Positions 1-56,427 are shown, counted from the first letter of the stretch. The stretch is DNA of 56,427 nucleotides from Patescibacteria group bacterium (GCA_038078615.1 JBBTWT010000001.1:1-56427); one strand, 5' to 3'. The notes: generated by a model not told the origin, from the letters alone. Made by a program: numbers and translations.

Positions 1-143
1 TAGGCTATACCAAACAATTGATTAAAGACTGAAATTACCAAGATGATCTCGTAGCGCTCTGGTAATAGGGTGACAAAAAAAAGAGAGACTTCTACACAGT
101 AAGAGCCTCTTTTTTTATTCCTCATTCTCGATTCTAGACTCTC

Positions 144-250
144 TCACGCCACCTTTTCCGCCATGCGGATGCGGCTCATGATCTCGCGGTTCACGATGGC
201 AGCGTCACGGCCGTAGCGCAGGCGCAAGAGTTCCTTGAGCGCATTGGCCA
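144..250 (-). pseudogene. Orphan 3'-terminal fragment of a VirD4/TraG-like ATPase gene (copy of the end of 1258..3744)
   Basis: The minus-strand translation ANALKELLRLRYGRDAAIVNREIMSRIRMAEKVA* matches the last 34 aa of the 828-aa ORF (ANALKELSRLRYGRDAAIVNREIMSRIQMAEKPA*). The frame upstream is closed by TGA at 279-281, so only a ~45-codon relic remains. Confidence 0.7.
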
Positions 251-301
251 TCCATCCCAACATCTGTTCATTCATCACTCATATATTCTTCTCTACCCAC
301 C

Positions 302-339
302 AGTCTTACTTTTCTTGCAATTGCAAGAAAAGTAAGACT
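302..339. repeat. Perfect 38-bp palindrome AGTCTTACTTTTCTTGCAA|TTGCAAGAAAAGTAAGACT, 19 nt downstream of the stop of 358..1050
   Basis: Read directly: 302-320 is the exact reverse complement of 321-339. A second copy of the 26-bp core lies at 1102-1127. Confidence 0.95.
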
Positions 340-357
340 CAGACTATTTTGTTCCAT

Positions 358-1050
358 CTAAAGCAACAAAAACTTTTTTCGCAGTATCTTCTCGTGCAGG
401 ATCCTGTCCGCCGTAATAATCTCTATGTATTTCTGAACCTTGAACGTCTCCGCGATGAACAGCAGCTCGTCTTCGCATTCGTACGGATACGCCCAAACGC
501 TTTTCTGAATCTGGTAGAATCCGAGTTCTTTGATCTTGTTCCGCAGGGCCTCACGAGCACAGTTGTACTTTTTTGGATATGCGGGAATATCGAACATCAG
601 AATTCGCCACTTTCCATCCCATTTTTCTGGCCTCTTGATCTCCACCATATCTATGGAGTATTCCATCAGCCTCTTCTTCCCCTTATTGGTTAGTCTCACT
701 ACCGTTCTTCCGTTTTCCTCTTTTATGACCTCGATGAGCTGTTTCTTTTTCAGGTATTCAAAAGTGTTCGAAATTTGTTTTTTCGAATATTTATTTTTAT
801 AGTTTCGACGACCCCTGCGTCCATGCGTAAAGGCGCCTATCGTTTTCACAAGACCGGGAAGTGTGGCTCCTACGACAGCTATACCGCCCATCGCGATAAA
901 CATCAAAAGGAACTTGATTGTCGTTGCCGATAGACTATCAGACAAGAGAAACGCCTCGATGTTTTCTTCAAACCAACCCGGAATATGCCCTCGTACCCGG
1001 TTGTGTTTCTTGTGTGTTTTACGAATGTTTTTCATGGTTTTTGCCATCAT
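358..1050 (-). CDS. Membrane-anchored winged-helix plus Cas2/PaaX-like domain protein (putative regulator)
   Basis: 230-aa ORF with three parts. There is an N-terminal hydrophobic helix (FLLMFIAMGGIAVVGATLPGLV). A wHTH-like segment follows (KKQISNTFEYLKKKQLIEVIKEENGRTVVRLTNKGKKRL). The C-terminal part, KWRILMFDIPAYPKKYNCAREALRNKIKELGFYQIQKSVWAYPY, follows the beta-alpha-beta pattern of Cas2/PaaX-family domains. The gene is AT-rich relative to its neighbours. Family assignment is by eye only. Confidence 0.6.
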   Translation of the reverse strand: MMAKTMKNIRKTHKKHNRVRGHIPGWFEENIEAFLLSDSLSATTIKFLLMFIAMGGIAVVGATLPGLVKTIGAFTHGRRGRRNYKNKYSKKQISNTFEYLKKKQLIEVIKEENGRTVVRLTNKGKKRLMEYSIDMVEIKRPEKWDGKWRILMFDIPAYPKKYNCAREALRNKIKELGFYQIQKSVWAYPYECEDELLFIAETFKVQKYIEIITADRILHEKILRKKFLLL

Positions 1051-1085
1051 CTTGATTCACGACATTTTTACACATCTCTACCACC

Positions 1086-1114
1086 ATTTTATCAGAATCT
1101 TACTTTTCTTGCAA
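1086..1114 (-). promoter_or_regulatory. Predicted sigma70-type promoter of 358..1050 overlapping the upstream palindrome
   Basis: The minus strand reads TTGCAA (1114-1109), a 17-nt spacer, then TAAAAT (1091-1086), about 36 nt upstream of the ATG at 1050. The -35 hexamer is one half-site of the palindrome centre. Confidence 0.5.
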
Positions 1115-1130
1115 TTGCAAGAAAAGTCAG
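1099..1130. repeat. Second copy of the palindrome (perfect 26-bp core ACTTTTCTTGCAATTGCAAGAAAAGT at 1102-1127)
   Basis: Read directly. Its core is identical to 302-339. It lies 49 nt upstream of the start codon of 358..1050. Confidence 0.9.
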
Positions 1131-1257
1131 GTTGTAGAAGAGGAAGAATGCCGCACCAGGGATACCGCCCTGCTTTTACTGACAACTACACTTAAAAAAT
1201 GATACCGCTCTGGCGATATCATTTCATACGCTTCGTTTGACTACGAATCCAATTTTT

Positions 1258-3744
1258 TTACGCCGGTTTCTCCGCCATCTGGATGCGGCTCATGATTTCG
1301 CGGTTGACGATGGCGGCATCGCGGCCGTAGCGCAGGCGTGACAGCTCCTTCAGAGCGTTGGCCACCGCCTGATCGCCATGCGTCGGCGGATAGGTTATCA
1401 TATTGAAGGGCTTCGTCAGTTCGTTGTTTATGAGCAGGCGCACGAAACAATTATAGTTGTCGACATTCATGATATCGCTCGCCGTAAACACCGGGGCAAG
1501 CTGTTTTTCGAGAAACTCCGCGTCTTCCGGTCCCACCCGGAACGAGACGAGCGACCCGACATTGCCGAAAACCGCTTTGGAGATCTCTTCCTTGAGTTGG
1601 GCGATAAACTGGTGAGCGAGGATGAGCACGAGGCGATACTTGCGCGCCTCGGACAAAATCTGCGCGATAGACGTCGTCGTCACGTTTTGGAACTCGTCGA
1701 GATAGAGATAGAAATCGCGACGCTCTGCTTCCGGAATATCGACGCGCGAGAGCGCCGCCATGAGAATCTTGCCGACGACCACCATACCGAGCAGGCGGGC
1801 ATTGATCTCGCCGATTTTTCCTTTGGAGAGGTTGATGAGGAGGATCTTGCCGCTATCCATGATCTCGCGAAAATCGATGGCGCTCGTCTGCTGGGCGATG
1901 ATCGGTCGCATCATATCGTTCGCGATGAATGTCGTGAGTTTGGACGTGATGTACGGCACCATATTGGCGAGCGCCGCTTCGCCTCCGGCCTTCTCCGCCT
2001 CTTTCAGCCAGAAATCACGGACGATCGGATTGGCACAATGCGAGAGTTTGTAGCGTCGGAACTCCTCGTCGGCCAACACCTTGGGGATCTCCATCAAAGT
2101 CGATCCGCTTTCCGGGTGTTCCATCACCAGAAGCATCGCGTTTCTCATATACTGCTCGAACATCGGGCCGCCGGTCGCCTTCATATCATAGAGCTGATCG
2201 AAGATGCCGATCATCTCGTTGATGACGAACGTCTTCTGTTCCGGATGCGCCGGATCGTACTCGAGCATATTGATGCCGATCGGACGCGCCACGTCCGCGG
2301 GATCGAAAATGATCACGTCTTCGGCGCGCTCCTTCGGAATGGCGGTCAGGATATCCTCGATGGCATCACCATGCGGATCGATGAAGCAGAACCCTTTGCC
2401 GGCACGCGCGTCTTTTTTCGCCATTTCCTGGAGATAATTCGATTTTCCGGTACCGGTCTGCCCGATGACATACATATGCCGGCGGCGATCATTGTCGGTA
2501 ATGCGTATTTCTGTCTTCGCACCGCGATAATCGTTGAAACCGAGCGGTATTCCCTCTGCCGGGATATTGACCGGCGGCGGCGCGGCTCCGGCCTTGAGCC
2601 ATTTGATTTTCGGCGTTTCCGTCGTGGAAATCGGGAAATGGAAAATGCTCGCGATTTCCTCGACTGTCAGTATCATTTCCGTCTCATCATCAAAATTCCG
2701 GAAAATATAATCATACACCGCTCGCTTCTCTTTGACACGTTTTTTCACGCGAAAACCGTTCACTTCCGGGTTCTCGAATTGCCCGAAGGCATTTTCCATA
2801 TGGGCGAGGATTTCCTCCGCTCGCTCCTGGGTGCCTCCGGACGCGATCAGTCGTATATTCGCGCGGAAAGCGCCTTTGCCGGTTTTTGCGTCGATGCTCT
2901 TTACCAACTCCTGTTCTTCCGGTGTCAGAGTGACTGGCGGCTTTTCTTCCCCTGGAGAATGTTTGCCCTTTGTGTCCATCAGTATCTGCGCCACCCCCTT
3001 GCTCACAGCGATGCCAAGCTCATAGAATATCGAGTGATGTCTCGCGTCTTTCAGACGTTTGCCTTCTTGCATTTTCTGAGCGATGCGCTTGCCTTCGCTG
3101 CGCCACGCTGTATCCGCCCGGGCGAGCAACACCTGAATGGCCGCACCTTCCTCAACCGTTTTCAATTTGCTCAAAGCGTTGGAGATTTCGTTCAGCGGAT
3201 CGACATCCACCGTACGATATGTCCGAAGCGGCAACGCGTGGCTGTACCGCAGTTCCAGTGTCGCTACCGCCGTGTGGCTCTCCGGAGAAAAAATCGTATA
3301 ATCAGAAACTTTTTCGATCAACGCGTGAGGGAAAAAACTGTGTATCTGTTTCTCCGCGCTCTCCCGAAAACGTTTCGGCACCGAGAGATAGAAGAATATC
3401 TCCTCGCTCGAAGACGGATTGGCGATTTCGAACACGATCGTCGGCGTATCAAAAAACAACCTCTTGAGAAAATTCCCTTTTGGCTTGAGCACCGTCAGCG
3501 AAGAAAGCAGCTGCTCCATCGCGAGAATCTCCTCTTTCCACGCTTCCGCGTTCTGTTCCCGTCCTTCTGACAGTTCCTTGCGCGTTACCCGGACCATCTC
3601 CAGATCCATATTGACGGACTGATTCACCTGATAGCGAAAACGGAAAAAACTGCGGGTAACCAAAAACGATCCGCTCACGATTGCCACAAACGCAAAAATC
3701 CACGCGAGCGGCACGAGAATAATATTGAAGTCGATACCCGTCAT
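1258..3744 (-). CDS. VirD4/TraG/TraD-like (type IV secretion coupling protein family) P-loop ATPase with N-terminal TM segment
   Basis: 828 aa. It has an N-terminal hydrophobic helix (ILVPLAWIFAFVAIVSGSFLV), Walker A (YVIGQTGTGKSNYL), Walker B (FYLYLDEFQNV) and a RKYRLVLILAHQ sensor-like motif. Confidence 0.65.
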   Translation of the reverse strand: MTGIDFNIILVPLAWIFAFVAIVSGSFLVTRSFFRFRYQVNQSVNMDLEMVRVTRKELSEGREQNAEAWKEEILAMEQLLSSLTVLKPKGNFLKRLFFDTPTIVFEIANPSSSEEIFFYLSVPKRFRESAEKQIHSFFPHALIEKVSDYTIFSPESHTAVATLELRYSHALPLRTYRTVDVDPLNEISNALSKLKTVEEGAAIQVLLARADTAWRSEGKRIAQKMQEGKRLKDARHHSIFYELGIAVSKGVAQILMDTKGKHSPGEEKPPVTLTPEEQELVKSIDAKTGKGAFRANIRLIASGGTQERAEEILAHMENAFGQFENPEVNGFRVKKRVKEKRAVYDYIFRNFDDETEMILTVEEIASIFHFPISTTETPKIKWLKAGAAPPPVNIPAEGIPLGFNDYRGAKTEIRITDNDRRRHMYVIGQTGTGKSNYLQEMAKKDARAGKGFCFIDPHGDAIEDILTAIPKERAEDVIIFDPADVARPIGINMLEYDPAHPEQKTFVINEMIGIFDQLYDMKATGGPMFEQYMRNAMLLVMEHPESGSTLMEIPKVLADEEFRRYKLSHCANPIVRDFWLKEAEKAGGEAALANMVPYITSKLTTFIANDMMRPIIAQQTSAIDFREIMDSGKILLINLSKGKIGEINARLLGMVVVGKILMAALSRVDIPEAERRDFYLYLDEFQNVTTTSIAQILSEARKYRLVLILAHQFIAQLKEEISKAVFGNVGSLVSFRVGPEDAEFLEKQLAPVFTASDIMNVDNYNCFVRLLINNELTKPFNMITYPPTHGDQAVANALKELSRLRYGRDAAIVNREIMSRIQMAEKPA

Positions 3745-3774
3745 TTGTTTTCTGTTTTTTTATCCGTCTTCACT

Positions 3775-4209
3775 TCAGTCTTTCTGTATCAGACCGCGTT
3801 CAAGCAGCCCCGCATACAATTTGTCCGCCAGATCATCATGCACCCGATCCAGAGCATAATAGTCCTGAAGCGAGCGCGCGACTTTGACTGCATACACGAC
3901 ACCTTTTGTCCCGGCCAGATCGAGCAATTGCCGGATCTTGCTTTCTTCGTCGGTGATAGCACCGATACTTTTGGCATCCGAAGCGACGGTATCATCCGCA
4001 TGCGCGCTCGCGGCACTCGCCGAAACGACTTGCGATAGGATCTCGTCATACTTGCCTGCGGACTGTTCAGTCCTGCTCTCGATATGCGCTGCCTTTTCTT
4101 GGGACGACAAAGCATGCACCGCCTCGGCACCATCTTGTTTTTCAGGCAAGGCTTCCGGTGCTTTGCCTTCACTTTCCATTCCCAAAATCTTTTCTTCCGG
4201 CATAATCAT
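3775..4209 (-). CDS. Hypothetical protein
   Basis: 144-aa ORF co-directional with and tightly packed against its neighbours. No recognisable motif. Confidence 0.45.
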   Translation of the reverse strand: MIMPEEKILGMESEGKAPEALPEKQDGAEAVHALSSQEKAAHIESRTEQSAGKYDEILSQVVSASAASAHADDTVASDAKSIGAITDEESKIRQLLDLAGTKGVVYAVKVARSLQDYYALDRVHDDLADKLYAGLLERGLIQKD

Positions 4210-4221
4210 GTGTTCATTATC

Positions 4222-4527
4222 TTACGCTGATTCTCCCGCCATCTCCTCTTTGAATCTCGCTACGACTCCGCGGACGAATACATTGTAACCCGGAACCCGG
4301 CTTTCGAGAAATGTCTCTATTTCCGCCTGCTGGGCGCCGCGGTTGAGGAGCGCTTCATACTCCTTGACTCCCGCATCGCCGATTTTCTCCATCGTTTCGA
4401 GAAAAATGCGCTTGAGGAGCGCTTCCCCCATCTTGGAGAGGAGCGCTTCCTGCTGGTCCCCGGAAATGCCTTCCAGATGAAACGTTTCGATAAGTTCTTT
4501 CTTCAATGCCTCCTGGTCGAGTGCCAT
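4222..4527 (-). CDS. Hypothetical small helical protein
   Basis: 101-aa ORF in the operon context. No recognisable catalytic motif. Confidence 0.5.
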   Translation of the reverse strand: MALDQEALKKELIETFHLEGISGDQQEALLSKMGEALLKRIFLETMEKIGDAGVKEYEALLNRGAQQAEIETFLESRVPGYNVFVRGVVARFKEEMAGESA

Positions 4528-4552
4528 AATGTATGCGTATTATTTTTTTAAA

Positions 4553-7087
4553 TTATTTTGTCGTCGTATACAGGCCGATCCGCTGCCCCGGATTCACGAG
4601 CGGCGCGACTTCGTTCAGATAATCCATAACCGTCGCGTTCGGATTCTCCTTGAAAAAAGCCAGCCTGTCGAACCCGATATCGTTTTTTGACACGCCCTGG
4701 AAAAATTCCGCGAAGTTGGCTATCTGTTCCCTGTCGAGTCCGGTCGTATGCCCGGAAAAAGCTCCCTGCTGGAACAATCTGGCATCAGCCAGGATGTCCC
4801 GCAGCCTCACCTTGCCTATCGCTTCCTTGTCAATCAGCCAATCCTGACCGAAAGAGGCATTTTCCATCCGAAATATCTGCGCGTACCAGTCATCTGCTCG
4901 CTCACCATACAGCGCCATCATTTCTGGCAAGATCCCTCTGGGAGCAATCATCTCCTGACCGAATGTATTCCCCGGAGTTCCCGTTGCCGCCGGTATGCCG
5001 GAGTCAGCGTCCGCCGAGGCGGCATCGGCGGTTTCCGCCTGCAAGATATTATCCGCCACCTCGTTCGTGAGCGTGATATCCGGATTGGCCTGCGAATATG
5101 TCGCGAGCTTCGCATCATTTACAGAGATGCTCGCCATCTGTTCCGGCGAGAGCGCGTTCGCTTGCCCCAACGCCTTTTCCACGAAATCCTGATTGATGCC
5201 GTGTTCTGCAAAATTGATAGTTTCCCCCTCCTGCAACAAAACATCCCCGAACTGATTCTTTATGGCATTGACGAAATGCGTCCTTTGCGCGCCCTCCAGT
5301 CCCAGCTGATCCGCCAGCCTTCCGGAAATTTTCCATACCGAGTCCCCTTTTTGAACGACAGTGTCCTGATTGACAAAGCTACCGATAGCATCAGGCTGTA
5401 TGACACCGGCCTCTGTGTCCGGTGCGATCGGCGGTACGGGTGCTTGCTCTGCCGCTGTCTCAACGCCCGTGTCGACTGCCGCACCAGCCGTTTCTGCCGT
5501 ACTGTGCGGAAGAGACGGAGTATCAGATGCCGTTATCGTTTCGGGAACGGCTGCGGTATCCGAACCAGACACCATTTCGCCGAAACGCTCCTTGACCCAA
5601 TCCACCGCCTCATTACCGCCCCACTGGTTCATCGCGATCTCTGTCAGCCAGCCGGAACCGACAAAGGCGCCGACGGAGAGCGCTCCGGTCTTGTGCAGCA
5701 GCTTCGTCAGTTTCGCGTTCTGGAGCTTCTCGTCGGTCGCGAACACCTTTTTCTTCATCTCCGCATCAAGATGCATGAAGCCTCCTTCGGGAGTTTCCGT
5801 AAACAGTCTCTCGATTTCTTTTTCCGTCTCTTTGATCCGATGCTTTGCCCGAGAACTGTCGAGGAGCGCTTCCGTACCGACCGACATACCGGCGACTCCG
5901 AGGGCTTTCCGTACCCCCACGAGCACTCCGGCCAGGGTGCCGGTAGCCGCACCGCCGGACAGGGCAAGCGCGAGAGCTCCCCCGGCGCAGACCGCGGTGA
6001 TGGCCAATTTTTCCTTCATGGAAAGCTCATTGTATCTTCTCCCCAGGGCTCCGAATGAATCGAGGACTTTCGTCGGCCAGTTCTGCTTCCCCGCCCGGTA
6101 TTCGGTGCGGGCTTCGATGAGATTCACCGGCTCATCCAGATCGAAATACCGTATCATATCGGCCATTTCCTTCTTCCACCCCACCCCATCGCCCGCGCGC
6201 TGCCTGACCGATGCGAGCTGCGCATTCTTCAGATCAACCAGCTTGTTCTGATACTGCGCCTGCCAGTATACCCCATCGCTGTAGTTTCCCTTCTTATTGT
6301 ATTGTTTCTCCTGCCATTCCCGCTCACCTCCCGGAGAAAAAGACTTCCCAAAAAAATTCTTCACTCTCGCCCACGCGTTCGTCTCGTCATAATCCGCCTT
6401 CACATATCCCGCGCGCAGCTCATCCACCTCATTCTTCAGCCGGACGATTTCCAGATCAACCGTTTCTCCCTTTGGTCGTTCCGGAACAACGATCGCCGGT
6501 TCCGGCGTTATCTCTGCCGCATTGCTTATATTTTCTGGCATCACGACCTGTGCCGCTGCGACCGGCGGTACCGGTTTTTCCTGAACGCTCGCCGGCGCAT
6601 CTCCATCGCTCTCCACTATTTTTCGGGGAGCGAAGGGGTTTACTCTGTGGCCTTCATCGGCATCCTTGTTGTCCGGCGGGACCGCCTGAACAATAATAGG
6701 AACAGGAGGTGTCTCAACCACGACCGCCGATTTCACATCGACAATATGCGGCTTGGGTGTTCCGTCTTTTCCCCTCCCCCTGCGTCTGCGTCTGCCTGAG
6801 ATAGTCTGTTTCGGTTCCACTGCAACGGGTTTCTCAACGCCCGCGCTCACCGGCTCAACCGGAGGTTGCTGATCAACGTTCTCAACAACCGGCGCCATAA
6901 ATTTTTCGGCCTGCGCCGCAGCAGCAGAAGCCACCTGCGCCAAAAGCTCCGCAATCGGTACCTCGGGTTTTTGTGTCTCCGCTGCCCTGTCTCCTCCAGT
7001 GCCTGGCACACGCGCAGCATCAACTTTCTCCTGCGCTTGAGCACGGAGTCTGATAGCTTCTCGCTGCAATGATTCCTGCAGGTCCAT
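4553..7087 (-). CDS. Large membrane or secreted hypothetical protein with LysM-like segment
   Basis: The ORF extends to 7129 via a TTG; the first ATG (MDLQESL) is at 7087. It has an Ala/Pro/Val-rich N-terminal half, a hydrophobic stretch (LAITAVCAGGALALALSGGAATGTLAGVLVGV), and a LysM-like segment (VVQKGDSVWKISGRLADQLGL). Confidence 0.55.
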   Translation of the reverse strand: MDLQESLQREAIRLRAQAQEKVDAARVPGTGGDRAAETQKPEVPIAELLAQVASAAAAQAEKFMAPVVENVDQQPPVEPVSAGVEKPVAVEPKQTISGRRRRRGRGKDGTPKPHIVDVKSAVVVETPPVPIIVQAVPPDNKDADEGHRVNPFAPRKIVESDGDAPASVQEKPVPPVAAAQVVMPENISNAAEITPEPAIVVPERPKGETVDLEIVRLKNEVDELRAGYVKADYDETNAWARVKNFFGKSFSPGGEREWQEKQYNKKGNYSDGVYWQAQYQNKLVDLKNAQLASVRQRAGDGVGWKKEMADMIRYFDLDEPVNLIEARTEYRAGKQNWPTKVLDSFGALGRRYNELSMKEKLAITAVCAGGALALALSGGAATGTLAGVLVGVRKALGVAGMSVGTEALLDSSRAKHRIKETEKEIERLFTETPEGGFMHLDAEMKKKVFATDEKLQNAKLTKLLHKTGALSVGAFVGSGWLTEIAMNQWGGNEAVDWVKERFGEMVSGSDTAAVPETITASDTPSLPHSTAETAGAAVDTGVETAAEQAPVPPIAPDTEAGVIQPDAIGSFVNQDTVVQKGDSVWKISGRLADQLGLEGAQRTHFVNAIKNQFGDVLLQEGETINFAEHGINQDFVEKALGQANALSPEQMASISVNDAKLATYSQANPDITLTNEVADNILQAETADAASADADSGIPAATGTPGNTFGQEMIAPRGILPEMMALYGERADDWYAQIFRMENASFGQDWLIDKEAIGKVRLRDILADARLFQQGAFSGHTTGLDREQIANFAEFFQGVSKNDIGFDRLAFFKENPNATVMDYLNEVAPLVNPGQRIGLYTTTK

Positions 7088-7176
7088 AAAATAAATGGTA
7101 TTGAACCGCAGGGCAAGCCCTGCACCCAATCCCTCCGCGGCAAGCCGCGGGGTATTAACCCTTAGTTACTTCTCCT

Positions 7177-7215
7177 CGCTCGGAAACGAAAAATCATTTT
7201 CGTTTCGCTCACTTC
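7177..7215. repeat. Hairpin repeat CGCTCGGAAACGAAA-loop-TTTCGTTTCGCTCACTTC (copy 1)
   Basis: The same flanks and stem with a different loop recur at 22720-22758. This copy lies 28 nt downstream of the PP2C gene stop. Confidence 0.8.
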
Positions 7216-7242
7216 AGAGAAGCAATAAATAATCGCGCTTTT

Positions 7243-8478
7243 TTATTGTACCCGAACGACGAGAATTGTCCTATCATCCGGCTTTCTACGCATATGATCA
7301 TCATCCTGATTCCTCGTTCGCACTGCTTCGATGAACTTTTTCGCGATCTCATCCGGTACTTTTCCTTTATTCCCCCGTAAAATCTCCTCCATCTCATTAT
7401 CAGTCAATGGATCGTGGATACCGTCGGATGAAACAAAAACGATATCCCCACCGGCAACATCAGCGATATACATACGAGGCACAAGCTCCCCGCCGTTATC
7501 ATAGCCCAACGCCTGGTGTATCCGATTTCGCGTACGAAACATTTTTTGCTGTTCTTCAGTCAGGCTTTCCACAGATACGGCATTATTCAGTATCGACTGA
7601 ACCTCTCTCGCACGCGTTTCATCTCCGTCTGCCTCAACCAACATACGCGCACCTCCATCATCCAATGTTATCTGCCGCAGTGCTCCCTGACGAAAGACAT
7701 AGACTCGGCTGTCTCCTGCGTTGCCTACGATGATTTGCTTGCGGCCGTCTTTTTCCTCATGTATGTATGCTATGGAGGCTGTCGTCTGATAGGTTTCGTG
7801 ATTGGTTCCCAGAGAAGCGAGCTCCCTACTCACCTGTATAAGCATATCATGTATGGCACGCTTGATTTCTTCAGCAGTTTTCTGTCCACTGCCCTGTAAC
7901 GCTATAAACATCTCTTCCGCTCTCGTGGCGGTAATACGGGCAGCTTCTGCCCCCTTGGTTGCAGCACTCACTCCATCAAACACGCCGAAGGCGTTTTTAT
8001 CAGGCAGCATGAAATATGCATCATCCCCGTGACGGACATTCTCACATTCCACCGCCATCTCCGTCATTGCTCCGGTTCGTTCCTTGCCTTTTCCCTCATT
8101 TTTCCTATCCGGATCATCGGCTACCATGAGGTAAAGGCTCAAAATGGCGTCTGCCCTATTCTCTCCAAGACCCTGCCCGAGCAAGAAACCGTAGAGTTCT
8201 TGGCGGGTAATATCGGCAACCTGTTTCTTGTGTTTTCCCAGTTTTTTCACATCTCCACGGAAAAAATCTCTGGCGACTTTGTCCAATCCGCTCCGGATCA
8301 GATCCATACCTTCCGAGATCGCCGTGACCATCGCTGGGCTCTCAACCTCGGAGAGAATTTCTATGATCGCGTCTCCTTTTCTCCCGTGCCCTTGGTTTTC
8401 ATCTGTTTCTCCGACAACCCCTGCTGGTTTGGCAAGATCTTTGGATGACATATCTGATTTGTTGGTTTCCGCGCTCAT
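7243..8478 (-). CDS. PP2C-family Ser/Thr protein phosphatase
   Basis: PP2C motifs are present: FGVFDGVSAATKGAEAA, VGNAGDSRVYVF and VFVSSDGIHDPL. Confidence 0.8.
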   Translation of the reverse strand: MSAETNKSDMSSKDLAKPAGVVGETDENQGHGRKGDAIIEILSEVESPAMVTAISEGMDLIRSGLDKVARDFFRGDVKKLGKHKKQVADITRQELYGFLLGQGLGENRADAILSLYLMVADDPDRKNEGKGKERTGAMTEMAVECENVRHGDDAYFMLPDKNAFGVFDGVSAATKGAEAARITATRAEEMFIALQGSGQKTAEEIKRAIHDMLIQVSRELASLGTNHETYQTTASIAYIHEEKDGRKQIIVGNAGDSRVYVFRQGALRQITLDDGGARMLVEADGDETRAREVQSILNNAVSVESLTEEQQKMFRTRNRIHQALGYDNGGELVPRMYIADVAGGDIVFVSSDGIHDPLTDNEMEEILRGNKGKVPDEIAKKFIEAVRTRNQDDDHMRRKPDDRTILVVRVQ

Positions 8479-8493
8479 AGGACATTCAGGCGG

Positions 8494-10890
8494 TTATTTC
8501 AGGGATTCGATGATTCCCCGTCTTGCGAATTCCGTCGCGAACACGAGTCGCTCTTTTTCATTCCAGCCTGATGCTGCGGGCAGGATTTTCATGAGTAACG
8601 GCACGATACTGCTGATGATATTGTCGATACCGGCCTGTTCGACAAGCGCCTGAAGCGTCACTTCCGTGTTTTTTTCCGCATACTGCACAAGCGGCAATAT
8701 GCCTTTAGACACCACGCTTGCATATTGTTCTTTCTTCACCATAGGAATGGCCGTTTCCAATGCCTCATACGGCCGTTCTTGAGACGTCGGCTGTTCGGGA
8801 GCGGCTGCACTCGATATTCCTGCTGCCGCTGTCTGTCTTGCCAGATGCTTCACTCCCTCCTCATCATCAGGTGCTCCTCCCGGTACACGCTCCGTACGCG
8901 CGGCATCATCCCTATCTATCGGTTCTATCGGCTTTGCCGCCCGCAGAGTCTTCCTCGGAACAGGCTTCTTTTCCGGCTTCGATCCCGCTGCTTTCTTTTT
9001 CTCCGGAGTCCAGCCGAAATTGCTTCGCAGATACTCCGAAAACTTCTGCGTCCCGCCGGGCTTGATCGTATCCTTGCGCCACTCCGTATCGGAAACGGCT
9101 TTCCTATATTCTATGGCTATCCCCTCAGGGGAAATTGTCCTGATGATAAGCAGAGGCTCTTTGCCTTTTCTGAAAATTTGATTCTCCCTCAACTGTCCTG
9201 AAATTCTTGCAAACAATTTTTCGCCCGGACGCTCTTTGGTTCTCAGTTCTTTTGCTTTCGCTCTGCCCAACGCTCTGTTTTTCTGACTCCAGACAGCCTC
9301 TAACTCCTTATTCGCATCGCCGAGAAAGAGTACCGCTTGTCTCTCATATTTCGTACCTTTGATTTTTTCACCGGATTCCCATAAGGCAGCGTCTGTCTCT
9401 TTCAAAAATTCCCGATGTTTCCCCCTCGTAAAACCGATGTTTCGAATATCCTCAGAAGCCGCGTTCTGTATACGCTCGAGCATCACTCTTGTTTCTTCTG
9501 CGACTGCCTCCCTGAAACGATCGAGTGGCTCCCGGCTTTCAGGTTCTTTTGCCGGCGGCTTTTCACTCGAACCGACATCAACAGTGTTCATATCTCCTGT
9601 AGCGGGCAATGGATCTACAGATGATGTCTCCTGAATTGCCGAAACATCATCTGCTACAACCGGTTGTGCCGGTGTACGACGCCGAGCAGTTCCTGTGCCA
9701 CCGGCTCTCTTCCCCCCTCTCACATCTTGTTCGGGCGTATCGCGAAACCGGGTATGCTGTTTGCCTTTTCTCGCTCGCGGGCGCTTCCTCTCATCAGCGC
9801 TGTTCTTGGCATTTCCATCGCCATTCGAAAACATCCGCTTCTCGAGCATACCCAACCTCTCCAAAACTTTCTTCATATCCTGCGATGACGACTGTCGGTT
9901 GATCGAGGCGAGCAAGCCGTCCACTTCATCGGCGAAATGAGAGGCTGATGGCATATTCTTGACAAGAGCGATCTTCCCGGCTCTGGCAAGATCATATTTT
10001 CTCTGCAGATGTTCCGCTTTCTTATCAAGAAGGATATTGAAATACCCTCTCTCCACCAGCTCGACATCCGGTTCTTCGGATGCATACTTTTTTTCCAGTT
10101 CCCCAAGCACTTCCTCCTTCAATCGCAGAACATTCTCCGGCATTTTGCTTGCAAGAGCGCGGATTTCGGCAAGCAAGCGTATTCTCTGCCAACCACCTCT
10201 CACAAAGCGGTCATCGAGAACATTCCACGCGTTCCCTATTGCTTCGATTTTTTGCCGCAAGATATCCAGATGCGCTGACAATTCCTTTTCTTCCCCGCTT
10301 GTATCCCTGTCTCCAGCCTCGCCGCGTATGCCAGAACCGTATTCCTTTTCAATAGACTCGCCCCATCCCTCTACCGCGTCACTGCTCGCTTCGTATTCCC
10401 GGATGAAGGCACGCGCTACTTTTTCCATTTCTTCCTCATAGACCCTGTAAAACTCCGGATATTTTTCTTTTATCTGATCGACGGCTTCCATCCCTTCGAC
10501 GCCGATCAAGACACGGAAATTCTCAAGCGGTTTCCGCATGACTCTCCTGTCATTTTTGACGCTCCCATCAGGAGAAGCTTCCGTATAAAAAACGACGATA
10601 TCCCCATCTTCCTTCTCTACTCTCTCGACGACGATCCGCCCCCCGCTTTGGGGGTTTTCAAAAATATCCCCTCGTTGAAACTTCTCCGTTTGCTCTTCCG
10701 GCCTGATCTTTTTTTCCGGCCTGACCAATTGCAGAGAGGGCTTCCCTGCTGCGCCTTCTTGTGACGATATCGTTTTCCCCCCTTGCGACTCAGCCAAAGG
10801 AGTGTCCCTCGATACTCCCCGTATTTCTGAAGACATACTTGTAATTTCGCTAAAAAATACCCGACACGCGGATTTCTCTTTTCCACTCAT
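8494..10890 (-). CDS. Large charged hypothetical protein
   Basis: The ORF is open to 10920 (TTG); the first ATG (MSGKEKS) is at 10890. It is Lys/Glu/Arg-rich with no recognisable domain. Confidence 0.5.
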   Translation of the reverse strand: MSGKEKSACRVFFSEITSMSSEIRGVSRDTPLAESQGGKTISSQEGAAGKPSLQLVRPEKKIRPEEQTEKFQRGDIFENPQSGGRIVVERVEKEDGDIVVFYTEASPDGSVKNDRRVMRKPLENFRVLIGVEGMEAVDQIKEKYPEFYRVYEEEMEKVARAFIREYEASSDAVEGWGESIEKEYGSGIRGEAGDRDTSGEEKELSAHLDILRQKIEAIGNAWNVLDDRFVRGGWQRIRLLAEIRALASKMPENVLRLKEEVLGELEKKYASEEPDVELVERGYFNILLDKKAEHLQRKYDLARAGKIALVKNMPSASHFADEVDGLLASINRQSSSQDMKKVLERLGMLEKRMFSNGDGNAKNSADERKRPRARKGKQHTRFRDTPEQDVRGGKRAGGTGTARRRTPAQPVVADDVSAIQETSSVDPLPATGDMNTVDVGSSEKPPAKEPESREPLDRFREAVAEETRVMLERIQNAASEDIRNIGFTRGKHREFLKETDAALWESGEKIKGTKYERQAVLFLGDANKELEAVWSQKNRALGRAKAKELRTKERPGEKLFARISGQLRENQIFRKGKEPLLIIRTISPEGIAIEYRKAVSDTEWRKDTIKPGGTQKFSEYLRSNFGWTPEKKKAAGSKPEKKPVPRKTLRAAKPIEPIDRDDAARTERVPGGAPDDEEGVKHLARQTAAAGISSAAAPEQPTSQERPYEALETAIPMVKKEQYASVVSKGILPLVQYAEKNTEVTLQALVEQAGIDNIISSIVPLLMKILPAASGWNEKERLVFATEFARRGIIESLK

Positions 10891-10931
10891 TCTTGGTATA
10901 ATTTTACCATAGAAACACAAAATAAAAAAAT

Positions 10932-12629
10932 ATGACTGAACGATCCGTTCATCGCCATATCGCGACCTGGGTCATCCTCGGCATCATCCTGATCGTCGCG
11001 TTCGCTGCCAGGATCTATCGCATCGAGAGCATCCCGGCCGGCATCTATCCGGATGAAGCCGCCAATGGCGTCGACGCGCTGCACGCGCTGGAAACCGGGA
11101 ATTTCGAGCTTTTCTATCCCGCCAATTTCGGTCGCGAAGGCCTCTTCATCAACCTCCAGGCGATCTCCATCGCGCTCTTCGGCAATACCATCACCGGGCT
11201 GAAGCTCTGGTCGGTGCTCTTCGGGACATTCTCCGTGCTCGGCATCTATCTCCTCGGCAAGGAACTCTTCCGCAGGCCCGCCCGCAACGATTTGCCAGCC
11301 TATAGTAGCTACACTAGCAGTGTTGCTGACGCGCGTAGCGATTCGGGCGGGCGCGCGGCGGGCATCATTGCCGCATTCATGCTCGCGACATCGTACTGGG
11401 CCATCAATTTCTCGCGCATCGGGTTCCGCGCCATCATGACCACATTCCTCCTCTCCTTCTCCTTTTATTTCTTCTTCCGCGGACTCCGCACCAGACGCCT
11501 GGTGGACTTCCTCGTTTCCGGACTCATCTTCGGCCTCGGGCTCCATACCTATATCGCCTTCCGCGTCGCCCCGCTCATTCTCATCATCCTCCTCCCCGCG
11601 CTCCTACTCTCCTATGAACATTTTCTCCGACGCTTCTGGAAACACACGGCTCTCTTCCTGCTCGGCGCGTTCATCGCGGCCGCGCCGATGCTCTACTATT
11701 TTTTCATCTCGCATCCCGAGGATTTCGCTTCGCGTTCCTCTCATATCTCCGTCTTCGCTCCGGAGATAAACCAGGGCGATCTCTGGGGCACGCTGGCGAA
11801 GACTTTTTCCATCTCGCTCATCAAGTACAATTTCTTCGGCGACCAGAATTGGCGGCACAACTATCCCCCCTATCCGATCCTCGATCCGTTCGTCGGGACA
11901 TTCTTCCTCGCCGGCTTCCTCTACGTCATCTGGCAGACGGTCACGCTGCTCGGCCGGCGCATCCGCGAAGGCGACCGGGACACGCGACTCGTCACCGATT
12001 TCTTTCTTCTCGGATCATTCTTCGTCATGCTGATGCCGGAATTTCTCACGGACGAAGGGCTGCCGCACGCGCTCCGTTCCATCGGCACCCAGACGCCGGT
12101 CTTCCTGATGGCCGCCCTGCCGGCATTCTGGATCATGCAGAAAGCGCTCCGTTCCGCGTCGGGCGCGCGCATCGCCTTTCTTGCGATACTCCTGATCGCC
12201 CTCTCCGGAAGCGCCGTCTTCAATCTGACGAAGTATTTCGTATTCTTCGCGGCAAGCCCCGTCGCGGCCGGCTCTTTCAATGAAAACTACACCGATATGG
12301 GCCGTTATCTCCTCTCGCTGCCGGCGGACATGAACAAATATATGCTCGTCGACGCCAAAGGCAGTGCCGACCGTTTCCGTATGCCCGTCTTCGCGCATCC
12401 GACCTATTTCCTCACCTACGGACGTGTCGCCCATCTCGAGATCGTGCAAAGCGATACCGTCCTCCGCCGACCGGGGATATTCCTCATGCTCAATTACGAC
12501 GGCGCCCTCGCGGAGCGGATCCGACAATTCTATCCGGATGCCTCTGTAGAGCGCATCGATATGAGACCGGACCGTACGGGCGGAGATTTCGATGTGATCG
12601 TCCTGCCTTCGGCAGAAAAGAAAAAATGA
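10932..12629 (+). CDS. GT39/ArnT-like (PMT family) polytopic membrane glycosyltransferase
   Basis: 565 aa with many TM helices. The N-terminal signature YRIESIPAGIYPDEAANGVDA is typical of ArnT/PMT-type enzymes. Confidence 0.75.
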   Translation: MTERSVHRHIATWVILGIILIVAFAARIYRIESIPAGIYPDEAANGVDALHALETGNFELFYPANFGREGLFINLQAISIALFGNTITGLKLWSVLFGTFSVLGIYLLGKELFRRPARNDLPAYSSYTSSVADARSDSGGRAAGIIAAFMLATSYWAINFSRIGFRAIMTTFLLSFSFYFFFRGLRTRRLVDFLVSGLIFGLGLHTYIAFRVAPLILIILLPALLLSYEHFLRRFWKHTALFLLGAFIAAAPMLYYFFISHPEDFASRSSHISVFAPEINQGDLWGTLAKTFSISLIKYNFFGDQNWRHNYPPYPILDPFVGTFFLAGFLYVIWQTVTLLGRRIREGDRDTRLVTDFFLLGSFFVMLMPEFLTDEGLPHALRSIGTQTPVFLMAALPAFWIMQKALRSASGARIAFLAILLIALSGSAVFNLTKYFVFFAASPVAAGSFNENYTDMGRYLLSLPADMNKYMLVDAKGSADRFRMPVFAHPTYFLTYGRVAHLEIVQSDTVLRRPGIFLMLNYDGALAERIRQFYPDASVERIDMRPDRTGGDFDVIVLPSAEKKK

Positions 12630-12630
12630 T

Positions 12631-14529
12631 ATGGACTCCTTGAAAAAACACGCGAATTGGATCGTTGCCGGCATCCTCTTGCTCCATTTCGCCGTTTCTC
12701 TCTCGGTTTCTGCGCAGGAGTCGGCGATCTATGACGAGAAGGCGCATATCCCGGCAGCCTACAGCTATGTCCGCTACGGCGATATGCGGCTCAACCCCGA
12801 ACATCCGCCGCTCCTCAAGGATCTCGCGGGGCTCCCCTTCCTCGCTCTGCAGCCGGCGTTCCCTCTCCAGTCGAGCGAATGGCAAGCTGGCGTCAACGAG
12901 CAATGGGCGATCGGCGATATGTTCATCAACTGCACGAGGCCGGATATGCTCTGCAATGATGCCGACGCCCTCCTCTTCTGGTCGCGCCTGCCGATCATCC
13001 TGCTGTCCGTCCTGCTCGGCATCATGCTGTTCGTCTGGACCAAGGCGCTCGGCGGGACGCTCGCCGGGCTGTTCGCGGTCACCCTCTATGCCGCCGATCC
13101 CAACATCATCGCCCACAACCACTACGTGACGACCGATCTCGGCAGCGCCGCTTTCATCTTCGCCGCATCTTATTTCTTCGTCCGCTTCCTGAAGGCTCCG
13201 AGTCTCAAGAACGTCGTCGTCGCAGGCATCTTTCTGGGGCTCGCGGAACTCGCGAAATTTTCCGCGGTCCTTCTCTTTCCCCTGTTCGGATTGTTCGCCA
13301 TCCTCTACGCCCTGACGAAACAGAGACCGGAAAGTGATGCAGGGAACATGATCTCTTTCAAGCTGCGGACACTTTTTCAATACGGATTCAAATTCACCGG
13401 AAGCGTTCTCGTCTGTTTCGCGCTCATCTGGTCGCTCTATGCGTGGAATACAATTAACATGCCCGGCGAGAAACTTGTCGATGCCGCCGACCTCTACCTC
13501 TCGCAGCAGAATGCTCCCGCCATGTTCGCCCACGCTCTCGTCGTAAACACGAGCGGATCGGAGCTCCTCAAGCCGTTCTCCGAATATTTCCTCGGCGTCG
13601 CCATGGTCTTCTCGCGTGTCGCCAGCGGCAACCCCCACTATTTTCTCGGCGAGGTCTCCAGCCAATCGTCCCCTTGGTATTTCCCCGTCGTATTTCTTCT
13701 CAAGGAAACGCTCCCGTTCCTGTTCCTCCTGTTCTTCGCCCTGTGCTATTCCCTGTACCGCATAGGCGCATCCGTAGCCGCCGGACATATCCGTTCCCTT
13801 TCCTCGTTCTTCGCGTTCGTCGGCCGCTCGATCCGGAGAAAGCCGGCTCAGTACCTTGCCGCATCCTTCATCCTCCTGTACGGCTACGTCAGCATCACCG
13901 GCAATCTCACCATCGGCTTCCGTCATCTCTTTCCTATTCTGCCGTTCCTCTATATGCTCGTCGCTAAGACCGTCTTCGATTTCCTGAAACGCCGTCAGGC
14001 CGAACCGGCGACACACAAGACGTGCTCTTGGATTTTCGGCATCATGGTATTCATAATCGCCGCCATTCCCGTGCTCGCGTATCCGGGATACCTCTCCTAT
14101 TTCAATCCCGCGGCCGGCGGCAATGCGAACGGCTACAGATACGTCACGGATTCCAACTATGACTGGGGGCAAGACCTGAAGAATCTCGATGGCTTCGTCG
14201 AAACGCACAATCGCTGCAAGGCCGGTACGGAAAGCCAGAGCGAGACCGGGCGCTGCGCCATCACGGCCGGCTATCCGGCCATCGATAGGATCCGCGTCGA
14301 TTACTTCGGCGGCGGGAGCCCGATCTACTATCTCCAGGACAAGTACATCCCCTGGTGGGACAAGCGGGAGCCCGAATCCGGCTGGTATGCCATCTCGTCA
14401 TTCTTCTATCAGGAAAGCCTCTACCGGCAGAAACGGCCGGAGGAGCGCAATTACGAGTGGCTGCAAAACATACAGCCGGTCACCCGCGCCGGCGATTCCA
14501 TCTTCATCTATTACATCCCGGAGAAATGA
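12631..14529 (+). CDS. GT39/PMT-like phospholipid-carrier-dependent glycosyltransferase
   Basis: 632 aa and polytopic. It contains the YDEKAHIPAAYSYVRYGDMRLNPEHPPLLKDLAGLP motif. Its ATG is 2 nt after the stop of the upstream paralogue. Confidence 0.75.
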   Translation: MDSLKKHANWIVAGILLLHFAVSLSVSAQESAIYDEKAHIPAAYSYVRYGDMRLNPEHPPLLKDLAGLPFLALQPAFPLQSSEWQAGVNEQWAIGDMFINCTRPDMLCNDADALLFWSRLPIILLSVLLGIMLFVWTKALGGTLAGLFAVTLYAADPNIIAHNHYVTTDLGSAAFIFAASYFFVRFLKAPSLKNVVVAGIFLGLAELAKFSAVLLFPLFGLFAILYALTKQRPESDAGNMISFKLRTLFQYGFKFTGSVLVCFALIWSLYAWNTINMPGEKLVDAADLYLSQQNAPAMFAHALVVNTSGSELLKPFSEYFLGVAMVFSRVASGNPHYFLGEVSSQSSPWYFPVVFLLKETLPFLFLLFFALCYSLYRIGASVAAGHIRSLSSFFAFVGRSIRRKPAQYLAASFILLYGYVSITGNLTIGFRHLFPILPFLYMLVAKTVFDFLKRRQAEPATHKTCSWIFGIMVFIIAAIPVLAYPGYLSYFNPAAGGNANGYRYVTDSNYDWGQDLKNLDGFVETHNRCKAGTESQSETGRCAITAGYPAIDRIRVDYFGGGSPIYYLQDKYIPWWDKREPESGWYAISSFFYQESLYRQKRPEERNYEWLQNIQPVTRAGDSIFIYYIPEK

Positions 14530-14544
14530 AACAATCACATAAGC

Positions 14545-14574
14545 AAAAAAGAGAGGCTCTCGCCTCTCTTTTTT
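14545..14574. terminator. Bidirectional rho-independent terminator
   Basis: AAAAAA-GAGAGGC-tctc-GCCTCTC-TTTTTT, sited between the convergent GT39 and ftsQ genes. Confidence 0.75.
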
Positions 14575-14773
14575 ATATTTCCCAAGACATTTCTTTTTCT
14601 TGCTCCGGTTCTCCGTCGGTAACTTTTTGCGACGAAAGTGTTGCTAGAAACGGAGCGTGACGCGTTTTCGCAGGACAGTGACGTTTCTCAACGACTGAGT
14701 CGGACCCTCCGTAGGCGGGCAGGAAAGTTCGATGGAGAAAAAGGGAGAGAAAAAGAAATGTCTTGGGAAATAT
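14575..14773. repeat. 199-nt intergenic element 'A' with 26-bp perfect terminal inverted repeats (candidate structured RNA or MITE)
   Basis: 14575-14600 is the exact reverse complement of 14748-14773. The core shares colinear blocks with 21188-21365. Confidence 0.7.
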
Positions 14774-14800
14774 TTACCCCACCAAGGAGACGCCCTCTTA

Positions 14801-15772
14801 TTATTTCTTTTTCTTGGGTTCAGCTTCCATTTTCTTTTCTTCCGTCGGTACGGGAGGCACGGTATCAGACGGATTCTCCATATTCTCTCCCTCGCGAAAA
14901 GCGTAGTACGCGCGGTTTTCCGTCCGCAGATCGATATAGGCGAGCGTGGCGCGCCTCCCTTGCGGCAGCTCTTTTTCGAACAGGAGCTTGAGCGTGCGAA
15001 GCGATGACTCGATCGGAATATCCGTTCCGAAATACGCCTCCCATCCCTCCTCCGTCCTGACACGCAGCTCGTCGGCGAAGCGCGATGCGGTCGTATACCG
15101 CGGTTCGATCGCTATCCCCAGCCGTTCCGGAAACAGTCCGCTCATCCGGACAGCGAATGCTCCGTATTCCGGGTCAAGCACGGTCTCTCCGGGCGCCGTC
15201 GGCTTGCCGCTCGTGTCGGTGATCAGCAGCGCATACGGCATATTTTCCGGAGAGAGCGCCCGGCTGCCGTCATGCGCGACACCCGCTTCATCGATGAGCA
15301 GACACCGGTCGTCGGAACACCAGAGGAGGATCTTCTGCCGTTCGGTCACTTCGACACGCAGGCTGTCCGGAAAAACGCGCGTCACGCTGACAGAAGCGAG
15401 CAGCGGATATTCCATACGCAGACGCTCGGCGATTGTCTGCGGCCGCACTGCGAAAAATCCGCGCTTGGGAACAATACCGGCGTACTTCCCCGTTACCTGA
15501 TTTTCCACAAAGTCACGCAGCGTCTTTTCGGAAATCTCGCTCATCCCCATGATACGCGGCTCGCCGATGAGAAAGAATACGGAGAAGAATGCTATGTAGA
15601 CGAACGTTCCCGCTAAAAGTATCCACAAAAAAAAGATACCCGCGGAACTGTGCTGATTTTGCTGTTTCGCGACGCTCCGTTCCGCGCGCCGTGCCGGCAA
15701 GCCTTTGCGCAGGAACCGCATCGCTCCTTTTTCGCGGCGTTTCCGATCGCCCTGTTTCGACAAGAACCACAT
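14801..15772 (-). CDS. ftsQ: Cell division protein FtsQ/DivIB (POTRA domain)
   Basis: A TM helix (IFFLWILLAGTFVYIAFFSVFFL) is followed by a POTRA-like segment and VSVTRVFPDSLRVEVTERQKILLW. The ORF is open to 15817, but the ATG at 15772 avoids overlap with holB. Confidence 0.7.
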   Translation of the reverse strand: MWFLSKQGDRKRREKGAMRFLRKGLPARRAERSVAKQQNQHSSAGIFFLWILLAGTFVYIAFFSVFFLIGEPRIMGMSEISEKTLRDFVENQVTGKYAGIVPKRGFFAVRPQTIAERLRMEYPLLASVSVTRVFPDSLRVEVTERQKILLWCSDDRCLLIDEAGVAHDGSRALSPENMPYALLITDTSGKPTAPGETVLDPEYGAFAVRMSGLFPERLGIAIEPRYTTASRFADELRVRTEEGWEAYFGTDIPIESSLRTLKLLFEKELPQGRRATLAYIDLRTENRAYYAFREGENMENPSDTVPPVPTEEKKMEAEPKKKK

Positions 15773-15776
15773 ATGC

Positions 15777-16691
15777 CTAGATCGCAAAGAATAATTTTTC
15801 CAAGAGCAGCCGCGCATTGCTTTGCGTCGTTTTGAGCAGTATCAGAGTCTGCTCCACTTCATCCAACAGCCCGAGGAAACGCGCCGTGTAACGCGCATCG
15901 GAGCCTTTGAGCGCCTGCGTATGGAGTCCCGGCAGCCACCACTCGAGCAATCGCACCGTCTCGGGAACGTTTTTCGCGAGCTCTTCCGCCAATTTCAGCC
16001 GCTCGCCGAGCGCAAGCGAAGAGAGGCGGAACAGCCTCCCGAGCTTCTCTTTCTCTTCGGCAAAACTCTGCGGATCCTGTGCGGCCCGCACCGCCATACC
16101 CGGTCGGCCGAGGGCGAAAAAGAACGGTGCGATAGCGTGTTCCGCATTCTTCGCGAACAACGCGTCGATACCCTCTTCTATGTCCTCCGCAGGGACATAC
16201 CCGAACCGAACTCTCTCCACGCGCGACAGGACCGTCGGCACTATGCTGCCCACTTCATGCGTCACCAGTATGATCACGGCCGTAGGGTTCGGCTCCTCGA
16301 GCGTCTTCAGGATCACGTTCTGCGCGGTAGGCGAAAGCTTGTGCGCCTCCTCTATGATCACGACGCGGAAACGCCCCTGCGCCGGAAAGCTTCCCAAAAA
16401 GGACAGCGCGTCACGCATGGTTTCGGCGGAGATGTTCTTCTGTTTCAGCACACCTCGTTTCATCTCTTCTTCCGGTCGAACGATGCGCACATCAAACGGG
16501 TGCGGCTTGTGTTCACTCGGTTCGAAGTCGAACTCATCGGCAAGCCTCGCGGCAAATTCCAGCGCGCACAGGCTTTTCCCGACGCCTTGCGGCCCCACGA
16601 AAAGATAGCTCTGGGCGATTCTATCCTGCAGCGCCAGCATTTTCAGCCGTTCCCTTTCTTTTGTATGACCGATGATGAACATATAATTCAA
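15777..16691 (-). CDS. holB: DNA polymerase III delta' subunit
   Basis: Motifs SYLFVGPQGVGKSLCALEFA and VIIEEAHKLSPTAQNVILKTLEEP are present. The start codon is TTG. Confidence 0.8.
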   Translation of the reverse strand: MNYMFIIGHTKERERLKMLALQDRIAQSYLFVGPQGVGKSLCALEFAARLADEFDFEPSEHKPHPFDVRIVRPEEEMKRGVLKQKNISAETMRDALSFLGSFPAQGRFRVVIIEEAHKLSPTAQNVILKTLEEPNPTAVIILVTHEVGSIVPTVLSRVERVRFGYVPAEDIEEGIDALFAKNAEHAIAPFFFALGRPGMAVRAAQDPQSFAEEKEKLGRLFRLSSLALGERLKLAEELAKNVPETVRLLEWWLPGLHTQALKGSDARYTARFLGLLDEVEQTLILLKTTQSNARLLLEKLFFAI

Positions 16692-16712
16692 AGTAGAAGC
16701 GGTTACATTTAG

Positions 16713-16870
16713 GTATCACTGCCGCAAGAACCTTTCCGGGAGAGTTGAAGTTTTTTCGAGCACGGTTCCGGACTGCCTCGGCGGGACGGATCGAAAAAAG
16801 TTCATAAGCGGGTTTCGCCCGCTGGGGCGAATGAGCGACGCCCGGGGAGGTTGCTTGCGGTCAGTGATAC
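16713..16870. ncRNA. Candidate structured RNA 'C' (long closing stem, internal 9-bp stem, small hairpin); identity unknown
   Basis: 16713-16732 pairs with 16849-16870 (20 bp with two 1-nt bulges), extended by CCGGG/CCCGG. There is an internal stem TTTTTTCGA/TCGAAAAAA (16751-16759 with 16791-16799) and a hairpin AGCGGG-tttcg-CCCGCT (16807-16823). Confidence 0.3.
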
Positions 16871-16882
16871 TCACCGACTTTC

Positions 16883-18067
16883 TCAAATATTTTTTTCCAA
16901 AAAATTCTTTATCCCGTTCTGAAAATTCTCTTTCGTCAGATGCGCTACGGATTGTTTCATCGCCGCCTCATCGTACTTTCCCTCCCGCTCAAGGAAACGC
17001 CGCACGCCTTCCGCGATGATTTCCGGCGTCTGGGAATGGAACAGTTCCCCGGTGTCGCCGGGTCTCACGATCTCCCGGATACCGCCATACTCGTACGCGA
17101 TGACCGGCGTGCCGAAAGACAACGCTTCCGCCGCCACCATGCCGAAATCCTCTTCCGATGGGAACACGACCGCTCGCGCTCCCTGATACAATTTGACGAG
17201 CTCATCGTCTCCGACAAAACCGGCAAAACGGATATGCTTTCCTGCTATGCGTTCAAGTGCCTTGCGCTCTGTCCCGTCCCCGACGATCAGGAGAGGAAAC
17301 CCGAGCTTGTTGAACGCCTCGATCACCGCATCGGTTTTCTTCGACCTCGTCAGCCGCGATACGACCAGAAAGTGACGGCGGCTCTTGCCGTCATCTTGAC
17401 CCGCCGGATGGCAAGGAAGGATCTCTGTATTGTCATGCAATTCCATAGCACCCGGGTAGACGACCATACTCTCGCGGCGATAGTATTTCTGCACGCGCGC
17501 CTGGGTAAATTTCGAGTTCGTTATCAGGACATCCGGACGTTCCGCCGCCTGCCGATCCCATACGCGCAGATAGGATATCAGCATCCGCGTGAAAATGCGG
17601 AATCTGCCGCGTGCGCCAAGCTCGCCCAGATACTGCTCATGATAGTCCCACGCGTAACGCATCGGGGAGTGCAGGTACGCGATATGCTTCGTATCGAGAC
17701 GGGTAATGATGCCCTTGCTCCACGCACCGGATGAAGAGATCACCAGATCGAAATCCCGCAGATCGAACGACTCGACCGCGACCGGAAACAACGGCAGGAA
17801 CAGCCGGTAGCGCTTCTTGAGAAACTTCGGCAGCTTCGACAGCCACGATACGCGGATATCCCTGCCCCTGAAACGCTCGGCGACGAGCTTGGGATCGGCA
17901 AGCAGCGTATAGATCGGCGCCTGGGGATACATCTCCGCGATCGCCTGAAACACCCGCTCCGCTCCGCCGTAAGCCACCAAAAAATCATGCACAAGCGCCA
18001 CTTTTTGAGGCTTCTTTCCGCCAGTTGTAGTGGCTTGACCCTGTACAAATTCTTGAGACATCTTCAT
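16883..18067 (-). CDS. Glycosyltransferase family 4 (GT-B fold)
   Basis: It contains the EEDFGMVAAEALSFGTPVIAYEYGGIREIV (EX7E-type) motif. Confidence 0.8.
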   Translation of the reverse strand: MKMSQEFVQGQATTTGGKKPQKVALVHDFLVAYGGAERVFQAIAEMYPQAPIYTLLADPKLVAERFRGRDIRVSWLSKLPKFLKKRYRLFLPLFPVAVESFDLRDFDLVISSSGAWSKGIITRLDTKHIAYLHSPMRYAWDYHEQYLGELGARGRFRIFTRMLISYLRVWDRQAAERPDVLITNSKFTQARVQKYYRRESMVVYPGAMELHDNTEILPCHPAGQDDGKSRRHFLVVSRLTRSKKTDAVIEAFNKLGFPLLIVGDGTERKALERIAGKHIRFAGFVGDDELVKLYQGARAVVFPSEEDFGMVAAEALSFGTPVIAYEYGGIREIVRPGDTGELFHSQTPEIIAEGVRRFLEREGKYDEAAMKQSVAHLTKENFQNGIKNFLEKNI

Positions 18068-18149
18068 TTCAATAAAAATTATAAGCCGAAGGCGCCTTAC
18101 GGCTCTTATCCCTACAATTAAGCCAATATTCAGTATGATTTGTACAGGG

Positions 18150-18178
18150 TTGACTATTCATAAAAAGTATGCTATACT
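18150..18178 (+). promoter_or_regulatory. Near-consensus sigma70 promoter for the small membrane protein gene
   Basis: TTGACT (18150-18155), a 17-nt spacer ending in TGC, then TATACT (18173-18178). The RBS AGGAGG lies at 18219-18224. Confidence 0.55.
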
Positions 18179-18232
18179 ACGCGGTAAACTAATTTCGGTT
18201 TACATAAGTCCCTTGTTCAGGAGGAAGTCGCC

Positions 18233-18424
18233 ATGTTGCCACAAGAACTCTATGTTCCGTTTGTGTTGTGGGGTGCCGCAACGGCTCTAACCGTCTACCA
18301 GATCTACAAGAAAAAGAACTTGAACCACTGGTTGACACGTGGGGCGCTGGGGGTTTCATTGGTACTCACAACCTTCGTATTGGTTGTACTGCTTGCGAAA
18401 GCGGTTACCGACGCGTGCAAGTAA
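18233..18424 (+). CDS. Small two-TM membrane protein, hypothetical
   Basis: 63 aa. A strong SD sits 8 nt upstream of the ATG, with a promoter upstream. It has two hydrophobic helices. Confidence 0.55.
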   Translation: MLPQELYVPFVLWGAATALTVYQIYKKKNLNHWLTRGALGVSLVLTTFVLVVLLAKAVTDACK

Positions 18425-18446
18425 TCAACTCATTCTCCCCCCCCCC

Positions 18447-18479
18447 GAAGCGGTTCACAAAAACTTTGTGAACCGCTTC
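18447..18479. terminator. 15-bp perfect hairpin between convergent genes (putative terminator), preceded by a C10 run at 18437-18446
   Basis: GAAGCGGTTCACAAA-aac-TTTGTGAACCGCTTC. There is no clear U-tract on either side. Confidence 0.5.
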
Positions 18480-18480
18480 T

Positions 18481-19698
18481 TCATTTCCGGAGAATTGCTC
18501 CGATTTTCTCCGCACAGCTCTGCCAACTGAAACGCTCTGTATTCTTCAGCCCTTTTTCTATTATACCATCCCGGAGCGCCTTGTCCGAAAGCACTTTCTG
18601 CATGCCTTCTGCGATATTCTTAACACTGTAAGGATCAACAAACATCGCCCCACCGCCTGCCCGCAATACTATTTCGTCTGGCGGAATTGTAGGCGGGCCG
18701 GCCACTTCCGGCAGAGACGATGTGTTCGATGTCACCACCGGCACGCCGACCGACTGCGCCTCAAGCACCGGAATCCCGAATCCTTCATACAGTGTCGGAA
18801 ACGCAAACACATCCGCATTTTTCAGAAGCTCCCATTTCTCTTCTTCTGTCACATATCCCATTAAGAAAATGTCAAGCTTGTAGCTTGTAGCTTGTAGCTT
18901 GTAGCGAATTCTCCTTGCTCCAAAACCCCATTTTCCTGCAAGCACAAGTGTGTGCGGAATCTGATATTTCTCCTTGAGCATTTCAAACGCTTCTATAATC
19001 CTGACGATATTTTTTCGCTCCTCTAAACGTCCGATAAACAAAAGGTATGGTTTGGAAATTGGAAACCTGCCCGTCCGGCAGGCGGGTTGGAAATTGAGAT
19101 TTGCTTGGAAATTGGAAACCTGCCCGTCCGGCAGGCGGGTTGGAAATTGGAAATTGGTTTCATATCCTTCATACACCACGCGCGTCTTCTCCTCTGGCAC
19201 CCCGTAGAGACGCATCACATCCCGCTTCGTGTTTTCCGAGACACAGATGACCGTCGTCGCCGCACGGCACGAGAAACGGATGGAAGCGCGCATATACAGC
19301 CGCTCCCAGAATGAATATCCATCGGGACAGAATTCGTACTCCAAGCCGTGAATCGTTACGACGGTCTTGGCAGGATGGATGCTCGGCACGGTGTGCGCCG
19401 GAACGAACAGAACATCCGGCGGATGCAGCAGCATCTCGATTGATAACCCTACTTGCGTCCAGAAACGCGGCGCCCATATTCCGCGTACCCGCCAATGCTC
19501 CGGCAGTTCAAAGTCTATTTCCGGAATGACGACTTGTAACTTGTAACTTGTAACTTGTAACTTCTTCCGCACATACAAAACAACAGTGTCCGTTCCAGGG
19601 ATGACACTGCGCAGATGCTTGATCGTCTGATACGCATATTCCTCGATCCCTGTCCGCCGTTTCAGAAATGCCCGCGATGCATCGATACCTATTGTCAT
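18481..19698 (-). CDS. Glycosyltransferase family 4 carrying three in-frame repeat-derived segments
   Basis: GT4 motifs are present: KPYLLFIGRLEERKN and PTLYEGFGIPVLEAQSVGVPVV. The segments KLQVTSYKLQV, QVSNFQANLNFQPACRTGRFPIS and YKLQATSYKLD are encoded by tandem repeats. Confidence 0.75.
   Translation of the reverse strand: MTIGIDASRAFLKRRTGIEEYAYQTIKHLRSVIPGTDTVVLYVRKKLQVTSYKLQVVIPEIDFELPEHWRVRGIWAPRFWTQVGLSIEMLLHPPDVLFVPAHTVPSIHPAKTVVTIHGLEYEFCPDGYSFWERLYMRASIRFSCRAATTVICVSENTKRDVMRLYGVPEEKTRVVYEGYETNFQFPTRLPDGQVSNFQANLNFQPACRTGRFPISKPYLLFIGRLEERKNIVRIIEAFEMLKEKYQIPHTLVLAGKWGFGARRIRYKLQATSYKLDIFLMGYVTEEEKWELLKNADVFAFPTLYEGFGIPVLEAQSVGVPVVTSNTSSLPEVAGPPTIPPDEIVLRAGGGAMFVDPYSVKNIAEGMQKVLSDKALRDGIIEKGLKNTERFSWQSCAEKIGAILRK
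18875..18905. repeat. Heptanucleotide tandem repeat (AGCTTGT)x4.4 inside the GT4 ORF
   Basis: Read directly. It encodes YKLQATSYKL on the minus strand. Confidence 0.95.
19052..19157. repeat. Tandem duplication (period 53 nt) containing a GC-rich hairpin module, inside the GT4 ORF
   Basis: TTGGAAATTGGAAACCTGCCCGTCCGGCAGGCGGGTTGGAAATTG occurs at 19052-19096 and again at 19105-19149, followed by GAAATTGG. Confidence 0.9.
19532..19563. repeat. Heptanucleotide tandem repeat (ACTTGTA)x4.5 inside the GT4 ORF
   Basis: Read directly. It encodes KLQVTSYKLQV on the minus strand. Confidence 0.95.
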
Positions 19699-19703
19699 AG
19701 CTG

Positions 19704-19735
19704 GTAGCTTCTTAGCTTTTTAGCTGGTAGCTTCT
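19704..19735. repeat. Left arm of the inverted repeat flanking the four-helix-bundle gene
   Basis: GTAGCTTCTTAGCTT (19704-19718) is the exact reverse complement of 20131-20145. Similarity extends to about 31 nt with one indel and three mismatches. AGCT recurs every 7-8 nt. Confidence 0.8.
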
Positions 19736-20100
19736 GAAGAGAGCTTGTTAATCATCGCGTTTAACATACGCATTACTTCTCCAAGCAATGCTTCAACCTG
19801 AAAAAAATTCAAACCATTCCCAAGTGGCAATCGCTTGGAAATTTCAATCTGTGTTTCTAGCTCTGCACCCGATCCATATGCAAGCAAGAGAAAGTGACGG
19901 AAATCTTTTCTTGTGCCACGTCTACGCCCTTCTGCAATATTAGAGGGAATAGAGACAGCTGCTCGTCTCATCTGTGAAGTTAAGCCGTACAGTTCGCTTT
20001 TAGGATAATTTTCTGTAAGTTCATAAACCTTGGTTACAAGCTCTACAGATTTTTGCCACACGACTAATTCTTTATAAGAATGTATTGTATTCTGTGGCAT
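19720..20100 (-). CDS. Four-helix-bundle protein (23S rRNA intervening-sequence protein / Avd-related family)
   Basis: 126 aa. YKELVVWQKSVELVTKVYELTENYPKSELYGLTSQMRRAAVSIPSNIAEG is the characteristic signature of this family. Confidence 0.8.
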   Translation of the reverse strand: MPQNTIHSYKELVVWQKSVELVTKVYELTENYPKSELYGLTSQMRRAAVSIPSNIAEGRRRGTRKDFRHFLLLAYGSGAELETQIEISKRLPLGNGLNFFQVEALLGEVMRMLNAMINKLSSEATS

Positions 20101-20114
20101 ACTGTCTTTTCCTA

Positions 20115-20145
20115 ATAAGCTACGAGCTACAAGCTAAGAAGCTAC
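20115..20145. repeat. Right arm of the inverted repeat flanking the four-helix-bundle gene
   Basis: Reverse complement of 19704-19735. It overlaps the mreB stop codon (20142-20144). Confidence 0.8.
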
Positions 20146-21158
20146 TTTGCCAACATAATGCTCCGCTTGTACACTTCCAGATTTTCGAGCACGATACCAG
20201 CTCCGCGCACCACGCAGAACGCCGGATCGTCGGCCACGTAGCAAGGCACGTTGATGGTTTTCGATATCAGCTGGTCGAGATGCTTGAGCTGGGCCGTCCC
20301 GCCGGAGAGCACCATCCCCTTGTCCATGATATCGGCGGCGAGTTCCGGCGGCGTTTCCTGCAGCACCTGCTTGATGACATTGATGATCTCGCGGAGTTCG
20401 TCCTGGATGGCTTCCGTCACCTCATTGGAGGAAATGATGATCGTTTTCGGCAGACCGCCCATCAGGTCGCGTCCGCGCACTTCCATATGATCCTCTTTCA
20501 CCTGCGCGATCGCAGATCCGATCTTCATCTTGATCGCTTCGGCCGTCCGATCGCCGATAGCAAGGCTGTGCTTGCGCTTGATATAGTCGGAGATAGCCTG
20601 ATCGATACGGTTGCCGCCGACACGCGCGCTGTGCGCCGCGACGATGCCGCCGAGAGAGATGATGGCTATTTCCGATGTTCCGCCGCCGACGTTGATGATC
20701 ATATTCCCCTGCGCCGCATGAATCGGAATACCCGCACCGATGGCCGCCAGGATCGGTTCCTTCACGACATAAGCGGTCTTCGCGCCGGCTTTGAGCGCGG
20801 CATCGATGACGGCGCGACGCTCCGTCGACGTGACTCCCGCCGGGATCGACAGCACGACCTCCGGACGGAAAAATCGGATACGTCCGCTCACGCGGTTCAG
20901 GAAATACTTGAGCATCGCTTCGGTGACGCGATAATCGGCGATGGCGCCGTCCTTCAGCGGCTGGCTCGCTACGATGGTGTCCGGCGTGCGTCCGAGCATC
21001 TCCTTGGCCTCGTTGCCGACGGCGAGCACCTTGTTTTCGATGAGCGAAATAGCCACCACGGATGGCTCATTGATGACCACCCCCTGACCCGGCACGAACA
21101 CCAGCGTGTTCGTAGTCCCGAGATCGATGCCGATTTTCCGCAAAAACATTGGTTTCAT
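20142..21158 (-). CDS. mreB: Rod shape-determining protein MreB
   Basis: It contains IGIDLGTTNTLVFVPGQGVVINEPSVVA and the actin-fold phosphate motifs. Confidence 0.92.
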   Translation of the reverse strand: MKPMFLRKIGIDLGTTNTLVFVPGQGVVINEPSVVAISLIENKVLAVGNEAKEMLGRTPDTIVASQPLKDGAIADYRVTEAMLKYFLNRVSGRIRFFRPEVVLSIPAGVTSTERRAVIDAALKAGAKTAYVVKEPILAAIGAGIPIHAAQGNMIINVGGGTSEIAIISLGGIVAAHSARVGGNRIDQAISDYIKRKHSLAIGDRTAEAIKMKIGSAIAQVKEDHMEVRGRDLMGGLPKTIIISSNEVTEAIQDELREIINVIKQVLQETPPELAADIMDKGMVLSGGTAQLKHLDQLISKTINVPCYVADDPAFCVVRGAGIVLENLEVYKRSIMLAK

Positions 21159-21187
21159 ACTATTGGGATGCTACGTCAAAAAAGTCG

Positions 21188-21365
21188 CTTTCTTTGAAAA
21201 ATTATTTTTTCTTCCTCTGGTTGACGGCGGTAACATTGCTGATGAGTGAGTCGGTAACGGTCGAGCGTGACGGATGGTCTCGACAGGACAGCTCCCTGTT
21301 CGACAGAACGAGTCAGAAATGTTCGACGGAGACCATGGAATGAAAAAATGACTTTTCAAAGAAAG
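21188..21365. repeat. 178-nt intergenic element 'B', homologous core to element A with a different ~24-bp closing stem
   Basis: 21188-21211 pairs with 21342-21365. The shared blocks CGGTAAC, GAGCGTGACG, CAGGACAG, GAGTCAGA and GTTCGACGGAGA appear in the same order as in 14575-14773. Confidence 0.65.
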
Positions 21366-21378
21366 AAAAAAGCAAGCG

Positions 21379-22641
21379 CTATGCTTCCACTCTTTTTATC
21401 CTCGCGCCGATCTTCTGCAGGCGCTCCTCTATCCGCTCATACCCGCGATCCACCTGATGGATGTCCTCGATGATCGTCTTGCCGTTGGCGCACAAGGCGG
21501 CGATGATGAGCGCCGCTCCCGCGCGCAGGTCATAGCTCTTGATCACCGTGCCGCGCAATTTCGTCTTGCCGGAAACCACCACCTGATGCGGATTGAGTAC
21601 CGCCGCTTGCGCCCCCATCTTTTCCAATTCGGAGACGTAGTTGAACCGGCCCTCGAACAGCGTATCGAATACGAAGGTCTCTCCCTCTGCCTGCGTGGCG
21701 AGCACCCCGAACGGCGCCTGCACGTCCGTCGGTACGCCCGGATACGTGCGCGTCTCTATTTTCTTCACCGCGCGCAGTTTTTTCGCAGGAATGACCGTGA
21801 TGGCGTTTTTTGCGATGTCGAACGATACTCCGAATTCGCGCAGTTTCTCGAGCACGAGATCGAGGTGCTCCTCGCGCGCATCGGTCACGGTAAGGAGACT
21901 GCCGGTCGCCGCACCGAGAATGAGGAACGTCGCCGCCTCGTTGGCATCGGGAATGATCCTGTGCTTCGCTCCGCGGAGCCGCTGCGTGCCGGTGATCTCG
22001 AGCGTATGCGTGCCGAGACCCTTGATTCGGGCACCCATCGCGACGAGAAATCTGCCCAAGTCCTCGACGTGCGGTTCGGCGGCCGCGATCTTGATGATCG
22101 TCTTCCCGGGAATCCCGGCTGCGAGCATCATCGCGTTTTCCGTACCGGTCACGGAGAATTCCTTGAGTACGGCTGTCCCCGCATGACGCCTGCGCGCATC
22201 GATGACATAGCCCTTCTTCCCCGATCTCACCGACACGCCGAGTTTCGCGAACGCGTCGATATGCGTATCGATCGGACGCGCTCCGATCACGCAGCCGCCC
22301 GGCTGATAGAAAGAAAACGCGTCAAAGCGCGCCGCAAGCGGTCCGAGCAGCAGGATCGAGGAGCGGATCTTCTTGACGGCGGCGATATCCATTCTTCTCG
22401 GATCGACATTCTTCGCCGTGATCGCGACCGTCCGCTTGCCCCGCCATTCCACCTTCGCTCCCATACTCGAGAGAATTTCCAACATACGGAAAACGTCCTC
22501 GATCAGAGGCAGATTGGAAATCACGCAGGTTTCTTTGGTAAGGAGAGCGGCAGCCAGAATCGGCGTCGTCGCGTTCTTAGATCCGCTGACGATTATCTCG
22601 CCTTTGAGCCGTTTTCCCCCTTCGATTTCAAAAACTTCCAT
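21379..22641 (-). CDS. murA: UDP-N-acetylglucosamine 1-carboxyvinyltransferase
   Basis: The protein begins MEVFEIEGGKRLKGEIIVSGSKNATTPILAAALL. The ORF is open to 22686, but the ATG at 22641 gives the canonical N-terminus. Confidence 0.9.
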   Translation of the reverse strand: MEVFEIEGGKRLKGEIIVSGSKNATTPILAAALLTKETCVISNLPLIEDVFRMLEILSSMGAKVEWRGKRTVAITAKNVDPRRMDIAAVKKIRSSILLLGPLAARFDAFSFYQPGGCVIGARPIDTHIDAFAKLGVSVRSGKKGYVIDARRRHAGTAVLKEFSVTGTENAMMLAAGIPGKTIIKIAAAEPHVEDLGRFLVAMGARIKGLGTHTLEITGTQRLRGAKHRIIPDANEAATFLILGAATGSLLTVTDAREEHLDLVLEKLREFGVSFDIAKNAITVIPAKKLRAVKKIETRTYPGVPTDVQAPFGVLATQAEGETFVFDTLFEGRFNYVSELEKMGAQAAVLNPHQVVVSGKTKLRGTVIKSYDLRAGAALIIAALCANGKTIIEDIHQVDRGYERIEERLQKIGARIKRVEA

Positions 22642-22719
22642 ATAGGCCAGTATAGCGGAGAAGAGGCTTTCAATCAACCCGGACAATAACGGGTACTAAA
22701 CCCGATTTTACCGGCACTG

Positions 22720-22758
22720 CGCTCGGAAACGAAAGCAAGCTTTCGTTTCGCTCACTTC
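22720..22758. repeat. Hairpin repeat CGCTCGGAAACGAAA-loop-TTTCGTTTCGCTCACTTC (copy 2)
   Basis: Same flanks and stem as 7177-7215, with a different loop (GCAAGC versus AATCAT). Confidence 0.8.
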
Positions 22759-22769
22759 GTTTGGTAATG

Positions 22770-22796
22770 AAAAAGGCCGTACATCAGTAACGGCCT
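22770..22796 (-). terminator. Rho-independent terminator about 280 nt downstream of the RT gene
   Basis: The minus strand reads AGGCCGT-ttactgatg-ACGGCCT followed by TTTTTC. Confidence 0.5.
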
Positions 22797-23077
22797 ATCG
22801 TACCTCTTTTTCGAGAGGCGAAGACAAGAGAACTTGCCTTGTTTATGGTAAAACAAAGTTTTTTGTTTTGTGTTTTTGTGTTTGTATTTTTTAAAGAACC
22901 TGTTTCTGCCCCCAAGAGAAAAAGCTATGCTCTTACTCTGTATCACATAACTGACGACCGTCATTCAGGTGATACATTGATTTTTTCTCTCGGAAAAAGA
23001 AAAGCGGGCGATCCGCCTAGAGGAACCACCCGTTTCACAGCTTTATGTACCTAGTATAGCAAATTTTCACCCTCCCG

Positions 23078-24037
23078 TCAACCGCTGCCACTCAAATTCT
23101 TATCTTCGCCTTGTATCAGCTCGCGCAACTTCCACACCCACCTTCTTACTTTTCGATTCCGTGAATGTGAAAGTACACCAAGATAAGAATTTACAATACT
23201 TCCAAAAGTCTCTTCTGTTATCTTTCCTTTCCGAAAGTTTTTTCGAGCATCGCTTAATTTCCGTAATAAACGCCTCTTGGTAGTCATGCGGACGACCGTC
23301 CTGTGTGGCAAAATAACATAACCCAGAAAATCTATTCCCTGGTTGACTTTTCGGATTTCCACTTTGTAAGGATGCAGTACCAATAACAACTTTTCAGAAA
23401 CAAATAACCTGATTTTTACCAATGCCTCTTCAAGGAAAATCCGATTGCTGTGCACAATGACAAAATCATCAGAATAACGAAAGTAATGCCTTGCCTTCAA
23501 CGTATGTTTTGCAAACTGATCCAGCTCATTGAGATAAATATTCGCAAAAAGCTGACTGGTAACATTGCCGAGTGGCAACCCTTTTCCTTTTTCTTTCTCA
23601 AAACTTGCAAAAATAATATCAATCAGCCACAGCGTATCGTAATCAGTAACTTTTTTCCCGATGAGCTTGCGTAAAATTTCATGGTCTATCGAGTCAAAAA
23701 ACTTTCGTATATCACATTTCAGCGTATAGGCTGGAGCTCTCCAGTTTTTGCTTACCTTTCGGCACGCTGGCAAAAGACGCATCACACCGAAGTGGGTACC
23801 CTTGGAGCCGCGCGATGAATATGAATCATAAATAAAGTGCTCATCGAAAATCGTGTACAACACGCGAAAAATCGCTTGGTGCAAAACTCGATCGCGTACA
23901 CTGGCTTTGTGAATATGTCTCCGCTTCGGATCGGAAACATAAAAGTCCTCATAAAGGTCGTGTCTGTATACCTTGGAAACAAGCTCTTGATGCAATCGAA
24001 GAAGATTGTCTTCCAGCTGAAACTCAAAAAGAGCCAC
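23078..24037 (-). CDS. DGR-type reverse transcriptase
   Basis: 319 aa with a GTG start. The RT motifs LPLGNVTSQLFANIYLNELD and RYSDDFVIV are present, and it is adjacent to the TR/VR pair. Confidence 0.85.
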   Translation of the reverse strand: MALFEFQLEDNLLRLHQELVSKVYRHDLYEDFYVSDPKRRHIHKASVRDRVLHQAIFRVLYTIFDEHFIYDSYSSRGSKGTHFGVMRLLPACRKVSKNWRAPAYTLKCDIRKFFDSIDHEILRKLIGKKVTDYDTLWLIDIIFASFEKEKGKGLPLGNVTSQLFANIYLNELDQFAKHTLKARHYFRYSDDFVIVHSNRIFLEEALVKIRLFVSEKLLLVLHPYKVEIRKVNQGIDFLGYVILPHRTVVRMTTKRRLLRKLSDARKNFRKGKITEETFGSIVNSYLGVLSHSRNRKVRRWVWKLRELIQGEDKNLSGSG

Positions 24038-24134
24038 GTCGCTCTTTTTCTGCTTCCCCTTTCTGAACTCTTTCCATGCAGCCAGAAGATTTGCTACACT
24101 GACAATATTATGGAAAAGGCTTCCTCTAACGTTA

Positions 24135-24171
24135 CCCCCCCCCTCTCTCTCTCCCTCTCTCTCTCTCTCTC
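24135..24171. repeat. Simple-sequence tract C9 (TC)5 CC (TC)8
   Basis: Read directly. It lies in the divergent region between the RT start (24037) and the Avd-like ORF. Confidence 0.95.
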
Positions 24172-24182
24172 TTCGGAATAGT

Positions 24183-24530
24183 GATATTTCGATTGTTCAT
24201 AGTATCAAGAAGGTATATGCGACTCTCTACCAAATCGGAGGCAAAATTCCCAAGCGAGATAGGCTCGGTATTCACGGGCGCATCGAACATCTCGCACTTG
24301 AAACCATAGGCTATATCATTCGTGCTTCATTGGCACAAAAATATCAGAAACGGGAAATACTCGAACACGTACGCGTCTCTCTGGAAACTCTGAAACATCT
24401 GGTGCGTATAGAATATGAACACAATATCATCCCGGAAAAATCATATATCGAGATAGCCGCGCTGCTCATTGAAACTTCCAAAATGACCAATGGCTGGATC
24501 AAGTACCTGACACAAAGTCCCGCACTCTAG
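24183..24530 (+). CDS. Avd-like accessory variability determinant (four-helix bundle); no canonical start codon for the full-length domain
   Basis: The in-frame translation IKKVYATLYQIGGKIPKRDRLGIHGRIEHLALETIGYIIRASLAQKYQKREILEHVRVSLETLKHLVRIEYEHNIIPEKSYIEIAALLIETSKMTNGWIKYL has the Avd pattern (KxY...PKxxR...EiGkMlxgW). The frame is open from 24021, but the first ATG/GTG/TTG is the TTG at 24330. Confidence 0.6.
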   Translation, partial: DISIVHSIKKVYATLYQIGGKIPKRDRLGIHGRIEHLALETIGYIIRASLAQKYQKREILEHVRVSLETLKHLVRIEYEHNIIPEKSYIEIAALLIETSKMTNGWIKYLTQSPAL

Positions 24531-24549
24531 CGGGACGTTCCTGTGTTGA

Positions 24550-24672
24550 AACTTCTCGACGGACACCGCCATCGGGATGTGAATCGTCCAGATCGTACCA
24601 GTTCACGTTCACCTTGCGATTGTCCGGATTCCAGTTCACGTTCGGCACGTTGCCATCCGCATTACGAGAACC
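24550..24672 (-). repeat. DGR template repeat (TR)
   Basis: 123-nt ungapped match to 24996-25118. All 16 differences fall at TR adenines on the minus-strand sense. The region is rich in AAC codons. Confidence 0.85.
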
Positions 24673-24903
24673 TTCTCCCTTACTGTGAGCATCCATCTCT
24701 ATCACCGAACCTCTGTTGCCAGAGCATCTGTGTTCCTCGCGGTCGCGAGCGCTGTGCCGCATCATCTCCTACCGTGAAAAATCTATGCGCAAATACTCAC
24801 AGGCAGTTTCAATTCTTGGCAAACTATCATCCCACTCGGGTGAGACTAGCTTAACAGCCGATTTGTATTATACACCATTTTCTTGAACTTTTGAGAAGAA
24901 GAT

Positions 24904-24937
24904 AAAAAAAACCATATGCGTGCACGCACGCATATGG
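24904..24937 (-). terminator. Rho-independent terminator of the DGR target gene
   Basis: A 12-bp-arm palindrome CCATATGCGTGC..GCACGCATATGG (24912-24937) is followed on the minus strand by T8 (24911-24904). It lies 32 nt after the stop codon. Confidence 0.75.
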
Positions 24938-24968
24938 GGAAAAAGGGTAAAAGGCTCAAGTGTTGAGG

Positions 24969-25784
24969 TTAAGCTGCCAATTGTTTTGGCAGCGCAACTG
25001 CTCGACGGACACCGCCATCGGGATGCGAAGCGCCCAGATCGTACCAGCTCACGCCCACCCTGCGATCGGCCGGATGCCAGTACACGCCCGGCACGTAGCC
25101 ATCCGCATCACGAGAACCCGAGCACAACGTGATACCTTTCACATCGAGGTGTTGCTTGGTTTCGATAAAGTGTACTGCTCCGTGGACAAGTCGCTCGAGC
25201 ACCGTGACACCGATCAACTGATCCGGGTCGGCTTGACGAACCGATTGACCAAGAAACTCTTCATCGGCCTCCTGCTCATCACGCACCCAGAGGGCATAGG
25301 ACTCTGCTGATGTCCGGATGTTGCGTGTAATCACCGCATCCAGATCATCCGCGTACTGCCACAGTTTCCACCGTGGGTCATGCGCCACAAGGATGTTTCT
25401 GTACATTGCCGCTGAGTGATTCATCGTCAATCCTTTGAAGATGAAAATCAGACGCCGCTTGCCGACACTTGGTTTCTCGGGAATCAGCACCTCACTGAAG
25501 TCGGCTTCCATACCGAAATGAGTAAGGTAGATACCTTCCCAATAAGCCCGTCGGGCGGCATATCTGTCAGCAGTCACTACGAACACTTTGGAAAGTCCAT
25601 TTTTGACTTTTGTGGCCAGCATTTCCTTGCTCTGCAGTAAAGCCTTCCTTTCGCCAGAACTTAGGCTAAAGAAAAAGCGCGTGACAACTTCGGTGACTAC
25701 TGCCACTACGTAACCGAGTAAAATCCCCAACTGCTTCGCCTGTTGGGCAGTCGGTATCAATCGGTCTGTTCCATGATTTTTCAT
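24969..25784 (-). CDS. DGR variable (target) protein, N-terminal TM anchor, C-terminal variable region
   Basis: 271 aa from the ATG at 25784, with the RBS AGAGGA upstream; the ORF is open to 25856. It has a TM helix (LGILLGYVVAVVTEVVTRFFF). The C-terminus CSGSRDADGYVPGVYWHPADRRVGVSWYDLGASHPDGGVRR is the VR. Confidence 0.8.
   Translation of the reverse strand: MKNHGTDRLIPTAQQAKQLGILLGYVVAVVTEVVTRFFFSLSSGERKALLQSKEMLATKVKNGLSKVFVVTADRYAARRAYWEGIYLTHFGMEADFSEVLIPEKPSVGKRRLIFIFKGLTMNHSAAMYRNILVAHDPRWKLWQYADDLDAVITRNIRTSAESYALWVRDEQEADEEFLGQSVRQADPDQLIGVTVLERLVHGAVHFIETKQHLDVKGITLCSGSRDADGYVPGVYWHPADRRVGVSWYDLGASHPDGGVRRAVALPKQLAA
24973..24993 (-). other. Hairpin immediately 3' of VR (candidate DGR target-recognition stem-loop)
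   Basis: GCTGCCAA-ttgtt-TTGGCAGC. It is present next to VR but absent next to TR. Confidence 0.6.
24996..25118 (-). repeat. DGR variable repeat (VR)
   Basis: Counterpart of TR, forming the last ~41 codons before the terminal hairpin of the target ORF. Confidence 0.85.
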
Positions 25785-26030
25785 GGTTTGTTCCTCTTGG
25801 ATACACGCCAGCGGGCTCTCGGGTCTTCGAGTTTGCCATAGCCCAGTAAAATCCATACATCACATGGTAGTCAAAAATTACACGGGGCTATGGCAAAAGA
25901 CGCAAAAACGTATGTTTTTAATGAACTATACAGTGTACACCTGTTTCTTGATTTTGTCCAGAGCAAATCATGAAAAATGCTTTAAATAAAACATTTTTCT
26001 AGAAAGTAGTATCTTCTACAAGCTCATGCG

Positions 26031-26954
26031 CTAGCCCTTCTGCTTCCGCAGATAATCGTAGGCGGACAGGAGCGCCGCCACGCCGTCGCCGGCGGAAATG
26101 TTGTTCTGCTTGTAAGGAGCGTCGGTCGCATCGCCGGTGGCGAATATGCCGGGGCGCGATGCCGCCTTGGTGCGATGGTCGAGGATGATCTCTCCGCGTT
26201 CGTTGAGATCGAGCAGTCCTTTCACGAATTCCGTATTCGGCACCATGCCTATTTCCACGAACACTCCGTCAAGCGCGAGCTCTGTCTGCTTATCGCCTGT
26301 TTTGTCGAGGTAGCGTATGCCGGTCACCTTGTCCTCGCCGAGCACCGCCTCCGTGAGCGCATTGTATATCACCCGCACTTTTTCCGATGCCAGGACTTTC
26401 GTCTGCGTGACCGCATCGCCCTTGAGAACATCGGAACGGACGATGATCGAGATATGGGACGCGTACGGGAGCAGGTCTTCCGCCGCTTCGAGCCCCGCAT
26501 TGCCTCCGCCGACGACCGCCACCTTCTTGCCGCGGAAAAACGGCGCATCGCACGTCGAACAGTAGACGACGCCCTTGCCCACGAACTTCTCCTCGCCGGG
26601 CACGTCGAGATGGCGGTGGCGTCCGCCGGTCGCGATGATGATCGTCTTCGTCTCATATCGTTTTCCGGCATCCGTACCAACCGTGTAGCGACCGTCTTTT
26701 TCCACGACGCTCGTCGCGCGTACTCCCGTCACGATCTCGATGCCTTCCTGCGCCCGCAAATGCTTCTCAAGCGCCGCCGCGAACTCCCATCCGGGAATCG
26801 TCACCGTGCCGATCCAATTCTCGATGCTCGCCGATACCGCCGACTGGCTCTGGAAATTCTCCGTCAGGAACAGCGTCTTGAGCTGCTTGCGCGCCGCGTA
26901 CACCCCTGCCGCCACGCCTCCCGGTCCCCCGCCTACTATTACGACGTCATACAT
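26031..26954 (-). CDS. trxB: Thioredoxin-disulfide reductase
   Basis: It has the FAD motif YDVVIVGGGPGGVAAGVYAA, the redox CSTCDAPFF motif and the NADPH motif VAVVGGGNAGLEAA. Confidence 0.85.
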   Translation of the reverse strand: MYDVVIVGGGPGGVAAGVYAARKQLKTLFLTENFQSQSAVSASIENWIGTVTIPGWEFAAALEKHLRAQEGIEIVTGVRATSVVEKDGRYTVGTDAGKRYETKTIIIATGGRHRHLDVPGEEKFVGKGVVYCSTCDAPFFRGKKVAVVGGGNAGLEAAEDLLPYASHISIIVRSDVLKGDAVTQTKVLASEKVRVIYNALTEAVLGEDKVTGIRYLDKTGDKQTELALDGVFVEIGMVPNTEFVKGLLDLNERGEIILDHRTKAASRPGIFATGDATDAPYKQNNISAGDGVAALLSAYDYLRKQKG

Positions 26955-26965
26955 ACATCTTCCGA

Positions 26966-28201
26966 TTAATTTTTCCCCCTATCCCGCATCGCCTGCGCCA
27001 CCCGCTCCACCGCTACCAGATATGCTCCCATACGCACTGATGTATTATACCGCTCTTTTTCATTCCAAACCGCATCGAACGCGGTCTCCATCTTCTCCTT
27101 CAGTCTGGCATTCACTTCCGCTTCTGTCCAGTAATAATTCATTGCGTTCTGCACCTGCTCGAAATACGAGACGGTCACGCCTCCGGCATTGGCCAAGATG
27201 TCCGGCACCACCGTAACACCCTTTTCGATCAGGATCTCTTCCGCTTCCGGTGTGACCGGGCCATTGGCGATCTCCACGATGAGTTTCGCCTGCACCTCAT
27301 GCGCATTGCCCTGATGAATCGCATTTTCGAGCGCTGCAGGAACGAGGATATCGGCCGGCACGGAAAGCACCGCTTCGCTCGGAAGCTTGTCGCATCCGAC
27401 GCACGTCTTCAGATCACCGGCGATGCGCTTGTGTTCGTCCACTGCTTTCACATCGAGCCCAACGCTATGGTACACCGTCGATTTCGAATCCGCTATGGCG
27501 ACTACCCTGTATCCGGCTGCGTCCAGCATACGCGCGAGATGTCCGCCACCGTTGCCGAACCCTTGGATCGCCACGGTTGCTTCTTTTCCGAGGTGCAGTT
27601 TAGCTGCAGCGCGCTCCAATATATAAAACGCTCCCTGGGCCGTCGCATACCCGCGCCCGAGCGACCCGCCGACTGAAACCGGCTTTCCAGTAATCACTCC
27701 AGTAGACTGCTCGCCGGAGAACATCTCGTATTCGTCGAGCATCCATCCCATAATGCGCGGATCTGTCGCAACGTCCGGTGCCGGCACATCGCGATTCTTG
27801 CCTATAATACATGCAATGGCTCGCATATATCCACGCGAGAGCATCTCCAACTCCCGATCGGACAATGGCTTCGTATCGACGATCACGCCGCCCTTGCCCC
27901 CACCGAGCGGGATGTCAACGACGGCCGTTTTCCAGGTCATCCACATCGAAAATGCCATCACTTCTTCGCGTGTCACGCTTTGATGAAAGCGTATGCCTCC
28001 TTTGTACGCCCCGCGAGCATTGTTGTGCTGCGACCGGTAACCGGCAAATACCCTCGTCGTGCCATCATCCATTCTGACCGGTATCGATACCTCGAGCACC
28101 CGATCCACATGGAGGAGCCGCTCGAAAATGTGCGGATTGATCTTGAGTATCGCCTGCATGTCCCGCAGCCGCTGTCGCTCTGATTCGAGAGGGTTGTCCA
28201 T
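26966..28201 (-). CDS. gdhA: Glutamate dehydrogenase (Glu/Leu/Phe/Val dehydrogenase family)
   Basis: It contains KGGIRFHQSVTREEVMAFSMWMTWKTAVVDIPLGGGKGGV. Confidence 0.85.
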   Translation of the reverse strand: MDNPLESERQRLRDMQAILKINPHIFERLLHVDRVLEVSIPVRMDDGTTRVFAGYRSQHNNARGAYKGGIRFHQSVTREEVMAFSMWMTWKTAVVDIPLGGGKGGVIVDTKPLSDRELEMLSRGYMRAIACIIGKNRDVPAPDVATDPRIMGWMLDEYEMFSGEQSTGVITGKPVSVGGSLGRGYATAQGAFYILERAAAKLHLGKEATVAIQGFGNGGGHLARMLDAAGYRVVAIADSKSTVYHSVGLDVKAVDEHKRIAGDLKTCVGCDKLPSEAVLSVPADILVPAALENAIHQGNAHEVQAKLIVEIANGPVTPEAEEILIEKGVTVVPDILANAGGVTVSYFEQVQNAMNYYWTEAEVNARLKEKMETAFDAVWNEKERYNTSVRMGAYLVAVERVAQAMRDRGKN

Positions 28202-28217
28202 AACATTATGTATTATC

Positions 28218-28487
28218 TCATTGTATCTTAAACAGGGATTTCAGATACGTCTCATCGATCTTTTTCTTGCCGTCCCACTTGCAGAGGATGTCGTCTTTCA
28301 GTAGTTCGACTCCGAGCATCGCGACCGCCTCGCGGATAGCGGAAATCTGCGTGATCACATCGAGACACTCCTCCCCGCCTTCGACCATCCGACGCACACC
28401 GCGCAGCTGTCCCTCGATGCGGGCGATACGGGACAGCATCTTGTCCTTTTCGCTTTTCTCTATTCTCCCCAGAGCCATAATATACAT
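28218..28487 (-). CDS. CsoR/RcnR/FrmR-family metal-sensing transcriptional repressor
   Basis: 89 aa with the RIEGQLRGVRRMVEGGEECLDVITQISAIREAV pattern. Confidence 0.75.
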   Translation of the reverse strand: MYIMALGRIEKSEKDKMLSRIARIEGQLRGVRRMVEGGEECLDVITQISAIREAVAMLGVELLKDDILCKWDGKKKIDETYLKSLFKIQ

Positions 28488-28552
28488 GTCATCAAAAAAT
28501 ACCCTCTAGGGGTATATTAGAATGTCCTTTCGAACATGTCAAGCAAAAAGGT

Positions 28553-29956
28553 TTACAGCTCCTCCACTGCCTTGCGGAACTGCTCGCCGCGATCGAATTC
28601 GTTCTTGAAGAGCCCGAAGCTGGTCGCGCCCGGAGAAAGCAGCACGACGTCTCCCGGCTCGGCGCCGCGCGCCGCAAGCTCCACTGCCTTTGCCATAGTT
28701 TCCACCACTTCAAACGGACGGGTTTTTTGTCCTTCGGGAAGATGTGTTTTGAGTGCCGCAAGTAATTTTTCTGTCGCTGTACCCTTGAGCAACACCAGTC
28801 CCTTGGAACGCTTGAGAATCTCTTTCGCCAGAGCATCAAATTCCAGGCGCTTGTCATTCCCCCCGGCGATGAGGATCACCGGTTCTGTGAAAGAACGGAG
28901 TGCCGCGATAGCCGCTTCTGGGATCGTCGCGGTCGTATCATTGTAATACTGCACGCCGTTTTTCTCGCCCGTACGTTCCAGACGATACTGAATCCCAGCA
29001 AAACTCATGATGCCGGAGGCAATCTGTTTCGGAGCGAGTCCATACGCGAGTGTCGTCGCAACCGCCGCCAAGACATTGGCCGTATTGTGCTCCCCTTTGA
29101 GCGGTATACGGGCAAGCGGCACCATCTCTTTCGTTTCTCCTTGTTTGCGCATACATATTTTCCCGTCTTCCATCCATACGCCATCGCCATCGATTTTTGT
29201 GTCACGAGAAAACCAGATGAGCGCCCCCTGGGCATCCTGCGCCAAAGCGCGCACCTCCGCGTCATCGAAGTTGGCGATCAGGACATCTTTTTGCTTCTGA
29301 AACAAGAAGATGTTTTTTTTGTCGGCCGCATATGCTTCCATCGTCTTGTAATAATTGAGATGATCCGGATAGATATTGGTCAGCACCGCGATATGCGGGC
29401 TTTTCCTGAGGCGCCCGAGTGCGGAAAGGCGCCACGAGGAAAGTTCGAACACGGCGATACTGTCGGGAGTGATTTTCCCGAGCATTCCGAGCACACTCAC
29501 CTGTCCGATGCCCACGCGTACGACCCGCTTGCCGGCTTTCTCCAGAATATGCGCGATGAGTGTCGCGGTCGTCGTCTTGCCTTTCGTCCCGGTCACACCG
29601 ATGATCGGCGCCTTGCACAGGGCGAAGAAAATGCTCGAATCCATCTCCACCGGTACGCGGTGCTTCTCCGCCAGCTGGATATACTCGTTCGTCCAAGGGA
29701 TCACGGGATTCTTGATCACCATATCGGTGTGCGTAAAATCCTCAGGCCGATGCTGGCCGAGTACGTACGTCACGTTCTTGTATTTCGCGAGCTTTTCGAG
29801 CGAACCGCCGAGCTCCTCGCGGCTCTTGATATCGGTCACGACGATTTCCCGCGCGCCGTGCTCGACAAGAAATTTCACCGTGCCGATGCCTCCCATATTG
29901 AGACCCAGGCCGAACACCGTCACCCGCTTATCCTTGAAAAAAGATTCCTGAAGCAT
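28553..29956 (-). CDS. murD: UDP-N-acetylmuramoyl-L-alanine--D-glutamate ligase
   Basis: It contains KRVTVFGLGLNMGGIGTVKFL and the Mur ligase P-loop GVTGTKGKTTTATLIAHIL. Confidence 0.85.
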   Translation of the reverse strand: MLQESFFKDKRVTVFGLGLNMGGIGTVKFLVEHGAREIVVTDIKSREELGGSLEKLAKYKNVTYVLGQHRPEDFTHTDMVIKNPVIPWTNEYIQLAEKHRVPVEMDSSIFFALCKAPIIGVTGTKGKTTTATLIAHILEKAGKRVVRVGIGQVSVLGMLGKITPDSIAVFELSSWRLSALGRLRKSPHIAVLTNIYPDHLNYYKTMEAYAADKKNIFLFQKQKDVLIANFDDAEVRALAQDAQGALIWFSRDTKIDGDGVWMEDGKICMRKQGETKEMVPLARIPLKGEHNTANVLAAVATTLAYGLAPKQIASGIMSFAGIQYRLERTGEKNGVQYYNDTTATIPEAAIAALRSFTEPVILIAGGNDKRLEFDALAKEILKRSKGLVLLKGTATEKLLAALKTHLPEGQKTRPFEVVETMAKAVELAARGAEPGDVVLLSPGATSFGLFKNEFDRGEQFRKAVEEL

Positions 29957-29964
29957 ATATCATT

Positions 29965-31560
29965 CTACCACTCGAACCAGCCTTTGGTGCGCCGCAAGAC
30001 CTTGCCGAACCGTTTTCCGGACAGCAGCTCCCCTTCGTCCATCGCGAGAGAGCCGTTGATAACGAGAGAGGATATGCCGGTCGCGTATCGGTACGGGGCT
30101 TCCATCGTGGCGCGATCAGCGATAGTTTCCGGCTGAAATACGACTATATCAGCGAAATAGCCCTCTTGCAAGAGACCTCTTTTCTCAAGCCGGAATTTCA
30201 TTGCCGGTTTGCCGCTCATCTTGTGCACCGCTTCTTCCCAGCTGAGTGCCTTTTGTTTGCGGACATATTCGGCAAACACTTTCGGAAATGCCCCGAAGTT
30301 GCGGGGGTGTACCATTTCACCGGTTTCCGCATATCCGACATCATATCCGACGCCGTTGCTCGAAATGACGGAGAACGGATGCTGTATGGCCTTCAAGATA
30401 TTTTTTTCCGACAGCACTTCCATCGAGACAATCGCCCGGCCATTGCTTGCGATCAAGAAATCAAGCACGGTTTCTTCGGGAGACTTCCCTTGCAAAGCGG
30501 CAATCTCCGAAATCCTGTGCCGCGACAACATCTTGCTCAGGGCCGATGCCGAAATGAGGATCTGCGAATAGTCGATCCCTTTCTGACGCATATCGCGGAG
30601 CACCGTGTTTCTGACGCCCGGATCCTTCAGCCGCGCGAGCATCATCTTGCGCCCCTCCTGCGTCACCCATTCCGGCAGGAGCGTATAGAGCACCGATCCC
30701 GTCGTCGTGTAAGGATAGACATCGAAACTGATCTGCATATCGTTCAGCGCGGCGGTTTCGATGAGATTGAACGCCTCATCCATCAGGTGCCAGTTGCTTT
30801 TGCCGACTGCTTTGAGATGCGAGATATGCAGCGGCGCCTTGGTATCGCGAGCAACCGCTATAGCCTCTTCGACCGATTTCACCAGCCCTCCCCCTTCATC
30901 GCGCACATACGTGACATACACCCCGCCTTGAGCGACAGCGGTTTTCGCCAGCGCTGAAAGTTCCCGAATCCCGGCTCCGCGCGCGTGCGTATACATAAGT
31001 CCGGTAGACAATCCGATAGCGCCCTCTTTCATAGCTGTCCTGAGCATCTTCTGCATGATTTCGATCTCGTCCGGCGTGATGGTGCGCGTCCTGTCTTTCA
31101 TCGCGCCGCGACGGATCGTTCCATGCCCCACCAAAGTGGCGAAGTTCACTGCCGGACGGCGCCGCTCCACCTCCCGCAGAAAATCCTCCATGGACAGCCA
31201 GTTGAAGTTTATTCTCTCCACATCCGTCCATTTCTGAATCGACCGGATGATTTCCGGATCGGTCAACGGCGCGAGCGACGATCCGGAATTGCCGCCGACG
31301 ATCGTGGTGACGCCCTGAGAGAGCAGGCTCTCAAGTTCCGGATGGGCGAGCAGCCTCCAGTACGTATCGGAGTGGTTGTTGACATCGACGAATCCGGGAG
31401 TCACATACTGTCCCGTCGCGTCGATCACACGCTCCGCATGCGCGTGCGGCAAATCACCGATAGCCGCGATGCATCCGTCACGTACCGCGATATCCGCGCG
31501 ATACATCGGACGGCCGCTGCCATCGATCACCGTTCCGTTTTTGATGAGGATATCATACAT
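29965..31560 (-). CDS. N-acyl-D-amino-acid deacylase (D-aminoacylase) family amidohydrolase
   Basis: The protein begins MYDILIKNGTVIDGSGRPMYRADIAVRDGCIAAIGDL and contains TPGFVDVNNHSD. The ORF is open to 31641, but the ATG at 31560 gives the canonical N-terminus. Confidence 0.75.
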   Translation of the reverse strand: MYDILIKNGTVIDGSGRPMYRADIAVRDGCIAAIGDLPHAHAERVIDATGQYVTPGFVDVNNHSDTYWRLLAHPELESLLSQGVTTIVGGNSGSSLAPLTDPEIIRSIQKWTDVERINFNWLSMEDFLREVERRRPAVNFATLVGHGTIRRGAMKDRTRTITPDEIEIMQKMLRTAMKEGAIGLSTGLMYTHARGAGIRELSALAKTAVAQGGVYVTYVRDEGGGLVKSVEEAIAVARDTKAPLHISHLKAVGKSNWHLMDEAFNLIETAALNDMQISFDVYPYTTTGSVLYTLLPEWVTQEGRKMMLARLKDPGVRNTVLRDMRQKGIDYSQILISASALSKMLSRHRISEIAALQGKSPEETVLDFLIASNGRAIVSMEVLSEKNILKAIQHPFSVISSNGVGYDVGYAETGEMVHPRNFGAFPKVFAEYVRKQKALSWEEAVHKMSGKPAMKFRLEKRGLLQEGYFADIVVFQPETIADRATMEAPYRYATGISSLVINGSLAMDEGELLSGKRFGKVLRRTKGWFEW

Positions 31561-31637
31561 AGCGTACCAAGATATACTTATATGAGAACACCACGGCTTT
31601 CCCCTTTCTTGTTTTTCCTTCCGTATTCCCTTTCGTT

Positions 31638-32726
31638 TCAACCATACACGATACTCTCTTTCACCTCGGTCATAAACTCCTTATCCTGCTGGAGCGGCCT
31701 GGGGATAAGCAGCTCTATATCCGTCGCCTCCTTGAGATCTTTCACTCTTTCCAGCGCCGCCTTTTTCGCTATGCGCATCATCTCGTCATAGTCATCCATA
31801 TTCGGCTGGATGAATCTGACATTGCGATAATCCCGCTTCACGGCCGCCAGAACGACTTTCGATGTCCTCGCTTCCGGCAGCATCTCGGAAAGCGCGTTTC
31901 CGGAATTGCGCGGGTTGCGGAGAGACGCTACGCGGATATTGAAGTCTTCGTTTCTCTTGAGCGTGTCCAAATCGGCATAGTGCATAGCATACGCCGGATC
32001 GATTTCCGCCACCTTGAGCATAAATGCCTTGTTCTTTTTCGCATCGGCCGGCATCTCCTGCAGCAGTGTCCCGAGGGATCCGATATTATTTTTCAATTGA
32101 TCCAGATAGCGATGGAATTCGCTTCCTTCCTTGATCTCATCATCACGTATGCCCTCTTTTCCAAACTCCTCTTTTTCTTTTTCTCCTTCTACGGATATGG
32201 GCGCTTCCATCACCGGTGCCGCTGTCAAGACCTCTTTTCCTCCGGGCACCGTTTCTCGTTTGTGATAAGACACGTCTTCGCCGCCTCCCGCTGCCGGAAT
32301 GGCAGAAGGCTTTTCCTGACCCGCTCTGCTCGACGAGAGAGCCTCTCTGCCCAAGTCTCCCAGTGTCTTCTCGATCTCTTTGCGGCGCGCAATCAATTCC
32401 AAAAGCTCTTCATCGGCTTTATCCGGAATGATCAATCGATTCAGCTCCGCCAGCGCTGCCTCGAGCTCCTCCTGTTTTTTCCGCAGCTCCCGCGTCGTCT
32501 TCTCTTTTTCTTCCCGTCGCTTTTTTTCCAGCGCCAGGATCTCCGCCTCTTCCCTCTGTCGCTCCTCATATGCGCGCTGCAATTCGAGCAGGCGGGTGCG
32601 TTCCGAGAGCAAGCTCAAAATCGTCTCGTCCGGGAGCGTCCCCAGCCGCATCTCTGCGATTTCCTGCAATCGCGTGGCAGAGTCCGTCACTTCTGATTTT
32701 ATTTTCGTACCCTTGGCCATACTCAA
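31638..32726 (-). CDS. Coiled-coil hypothetical protein with DUF4116-like C-terminal repeats
   Basis: 362 aa. The central region is Glu/Lys/Arg-rich (EEAEILALEKKRREEKEKTTRELRKKQEELEAALAEL). The C-terminal KVVLAAVKRDYRNVRFIQP resembles DUF4116 repeats, judged by eye only. Confidence 0.5.
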   Translation of the reverse strand: MSMAKGTKIKSEVTDSATRLQEIAEMRLGTLPDETILSLLSERTRLLELQRAYEERQREEAEILALEKKRREEKEKTTRELRKKQEELEAALAELNRLIIPDKADEELLELIARRKEIEKTLGDLGREALSSSRAGQEKPSAIPAAGGGEDVSYHKRETVPGGKEVLTAAPVMEAPISVEGEKEKEEFGKEGIRDDEIKEGSEFHRYLDQLKNNIGSLGTLLQEMPADAKKNKAFMLKVAEIDPAYAMHYADLDTLKRNEDFNIRVASLRNPRNSGNALSEMLPEARTSKVVLAAVKRDYRNVRFIQPNMDDYDEMMRIAKKAALERVKDLKEATDIELLIPRPLQQDKEFMTEVKESIVYG

Positions 32727-32742
32727 TATGATAATACGCCGT

Positions 32743-33753
32743 TTACCCGATCAGCTGCGCCAGTTCCACCAGGCGGTTCGAATATCCCCACTCGTTGTCA
32801 TACCACGCGATCACCTTGACGAGATTCCCGCCGACCACCTTGGTCATCGGCAGGTCCACGATGCTCGAATGTGGGTTGCCGATGAAATCCGATGAGACGA
32901 GCGGCGCTTCCGTGACGGCAAGCACGTTCCGATAGCGGGGATCGTTTGCCGCGTCTTTCAAGACTTGGTTGATTTCCGCCTTCGTCGTCGCACGCTTCAG
33001 GAGAAACGTGAAATCGGTCAGGGATACGACGATCGTCGGTACGCGTACCGCGATACCGTCGAACAGGCCCCCAAGCCCCGGCATCACCTGCGTCACGGCG
33101 ATAGCGGCACCGGTGCTGGTCGGCACGATATTCTGCGCGGCCGCCCGGGCGCGCCGCAGATCCTTGTGCGGTCCGTCCTGGATATTTTGATCCGCCGTGT
33201 ACGAGTGGATCGTCGTCATCAGCGCTTTCTCGATGCCGAACGCTTCGTCGAGCACCTTGGCGACCGGCGCGAGCGAATTGGTCGTGCAAGAGGCATTGGA
33301 TATGACCGTTTCGTCCGCATACATATCCTCATTGACCCCCAGAAGGAATGTCGGTACGGAGCCATCTTCTCCCTTGGCAGGCGCCGAGAGGATGACTTTT
33401 TTCGCACCGGCTCCGATATGCTGTCCGGCCGATCGCTTGTCCGTGAGCCGGCCGGTGCATTCGAGCACCACGTCGACATCCAATTCTTTCCAGGGCAGTT
33501 TTTTCGGATCCGGTTCGGCATACACGGGAAATACCCTTCCTTCCACGACGAGCTTCCCGTCGCGCACCGACACCTGTTTCCGATAATGCCCGTAGGCGGT
33601 ATCGTATTGCAAGAGGTGAGCGAGAACATCGGCACTGACGAGGTCGTTGATCGCCACCACCTCGATATCGTGCTTCTCGAGCGCGATCTTGAAGGCGGCG
33701 CGACCGATGCGCCCGAATCCGTTTATCGCGATCTTTTTCTTCGCTGTTGCCAT
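32743..33753 (-). CDS. gap: Type I glyceraldehyde-3-phosphate dehydrogenase
   Basis: Motifs KIAINGFGRIGRAAFK and SNASCTTNSLAP are present. Confidence 0.92.
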   Translation of the reverse strand: MATAKKKIAINGFGRIGRAAFKIALEKHDIEVVAINDLVSADVLAHLLQYDTAYGHYRKQVSVRDGKLVVEGRVFPVYAEPDPKKLPWKELDVDVVLECTGRLTDKRSAGQHIGAGAKKVILSAPAKGEDGSVPTFLLGVNEDMYADETVISNASCTTNSLAPVAKVLDEAFGIEKALMTTIHSYTADQNIQDGPHKDLRRARAAAQNIVPTSTGAAIAVTQVMPGLGGLFDGIAVRVPTIVVSLTDFTFLLKRATTKAEINQVLKDAANDPRYRNVLAVTEAPLVSSDFIGNPHSSIVDLPMTKVVGGNLVKVIAWYDNEWGYSNRLVELAQLIG

Positions 33754-33776
33754 AGGGTTTCTTTTTTATTCCTGAT

Positions 33777-34634
33777 TCATGCTTTCTCCGCGCTGCCGAA
33801 GGCGAGTAGCTTCTCCTTGACGGCCTCCTTGGTATGCGTCTTGGCCTGACCCAGCACCTTGCGCAGATCCGTCTCGTCTTCGGAACGGAGCGCCTCGCGC
33901 AGACCGCCGATAAAGGCGAGGCGCAGAGCCGTATCGACATTGAAGCAGCTGATGCCCCGATCGATCACTTCTTTCACCCGGCCGTTGTGCCAATCGGATG
34001 CGCCGTGCAGCACGAGCGGCACATCGACGCGCTTCGCTATCTCCGCCAGCCGGTCATAATCAGGCTCCGTGCGCTCGCGGAAAAACCCATGGGCGTTGCC
34101 GATGGCGACCGCCAGCGTATCGATGCCCGTCTCCTTCACGAATTCCACCGCCTGATCCGGATCTGTCATATATTTCTCCCATTCGATGTTCTCCATCTGC
34201 ATCTCGCCGAGATACGGGACATTGCCGAGCTCCGCCTGCACCGAGATGCCGCGCTTGTGGGCGATCTCCACGATTTTTTTGGTCATCATACAATTGTCGA
34301 CATATTCCTTGCGCGAACCGTCGTACATCACCGATCCGAAACCGATATCCATCGCCCGCTCCACGACTTCGAAGCTCTTGCCATGGTCGAGATGGATCCC
34401 GACCGGGATGTCCGGAGCATAGAATTCCGCGATGTTCCTGATCAGATGAAAAATAGCCCGCCCGCCGGCATAATCGAACGTCTTTTCCGTCAACTGGACG
34501 ATGACCGGCGAGGAGAGTTCTTTGGCCGCTTCGATGATCGCCCGCGTTGTCTCGAGATTGACCGTGTTGAACGCGCCGACGGCATATTTCCCGGCCTTGG
34601 CGTTTACAAGCAGTGTCTTGACATCGGCGATCAT
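33777..34634 (-). CDS. fba: Class II fructose-bisphosphate aldolase
   Basis: Motifs YAVGAFNTVNLETTRAIIEAA, GIHLDHG and the LVLHGASD pattern are present. Confidence 0.85.
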   Translation of the reverse strand: MIADVKTLLVNAKAGKYAVGAFNTVNLETTRAIIEAAKELSSPVIVQLTEKTFDYAGGRAIFHLIRNIAEFYAPDIPVGIHLDHGKSFEVVERAMDIGFGSVMYDGSRKEYVDNCMMTKKIVEIAHKRGISVQAELGNVPYLGEMQMENIEWEKYMTDPDQAVEFVKETGIDTLAVAIGNAHGFFRERTEPDYDRLAEIAKRVDVPLVLHGASDWHNGRVKEVIDRGISCFNVDTALRLAFIGGLREALRSEDETDLRKVLGQAKTHTKEAVKEKLLAFGSAEKA

Positions 34635-34654
34635 AGGAGCCTTGTTATCAGAAA

Positions 34655-35443
34655 TTATTTCTCTTCATCCTGCCGCACGGCCTCTTCCTCGAACAGCCCC
34701 ATCATCTTCACCACTTCGTACGGGAACAGGCTTTCCCGGCCGACCAGTACTCCGTCCATCTGAGCCTCCAATGATACCGCCGCCAGAAAAGAGCTCTTGA
34801 CCGAACCGCCGTAGATAACGGGGATCTTTTCCGCGGTCTGCGCATCGAATGTTTCCGTCAGAAGTTTTCGCAAGAGCACTCTCACCTGCAGGATCTCCTG
34901 CGTCGATGGTACCGCGTCGGTGCCGATCGCCCAGCGCGGCTCATACGCGATGACGGTCTGCTCCGCCTGCGATTTCGAAAAGCCGGAGAAGATCGTATCC
35001 GTCTGCTCCGCGAGCACCCGGTCCGTCTCTTCCCGCCTCCGCTCCTCCCCCGTCTCTCCGATGCAGACGATCGGCGTGAGATGGTGCCTGATGGCCGCCA
35101 GGGCTTTCTCGCGGATCATCGCGTCGGTTTCTCCGGCATATTGCCTGCGCTCGCTGTGGCCGACGATGACATACTCCACGCCGTCATTCTTGAGCATGAT
35201 CGGCGAGATTTCTCCGGTATACGCCCCGTTTTTCTCGGGAAAAAGGTCCTGTGCGCCTTTGCGTATGCCTTCCGGCAGATGATCGAATTCCGCAAGATAC
35301 AGGAACGGAGGACAGACCGCTCCGATCACGTGCGCGTATCGCTTGCCTGCCATCTCGCGCCTGAGCACGGCGAGATACTGCGCGACCTCATCGCGCGAAA
35401 GCAGATTCATCTTCAGATTTCCTATGACATAAAATTTCCGCAT
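34655..35443 (-). CDS. tpiA: Triose-phosphate isomerase
   Basis: Motifs IGNLKMN, VIVGHSERR and IAYEPRWAIGT are present. Confidence 0.9.
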   Translation of the reverse strand: MRKFYVIGNLKMNLLSRDEVAQYLAVLRREMAGKRYAHVIGAVCPPFLYLAEFDHLPEGIRKGAQDLFPEKNGAYTGEISPIMLKNDGVEYVIVGHSERRQYAGETDAMIREKALAAIRHHLTPIVCIGETGEERRREETDRVLAEQTDTIFSGFSKSQAEQTVIAYEPRWAIGTDAVPSTQEILQVRVLLRKLLTETFDAQTAEKIPVIYGGSVKSSFLAAVSLEAQMDGVLVGRESLFPYEVVKMMGLFEEEAVRQDEEK

Positions 35444-35451
35444 ACCGTATT

Positions 35452-36489
35452 CTATCGCAGTGGTTGATCCAATTGCAGACGCAAGTATTCAGCGGCCTTC
35501 TCCGGCTGGATGGTGGATATCTCTATTCCTGTCGAGAGCTCGAAGCCGGCCCACACGGCCGTATGCGGCAGGATCTCGATATGCCACTGATAGTGCGGAT
35601 AATCCTTCCCATCGCACGGCGCCGTGTGGATATAGAAATTGTACGGAGGATCGTTCAGCCCCTGATAGATCGCAAAGAGCGCTTTCTGCATCGCTTCCGC
35701 CGCGGCGAATTTCTCCTCGTCGATGATGCGCTCGAAATAGGGATTGGCGCGCTTGCCGACTATCCAGACTTCGAAGGCGACACGCGAGGCGAACGGGCAG
35801 AAAGCGATGAAATGCTCGTTTTCGAAAACAATCCGCTTCTTGGATTCGCTCTCATATTCCGCCATCACACCGTAGACCGTGCGCTTGGTGCTCCGATAGT
35901 ACCGTTCCGCCCCTTTGAGCTCGAGATCGATATACGGCGAAACGACCGGGATGGCCATCAGTTGCGAGTGCGGATGCGCGATCGATGCTCCGGCCTCTTT
36001 GCCATGATTATGAAAAATCTGGATATAGTTGACGCTCTTCTTGTTCATCAGCGCGAGATAGCGTTCCTGATACGCATCGAATACCTCCGCTCCCTGCCAT
36101 ACCTCGAGGAGCGCGAGCGAGCGTCTCTTGTCCCGCGTCACCACGATCTCGTTGTATCCCGCTCCCGTCATCGAGAAATACGGTCCTTCGGAAAGCTCGC
36201 GTGCGGCTCGGCCGCGCGAGAACGCCGGGTATTTGTTCGGAAATACCCGCAGGCTCCAATCGCCGTTATCCTGCCGATAGATCAGAACATCTTTTTCCTG
36301 GCCGCTTTCTTCCGGACTTTCGAAAGGATCGTTCGTATAGTCCGGGGCGCTGCGCTGGAACGCGACGAACTCGTCCGGACGCTTGGCGCGCCCGGTCGCG
36401 ATCACCACGAAATCGCCGGTGACGATATCCTGGCGCAGTTCCGACTCATACGGGACTTTTTTGTTTTTTTCGGTTTCGCTTGGGGACAT
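35452..36489 (-). CDS. galT: Galactose-1-phosphate uridylyltransferase family (HIT superfamily)
   Basis: It has the HNHGKEAGASIAHPHSQLMA (HxHxQ) active-site motif. Confidence 0.75.
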   Translation of the reverse strand: MSPSETEKNKKVPYESELRQDIVTGDFVVIATGRAKRPDEFVAFQRSAPDYTNDPFESPEESGQEKDVLIYRQDNGDWSLRVFPNKYPAFSRGRAARELSEGPYFSMTGAGYNEIVVTRDKRRSLALLEVWQGAEVFDAYQERYLALMNKKSVNYIQIFHNHGKEAGASIAHPHSQLMAIPVVSPYIDLELKGAERYYRSTKRTVYGVMAEYESESKKRIVFENEHFIAFCPFASRVAFEVWIVGKRANPYFERIIDEEKFAAAEAMQKALFAIYQGLNDPPYNFYIHTAPCDGKDYPHYQWHIEILPHTAVWAGFELSTGIEISTIQPEKAAEYLRLQLDQPLR

Positions 36490-36527
36490 TTGGTTTTGGG
36501 ATTGTATTTTTGCCGCACACGTGCAGC

Positions 36528-37295
36528 TTATGCGGACTTCTTTCTGGTGTATTCCCTGGTATGATACGCGCCGGTCAAAAAACGTATTCTCGTCTTGAAC
36601 AGATCAATGAGCACCCGGATGAATCCGTTCGGCCCCGTCAGACTCACGGTAGAGCCTTCCTCGTTCATCCAACGCACCGGAAGTTGTTTCACTTTGAAGC
36701 CGAGCTTGAGAGCCAGAGCTATAAGTTCGAAATCAAATCCGAAGCGGTCCACGACCATCCGGCTCGCTATTTCCTTGGCCGCTGTCTCAGAGAGGATCTT
36801 GAATCCGCACTGCGTGTCCGGATAGCTCCAGAGTCCCAGCACGATGCGGATGAGCCAGTTGCCTCCTTCGCCCATGATTTCCCGATGTTTCGGCTGATGC
36901 ACCTGGATGAAAGAACCTTCAATCTTGCGCGAACCGATGATCACATCGCAGCTGGAATCGAAGTGCGTCGAAAAAGAATCCAGATGCGTGATAGATGTGG
37001 AGCCGTCGGCATCCAAGAAGAGCCTCCATTTCCCCCGTGCTTCCAGCAGCCCCTGCCGTACTACATAGCCTTTGCCGTGGTTCTCTTTGTTATCAATGAC
37101 GCGCAGATGAGGAATTTGCAGAGCATAGTTGCGAGCCACCTCGGCGGTATTGTCCGGAGATCCATCCACGATGACAATGATTTCATACGTATAACTCTTC
37201 CCCTTCAGGTATCTGTCTATCTCAAGCAGATTGCGTCCGATGCGATCACCCTCTTTGTAAGCAGGGACGATCACCGAAAGAAACGACTGTTCCAT
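36528..37295 (-). CDS. Glycosyltransferase family 2 (dolichyl/polyprenyl-phosphate glycosyltransferase-like)
   Basis: Motifs LSVIVPAYKEGDRI and FLDADGST (DxD) are present. Confidence 0.8.
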   Translation of the reverse strand: MEQSFLSVIVPAYKEGDRIGRNLLEIDRYLKGKSYTYEIIVIVDGSPDNTAEVARNYALQIPHLRVIDNKENHGKGYVVRQGLLEARGKWRLFLDADGSTSITHLDSFSTHFDSSCDVIIGSRKIEGSFIQVHQPKHREIMGEGGNWLIRIVLGLWSYPDTQCGFKILSETAAKEIASRMVVDRFGFDFELIALALKLGFKVKQLPVRWMNEEGSTVSLTGPNGFIRVLIDLFKTRIRFLTGAYHTREYTRKKSA

Positions 37296-37339
37296 ACGGC
37301 GGTAAAGCTCATAAATTACACCATCATTCTAACACAAAA

Positions 37340-37369
37340 CAAAAAACTCCGCACTCTTTGGGAGTACGG
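37340..37369 (-). terminator. Rho-independent terminator after ruvX
   Basis: The minus strand reads CCGTACTCC-caaa-GAGTGCGG followed by AGTTTTTT. Confidence 0.6.
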
Positions 37370-37418
37370 CATGAAATCAAGAGAGGTGTGGACGGCACAA
37401 TGCGCCATGCGCGACAGG

Positions 37419-37820
37419 TCAAACCGCCTTCTTATCCAGCCACTCTTGCAGGATAATCCGAGCGGCTTCTTCGTCATTATGCTTGGAAACGCCTTTCTCT
37501 CCGCGCTCGATCAGGTTGGCTTGAGCCATCTTGGTCGTGAACATCTCGTTCTGATATTCCACCACCACGCCGAAACGCTCGGCAAGCGTTTTCCCGAGTT
37601 TTTCCCCTTCTGATTTCTCCTTTGCGCGATGGATGTATTCCGGTATGCCGACAACGATGGTGCTGACAGCCTCGGACGCGATGATCTCGCCCAGGCGCCG
37701 CAAAAAATTACCATCGTTCGGAAGCGTCGCGTACGCGAGCGCCACGCCGGTTTCTTGGTGCGCGAGCGCCACGCCGATCTTCGCGGATCCCCAATCGATT
37801 CCTAAATAATTTTGAGACAT
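37419..37820 (-). CDS. ruvX: Holliday junction resolvase RuvX (YqgF)
   Basis: It has the N-terminal YLGIDWGSAKIGVALA motif. Confidence 0.85.
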   Translation of the reverse strand: MSQNYLGIDWGSAKIGVALAHQETGVALAYATLPNDGNFLRRLGEIIASEAVSTIVVGIPEYIHRAKEKSEGEKLGKTLAERFGVVVEYQNEMFTTKMAQANLIERGEKGVSKHNDEEAARIILQEWLDKKAV

Positions 37821-37850
37821 ATACTATATGATATCACTGCAAAAGTTTAT

Positions 37851-37937
37851 GAGAAAAAATTCCAGAAGTTTTTTAGGGAACCATGTGGCGAAACCTCTTC
37901 GGCGCGGTTCATCTAAAAACTTCTGGAGTTTTTTCTC
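37851..37937. repeat. Palindromic intergenic element 'D', copy 1
   Basis: GAGAAAAAATTCCAGAAGTTTTTTAG...CTAAAAACTTCTGGAGTTTTTTCTC encloses GAACCATGTGGCGAAA..TTCGGCGCGGTTC. A second copy lies at 55935-56049. Confidence 0.85.
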
Positions 37938-38007
37938 TTTTCCGCTACTGACAAAGCGCCTACAAAAGAAAAAAGTGCTTCTGTGAAAATACTGTCGATT
38001 CACCGTT

Positions 38008-38781
38008 CTAGCACTTCGTCACCACATCCGCGCCATGTTCCGTGATGACCACCGTGTCTTCGAAATGAGCGCTCCACTGCCCGTCAGCGGTCACGAATGT
38101 CCAGCCGTCTGACGCAACCTTTACGGCATACGTCCCTAGATTCACCATCGGCTCAAGGGCGAGCGTCATACCCTGCTTTACGATGAAGTCGTCCATCTCA
38201 CGCGGAATATAGTTAGGCACTTGCGGGTCTTCGTGCAGCTCGTGCCCGACGCCGTGGCCCACCAGATCGCGCACGACCGAAAAACCGTTCGCTTCGACGA
38301 ATCCCTGCACCGTCCTGGCATATGCCGAGATATGTGCGCCTGGGCGCAGCTCTGTGATACCGCGTCGCAGACTCTCTTTTGTCACCGCGACGAGCTTCTG
38401 CGCTTCGGGCGAGACTGCCCCAATCATAACCGTCCGCGCCATATCGCTTACCATACCCTTGTAACGCATACCGATATCAAGTTTCAAAAGATCTCCTTCG
38501 CGTAAAATTCTATCGGCGCGCGGGATGCCATGCACCACTTCCTCATTGAGCGATGTGCAGACCGTCGCGGGAAAAGGCTCCGCAGCACCCGATTCATACC
38601 CCTTGAAGATGGGAGTCCCTCCGGATTCGCGGATCAGTTCTTCAGCCAAGACATCCAGACGAAGCGTCGAAACCCCGGGCCAGACAGACGCGATGACCGT
38701 TTCGAGCACGTTCGCCAGACGTTTGCCGGATTCCCGCAAACGTCCGATCTCATCTTCTGTCTTGATACGGGCCGAGCTCAT
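38008..38781 (-). CDS. map: Type I methionine aminopeptidase
   Basis: Pita-bread fold motifs are present: GDLLKLDIGMRYKGMVSDMARTV, GHGVGHELHEDP and the LALEPMV pattern. The ATG at 38781 is preferred over the ORF start at 38817. Confidence 0.88.
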   Translation of the reverse strand: MSSARIKTEDEIGRLRESGKRLANVLETVIASVWPGVSTLRLDVLAEELIRESGGTPIFKGYESGAAEPFPATVCTSLNEEVVHGIPRADRILREGDLLKLDIGMRYKGMVSDMARTVMIGAVSPEAQKLVAVTKESLRRGITELRPGAHISAYARTVQGFVEANGFSVVRDLVGHGVGHELHEDPQVPNYIPREMDDFIVKQGMTLALEPMVNLGTYAVKVASDGWTFVTADGQWSAHFEDTVVITEHGADVVTKC

Positions 38782-38788
38782 ATGGTTC

Positions 38789-39445
38789 CTATGCTTTGAT
38801 GCCGTCCATGATATCACGGGAGATCGCTACCGCGTCCTGATCGCCATCAACGCGCAGCAATAGCCCCTCGTCTGCGAAATATTCTATCACCGGCAGCGTT
38901 TCCGACTGGAAAATCTGAAAACGTTTACGTACTCCTTCCTTGGTATCATCCTTGCGCTGACCGATCTTTCCTCCACACACGCCGCACACAGTATCAGCGG
39001 ACAAAATATCTTTTCCAAGAATATACGGCCGATAGCAGCCGAAACACAAATAACGCTTCGAGATGCGGCTGATCGATGTTTCTTCCGGAAGATCGATATA
39101 AATGACGCGGCTGATAGAGCGGCCGAGCGCCTGCAGTACCGTCGTCACCTCGTCTATCTGGGAAGTGCGGCGCGGCGCCCCATCGAGCAAAAGCCCCTGC
39201 GATTCGGGGATCCGCCTGATGGCTTTCTCGAATACCAGTTTCATGATCGCATCGGATGTCAGTGAGTGTTTGAGATGGATGGTCTCATTGATTTCCCGAC
39301 CGAGCGGCGTATCCTCTTCGGCAGCAGCGCGCAACTCTGCGCCGATATCGATATGCGCCAGATTGAGCGCTTTTTTCAACAGTTCGGCCTGCGTGCTTTT
39401 CCCGCTTCCTGGCGGCCCGAGTAAAATATAATTTCCGATAGACAT
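38789..39445 (-). CDS. adk: Adenylate kinase (zinc-lid type)
   Basis: It has the P-loop ILLGPPGSGKSTQAELL and lid cysteines CFGC...CGVCGG. Confidence 0.9.
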   Translation of the reverse strand: MSIGNYILLGPPGSGKSTQAELLKKALNLAHIDIGAELRAAAEEDTPLGREINETIHLKHSLTSDAIMKLVFEKAIRRIPESQGLLLDGAPRRTSQIDEVTTVLQALGRSISRVIYIDLPEETSISRISKRYLCFGCYRPYILGKDILSADTVCGVCGGKIGQRKDDTKEGVRKRFQIFQSETLPVIEYFADEGLLLRVDGDQDAVAISRDIMDGIKA

Positions 39446-39469
39446 GCTGGTGTGATAAAAATGCCTCCT

Positions 39470-40741
39470 CTAGAAAGTCTCGTAGCTGCGCATCGTCAGC
39501 TGGCTCTGTACATGCTTCACCGTTTCCAGCACGACGGATACGACGATAAGGATGCTGATTCCGCCGATGGAGAATGCCTGGATGCCGGTGATGCCCTGCA
39601 CGATGAACGGCAATACCGCGATCGCGCCGAGAAAGAACGCCCCGGCCAGCGTGATCCGGTTGATGATGTGGTAGAGATATTCCGCCGTCGTATTGCCCGG
39701 ACGGATGCCGGGAATATACCCCCCTTGCTTCTGGAGATTGTCCGCGATCTTGACCGGGTCGAACACGACCGCCGTGTAGAAATATGTGAACACCACGATC
39801 AAGAAAAAGTACAGCGTGCCGTACACCCACTGGTCCTGCAGCCAGGCGCTCAGGCCAAGCGCGATGCTCGCGATCTTCGCATTGCCGCTCTGCGCGAGAA
39901 AATTCGCCATCATCGTCGGGATGAGGATGAGCGATACCGCGAAGATGATCGGGATGACGCCCGCCTGATTGACGCGCAGCGGCAGGTGCGTCGCCGCGCC
40001 GCCGTACACCTGCGCGCCGCGCACGCGTTTGGCGTACGCCACCGGTATCGTCCGCTGCCCCTCATTGACGAAGATCACGCCGGCGATGGTGATCGCGGCC
40101 ACGAGCGCGAACAGGAGATAGGTGAAAACCTGCGAAGGATCCCAGGTGGAAATAAAACGCGAGACGCCGGTCGGCAGGCTCGATACGATACCGGCGAAGA
40201 TGATCATCGAGACGCCGTTGCCCAGGCCTTTTTCCGTGATGAGTTCGCCAAGCCACATAAGGAAAATCGTTCCGGCCGTCGCGCTCACGATGATCACCAC
40301 CATATCGAACGCGGCGATATCACCTAAGACATTCTGAGAACGCAGGAGTGAAAGCATGCTGAAGGACTGGAGCACGGCCAATGGCAGGGTGATCCAGCGC
40401 GTCCACATATTGAATTTCTGCCGCCCGGTCTCGCCTTCCTCCTTGTAGAGGCGCTCGAGGCTCGGGACGATCGTAGTCAGAAGCTGCATGATGATCGATG
40501 CCGTGATATAGGGGGCGACACCGAGCAGCACGATGGAGATGTTGGAAAGTCCGCCGCCCGAAAAGACGTTCAGCAGGCCAAGGAACGCATTGTCTTCGAA
40601 CAGGCGTTTCAGCGCCAGCACGTCCACTCCCGGAAGAGGGATGTTGGCGGCGATGCGGTATATGACAAGCAACCCGAGAATGAAGAGGATCTTATTCCGG
40701 AGCTCGGTTATCCTGAAGATGTTGAGAAAGGTTTCGCGCAT
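39470..40741 (-). CDS. secY: Preprotein translocase subunit SecY
   Basis: 423 aa and polytopic. It contains LGVAPYITASIIMQLL and lies in the conserved rplO-secY-adk context. Confidence 0.92.
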   Translation of the reverse strand: MRETFLNIFRITELRNKILFILGLLVIYRIAANIPLPGVDVLALKRLFEDNAFLGLLNVFSGGGLSNISIVLLGVAPYITASIIMQLLTTIVPSLERLYKEEGETGRQKFNMWTRWITLPLAVLQSFSMLSLLRSQNVLGDIAAFDMVVIIVSATAGTIFLMWLGELITEKGLGNGVSMIIFAGIVSSLPTGVSRFISTWDPSQVFTYLLFALVAAITIAGVIFVNEGQRTIPVAYAKRVRGAQVYGGAATHLPLRVNQAGVIPIIFAVSLILIPTMMANFLAQSGNAKIASIALGLSAWLQDQWVYGTLYFFLIVVFTYFYTAVVFDPVKIADNLQKQGGYIPGIRPGNTTAEYLYHIINRITLAGAFFLGAIAVLPFIVQGITGIQAFSIGGISILIVVSVVLETVKHVQSQLTMRSYETF

Positions 40742-40803
40742 GGCAGAAAAATCAGTTCCTAAATACGCACTGGAATAGGTTCGGACGATGCGATCAGTAT
40801 ATC

Positions 40804-41229
40804 CTATTCAGCGACCGTTTGAAAGGAAGCTTTGGCCTTCTCCGAAGCGGCGACATCGTTTCCCAATATGAGTTTTTTTGTGAGCACGCCGGTAGCGACG
40901 ATCTTGACGCCGCGCGTCAGCGCTGTTTTCGGCGCCACCTTTTTTTCGATCAGTGCGGCGATCATGACCGTTTCACCGGAAACAAACGCGCTTTCAAGCT
41001 CCGCCAGCGTGACGAGGCATCTTTTCCGGTGGATGGACTTGAATCCGCGCACTTTTTTCAGACGCTCGAGAAACGTCGAGCGGCCGCCTTCGAAGAGCGG
41101 GTCGACGGATGCGCCGGAACGGGATTTCTGCCCGTTGCTGCCGCGGCCGGCGGTCGTACCGCGCTTGCCGCCGCGTCCGATCAGTTTGCGCTTCTTCCTT
41201 TTTGCGACTGAGAGTTGATGTATCTGCAT
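40804..41229 (-). CDS. rplO: 50S ribosomal protein L15
   Basis: It contains RKLIGRGGKRGTTAGRGSNGQKSRSG and lies in the spc operon order. Confidence 0.9.
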   Translation of the reverse strand: MQIHQLSVAKRKKRKLIGRGGKRGTTAGRGSNGQKSRSGASVDPLFEGGRSTFLERLKKVRGFKSIHRKRCLVTLAELESAFVSGETVMIAALIEKKVAPKTALTRGVKIVATGVLTKKLILGNDVAASEKAKASFQTVAE

Positions 41230-41250
41230 AAAGAATCTCGTTTCAAAGTC

Positions 41251-41799
41251 TTATGTATTACCGCGAGGCTCCGCGTCCGCCAGCTGGCGGATCGAGGCGG
41301 TCTCTGCCGATACCGCTTTAGCCTTGGGAACGCGAGGAGCCTTCAACTGCTGGAGGGCTTTCACGGTGACGCGGGCGACATTGAGCGGGTTGGAGGCGCC
41401 GAGAGATTTGGAGACGATATCTCTCACCCCCAGGAGGTTCACGACGGAACGGACGGCTCCGCCGGCGATGATGCCTCGTCCTTCCGACGCCGGCTTGAGC
41501 AGTACCCTGGCGCTGCCGAGTTTCGCCGAGACATCGTGGGAGATGGTGGATCCGGCCAGCTGGATGGTCACCATATTCTTCTTCGCGTCATTGAACGCTT
41601 TCTGTATGGCGTCGGACACGTCGGATCCCTTGGCGACACCGACACCGACTTTGCCCTTGCGGTTGCCGATCACCAAGGTGGCGCGGAAACGGAAACGGCG
41701 GCCGCCCTTCACGACGCGCGTGACGCGCGCCAGATCAAGGAGCTTCTGATCGAACTCCGGCTTTTCCCGCCTGCCCATTTTTCTTCCTGGCTTTGCCAT
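41251..41799 (-). CDS. rpsE: 30S ribosomal protein S5
   Basis: It contains VTRVVKGGRRFRFRATLVIGNRKGKVGVGVAKG. Confidence 0.92.
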   Translation of the reverse strand: MAKPGRKMGRREKPEFDQKLLDLARVTRVVKGGRRFRFRATLVIGNRKGKVGVGVAKGSDVSDAIQKAFNDAKKNMVTIQLAGSTISHDVSAKLGSARVLLKPASEGRGIIAGGAVRSVVNLLGVRDIVSKSLGASNPLNVARVTVKALQQLKAPRVPKAKAVSAETASIRQLADAEPRGNT

Positions 41800-41810
41800 A
41801 ATTGTCTCTA

Positions 41811-42167
41811 TTAAAATTGAAGTCCACCGGCGCGAGCCGCTTCGGCCAGCGCTTTCACCTTGCCGTGATACCGGTACCCGGAACGGTCGAAGATCGCTTT
41901 TTTCACGCCGAGATTCGTCAGGCGCAGCGCGATCTCCTTGCCGACGAGCGCCGCTCCCTCGACCGTGTGCTTGGCTTTCTTGCCGAGTTCGGCGCGATTC
42001 GCCTGCGCGAGCGTTCTGCCCGACACGTCGTCGATCGCCTGTACCGAGATATTCCGGAGGCTGCGGAATACCGAGAGGCGCGGACAGGATGCCGTACCGA
42101 CAAGCTTGGCACGCACCCGGCGCTTGCGCTCGAATCGCTTCACTTTTCTGATCTCCCGTTTCAACAT
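41811..42167 (-). CDS. rplR: 50S ribosomal protein L18
   Basis: It contains RKRRVRAKLVGTASCPRLSVFRSLRNISVQAID. The ATG at 42167 is preferred; the longer TTG-initiated ORF reads through the repeat element. Confidence 0.9.
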   Translation of the reverse strand: MLKREIRKVKRFERKRRVRAKLVGTASCPRLSVFRSLRNISVQAIDDVSGRTLAQANRAELGKKAKHTVEGAALVGKEIALRLTNLGVKKAIFDRSGYRYHGKVKALAEAARAGGLQF

Positions 42168-42274
42168 AATTCTTTCGCTTATAGCTGTTAGCTTCCCGCT
42201 TTCAGCTTCCGACTTGCGACTTCTAAGGATCGAATTTCCTAAAAGCCGGGAGCTGGAAGCCAAAAGCTGTTTCT
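42168..42274. repeat. AGCT-periodic palindromic spacer element 'E1' between rplF and rplR
   Basis: It is colinear and highly similar to 46491-46600. The arm 42183-42196 pairs with 42255-42268 (12 of 14 bp). Confidence 0.8.
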
Positions 42275-42811
42275 CTAGGCGGCGGCCTTCTTGCCTTCCT
42301 TGCGGCGCACGACTTCGCCGACATACCGGAATCCCTTGCCCTTGTACGGTTCGACCGGTTTCAGCTTCCTCACCGTCGCGGCGAATTCCCCCACTTTCTG
42401 CTTGTCGATACCGGATATCGTCATGAGATTCCCCTCTATCTTCGCTTCCAGGCCTTCCGGGATCGCCATCGCTACCGGATGGGAGAATCCGAGAGCCATA
42501 TTCAGCTTTTTCCCCTGGACAGCCATGCGGAATCCGACGCCGTTCAGTTCGAGCTGTTTCTGAAAATCGGCGACGGTGCCGGCGATCATATTGGCGATGA
42601 GTTTCGCGGTCGTGCCCCAGATGGCCTGCGCGCGCTTGGTATCCCCGACTTTCGTGACGGTCACGACGTTTTCCGCGACGGCCACTTTCACCTCGCGGCG
42701 ATGCGCAAACTCAAGCGTTCCTTTCGGACCCTTGACGGAAATCACGTTGGCGGAGAGTTTCACCTCCACGCCTGCCGGGATACTGACTGGTTTTTTTCCG
42801 ATTCTGCTCAT
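42275..42811 (-). CDS. rplF: 50S ribosomal protein L6
   Basis: The protein begins MSRIGKKPVSIPAGVEV. Confidence 0.92.
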   Translation of the reverse strand: MSRIGKKPVSIPAGVEVKLSANVISVKGPKGTLEFAHRREVKVAVAENVVTVTKVGDTKRAQAIWGTTAKLIANMIAGTVADFQKQLELNGVGFRMAVQGKKLNMALGFSHPVAMAIPEGLEAKIEGNLMTISGIDKQKVGEFAATVRKLKPVEPYKGKGFRYVGEVVRRKEGKKAAA

Positions 42812-42838
42812 ATGTATTCGCTCTTAGCGCTGTTCAGA

Positions 42839-43243
42839 TTACCACACTCTGCAGAGATACTCTCCGCCCAAACCGCGGCGATACGCCTCCGCTCCCGTCA
42901 TCACTCCCTCGGAAGTGGACACGATCGCGATGCCGTAGCCGTTCTTCACTTTTTTGATCTCGCTCTTTTTCACATAGATGCGGCAGCCCTGCTTGCTCAC
43001 GCGCGTCACTTCCCGGATGGCCGGCGTCTTCTTGGTCGGAGACACGACGGTATACTTGAGCCAGATGCACAGGATATCTCTCACGCCATCCGCCTGCTGT
43101 TCGATGCGGTCGACGAATCCTTCCCGTTCCAGGATGGAGGCGATGGTGTGTTTGAGCTTCGACGTGCGCATGGTCACCTTGGCATGGCCGGCGGCCTGCG
43201 CATTGCGAATTCTCGTCAACATGTCTGCGATTGGGTCTAACAT
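42839..43243 (-). CDS. rpsH: 30S ribosomal protein S8
   Basis: The protein begins MLDPIADMLTRIRNA. Confidence 0.92.
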   Translation of the reverse strand: MLDPIADMLTRIRNAQAAGHAKVTMRTSKLKHTIASILEREGFVDRIEQQADGVRDILCIWLKYTVVSPTKKTPAIREVTRVSKQGCRIYVKKSEIKKVKNGYGIAIVSTSEGVMTGAEAYRRGLGGEYLCRVW

Positions 43244-43253
43244 ACTGTATGAT

Positions 43254-43335
43254 TTAGCGTTTAGCGTCTAGCGCTTAGCGATGAGGGTTGTTCTTTCTGA
43301 AAGATTGTCACCCTAATCGCTAAACGCTCAACGCT
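43254..43335. repeat. Long imperfect hairpin built from inverted heptamer arrays (TTAGCGT-type), between rpsN and rpsH
   Basis: 43263-43288 pairs with 43310-43335 (about 22 of 26 bp). The 5' arm is TTAGCGT TTAGCGT CTAGCGC TTAGCGA. Confidence 0.8.
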
Positions 43336-43342
43336 GCTCGAT

Positions 43343-43528
43343 TTACCAGGAGGCTTTCTTCACTCCGGGGATCTCGCCCTTGTTGGCAAGTTCGCGGAAA
43401 CAGATGCGGCAGAGGTCGAATACGCGCAGATATCCGCGTTTCCGACCGCATTTCCAGCACCGCCTGACGATGCGGGTCGAAAATTTCGGAGTTTTGAGCG
43501 CTCGCGCCGCCGTAGATGTCTTGGCCAT
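43343..43528 (-). CDS. rpsN: 30S ribosomal protein S14 type Z (zinc-binding)
   Basis: 61 aa, containing [38 protein letters not shown]. Confidence 0.92.
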
Positions 43529-43543
43529 ATGGGTTTCGATGTA

Positions 43544-44119
43544 TTACTTCGCTTTCTTATCCTTCTTCGCCGCTTCCTGCTGAAGCGGGAGCCCCAGCAG
43601 CCGGAACAACGTTTCCCCCTCCGCCTTGTTTTTCGCCGTCGTGACGATGTTCACCTGAAAACTGAAGATGTGCTGCACTTTTTCCGCGACGATTTCCGGA
43701 AACACCGTATGCTCCTTGATGCCGAGATTGCAGTTGCCTCCCTGATCGATGGCGCTTCTCGGAATCCCCTGAAAGTCTCGTACGCGCGGCAACGCCACAT
43801 TGAGCAGACGGTCCAGGAAATCCCACATGCGCTTGCCATGCAGTGTCACGCGGGCGCCCACTTCCAATCCCTCGCGGGTCTTGAAGCCGGCGATGGCCTT
43901 GCGAGCCTTGGTCTGCAGCACTTTCTGCCCGGTGATAGCCTCCAGGGAGGCGATCGTCTCTTCCACGCGCTTCGTGTCCTTCAGCACCTTGCCGGTGCCG
44001 ACATTCACGACGATCTTTCCGATACGCGGAACAGCCATCGGGTTCTTGATACCGAGCTCCTTCTGCATGGCAGGAACGGCTTTTTCGCTGTAGATTTTCT
44101 TGGTGAGCGGCATGTTCAT
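43544..44119 (-). CDS. rplE: 50S ribosomal protein L5
   Basis: It contains QKVLQTKARKAIAGFKTREGLEVGARVTLHG and sits in the conserved operon position. Confidence 0.92.
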   Translation of the reverse strand: MNMPLTKKIYSEKAVPAMQKELGIKNPMAVPRIGKIVVNVGTGKVLKDTKRVEETIASLEAITGQKVLQTKARKAIAGFKTREGLEVGARVTLHGKRMWDFLDRLLNVALPRVRDFQGIPRSAIDQGGNCNLGIKEHTVFPEIVAEKVQHIFSFQVNIVTTAKNKAEGETLFRLLGLPLQQEAAKKDKKAK

Positions 44120-44146
44120 ATGAGATCTTCTTCTCTCCCGGTTTGA

Positions 44147-44452
44147 TTAGATGGTTTTTCCGGACTGCTTGCTGACGCGGACTTTCTCGGTACCCTCGAT
44201 CCTGTATCCGATACGGGTCAGTTTTCCGGTATGCGGACATACGAGCATCACATTGGAGACATGGAGGGGGGCCTCCTTCTCGATCCGCTGGCCTTTCTCG
44301 CCATCGCGGCGGGAACGGACGTGACGCTTCATGATATTGGCGCCTTTCACCGCTACCTTGTCAAGCTTCGGAAAAACATGAAGCACCTCGCCCCGTTTTC
44401 CGGAATCCTTGCCTGCGATGATCTCTACCTGGTCGCCTTTCTTGATCTTCAT
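44147..44452 (-). CDS. rplX: 50S ribosomal protein L24
   Basis: It has the KOW motif MKIKKGDQVEIIAGKDSGKRGEV. Confidence 0.9.
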   Translation of the reverse strand: MKIKKGDQVEIIAGKDSGKRGEVLHVFPKLDKVAVKGANIMKRHVRSRRDGEKGQRIEKEAPLHVSNVMLVCPHTGKLTRIGYRIEGTEKVRVSKQSGKTI

Positions 44453-44463
44453 ATGTGTGTGCT

Positions 44464-44835
44464 TTACAGGACTTCCGGAGCGAGCGAAACGATCTTGGCG
44501 AATCCCTTTTCGCGCAGCTCTCGCGCTATCGGGCCGAAAATGCGCGTCCCCTTCGGATCGACATCATTGGCATCGAGGATGACCGCGGCGTTCTCATCGA
44601 AACGGATGTAGGAATTGTCTTTGCGGCGATGAGCCTTGACCTGACGGACGATGACGGCCCTCACTTTGTCGCCTTTCTTGACGATACCGCGCGGCTCGGC
44701 GGACTTCACGGAAGCCACGATGATGTCGCCCAGACTGGCATATCTGCGGCGGGTCCCGCCGAGCACCTTGAAGCATCTGATGCTCTTCGCACCGCTGTTG
44801 TCAGCGACTCTCAGATTGGATTCTGCCTGGATCAT
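44464..44835 (-). CDS. rplN: 50S ribosomal protein L14
   Basis: The protein begins [17 protein letters not shown]. Confidence 0.95.
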
Positions 44836-44853
44836 ATGTTCTTTCTTGAGCGC

Positions 44854-45111
44854 TTAGACGACTCTGTGGCGCTTGCCACGGCTGACGGGACGGCATTCCT
44901 GAAATGTGACCGTATCCCCCACCTTGTACGTATTCTCTTCGACGTGCACCTTGTACCGCTTGGTCGAACGGTATTGTTTCAGGTACTTCGGATGGGTCTT
45001 CAGGGTATCCACGGCGACGACGATGGTTTTGTCCATCTTGTCGCTCACGACGACACCCTTCCACGTGGGAGCCTTGTTCGCTTTCTCGGCTGTTGTCGGT
45101 ATGGTCTGCAT
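44854..45111 (-). CDS. rpsQ: 30S ribosomal protein S17
   Basis: It contains WKGVVVSDKMDKTIVVAVDT. Confidence 0.9.
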   Translation of the reverse strand: MQTIPTTAEKANKAPTWKGVVVSDKMDKTIVVAVDTLKTHPKYLKQYRSTKRYKVHVEENTYKVGDTVTFQECRPVSRGKRHRVV

Positions 45112-45149
45112 AATGTTATGCGCTGGTTTAGTATGATACGTGCGATGCC

Positions 45150-45353
45150 TCAGGCCGCGTCGAGCGAAAGTCCGGCCTCCCCCCTGAGTGTCGAGAGTCG
45201 GGCGAGATCCTTCTTGATCTTGCGATACTCGCTATGCACCTTGGTCTCGCGGGTCGCCAGATCGAAACGGAGCTTGCGCGCCTTGTCGGAAAGCTCGAGA
45301 ATAGCCTTCTCGCGCTCGCCTTCTGATTTTTCCCGCCATTCTTTCGCTTTCAT
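45150..45353 (-). CDS. rpmC: 50S ribosomal protein L29
   Basis: 67 aa and helical, positioned between rplP and rpsQ. It contains ELSDKARKLRFDLATRE. Confidence 0.85.
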   Translation of the reverse strand: MKAKEWREKSEGEREKAILELSDKARKLRFDLATRETKVHSEYRKIKKDLARLSTLRGEAGLSLDAA

Positions 45354-45401
45354 AATTTCGAAACTTCAGACTTTATACTTTACAAACTTTATGAACTTTT
45401 T
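45354..45401. repeat. ACTT-periodic (7-9 nt) low-complexity spacer between rplP and rpmC
   Basis: The spacer reads GAAACTT CAGACTT TATACTT TACAAACTT TATGAACTT. Confidence 0.7.
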
Positions 45402-45812
45402 CTATTGCCGTTCGACGAACTTCGTCTTGACGGAAAGCTTGTGCGCGGCCAGACGGAGCGCTTCCGCCGCCGCCGCCTTGGGGATGCCGTCAAGCTCGAA
45501 GAGCACTTTGCCGGCGCGCACCTTGGCGACGAAATGATCGACGCTGCCCTTGCCTTTGCCCATCGGCGTCTGTTCGCCCTTCTTGGTCATCGGCTTGTCC
45601 GGAAAGATGCGGATCCATATCTTGCCGCCGCGCTGGATCGATCGGGTCATGGCGCGCCGGGCGGCCTCGATCTGGCGGGCGGAGATAAGTCCCTCCTCCA
45701 TGGCCTTCAGGCCATAGCCTCCGAAGCTCACTTTCGCGCCGCGCGTCGCCGGACTTCCGGACCATCCTCCGCGATGGATCTTGCGATGTTTGACTTTTCT
45801 TGGCATCAGCAT
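45402..45812 (-). CDS. rplP: 50S ribosomal protein L16
   Basis: The protein begins [15 protein letters not shown]. Confidence 0.95.
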
Positions 45813-45824
45813 AAGGATCTTCCG

Positions 45825-46490
45825 TTATTCGGTCTCTTGCTCTTTCTCCGCGAACTTCTCGCCCTTGTAGATCCACGTCTTCACCCCGATGACGCCATAC
45901 GTGGTGCGAGCCTCATAGCAGGCGAAGTCGATGTCGGCGCGCAGCGTATGGAGAGGGATCTTGCCGCGAGACAGCCATTCCCTGCGGGACATCTCGGCGC
46001 CGCCCAGACGACCACAGATCTCGATCTTCACTCCTTCGACCGTCTTGTTGGCTTCCACCTGGTCGAGCATGGTCTTCAGGACGCGCCGGAACGGCAGACG
46101 TTTCTCGAGCTGTTCCGCTACCTGCTGTCCGACCAGCATCGCGTTCGTTTCCGGGCTCTTCACTTCCTGGACATCCACCTTGAGATCCACTTTCTTGCCG
46201 ACAAAGAACGTCTTCTTGATCGCGCGGGTCAGATCCTCGACGCCGGTGCCTCCGCGTCCGATCAGCACGCCAGGTCTGGCCGTATGGATGATCAGGCGCA
46301 CCGCGTTCGCGGAACGCTCGATTCCGACCGATGCGATGGCCGCAGCCTTCCACTTGCTCATGATGAGCGCGCGTATCTCCACATCCTTGCGCAGCTGCTG
46401 CCGGTATGTTTTCTTGCTCCCGAACCAGCGCGATTGCCAATTGGTAGTGATACCGAGACGGATGCCGGTTGGATTGACCTTATTGCCCAT
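45825..46490 (-). CDS. rpsC: 30S ribosomal protein S3
   Basis: The protein begins MGNKVNPTGIRLGI. Confidence 0.95.
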   Translation of the reverse strand: MGNKVNPTGIRLGITTNWQSRWFGSKKTYRQQLRKDVEIRALIMSKWKAAAIASVGIERSANAVRLIIHTARPGVLIGRGGTGVEDLTRAIKKTFFVGKKVDLKVDVQEVKSPETNAMLVGQQVAEQLEKRLPFRRVLKTMLDQVEANKTVEGVKIEICGRLGGAEMSRREWLSRGKIPLHTLRADIDFACYEARTTYGVIGVKTWIYKGEKFAEKEQETE

Positions 46491-46600
46491 AACTTCTCTT
46501 TCGCTTAATAGCTGCTTAGCTTTCGGCTCTTCGCTTCCGACTCACGATTTCCAGAGGATCCCCTCTGAAAGCTATGAGCTGAAAGCCAAAAGCAGGTACC
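46491..46600. repeat. AGCT-periodic palindromic spacer element 'E2' between rplV and rpsC
   Basis: Colinear homologue of 42168-42274. The arm 46510-46529 pairs with 46576-46595. Confidence 0.8.
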
Positions 46601-47131
46601 CTACATTGATTTCCGCTGAAACACTTTTTTCACCACTTTTCCGGCGGCCGGCCTGATGCCCTTCGCCGATTCTTTCTTGATGTCCGGCTTCGCCGTCTTG
46701 CGGGAATCCTGCGCCGCCTCTTCCGCGATCGCCCCGGCTCCTTCCGCCACCACCGTCTCTATCTCCGCTTTTTTCTTCTCGGTACGATTCTTGCCTATGA
46801 CCTTTTCCTCGAGAATGACCGTCACGTTGGATCCGCGGCGGAGCAGCGGTGTCGCCCTCCCGAACGCTTTCGGCGCCCAGCGCTTCAGGCGGAGTCCGTC
46901 GCCGACGCGTATCTCGGCGATATACAGGTTCGCCTCATCGAGCCCGTTGTTGTTCGTCGCATTGGCCATGGCGCTCTTCAGGAGATCATGGATCGGCTGG
47001 GAGGATTTCTTGACCTGCTGCGCGAGCTGGATCAGCGCCTCGCGCGCGTCCACGCCGATGACAGAGTGTGTCACGAGACGCACTTTACGCGGAGCGATCC
47101 GGAGGTTTTTCAGCGTGGCGTGTACTTTCAT
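46601..47131 (-). CDS. rplV: 50S ribosomal protein L22 (with Lys/Ala-rich C-terminal extension)
   Basis: The protein begins MKVHATLKNLRIAPRKVRLV. The ATG at 47131 is preferred; the longer ORF overlaps rpsS. Confidence 0.9.
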   Translation of the reverse strand: MKVHATLKNLRIAPRKVRLVTHSVIGVDAREALIQLAQQVKKSSQPIHDLLKSAMANATNNNGLDEANLYIAEIRVGDGLRLKRWAPKAFGRATPLLRRGSNVTVILEEKVIGKNRTEKKKAEIETVVAEGAGAIAEEAAQDSRKTAKPDIKKESAKGIRPAAGKVVKKVFQRKSM

Positions 47132-47138
47132 AATTTCA

Positions 47139-47489
47139 TCATTTCTTGGCGGCCGGAGCGGCGGTAGCCGATTTGGCGGCCTTGGAGGCATCAAGTTCGC
47201 GCTGCTTGGCGGCGATCTCCAATTCATTCTGTATCTTGCCTCCGTGGCGGACAAACTTGCGCGTCGGAGAGAATTCGCCCAGCTTGTGCCCCACCATTTC
47301 CTCGGTCACGAACACAGAAATGAAGTCTTTGCCGTTGTGCACGCCAAAAGTGAAGCCTACCATCTCCGGGGAGATCGTACAAGCCCTCGACCATGTCTTG
47401 ATGATCGTACGGTCGCCGAGCTTCTTCCCTTCGAGCTTCCTGAGCACGCGGGGATCGACGTATGGACCTTTTTTGAGACTTCGTGACAT
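47139..47489 (-). CDS. rpsS: 30S ribosomal protein S19 (C-terminal extension)
   Basis: It begins [19 protein letters not shown] and contains [13 protein letters not shown]. Confidence 0.95.
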
Positions 47490-47501
47490 AGGATTTCTAC
47501 A

Positions 47502-48329
47502 TTATTTCTTCGGACGGCGGCTGACGATATACCGGTTGCTCCGATGTTTCTTCTTGCGCGTCTTCTTGCCGAGAGCCGGCTTGCCCCACGGGGTCTTCGG
47601 ATGCATGCCGATCGGCTGGCGCCCTTCGCCGCCTCCGTGCGGGTGATCCACCGGATTCATGGCGCTGCCGCGCACTACCGGACGGCGGTTGAGCCAGCGG
47701 GCGCGTCCCGCCTTGCCGATACGCTCCGCGCCATGCTCGAAATTGCTCACCTGTCCGAGCGTAGCATAGCATTCCTTGCTTATCAAACGGATTTCTCCGG
47801 AGCTGAGTTTCACCTGCGCCATCTCGCTGTCCAGAGCCATGAGCACCGCGGCGGAACCGGCGCTTCTCGCCATCTGCCCGCCTTTGCCGATCTTCATCTC
47901 GATATTGCAGATGGTCGTACCGGCCGGGATATTCTTGAGCGGCAGCCGGTTGCCATTCACGATCGGCGTGTGTTCGCCGGACACTATCTCCTGTCCCTGC
48001 CGCATGCCGTCGGTCGCCAGCACGTAGCGTTTCTCGCCATCGGCATAGTGCACGAGCGCGATAAGCGACGAACGGTTCGGGTCTTTCTCGATGCTCTCGA
48101 TACGTCCGGGAACACCCAACTTGTCCTGACGGAAATCGACCACGCGATAACGACGCTTGTGTCCGCCGCCCTGATGGCGCACAGAGATCTTGCCGCCGGA
48201 ACGGCCGGCATGCTTCGGCAGCGGAGCAAGCAAAGACTTTTCCGGAGCCCGATCGGTCACATGATCAGGCTTGACGACCGACATATTGCGGCGCCCGGCA
48301 TGATTCTTCTTGTAGATCTTGATGGCCAT
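47502..48329 (-). CDS. rplB: 50S ribosomal protein L2
   Basis: It contains SAMNPVDHPHGGGEGRQPIG. Confidence 0.95.
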   Translation of the reverse strand: MAIKIYKKNHAGRRNMSVVKPDHVTDRAPEKSLLAPLPKHAGRSGGKISVRHQGGGHKRRYRVVDFRQDKLGVPGRIESIEKDPNRSSLIALVHYADGEKRYVLATDGMRQGQEIVSGEHTPIVNGNRLPLKNIPAGTTICNIEMKIGKGGQMARSAGSAAVLMALDSEMAQVKLSSGEIRLISKECYATLGQVSNFEHGAERIGKAGRARWLNRRPVVRGSAMNPVDHPHGGGEGRQPIGMHPKTPWGKPALGKKTRKKKHRSNRYIVSRRPKK

Positions 48330-48340
48330 AGTGGGTCTTC

Positions 48341-48739
48341 TTACATTCCGCCCTTAAAAAGTTCGATGGATTGCCCCTTGGCCACGCGCACGATCGCTTT
48401 CTTGATGGCGCTTTTGAAACCGACGCCTTTGCCGAGCACGCGTTTCTTCGCTGGCAGACGGACGATGCGGACCTGTTCGACAGTGACGGCATACGCTTCC
48501 TCGATGGCTCTCTTCACCGTCGTCTTGGTGGCTTCTTTCGTCACGACGAACACGTACTGGTTGAGCGCATTCAGGGCGTAGGACTTCTCCGTGATGCGCG
48601 GACGGGACAGGAGTCTCGTCGCCAGCGGGCTTTCCCTCACCGAGAGCGTCTTCGCTTCTCTGGCGCCCGTGCGCTTCGAAGCGGCCCGCTTCGCGGTTTT
48701 CTTCGTTCTCTTTCCGGTTGTCTTGCTGAACAATGGCAT
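48341..48739 (-). CDS. rplW: 50S ribosomal protein L23 (basic N-terminal extension)
   Basis: It contains RPRITEKSYALNALNQYVFVVTKEATKTTVKRAIEEAY. The ATG at 48739 follows the rplD stop by 10 nt. Confidence 0.88.
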   Translation of the reverse strand: MPLFSKTTGKRTKKTAKRAASKRTGAREAKTLSVRESPLATRLLSRPRITEKSYALNALNQYVFVVTKEATKTTVKRAIEEAYAVTVEQVRIVRLPAKKRVLGKGVGFKSAIKKAIVRVAKGQSIELFKGGM

Positions 48740-48749
48740 ATGATTCCGG

Positions 48750-49403
48750 TTATTTCGTCGCTTGCCTATCCCACGCCGCGAAACGTCCTTCCAGATTCCT
48801 GACACCGGCTTCCGTAAGGACGAGGTATTCCCGATCCAGCAGCTGCACCACGTTGAGGTTTTCGGTCGGTGTATTCTCCACCTTCGGGATATTGCGGCTC
48901 ATGACGGTACAGGCGCGTTCATCGCCGGTCAGGCAGAAAACGAGGCTTTTCCCGGTGATGCCGAGAGCCTGCACGGTCGCGGCGAACAGTTTCGTTTTTT
49001 TCTCAGGATAGCTGAGCGCGTCGATCACGATCATCTTGCCGGAACGCAGCTTCTCGGAGAGCGCTATCATGACGGCTTTCTGGCGCATCTTCTGATTGGT
49101 GTCCTTGCTCCAGTTGCGATCCTTGGTCGGACCGAACGTGATGCCTCCCTTGCGCCAGATCGGGCTGCGGACGGCGCCGGCACGGGCACGGCCCGTCCCC
49201 TTCTGACGCCACGGCTTGACGCCGGAACCGGCACGTTCGCTGCGATTTTTGGTATGGGAGATGGTGTGACGCGCGTTGGCGGTCTGCGCGACGTATACCT
49301 GATGGAGCAGCGTGTCGTTGGCAGGAACGCCGAAAACGAAATCCTTGATATCGATTTCCTTCACGTCCTTGCCCGCCACGTTTTTCACGGTGATTTTCGC
49401 CAT
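48750..49403 (-). CDS. rplD: 50S ribosomal protein L4
   Basis: It contains GSGVKPWRQKGTGRARAGAVRSPIWRKGG. Confidence 0.95.
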   Translation of the reverse strand: MAKITVKNVAGKDVKEIDIKDFVFGVPANDTLLHQVYVAQTANARHTISHTKNRSERAGSGVKPWRQKGTGRARAGAVRSPIWRKGGITFGPTKDRNWSKDTNQKMRQKAVMIALSEKLRSGKMIVIDALSYPEKKTKLFAATVQALGITGKSLVFCLTGDERACTVMSRNIPKVENTPTENLNVVQLLDREYLVLTEAGVRNLEGRFAAWDRQATK

Positions 49404-49414
49404 ATCAGCAGATA

Positions 49415-50023
49415 TTATTTCGCGCTCATTATCTTGACGATGCGCCCATTCACGCCCGGCACCGCGCCACGCACGGCGATCAGCCCTTCTGCGGGGTTCA
49501 CATACGCGACCGAGAGATTGCGGACGGTCATATTTTCGCCGCCCATGCGCCCGGCCATGCGACGACCCTTGACGACATGCTCCGGAAACGTCGCACCGAT
49601 GGAACCTGGTTTGCGCATATCGTGCTTGCGTCCGTGGCTCGCCGGAGCCCCGGCAAACTTGTGGCGCTTCACGACTCCCTGAAAACCCTTTCCCTTGGTA
49701 ACGCCGGTGATATTCACGAATTCCCCGACTTCGAACATCGAGACGCTGACGGATCCGTCGACGGGATAGTTCTCCAATTCTTTGGAGAGCGTCGCCTTAT
49801 CTGAGCCGAGAACGAGCGCTTTGTCGATACGGAATTCCTTGCGGACGGTCTTTTTGGCGTTTTTCTTCGTTTCGAGCTGTACGGCGAGGTACCCGTCCTT
49901 TTCCAACGTGCGGTTGAGCCGGACATTGTTCTCTTCGCAGACGATCAGGGTCACGTTCAACGCGCCCTTCGTCTCATCGAAGATCGTCGTCATGCCGAGT
50001 TTTCTGCCGAGGAGGAATTTCAT
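49415..50023 (-). CDS. rplC: 50S ribosomal protein L3
   Basis: It contains GVTKGKGFQGVVKRHKFAG. Confidence 0.95.
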   Translation of the reverse strand: MKFLLGRKLGMTTIFDETKGALNVTLIVCEENNVRLNRTLEKDGYLAVQLETKKNAKKTVRKEFRIDKALVLGSDKATLSKELENYPVDGSVSVSMFEVGEFVNITGVTKGKGFQGVVKRHKFAGAPASHGRKHDMRKPGSIGATFPEHVVKGRRMAGRMGGENMTVRNLSVAYVNPAEGLIAVRGAVPGVNGRIVKIMSAK

Positions 50024-50255
50024 CGCTATGCTTTCACCCGGATAAATCTTTTACAAACAAAAAACTGACCTTTTCAGTACAGCCAGCTTCAGAACCTGGC
50101 CCGTTCAGTATCCCTGCCTCTCACTTCTTATGACAGGTGAGGAGGGACTTAAACAAGTACTCTCTATATTTTTGAGAATCTTTTTGCTCGAGTACAGTTC
50201 TGAGCGTCCCGCCGTGGCGGGAAAGCGGCGAAATGTGCCGAACAAAAAGATTCTC
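50024..50255 (-). other. Unusually long (232-nt) structured spacer between rpsJ and rplC
   Basis: A 13-bp stem pairs 50174-50186 with 50243-50255 and starts right after the rpsJ stop. An inner hairpin CCCGCC-gt-GGCGGG lies at 50208-50221. A further hairpin lies at 50112-50147. Confidence 0.5.
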
Positions 50256-50582
50256 TTACATCTTGATCTCGATGTCCACACCGGCGGGCAGGTCGAGGTT
50301 CGTGAGATTTTCGATCGTCTTAGCCGTCGGGTTCAGGATATCGATCAGGCGCTTGTGCACCCGCATCTCGTACTGGTCGCGGGAATTCTTGTGCACGAAC
50401 GTGGAGCGGTTGACAGTCACCTTGTGGATTTCCGTCGGCAACGGCACGGGGCCGGTGATGTTCGCTCCGGTACGCTCAGCCGTTTCGACGATCTTCCGCG
50501 CGGACTGGTCGATCACCTTGTGATCATACGCCTTGATCTTGATTCTGACACGCAAATTCTGCGCTATTTCTGTCTTTTTCAT
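50256..50582 (-). CDS. rpsJ: 30S ribosomal protein S10
   Basis: It contains [31 protein letters not shown]. The ATG at 50582 is preferred over 50618. Confidence 0.93.
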
Positions 50583-50699
50583 TGGATCGTTTATACGGCT
50601 ATTCCTTCCCTTTTTCAAGAGAACAATCGCGGGAGCCCCGCTCAGCCGGGACTCATCGCTCAGTTGCCTCGATCTCTCCCGCGCAACGGCGGAGAAGGT

Positions 50700-51890
50700 T
50701 TATTTCAGGATCTTGGTCGCGACGCCGGCACCTACGGTGCGGCCGCCTTCGCGGATCGCGAAACGCATGCCCTCTTCCATGGCGACCGGAGCCAAGAGCT
50801 TGATCTTGAGCTTCACGGTATCGCCCGGCATCACCATTTCGGTTCCTTCCGGCAACGTCACTTCGCCGGTCACATCGGTCGTACGGATATAGAATTGCGG
50901 CTTGTATCCCTTGAAAAACGGAGTGTGACGCCCGCCTTCTTCCTTGGAAAGGACGTAGACTTCGCCATCGAATTCGGTGTGAGGAGTGATGGATCCCGGC
51001 TTGGCCAGAACCTGGCCGCGCTCGACATCCTCTTTCTTGATGCCGCGGATGAGGAGTCCGGCGTTGTCGCCGGCCTGGCCGCGATCCAGGGACTTGTTGA
51101 ACATCTCGATTCCGGTGACGACGGTCTTGGCCGTGTCGCGGATACCGACGATCTCCACTTCCTCGTTGACATTCACGATACCGCGCTCGATGCGGCCGGT
51201 CACGACGGTGCCGCGGCCTTCGATCGAGAAGATGTCTTCGATCGGCATCAGGAACGGCTTCTCCGTGTCGCGGATCGGTTCCGGAATTTCGGTATCCAGG
51301 GCATTCATCAAGTCGAGAATCGGCTTGGCCGCCTCTTCATCGACAGACTTGGACTCGAGCGCCTTCAGGGCGCTGCCGCGGATGATGACCGCCTTGTCCC
51401 CGTCGAATTCATACTTGGAAAGCAGCTCGCGGACTTCGGCTTCGACGAGCTCGACGAGCTCCTGGTCATCCACCATATCCACCTTGTTCAGAAACACGAC
51501 GATAGCCGGCACGCCCACCTGGCGGGCGAGCAGGATATGCTCGCGGGTCTGCGGCATCGGGCCGTCGGTCGCGGATACGACGAGAATGGCACCATCCATC
51601 TGGGCGGCGCCCGTGATCATATTCTTGATATAGTCGGCGTGTCCGGGACAGTCGACATGCGCGTAGTGGCGCTTGTCCGACTCATATTCGCAGTGCGAAG
51701 TGGCGATCGTGATGCCGCGCTCGCGCTCTTCCGGCGCCTTGTCGATCTCATCGACGCCTCTCGCCTTGGCCAGGCCTTTCATGCTCTGCACATGCAGGAT
51801 GGCGGCTGTCAGGGTCGTCTTGCCATGGTCGACGTGGCCGATCGTGCCGACATTCACATGGGGCTTGCTTCGATTGAATTGCTCTGCCAT
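50700..51890 (-). CDS. tuf: Elongation factor Tu
   Basis: The protein begins [27 protein letters not shown]. The ATG at 51890 is preferred. Confidence 0.97.
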
Positions 51891-52048
51891 AACCTTTTTA
51901 TGAAACAAATTACTGTATTAGAACTTCTCTTCTTCCCAAACGATTTTTGTCGGTAAAAACGAAAAAAGCTTGGGCAAAAGCATCACTCGTTATGATATCA
52001 ACCTCTTGTCTTCCTGTCAAGCGACATCGCTTCGGTATCCGATCCCTG

Positions 52049-54151
<2,103 letters not shown>

Positions 54152-54157
54152 AGATGT

Positions 54158-54625
54158 CTACGCGAAGTGAGCGAAGGCCTTGTTGGCCTCGGCCATACGG
54201 TGCGTCTCTTCGCGTTTCTTCATGGCTGACCCGGTCTTGTTCGCGGCATCGAGGAGTTCGTCGGCGAGCTTCTCGGCCATGCCCTTGCCCTTGCGCTTGC
54301 GGCAGGCTTCGCGGATCCAGCGCATCGCGAGCACCTGACGACGCTCGCCGGACACCGGCACCGGCACCTGATAGTTGGCGCCGCCGACGCGGCGGGATTT
54401 CAGCTGGAGGAGCGGAGAGACGTTCTTGATGGCCTGCTCGAACGTGTTGACGCCGCCCTTCTTGGTGCGCTCATGGATAATATCGAACGCGTCATAGATG
54501 ATCCTTTCGGCGATGCTTTTCTTGCCATCCCACATGATCATCCCGACGAAGTGGCCGACCAGAGGATTGCCATACACGGCATCAGGCTTCCATTCGCGTG
54601 CGAATTGTCTCTTTCTTCGTGGCAT
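54158..54625 (-). CDS. rpsG: 30S ribosomal protein S7
   Basis: It begins MPRRKRQFAREWKPDAVYGNPLV and has the EANKAFAHF C-terminus. Confidence 0.95.
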   Translation of the reverse strand: MPRRKRQFAREWKPDAVYGNPLVGHFVGMIMWDGKKSIAERIIYDAFDIIHERTKKGGVNTFEQAIKNVSPLLQLKSRRVGGANYQVPVPVSGERRQVLAMRWIREACRKRKGKGMAEKLADELLDAANKTGSAMKKREETHRMAEANKAFAHFA

Positions 54626-54627
54626 AA

Positions 54628-55041
54628 TTATTTCTTCTTATTCTTCTTCGCGCCGTACTTCGAGCGGCTCTGCTTGCGATCTACGCCGGCGGCATCGAAA
54701 ATGCCGCGCACGATATGGTAGCGCACGCCCGGTAAGTCCTTCACGCGGCCGCCGCGGATCATCACGATCGAGTGCTCCTGAAGATTGTGCCCTTCGCCCG
54801 GGATATACGCCGTCACTTCCATGCCGTTCGTCAGGCGCACGCGGGCGATCTTGCGGAGAGCGGAGTTCGGCTTCTTCGGCGTCGTCGTGGATACCTTGAT
54901 GCATACCCCGCGCTTGAACGGGCTGTTGTGATAGGTATTGCGGTTCTTGACGCTGTTGATGGAATACGTCATCGCCGGCGACTTCGACTTCCGGGAAGCG
55001 GAAGCGCGCGGACGCTTGATGAGCTGGTTGATCGTTGCCAC
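54628..55041 (-). CDS. rpsL: 30S ribosomal protein S12 (GTG start; ~13-aa N-terminal-region insertion)
   Basis: It contains [40 protein letters not shown]. Confidence 0.95.
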
Positions 55042-55122
55042 AGGATTGGAAGATTATGGGAAAGACCCGAAAAAATATAGTCTGCAAGAAAACAAAAAAG
55101 CCCATGGCTTTTCGTACTGTCC

Positions 55123-55151
55123 ATACTATCGAAAGCCGGCATTCTTGTCAA
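55123..55151 (-). promoter_or_regulatory. Near-consensus sigma70 promoter upstream of rpsL
   Basis: The minus strand reads TTGACA (55151-55146), a 17-nt spacer, then TAGTAT (55128-55123). It is followed by the hairpin AAAAGCC-atg-GGCTTTT (55113-55095). Confidence 0.5.
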
Positions 55152-55160
55152 CCCCAAGCC

Positions 55161-55883
55161 TCAGAGCGCCAGGCGCAGGAACAGGCTCAGGACGAAATTG
55201 ATGAAGATGCTGATGGGGGTGGCGAAAAAGAAGATGACGAAGATGAGCAGGAACAGGCCGTATTGCTCGAGCAGGGATACGGTGCGTTCGCGAAGCGGCA
55301 CCAGGGCATACAGGAGTTTCGAACCGTCGAGCGGCGGCACGGGCAGCAGGTTGAAGCACGCGAGCACCACGTTCCAGAAGATCACCAGAAGCAACAGTCC
55401 GAAAAAGATGCTCGCGAGCGACCCGGACAACGCGTCCGCAAACAGGCTGAAGCGCTCGACAAAATCCCCTCTGCCGCCGATGACGCCGATGAAACGCCCG
55501 AGGATGTCCGTTTTCGCGAGGAGCGTCAACGGCAACGCCTTGGCGATGAGGGCGGCGAGAGTCGCCAGAAGCAGGTTCGATCCCGGTCCGGCGAGCGCCA
55601 CCCAGGTCGGTCCCCATTTCTGGTTGCGCAGATTGTACGGATTGTACGGCACCGGCTTGGCCCAGCCGAACGCGAATCCCGTACTTACGACGAGCAGTAT
55701 CGGCAAAATCACCGAGCCGAACGGATCGATATGCTTCCATGGATTCAGGTTGAGCCGGCCGGCGTATTTCGCCGTCAGGTCGCCGAGCCAGAGCGCCACC
55801 AGCCCGTGCGATACCTCGTGGATGATCACGGAATACACGAGCGTCAGGAGATAGAATCCTATCAATACGATTTCGTTGCCCAT
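55161..55883 (-). CDS. Site-2 protease (peptidase M50) family membrane metalloprotease
   Basis: It has the HEVSHGLVA (HExxH) motif in a polytopic 240-aa protein. Confidence 0.8.
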   Translation of the reverse strand: MGNEIVLIGFYLLTLVYSVIIHEVSHGLVALWLGDLTAKYAGRLNLNPWKHIDPFGSVILPILLVVSTGFAFGWAKPVPYNPYNLRNQKWGPTWVALAGPGSNLLLATLAALIAKALPLTLLAKTDILGRFIGVIGGRGDFVERFSLFADALSGSLASIFFGLLLLVIFWNVVLACFNLLPVPPLDGSKLLYALVPLRERTVSLLEQYGLFLLIFVIFFFATPISIFINFVLSLFLRLAL

Positions 55884-55934
55884 AGTGCGAAGAGTGAATC
55901 AGGAATACTAAAACCGAACAACAGAGATGCTGCC

Positions 55935-56049
55935 GAAAGGATTCCAGAAGTTTTTTAGGCCCGCCTGCCACGATGTGGCACTTCGGGCAGGGAACCATGT
56001 GGCGAAATTTTTTCGGCGCGGTTCATCTAAAAACTGCTGGAGTCCTTTC
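55935..56049. repeat. Palindromic intergenic element 'D', copy 2 (with 32-nt nested GC-rich insertion at 55960-55991)
   Basis: Same core as 37851-37937. The outermost stem is GAAAGGA/TCCTTTC instead of GAGAAAAAA/TTTTTTCTC. Confidence 0.85.
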
Positions 56050-56160
56050 GATTCTAAGGAGGTGTTGCTGCCCCCTGTTTCTGAGAAACAATGACACGCG
56101 CCTTGTCAAAGGGACAAAGGTATGATACCGTACTCAGAGTAATATCTCAAGACCATCAGT

Positions 56161-56337
56161 ATGAGCCGAGTGTGCCAGATGACCGGACGCAAAACAGCCT
56201 CGGGCAATTCCCGCAGCCATTCCAATATCGCCACCCGTCGCACGTTCAAGATCAATCTCCAGACCAGGCGCATCGGCGGCATGAAATTGCATCTCTCTAC
56301 CCGTGCACTCCGCACACTCGCCAAGGCGGCGAAATAG
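56161..56337 (+). CDS. rpmB: 50S ribosomal protein L28
   Basis: Hand translation gives [58 protein letters not shown]. At 58 aa it is below the ORF-track cutoff. It has the classic L28 N-terminus. Confidence 0.85.
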
Positions 56338-56390
56338 ACGCGCCGTTCAACAATACACAAAAACCTCTTTTTATTGATCTGTACCCCGAA

Positions 56391-56417
56391 AAGTGGACAC
56401 GAAAGTGTCCGCTTTTT
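56391..56417 (+). terminator. Rho-independent terminator after rpmB
   Basis: AAGTGGACAC-gaaa-GTGTCCGCTT followed by TTT. Confidence 0.65.
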
Positions 56418-56427
56418 GTATTTGGTA

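Follow-up and report, generated by a model that had tools for sequence, protein, structure and literature searches.

The reverse transcriptase locus and its target

The window analysed here is a 56,427-nt stretch of a Patescibacteria (Moranbacteria-like) genome (GCA_038078615.1, JBBTWT010000001.1:1-56427), which contains a genuine chromosomal diversity-generating retroelement (DGR) between trxB and murA. The computed anatomy of the element (Table 1) follows the order target gene with its variable repeat (VR), terminator, template repeat (TR), avd on the opposite strand, and reverse transcriptase (RT). The cassette is richer in AT than the flanking murA and trxB genes, as the earlier note on this DNA had stated, with a GC content of 0.42-0.50 versus ~0.52-0.60. 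The identification of a DGR made in that note is fully supported because all 16 TR/VR mismatches fall at TR adenines, the RT is closest to 8ub7, and Avd is present. Its description of the element as complete is not supported as worded, because as assembled neither RT nor avd has a canonical start in frame with its conserved N-terminus.

Table 1. Features of the DGR locus in window coordinates (near and far side refer to the G:C homopolymer; L001 and L106 are close relatives)
Feature	Coordinates	Strand	Basis
Terminator-like hairpin after the RT stop	23005-23032	-	Terminator scan
RT coding region, near side, DGR-type	23078-24134	-	ORF, Pfam RVT_1, PDB homology
TACACT, -10-like, 9 nt upstream of avd ATG	24095-24100	+	Embedded in RT coding sequence
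Proposed avd start codon, far side	24110-24112	+	Antisense of in-frame RT His codon (..LFH..)
G:C homopolymer, C9 on +, G9 on RT strand	24135-24143	.	Sequence; homologous tract G10 in L001, G7 in L106
Imperfect (CT)n/(GA)n repeat adjoining homopolymer	24144-24172	.	Repeat search: 24143-24172, 15 copies
avd coding region, near side, stop 24528-24530	24180-24530	+	bAvd, DivGenRetAVD
Proposed RT start codon, far side	24198-24200	-	Antisense of in-frame Avd His codon (..IVH..)
TATACC, -10-like, ends 11 nt upstream of RT ATG	24212-24217	-	Embedded in avd coding sequence
GC-rich hairpin, 14 nt 3' of TR	24517-24536	-	-10.8 kcal/mol, z=-3.0
Template repeat (TR)	24550-24672	-	Repeat search and TR/VR alignment; 100% identical in L001
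Perfect TATAAT, candidate -10 box of TR transcript	24867-24872	-	Read from sequence; identical in L001
Intrinsic-terminator-like hairpin (24912-24937), then T8	24904-24937	-	-11.7 kcal/mol, z=-8.7; 100% conserved in L001
Target gene, 271 aa from ATG 25784	24969-25784	-	ORF call, homologue search, AF2 model
Hairpin, 8-bp stem and 5-nt loop, directly 3' of VR	24973-24993	-	-9.5 kcal/mol, z=-3.5
Variable repeat (VR), codes last ~41 target residues	24996-25118	-	Repeat search and alignment
IMH-like GC-rich stretch GGCGGTGTCCGTCGAG, 3' end of VR	25001-25016	-	Identical TR copy at 24555-24570

The DGR-type RT of 319 aa that had been read at 23078-24037 on the minus strand matches Pfam RVT_1 with E=2e-18. 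Its best PDB match is 8ub7_A, a 328-aa reverse transcriptase which we take to be the RT of phage BPP-1 (E=1.5e-40, residues 5-297), far above the matches to retron-type (E=1.5e-18) and group II (E=2.5e-18) RTs, and the NCBIfam group II model yields 132 bits against a cutoff of 300. By homology, the protein is assigned to the DGR clade of RTs, in which the motif LPLGNVTSQ is invariant, and not to those of group II introns or retrons. The 319-aa ORF does exist, but it is N-terminally truncated because both the frame and the 8ub7 homology extend upstream of GTG 24037. The frame continues from this codon to a homopolymer, the homology begins at residue 5 of the extended ORF (residue 8 of 8ub7), and the annotated GTG leaves out a conserved N-terminal segment, SLFHNIVSVANLLAAWKEFRKGK, that is encoded upstream of it.

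The Avd-like ORF adjoining the TR proves to be Avd by the Pfam bAvd model (43.5 bits, gathering cutoff 40), with NCBIfam DivGenRetAVD at E=1e-14 and 54.7 bits, below its cutoff of 80, and its strand is corrected to the opposite one (+). This near-side region has no ATG, GTG, or TTG before TTG 24330. The gene arrangement TR-(avd)-RT corresponds to the "architecture B3" already described for CPR, and it recurs in every relative in which Avd was detected.

The two repeats form an ungapped 123-nt pair offset by 446 nt. A computed alignment bears out the adenine-only differences previously counted by hand: 16 of the 123 positions are mismatched, all 16 at the 30 minus-strand adenines of the TR (hypergeometric P=3.1e-12), and no substitution occurs at any other TR base. 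The changes comprise 10 A>G, 4 A>C, and 2 A>T, distributed over codon positions 1, 2, and 3 as 7, 8, and 1, so that 15/16 are at position 1 or 2. The codons holding TR adenines include AAC (5), AAT (3), GAT (4), and GAC (2), in agreement with the earlier description of AAC/AAN codons, and the placement of the VR at the C-terminal end of the target ORF is likewise confirmed. The adenine-confined pattern is also found in nearly all relatives.

Comparison of such relatives lends indirect support to the claim that the DGR is active or recently active, because those with an identical or near-identical TR have VRs that differ almost only at TR-adenine sites. The TR of L001 is 100% identical to that of the window, and the two VRs differ at 19 positions, 18 of them at TR adenines; in L106, all 24 differences between its own TR and VR are at TR adenines. 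Moreover, the VRs of L106 and of a further locus, L135, were assembled with N at TR-adenine sites, in L106 at several of them.

Candidate retrohoming signals lie at the 3' ends of the repeats. The GC-rich 16-mer occurs in the TR and the VR alike, as the earlier reading of an invariant IMH-like end had proposed. The sixteenth mismatch (25000, A/C) may be a fixed IMH/IMH* difference because it is shared with L001 and lies outside the GC-rich stretch. The stem directly 3' of the VR, situated inside the last 8 target codons, indeed follows the VR only, but the TR has a hairpin of its own, which spans the avd stop codon of the other strand and may act as a terminator of avd and/or belong to the DGR RNA. 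The intrinsic-terminator-like hairpin is situated in the interval from the target stop to the TR. The TATAAT about 195 nt upstream of the TR has a weak -35 and was not among the promoter-scan results.

The target ATG is preceded by AGAGGA, and an alternative upstream in-frame ATG at 25856 would give a protein of 295 aa. The target belongs to a Patescibacteria-specific family without a Pfam domain (177 homologues, 0 with a Pfam domain). The proposal that it is membrane-anchored is unsupported: its N-terminal helix always contains charged residues, its KD value of 1.9 in the window drops to 0.7-1.4 in distant members, where the helix is not hydrophobic, and AF2 models it with high confidence as the first of four N-terminal helices. 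The AF2 model (pLDDT 92.7) gave no match with E<=0.001 in PDB or BFVD, and a profile search of the target against PDB found nothing. The weak local matches of the model (E 2.7-6.1) are to TvpA (2y3c), Mtd (1yu1, 1yu3, and 1yu4), and FGE (2q17, 6muj, and 1y1h), with 39-79 aligned columns for TvpA and FGE. These searches did not confirm the C-type-lectin fold, which is typical of DGR targets but does not define them.

The homopolymer in the proposed RT/avd overlap

In the window, neither RT nor avd has a start codon on the near side of the homopolymer, and the only ATGs lie across G9 and (GA)n. Each of these far-side ATGs is antisense to a His codon of the partner gene. RT and avd would therefore overlap 5'-to-5', because the ATGs stand on opposite sides of the tract, and they span 91 nt (24110-24200) in the window compared to a median of 61 nt in relatives. 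The homopolymer, which is translated as GGG in RT and as PPP in Avd, is inside this overlap, and one tract length consequently sets both reading frames; this coupling follows automatically from the ATG/CAT geometry and is not independent evidence.

As assembled, both genes are one base out of frame with their own ATGs. The RT frame from ATG 24200 meets the stop TAA 24134-24132 directly behind the homopolymer, and the avd frame from ATG 24110 ends at TAG 24179-24181. In silico removal of one nucleotide from the tract yields an RT of 373 aa and an Avd of 139 aa, and gain of one GA unit would likewise restore the two proteins. The (GA)n is a second slippage-prone repeat within the overlap, and its expansion is specific to the window: the junction alignment with L001 has a 20-nt gap there, and L106 is without the repeat. 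The homopolymer and the frame problem are absent from the earlier note.

In addition, -10-like boxes are located upstream of both far-side ATGs, each embedded in the partner gene. At the RT-ATG spacing, a TATAAT-like box scoring at least 5/6 is found in 35/67 relatives versus 7% of control positions, most commonly ending 11 nt upstream, and TACACT is the commonest hexamer at the avd -10 position with a modest enrichment, although such conservation is inseparable from protein constraint on the partner gene. No SD motif was found upstream of the far-side ATGs among relatives.

Conservation and frame states of the tract among relatives

A homologous tract of G7-G12 is present in 89 of 163 RT-selected CPR loci and absent from the sister clade, where canonical back-to-back starts are situated ~5 codons upstream of the conserved N-termini. 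Elsewhere, G/C runs of at least 7 nt are infrequent (10 in 546 kb). The length of the run, as given by consensus assemblies of which a few are possibly long-read based, is G9 in the window, G10 in L001, and G7 in L106. A pair of contigs, L134 (G9) and L135 (G10), is identical over 2438 nt except for one tract G and VR sites. Of 78 loci, 16 have the genes in frame, 41 would have to lose one nucleotide (-1 nt), and 21 would have to gain one (+1 nt). The three frame states do not differ in the integrity of RT, Avd, or TR/VR.

These data leave little credence for the explanation that the out-of-frame state reflects decay, that is, a recently inactivated remnant, or an assembly or sequencing error in an otherwise ordinary DGR. 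Poly-G runs are prone to sequencing error, and both genes are out of frame in the window and its nearest relatives, as that explanation would have it. However, 89 contigs, which come from many independent studies and assemblers, have the tract at one and the same position. The out-of-frame loci retain an intact RT in 59/62 cases and an intact Avd in 61/62, and their TR/VR pairs are like those of in-frame and tract-less loci, showing 18-19 A-mismatches in the median and no more than 1 non-A mismatch. Furthermore, strains sharing one TR have different VRs.

It is also improbable that the tract is non-coding, acting as a spacer or 5'-UTR between divergent genes that begin at near-side non-canonical, GTG or TTG starts, or at GTG 24037 and TTG 24330, in which case its length would matter, if at all, for transcription only. 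Gene callers do annotate the short ORFs that this predicts (the 319-aa RT, and a 74-aa Avd in L001), and roughly mixed frame states would be expected of a spacer. The frame states are, however, non-uniform (chi-square p=0.0012). A near-side start exists for RT in 21/78 tract-bearing loci, and a near-side GTG or TTG could start Avd in 30/78, which speaks against tract-crossing starts; the remaining 57/78 and 48/78, respectively, are without one, and the window is so for both genes. Upstream of GTG 24037, the RT frame encodes conserved N-terminal residues with homology to 8ub7. On the grid predicted by the overlap, 67/78 loci have an open-frame far-side ATG for RT and 72/78 have one for Avd. The two remaining frames give 26/156 and 11/156, respectively (p=2e-25 and 9e-41), so that the enrichment is approximately five- to thirteen-fold. 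The His codons of the overlap zone are almost always CAT, with CAT:CAC ratios of 79:4 and 68:7 versus 580:317 and 92:62 in the rest of those genes. In one locus nested in the tract clade, L031, the run is replaced by GGA GGT GGC (the GGAGGTGGC variant); Gly is still encoded, the frame is preserved, and the two ATGs are both in frame. The enrichment of ATGs with open frames and of CAT codons, together with L031, therefore supports at the sequence level a coding tract, and the far-side ATGs are probably real starts. Because -10-like boxes precede these ATGs, the tract would be downstream of the likely transcription start sites.

A rather unlikely alternative, which nonetheless accounts for several of the observations, is programmed recoding. 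The run would then be a slippery site for RNA polymerase slippage, or for ribosomes shifting by +1, in RT on GGG-G and in Avd on CCC-C, and a fixed small fraction of products would regain the frame, keeping RT and Avd low at any DNA tract length. The same -1 nt correction, to which a +1 shift of the ribosome would correspond, is needed in 41/78 loci including the window (p=0.0004 versus one third). Among the loci needing it, the RT zero-frame stop falls 0-9 nt after the run in 29/36, and the window reads GGG TAA C. This excess and the early stop fit programmed +1 recoding as well as or better than random switching, which counts against a switch, as does the VR heterogeneity of L135 and L106, samples with an out-of-frame consensus tract. 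The GGG TAA C of the window resembles the shift site of prfB, which has an upstream SD-like G-rich element. Programmed +1 frameshifting in prfB and transcriptional slippage at homopolymers (reviewed in PMC5009743) thus share with the window a slippery run directly followed by a zero-frame stop, and most relatives need the same +1 correction. In contrast to such systems, the required shift varies among members (0, -1, and +1 in 16, 41, and 21 loci), even between the otherwise identical contigs L134 (-1) and L135 (+1), and the close relatives range over G9, G10, and G7. The locked in-frame variant L031 also argues against this alternative, and both strands would need to be recoded here. Given the -1 nt bias, recoding is possible as a contributing mechanism.

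A proposed switch of hypermutation and its relation to known systems

In the best reading, the tract gates the two DGR proteins simultaneously, either as a slippage switch or as a recoding site. An unstable G:C run with both RT and avd out of frame suggests that targeted hypermutation is itself switchable. Specifically, we favor, at a probability of roughly 0.6, a CPR-type DGR in which slipped-strand mispairing at the tract heritably switches RT and Avd, and hence hypermutation. RT and avd would be transcribed divergently from overlapping 5' ends, each starting at an ATG antisense to a His CAT codon of its partner, and the mRNAs would probably be near-leaderless with their -10 boxes inside the partner gene. 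The tract of the window would be one base too long, RT stopping at the TAA after the run and Avd at the TAG at 24179. Mispairing at the tract would turn the two proteins on or off heritably, and RNA- or ribosome-level slippage may supply a low background expression. When on, the DGR would rewrite the C-terminal ~40 residues of the target at 15-16 positions templated by adenine. A tentative extension, for which the odds stand a little short of even, is that in about half of the CPR DGR clade one homopolymer read on both strands is a heritable switch for RT and Avd together, with hypermutation phase-variable, bet-hedged, and off in most cells of most populations. If true, targeted protein hypermutation would itself be a phase-variable, bet-hedged trait.

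Campylobacter genes are subject to phase variation by homopolymeric tracts. Poly-G tracts drive that of Neisseria hmbR and hpuAB (PMC3786947), and contingency loci have been surveyed in general (PMC2831843). As in such loci, the G/C run of 7-12 nt in the clade of the window is near the 5' coding end, here as G9 and (GA)n between the only ATGs and the conserved N-termini. Its length varies between otherwise identical sequences, and length modulo 3 would set ON or OFF while the genes stay intact. The differences are that one tract serves two divergent overlapping genes on both strands, that the hosts are Patescibacteria, and that a mutagenesis machine rather than a surface structure is encoded.

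With regard to DGRs, "Architecture B3: TR-(avd)-RT" as defined by Wu et al. 2018 (PMC5758913) is equivalent to "DGR clade 2", whose targets are without a recognisable domain (Roux et al., bioRxiv 10.1101/2020.04.01.020958). The window element resembles these in gene order, reversed avd, Patescibacteria hosts, chromosomal or cellular location, and a domain-less target. It differs in the homopolymer, the 5'-5' overlapping starts, and the frame states, found here in about half of the clade, to which the window adds the (GA)n expansion. The homopolymer, the overlapping starts, and the frame states go unmentioned in both sources, and no description of an RT/avd overlap tract was found in the searchable literature.

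The prototype DGR of Bordetella phage BPP-1 (mtd-avd-TR-brt) has in common with the window element adenine-specific mutagenesis, a GC-rich IMH-like end, a hairpin 3' of the VR, the use of Avd and RT, and a VR at the C-terminus of the target, in keeping with the closeness of the window RT to 8ub7. Unlike it, the element here is cellular rather than phage-borne, avd is inverted and downstream of the TR so that the region 3' of the TR is antisense avd, and the target is not detectably Mtd-like. Expression of RT and Avd, judged from their reading frames, would moreover pass through a mutable homopolymer.

The fimbrial switch of Haemophilus influenzae hifA/hifB operates through a (TA)n repeat in overlapping divergent promoters, where it alters the -35/-10 spacing and hence acts by transcriptional control. 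There, as proposed here, two divergent genes are controlled jointly by one simple-sequence repeat lying between them. The repeat of the window differs in being inside both coding regions and downstream of the putative -10 boxes. Control would accordingly be translational, through the reading frame, because the repeat is within both coding regions.

Anatomy, setting and signs of activity of the DGR

TR and VR form an ungapped 123-nt direct repeat, in which VR codes for the last ~41 residues of the 271-aa target. On the minus strand, the two repeats differ at 16 positions, and a computational alignment tabulated by TR base places 16/16 at TR adenines, of which there are 30, and none at other bases (chance 3e-12), as claimed in an earlier note on this DNA. 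The substitutions (A>G 10, A>C 4, and A>T 2) fall at codon positions 1 or 2 in 15 of 16 cases, and the TR adenines are found mostly in AAC, AAT, GAT, and GAC codons. Other parts of that description were also confirmed: a GC-rich 16-mer ends both TR and VR, a hairpin with an 8-bp stem and a 5-nt loop follows VR only, the cassette is more AT-rich than its surroundings (42-50% compared to about 52-60% GC), and the Avd-like ORF matches Pfam bAvd over the gathering score, together with NCBIfam DivGenRetAVD at E=1e-14, under the curated cutoff. The proposed DGR-type reverse transcriptase (RT) matches Pfam RVT_1, and its closest solved relative is by far 8ub7_A (E=1.5e-40, compared to ~1e-18 for retron-type and group II RTs). 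We regard 8ub7 as the DGR RT of the Bordetella phage, with which its length of 328 aa is consistent. A DGR-RT model is absent from NCBIfam, where the best match for the RT is a group II RT/maturase, far under cutoff. The locus is almost certainly a genuine DGR.

No further VR-like copy or target paralogue was found in the 56-kb window, in which a candidate second VR at 54344 was rejected as a 28-nt, 79% match (E=0.055). Scans of all 56 kb for tRNAs and for Rfam families (gathering thresholds) gave no matches. A weak match to the DGR Avd model (E=2.8e-4) was given by a 126-aa protein encoded about 4 kb away, a four-helix bundle by NCBIfam TIGR02436 (E=6.5e-35); its gene represents a second, stand-alone Avd-like gene.

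The nearest relatives of both target and RT come from MAGs labelled Candidatus Moraniibacteriota or Moranbacteria and from other Patescibacteria. The cassette lies between trxB and murA, a site common to the related loci L001, L003, L005, and L106, and the reversed avd between TR and RT corresponds to Architecture B3, TR-(avd)-RT, to which 90% of the CPR DGRs in the set of Wu et al. 2018 (PMC5758913) belong. As a DGR, the element is thus of a known kind, CPR B3-type. The CPR lineage is significantly enriched in DGRs, and CPR elements form DGR clade 2, with targets lacking recognisable domains (Roux et al., bioRxiv 10.1101/2020.04.01.020958).

The claim that the element is active or recently active gains indirect support from its relatives. 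L001, from a related genome with ~82-88% DNA identity to the window in the flanking genes, has a TR 100% identical to the window TR, and the two VRs differ at 19 positions, 18 of which are TR adenines. In L106, 24/24 VR differences from its own TR are at TR adenines (VR 1238-1360). These patterns support independent mutagenic homing in each lineage. In addition, several bases of the L106 VR are assembled as N exactly at TR-adenine sites, and the L135 VR (383-500) has 17 N calls, all but one at TR adenines, supporting the idea that the assemblers met mixed bases and that VR was heterogeneous within the L106 and L135 samples. A single position of the L001 VR departs from TR at a base other than adenine, through a G>A change at 6024 in the GC-rich IMH-like stretch (CGTCGAG > CGTCAAG, Arg>Gln).

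DNA identity to L001 is 91-100% in the cassette (96-100% over 24400-25600 outside VR), compared to ~78-88% in the genes around it (trxB, murA, the glycosyltransferase gene, and those upstream). Together with its lower GC content, this suggests that the cassette was recently recombined or transferred between lineages at a conserved site. The gdh gene is missing from L001. Codons ~25-65 of the target are only ~70-80% identical to L001 inside otherwise 100% identical target sequence, so that the N-terminal helical region bears a signature of mosaicism or recombination.

A conserved homopolymer between RT and avd

The RT and avd frames are both open upstream of their annotated starts, where conserved N-terminal residues are found (SLFHNIVSVANLLAAWKEFRKGK for RT, homologous to 8ub7 from residue 8 of the chain, and DISIVHSIKKVYATLYQIGGKIPK for Avd). 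Between these conserved N-termini and a C9 run in the junction, no ATG, GTG, or TTG is available to either gene in the window, and the sole ATG for each lies beyond the tract. As assembled, the RT frame reads MNNRNITIPKRERERGRERGGG and is ended by TAA directly after the run, and the Avd frame reads MEKASSNVTPPLSLSLSLSLSSE and is ended by TAG. Removal of one base from the run in silico yields a 373-aa RT and a 139-aa Avd. This homopolymer in a 5'-5' overlap, with both genes out of frame, is outside the description in the earlier note.

Coordinates of features in the window
Feature	Position	Strand	Remark
C10 run	18437-18446		intergenic
Glycosyltransferase ORF	18481-19698	-	repeat features at 18875-18905, 19059-19146, 19532-19563
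126-aa four-helix-bundle protein	19720-20100	-	Avd-like
Cassette compared with L001	22800-26000
RT ORF	23078-24037	-	annotated start GTG 24037
avd annotated start	24330	+	TTG
avd far-side ATG	24110-24112	+	sole ATG for Avd, beyond tract
C9 run	24135-24143		G9 on RT strand
Imperfect (CT)n tract	24144-24172		follows C9 run
Stop of Avd frame as assembled	24179-24181	+	TAG
RT far-side ATG	24200-24198	-	sole ATG for RT, beyond tract
TR	24550-24672	-
Target ORF	24969-25784	-
VR	24996-25118	-
Divergent target patch	~25590-25710		codons ~25-65
gdh	26966-28201

Relatives were collected in three locus sets, ten distinct loci via the target family, 80 by RT homology alone in genomes, and 80 more in metagenomes. 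Among the 163 usable loci, Avd was detected in 145 and is head-to-head with RT in every one of them. A G7-G12 run is present at exactly the window position in 89/163 loci, and no homopolymer is found there in 74/163; other G/C runs of at least 7 nt are rare, with 10 in 546 kb of the same contigs. The recurrence of the tract at the same position in 89 loci argues against an artefact, and an assembly chimera at the CT/poly-C tract was rejected because the junction is syntenic in >80 contigs. In a neighbour-joining RT tree (midpoint rooted, indicative only), the tract-less loci form what is essentially a single nested clade and the rest are tract-bearing. Tract-less loci have ordinary in-frame back-to-back starts ~5 codons upstream of each conserved N-terminus, and near-side starts are missing from 57/78 (RT) and 48/78 (Avd) tract-bearing loci. 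A role of the poly-G as a Shine-Dalgarno element for a near-side start was rejected, since no start codon is in reach in the window or most relatives. On these comparisons, the tract is conserved and no accident of the window contig.

A few loci depart from this picture. G/C runs of 9-10 nt occur elsewhere, near TR or avd, in three members of the tract-less clade (L079 at 3118, L046 at 2651, and L161 at 1484). The two-ATG model does not fit three tract-bearing loci of atypical geometry (L099, L100, and L095), in which stops separate the tract from the RT N-terminus or which fall in the tract-less clade of the tree.

Proposed translation through the tract and control of RT and Avd

The tract could be a non-coding spacer or lie within both genes, and four observations disfavour the spacer. 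First, the RT-strand ATG of tract-bearing loci is antisense to an in-frame Avd His codon and the Avd-strand ATG to an in-frame RT His codon. From this reciprocal geometry, the genes would overlap 5'-to-5' (median 61 nt), so that both frames depend on the length of a single tract. On the predicted codon grid, 67/78 loci (RT) and 72/78 (Avd) have a far-side ATG whose frame is open up to the tract, compared to 26/156 and 11/156 in the other two frames (p=2e-25 and 9e-41). Second, His codons in the overlap zone are strongly biased to CAT over CAC (79:4 for RT and 68:7 for Avd), compared to 580:317 and 92:62 elsewhere in the same genes (p=2e-10 and 6e-7). Third, L031, nested among tract-bearing loci, has GGA GGT GGC in place of the run (GGAGGTGGC), and both its far-side ATGs are in frame (RT MNNRQISEGGGHSLYSKVISLKNLF..., Avd MATSLTDLPIVHKI...), so that by its sequence it is a natural locked in-frame version. 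Together with a fourth observation, these data support a tract inside the coding sequence of both genes.

Fourth, Shine-Dalgarno-like motifs precede 0/67 (RT) and 1/72 (Avd) far-side ATGs. A position-specific hexamer count among relatives revealed a TATAAT-like hexamer before the RT ATG, mostly ending 11 nt upstream (at least 5/6 matches in 35/67 loci compared to 7% of control positions), and a weaker TAnACT-like box 6-13 nt upstream of the Avd ATG; a sigma-70 consensus scan gave no promoter at the avd/RT junction. The boxes suggest near-leaderless mRNAs from promoters embedded in the partner gene, which we only infer because the hexamers also encode conserved residues.

Of the 78 loci that have both genes, 16 are in frame. 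To join the far-side ATG with the conserved frame, 41 would have to lose one nt (the -1 state, which is that of the window) and 21 would have to gain one. The distribution is not uniform (chi-square p=0.0012), with in-frame loci below a one-third share (p=0.009) and the -1 state in excess (p=0.0004). Decay of the out-of-frame elements is disfavoured by their intact parts: RT is intact in 59/62 and Avd in 61/62, and TR/VR show a median of 18-19 adenine mismatches with at most one other, as in in-frame and tract-less loci. Judged from these sequences, there is no decay in the out-of-frame set.

On the reading with the best support, translation of both DGR proteins has to pass through the homopolymer (in the window, also the (GA)n) as a slippage-prone element, so that its length would gate RT and Avd together. 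We put the probability that the tract gates their expression at roughly 0.8. Tract length does vary: L134 and L135 are identical over 2438 nt but for VR sites and one G in the run (G9 and G10), and the window, L001, and L106 have G9, G10, and G7, respectively, with RT DNA 90-94% identical among them. Within-species variation is read from these three loci and the identical pair, and a metagenome scan gave L106 as the single close relative of the window RT (89%). The long (GA)n is present in the window only and appears as a 20-nt gap in the junction alignment with L001.

Heritable slipped-strand switching, similar to that of classical contingency loci, is favoured because identical contigs differ in length, all three frame states occur, and a locked variant exists; as the main mode, we give it about an even chance. 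Programmed +1 recoding or slippage during transcription may contribute or may act instead: the one-base-too-many state is in excess, 29/36 such loci meet a stop within 0-9 nt of the run (GGG TAA C in the window), and VR is heterogeneous in samples with an out-of-frame consensus tract.

Little is known of the means by which DGR mutagenesis is restrained or timed in cells. If gating is true, a conserved hypermutable tract acting on both essential DGR proteins would be a simple built-in on/off switch or throttle of targeted hypermutation. Interest in the locus is raised by a conserved, unstable homopolymer that leaves RT and avd out of frame in the window and most relatives. One homopolymer serving two strands and two genes, with start codons antisense to partner His codons, would also be unusual overlapping coding. 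In practice, gene callers truncate RT and Avd in tract-bearing elements, and DGR finders may score these as incomplete. A cassette of another DGR has been reconstituted (PMC12875486); in such work with the present element, the sequence as found may be "off", and variants with GGA GGT GGC, like L031, would be "locked on". Metagenomic reads could also serve as an in situ readout of DGR activity through the ratio of their tract states. Full-text literature searches, whose coverage excluded the main CPR-DGR paper (Paul et al. 2017, Nat Microbiol), found no paper linking DGRs with a homopolymer tract, frameshift, phase variation, or slippage, and the feature is not mentioned in Wu et al. 2018 (PMC5758913) or the Roux et al. 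preprint (bioRxiv 10.1101/2020.04.01.020958).

The target protein and neighbouring repeats

The family of the target comprises at least 177 protein-database sequences; no Pfam domain is present in any of them, and all members with a source name are from Patescibacteria. The family alignment has a conserved scaffold, T-x-C-S-G-S-R...G-x-V-P-x-V-x-W...V-x-V-x-W...G-V-R-R-A-V, interleaved with hypervariable positions at TR-adenine codons. A C-type-lectin fold was sought by structure prediction, which provided a confident AlphaFold2 model (106 sequences, pLDDT 92.7) with four N-terminal helices followed by an alpha/beta domain whose last four strands are spanned by VR. Foldseek comparison of this model with PDB and BFVD yielded nothing significant, and PDB sequences gave no match in a profile search. 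Scattered weak local matches to the DGR/CLec-fold proteins TvpA, Mtd, and FGE (E 2.7-6.1) make a divergent CLec-like display surface possible. The suggested membrane anchoring of the target is not supported because its N-terminal helix, hydrophobic in the window (KD 1.9), carries charged residues and is not hydrophobic in distant homologues.

Neither RT nor Avd was detected at 13/24 target-family loci in flanks of up to 5 kb where the contig allowed; this observation and the following one concern L004, L005, L007-L010, L012, L013, and L016-L022. Contig CAVSGX010000007.1 has two family members (L008 and L012) ~10 kb apart and a single DGR. Such genes may be remote targets, one of several targets, or paralogues that do not undergo diversification.

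The glycosyltransferase ORF contains heptanucleotide arrays, AGCTTGT x4.4 and ACTTGTA x4.6, the first of which is not conserved in L001, and was dropped as a second switch since these are not kept as perfect repeats in L001. A ~28-nt GC-rich palindromic insert (CCCGCCTGCCGGACGGGCAGG), missing from L001, occurs twice in the low-complexity FQ-rich segment of this ORF. Downstream of this gene, the C10 run, the only other long G/C homopolymer in the window, is directly followed by a perfect 12-bp-stem hairpin (GAAGCGGTTCAC...GTGAACCGCTTC).
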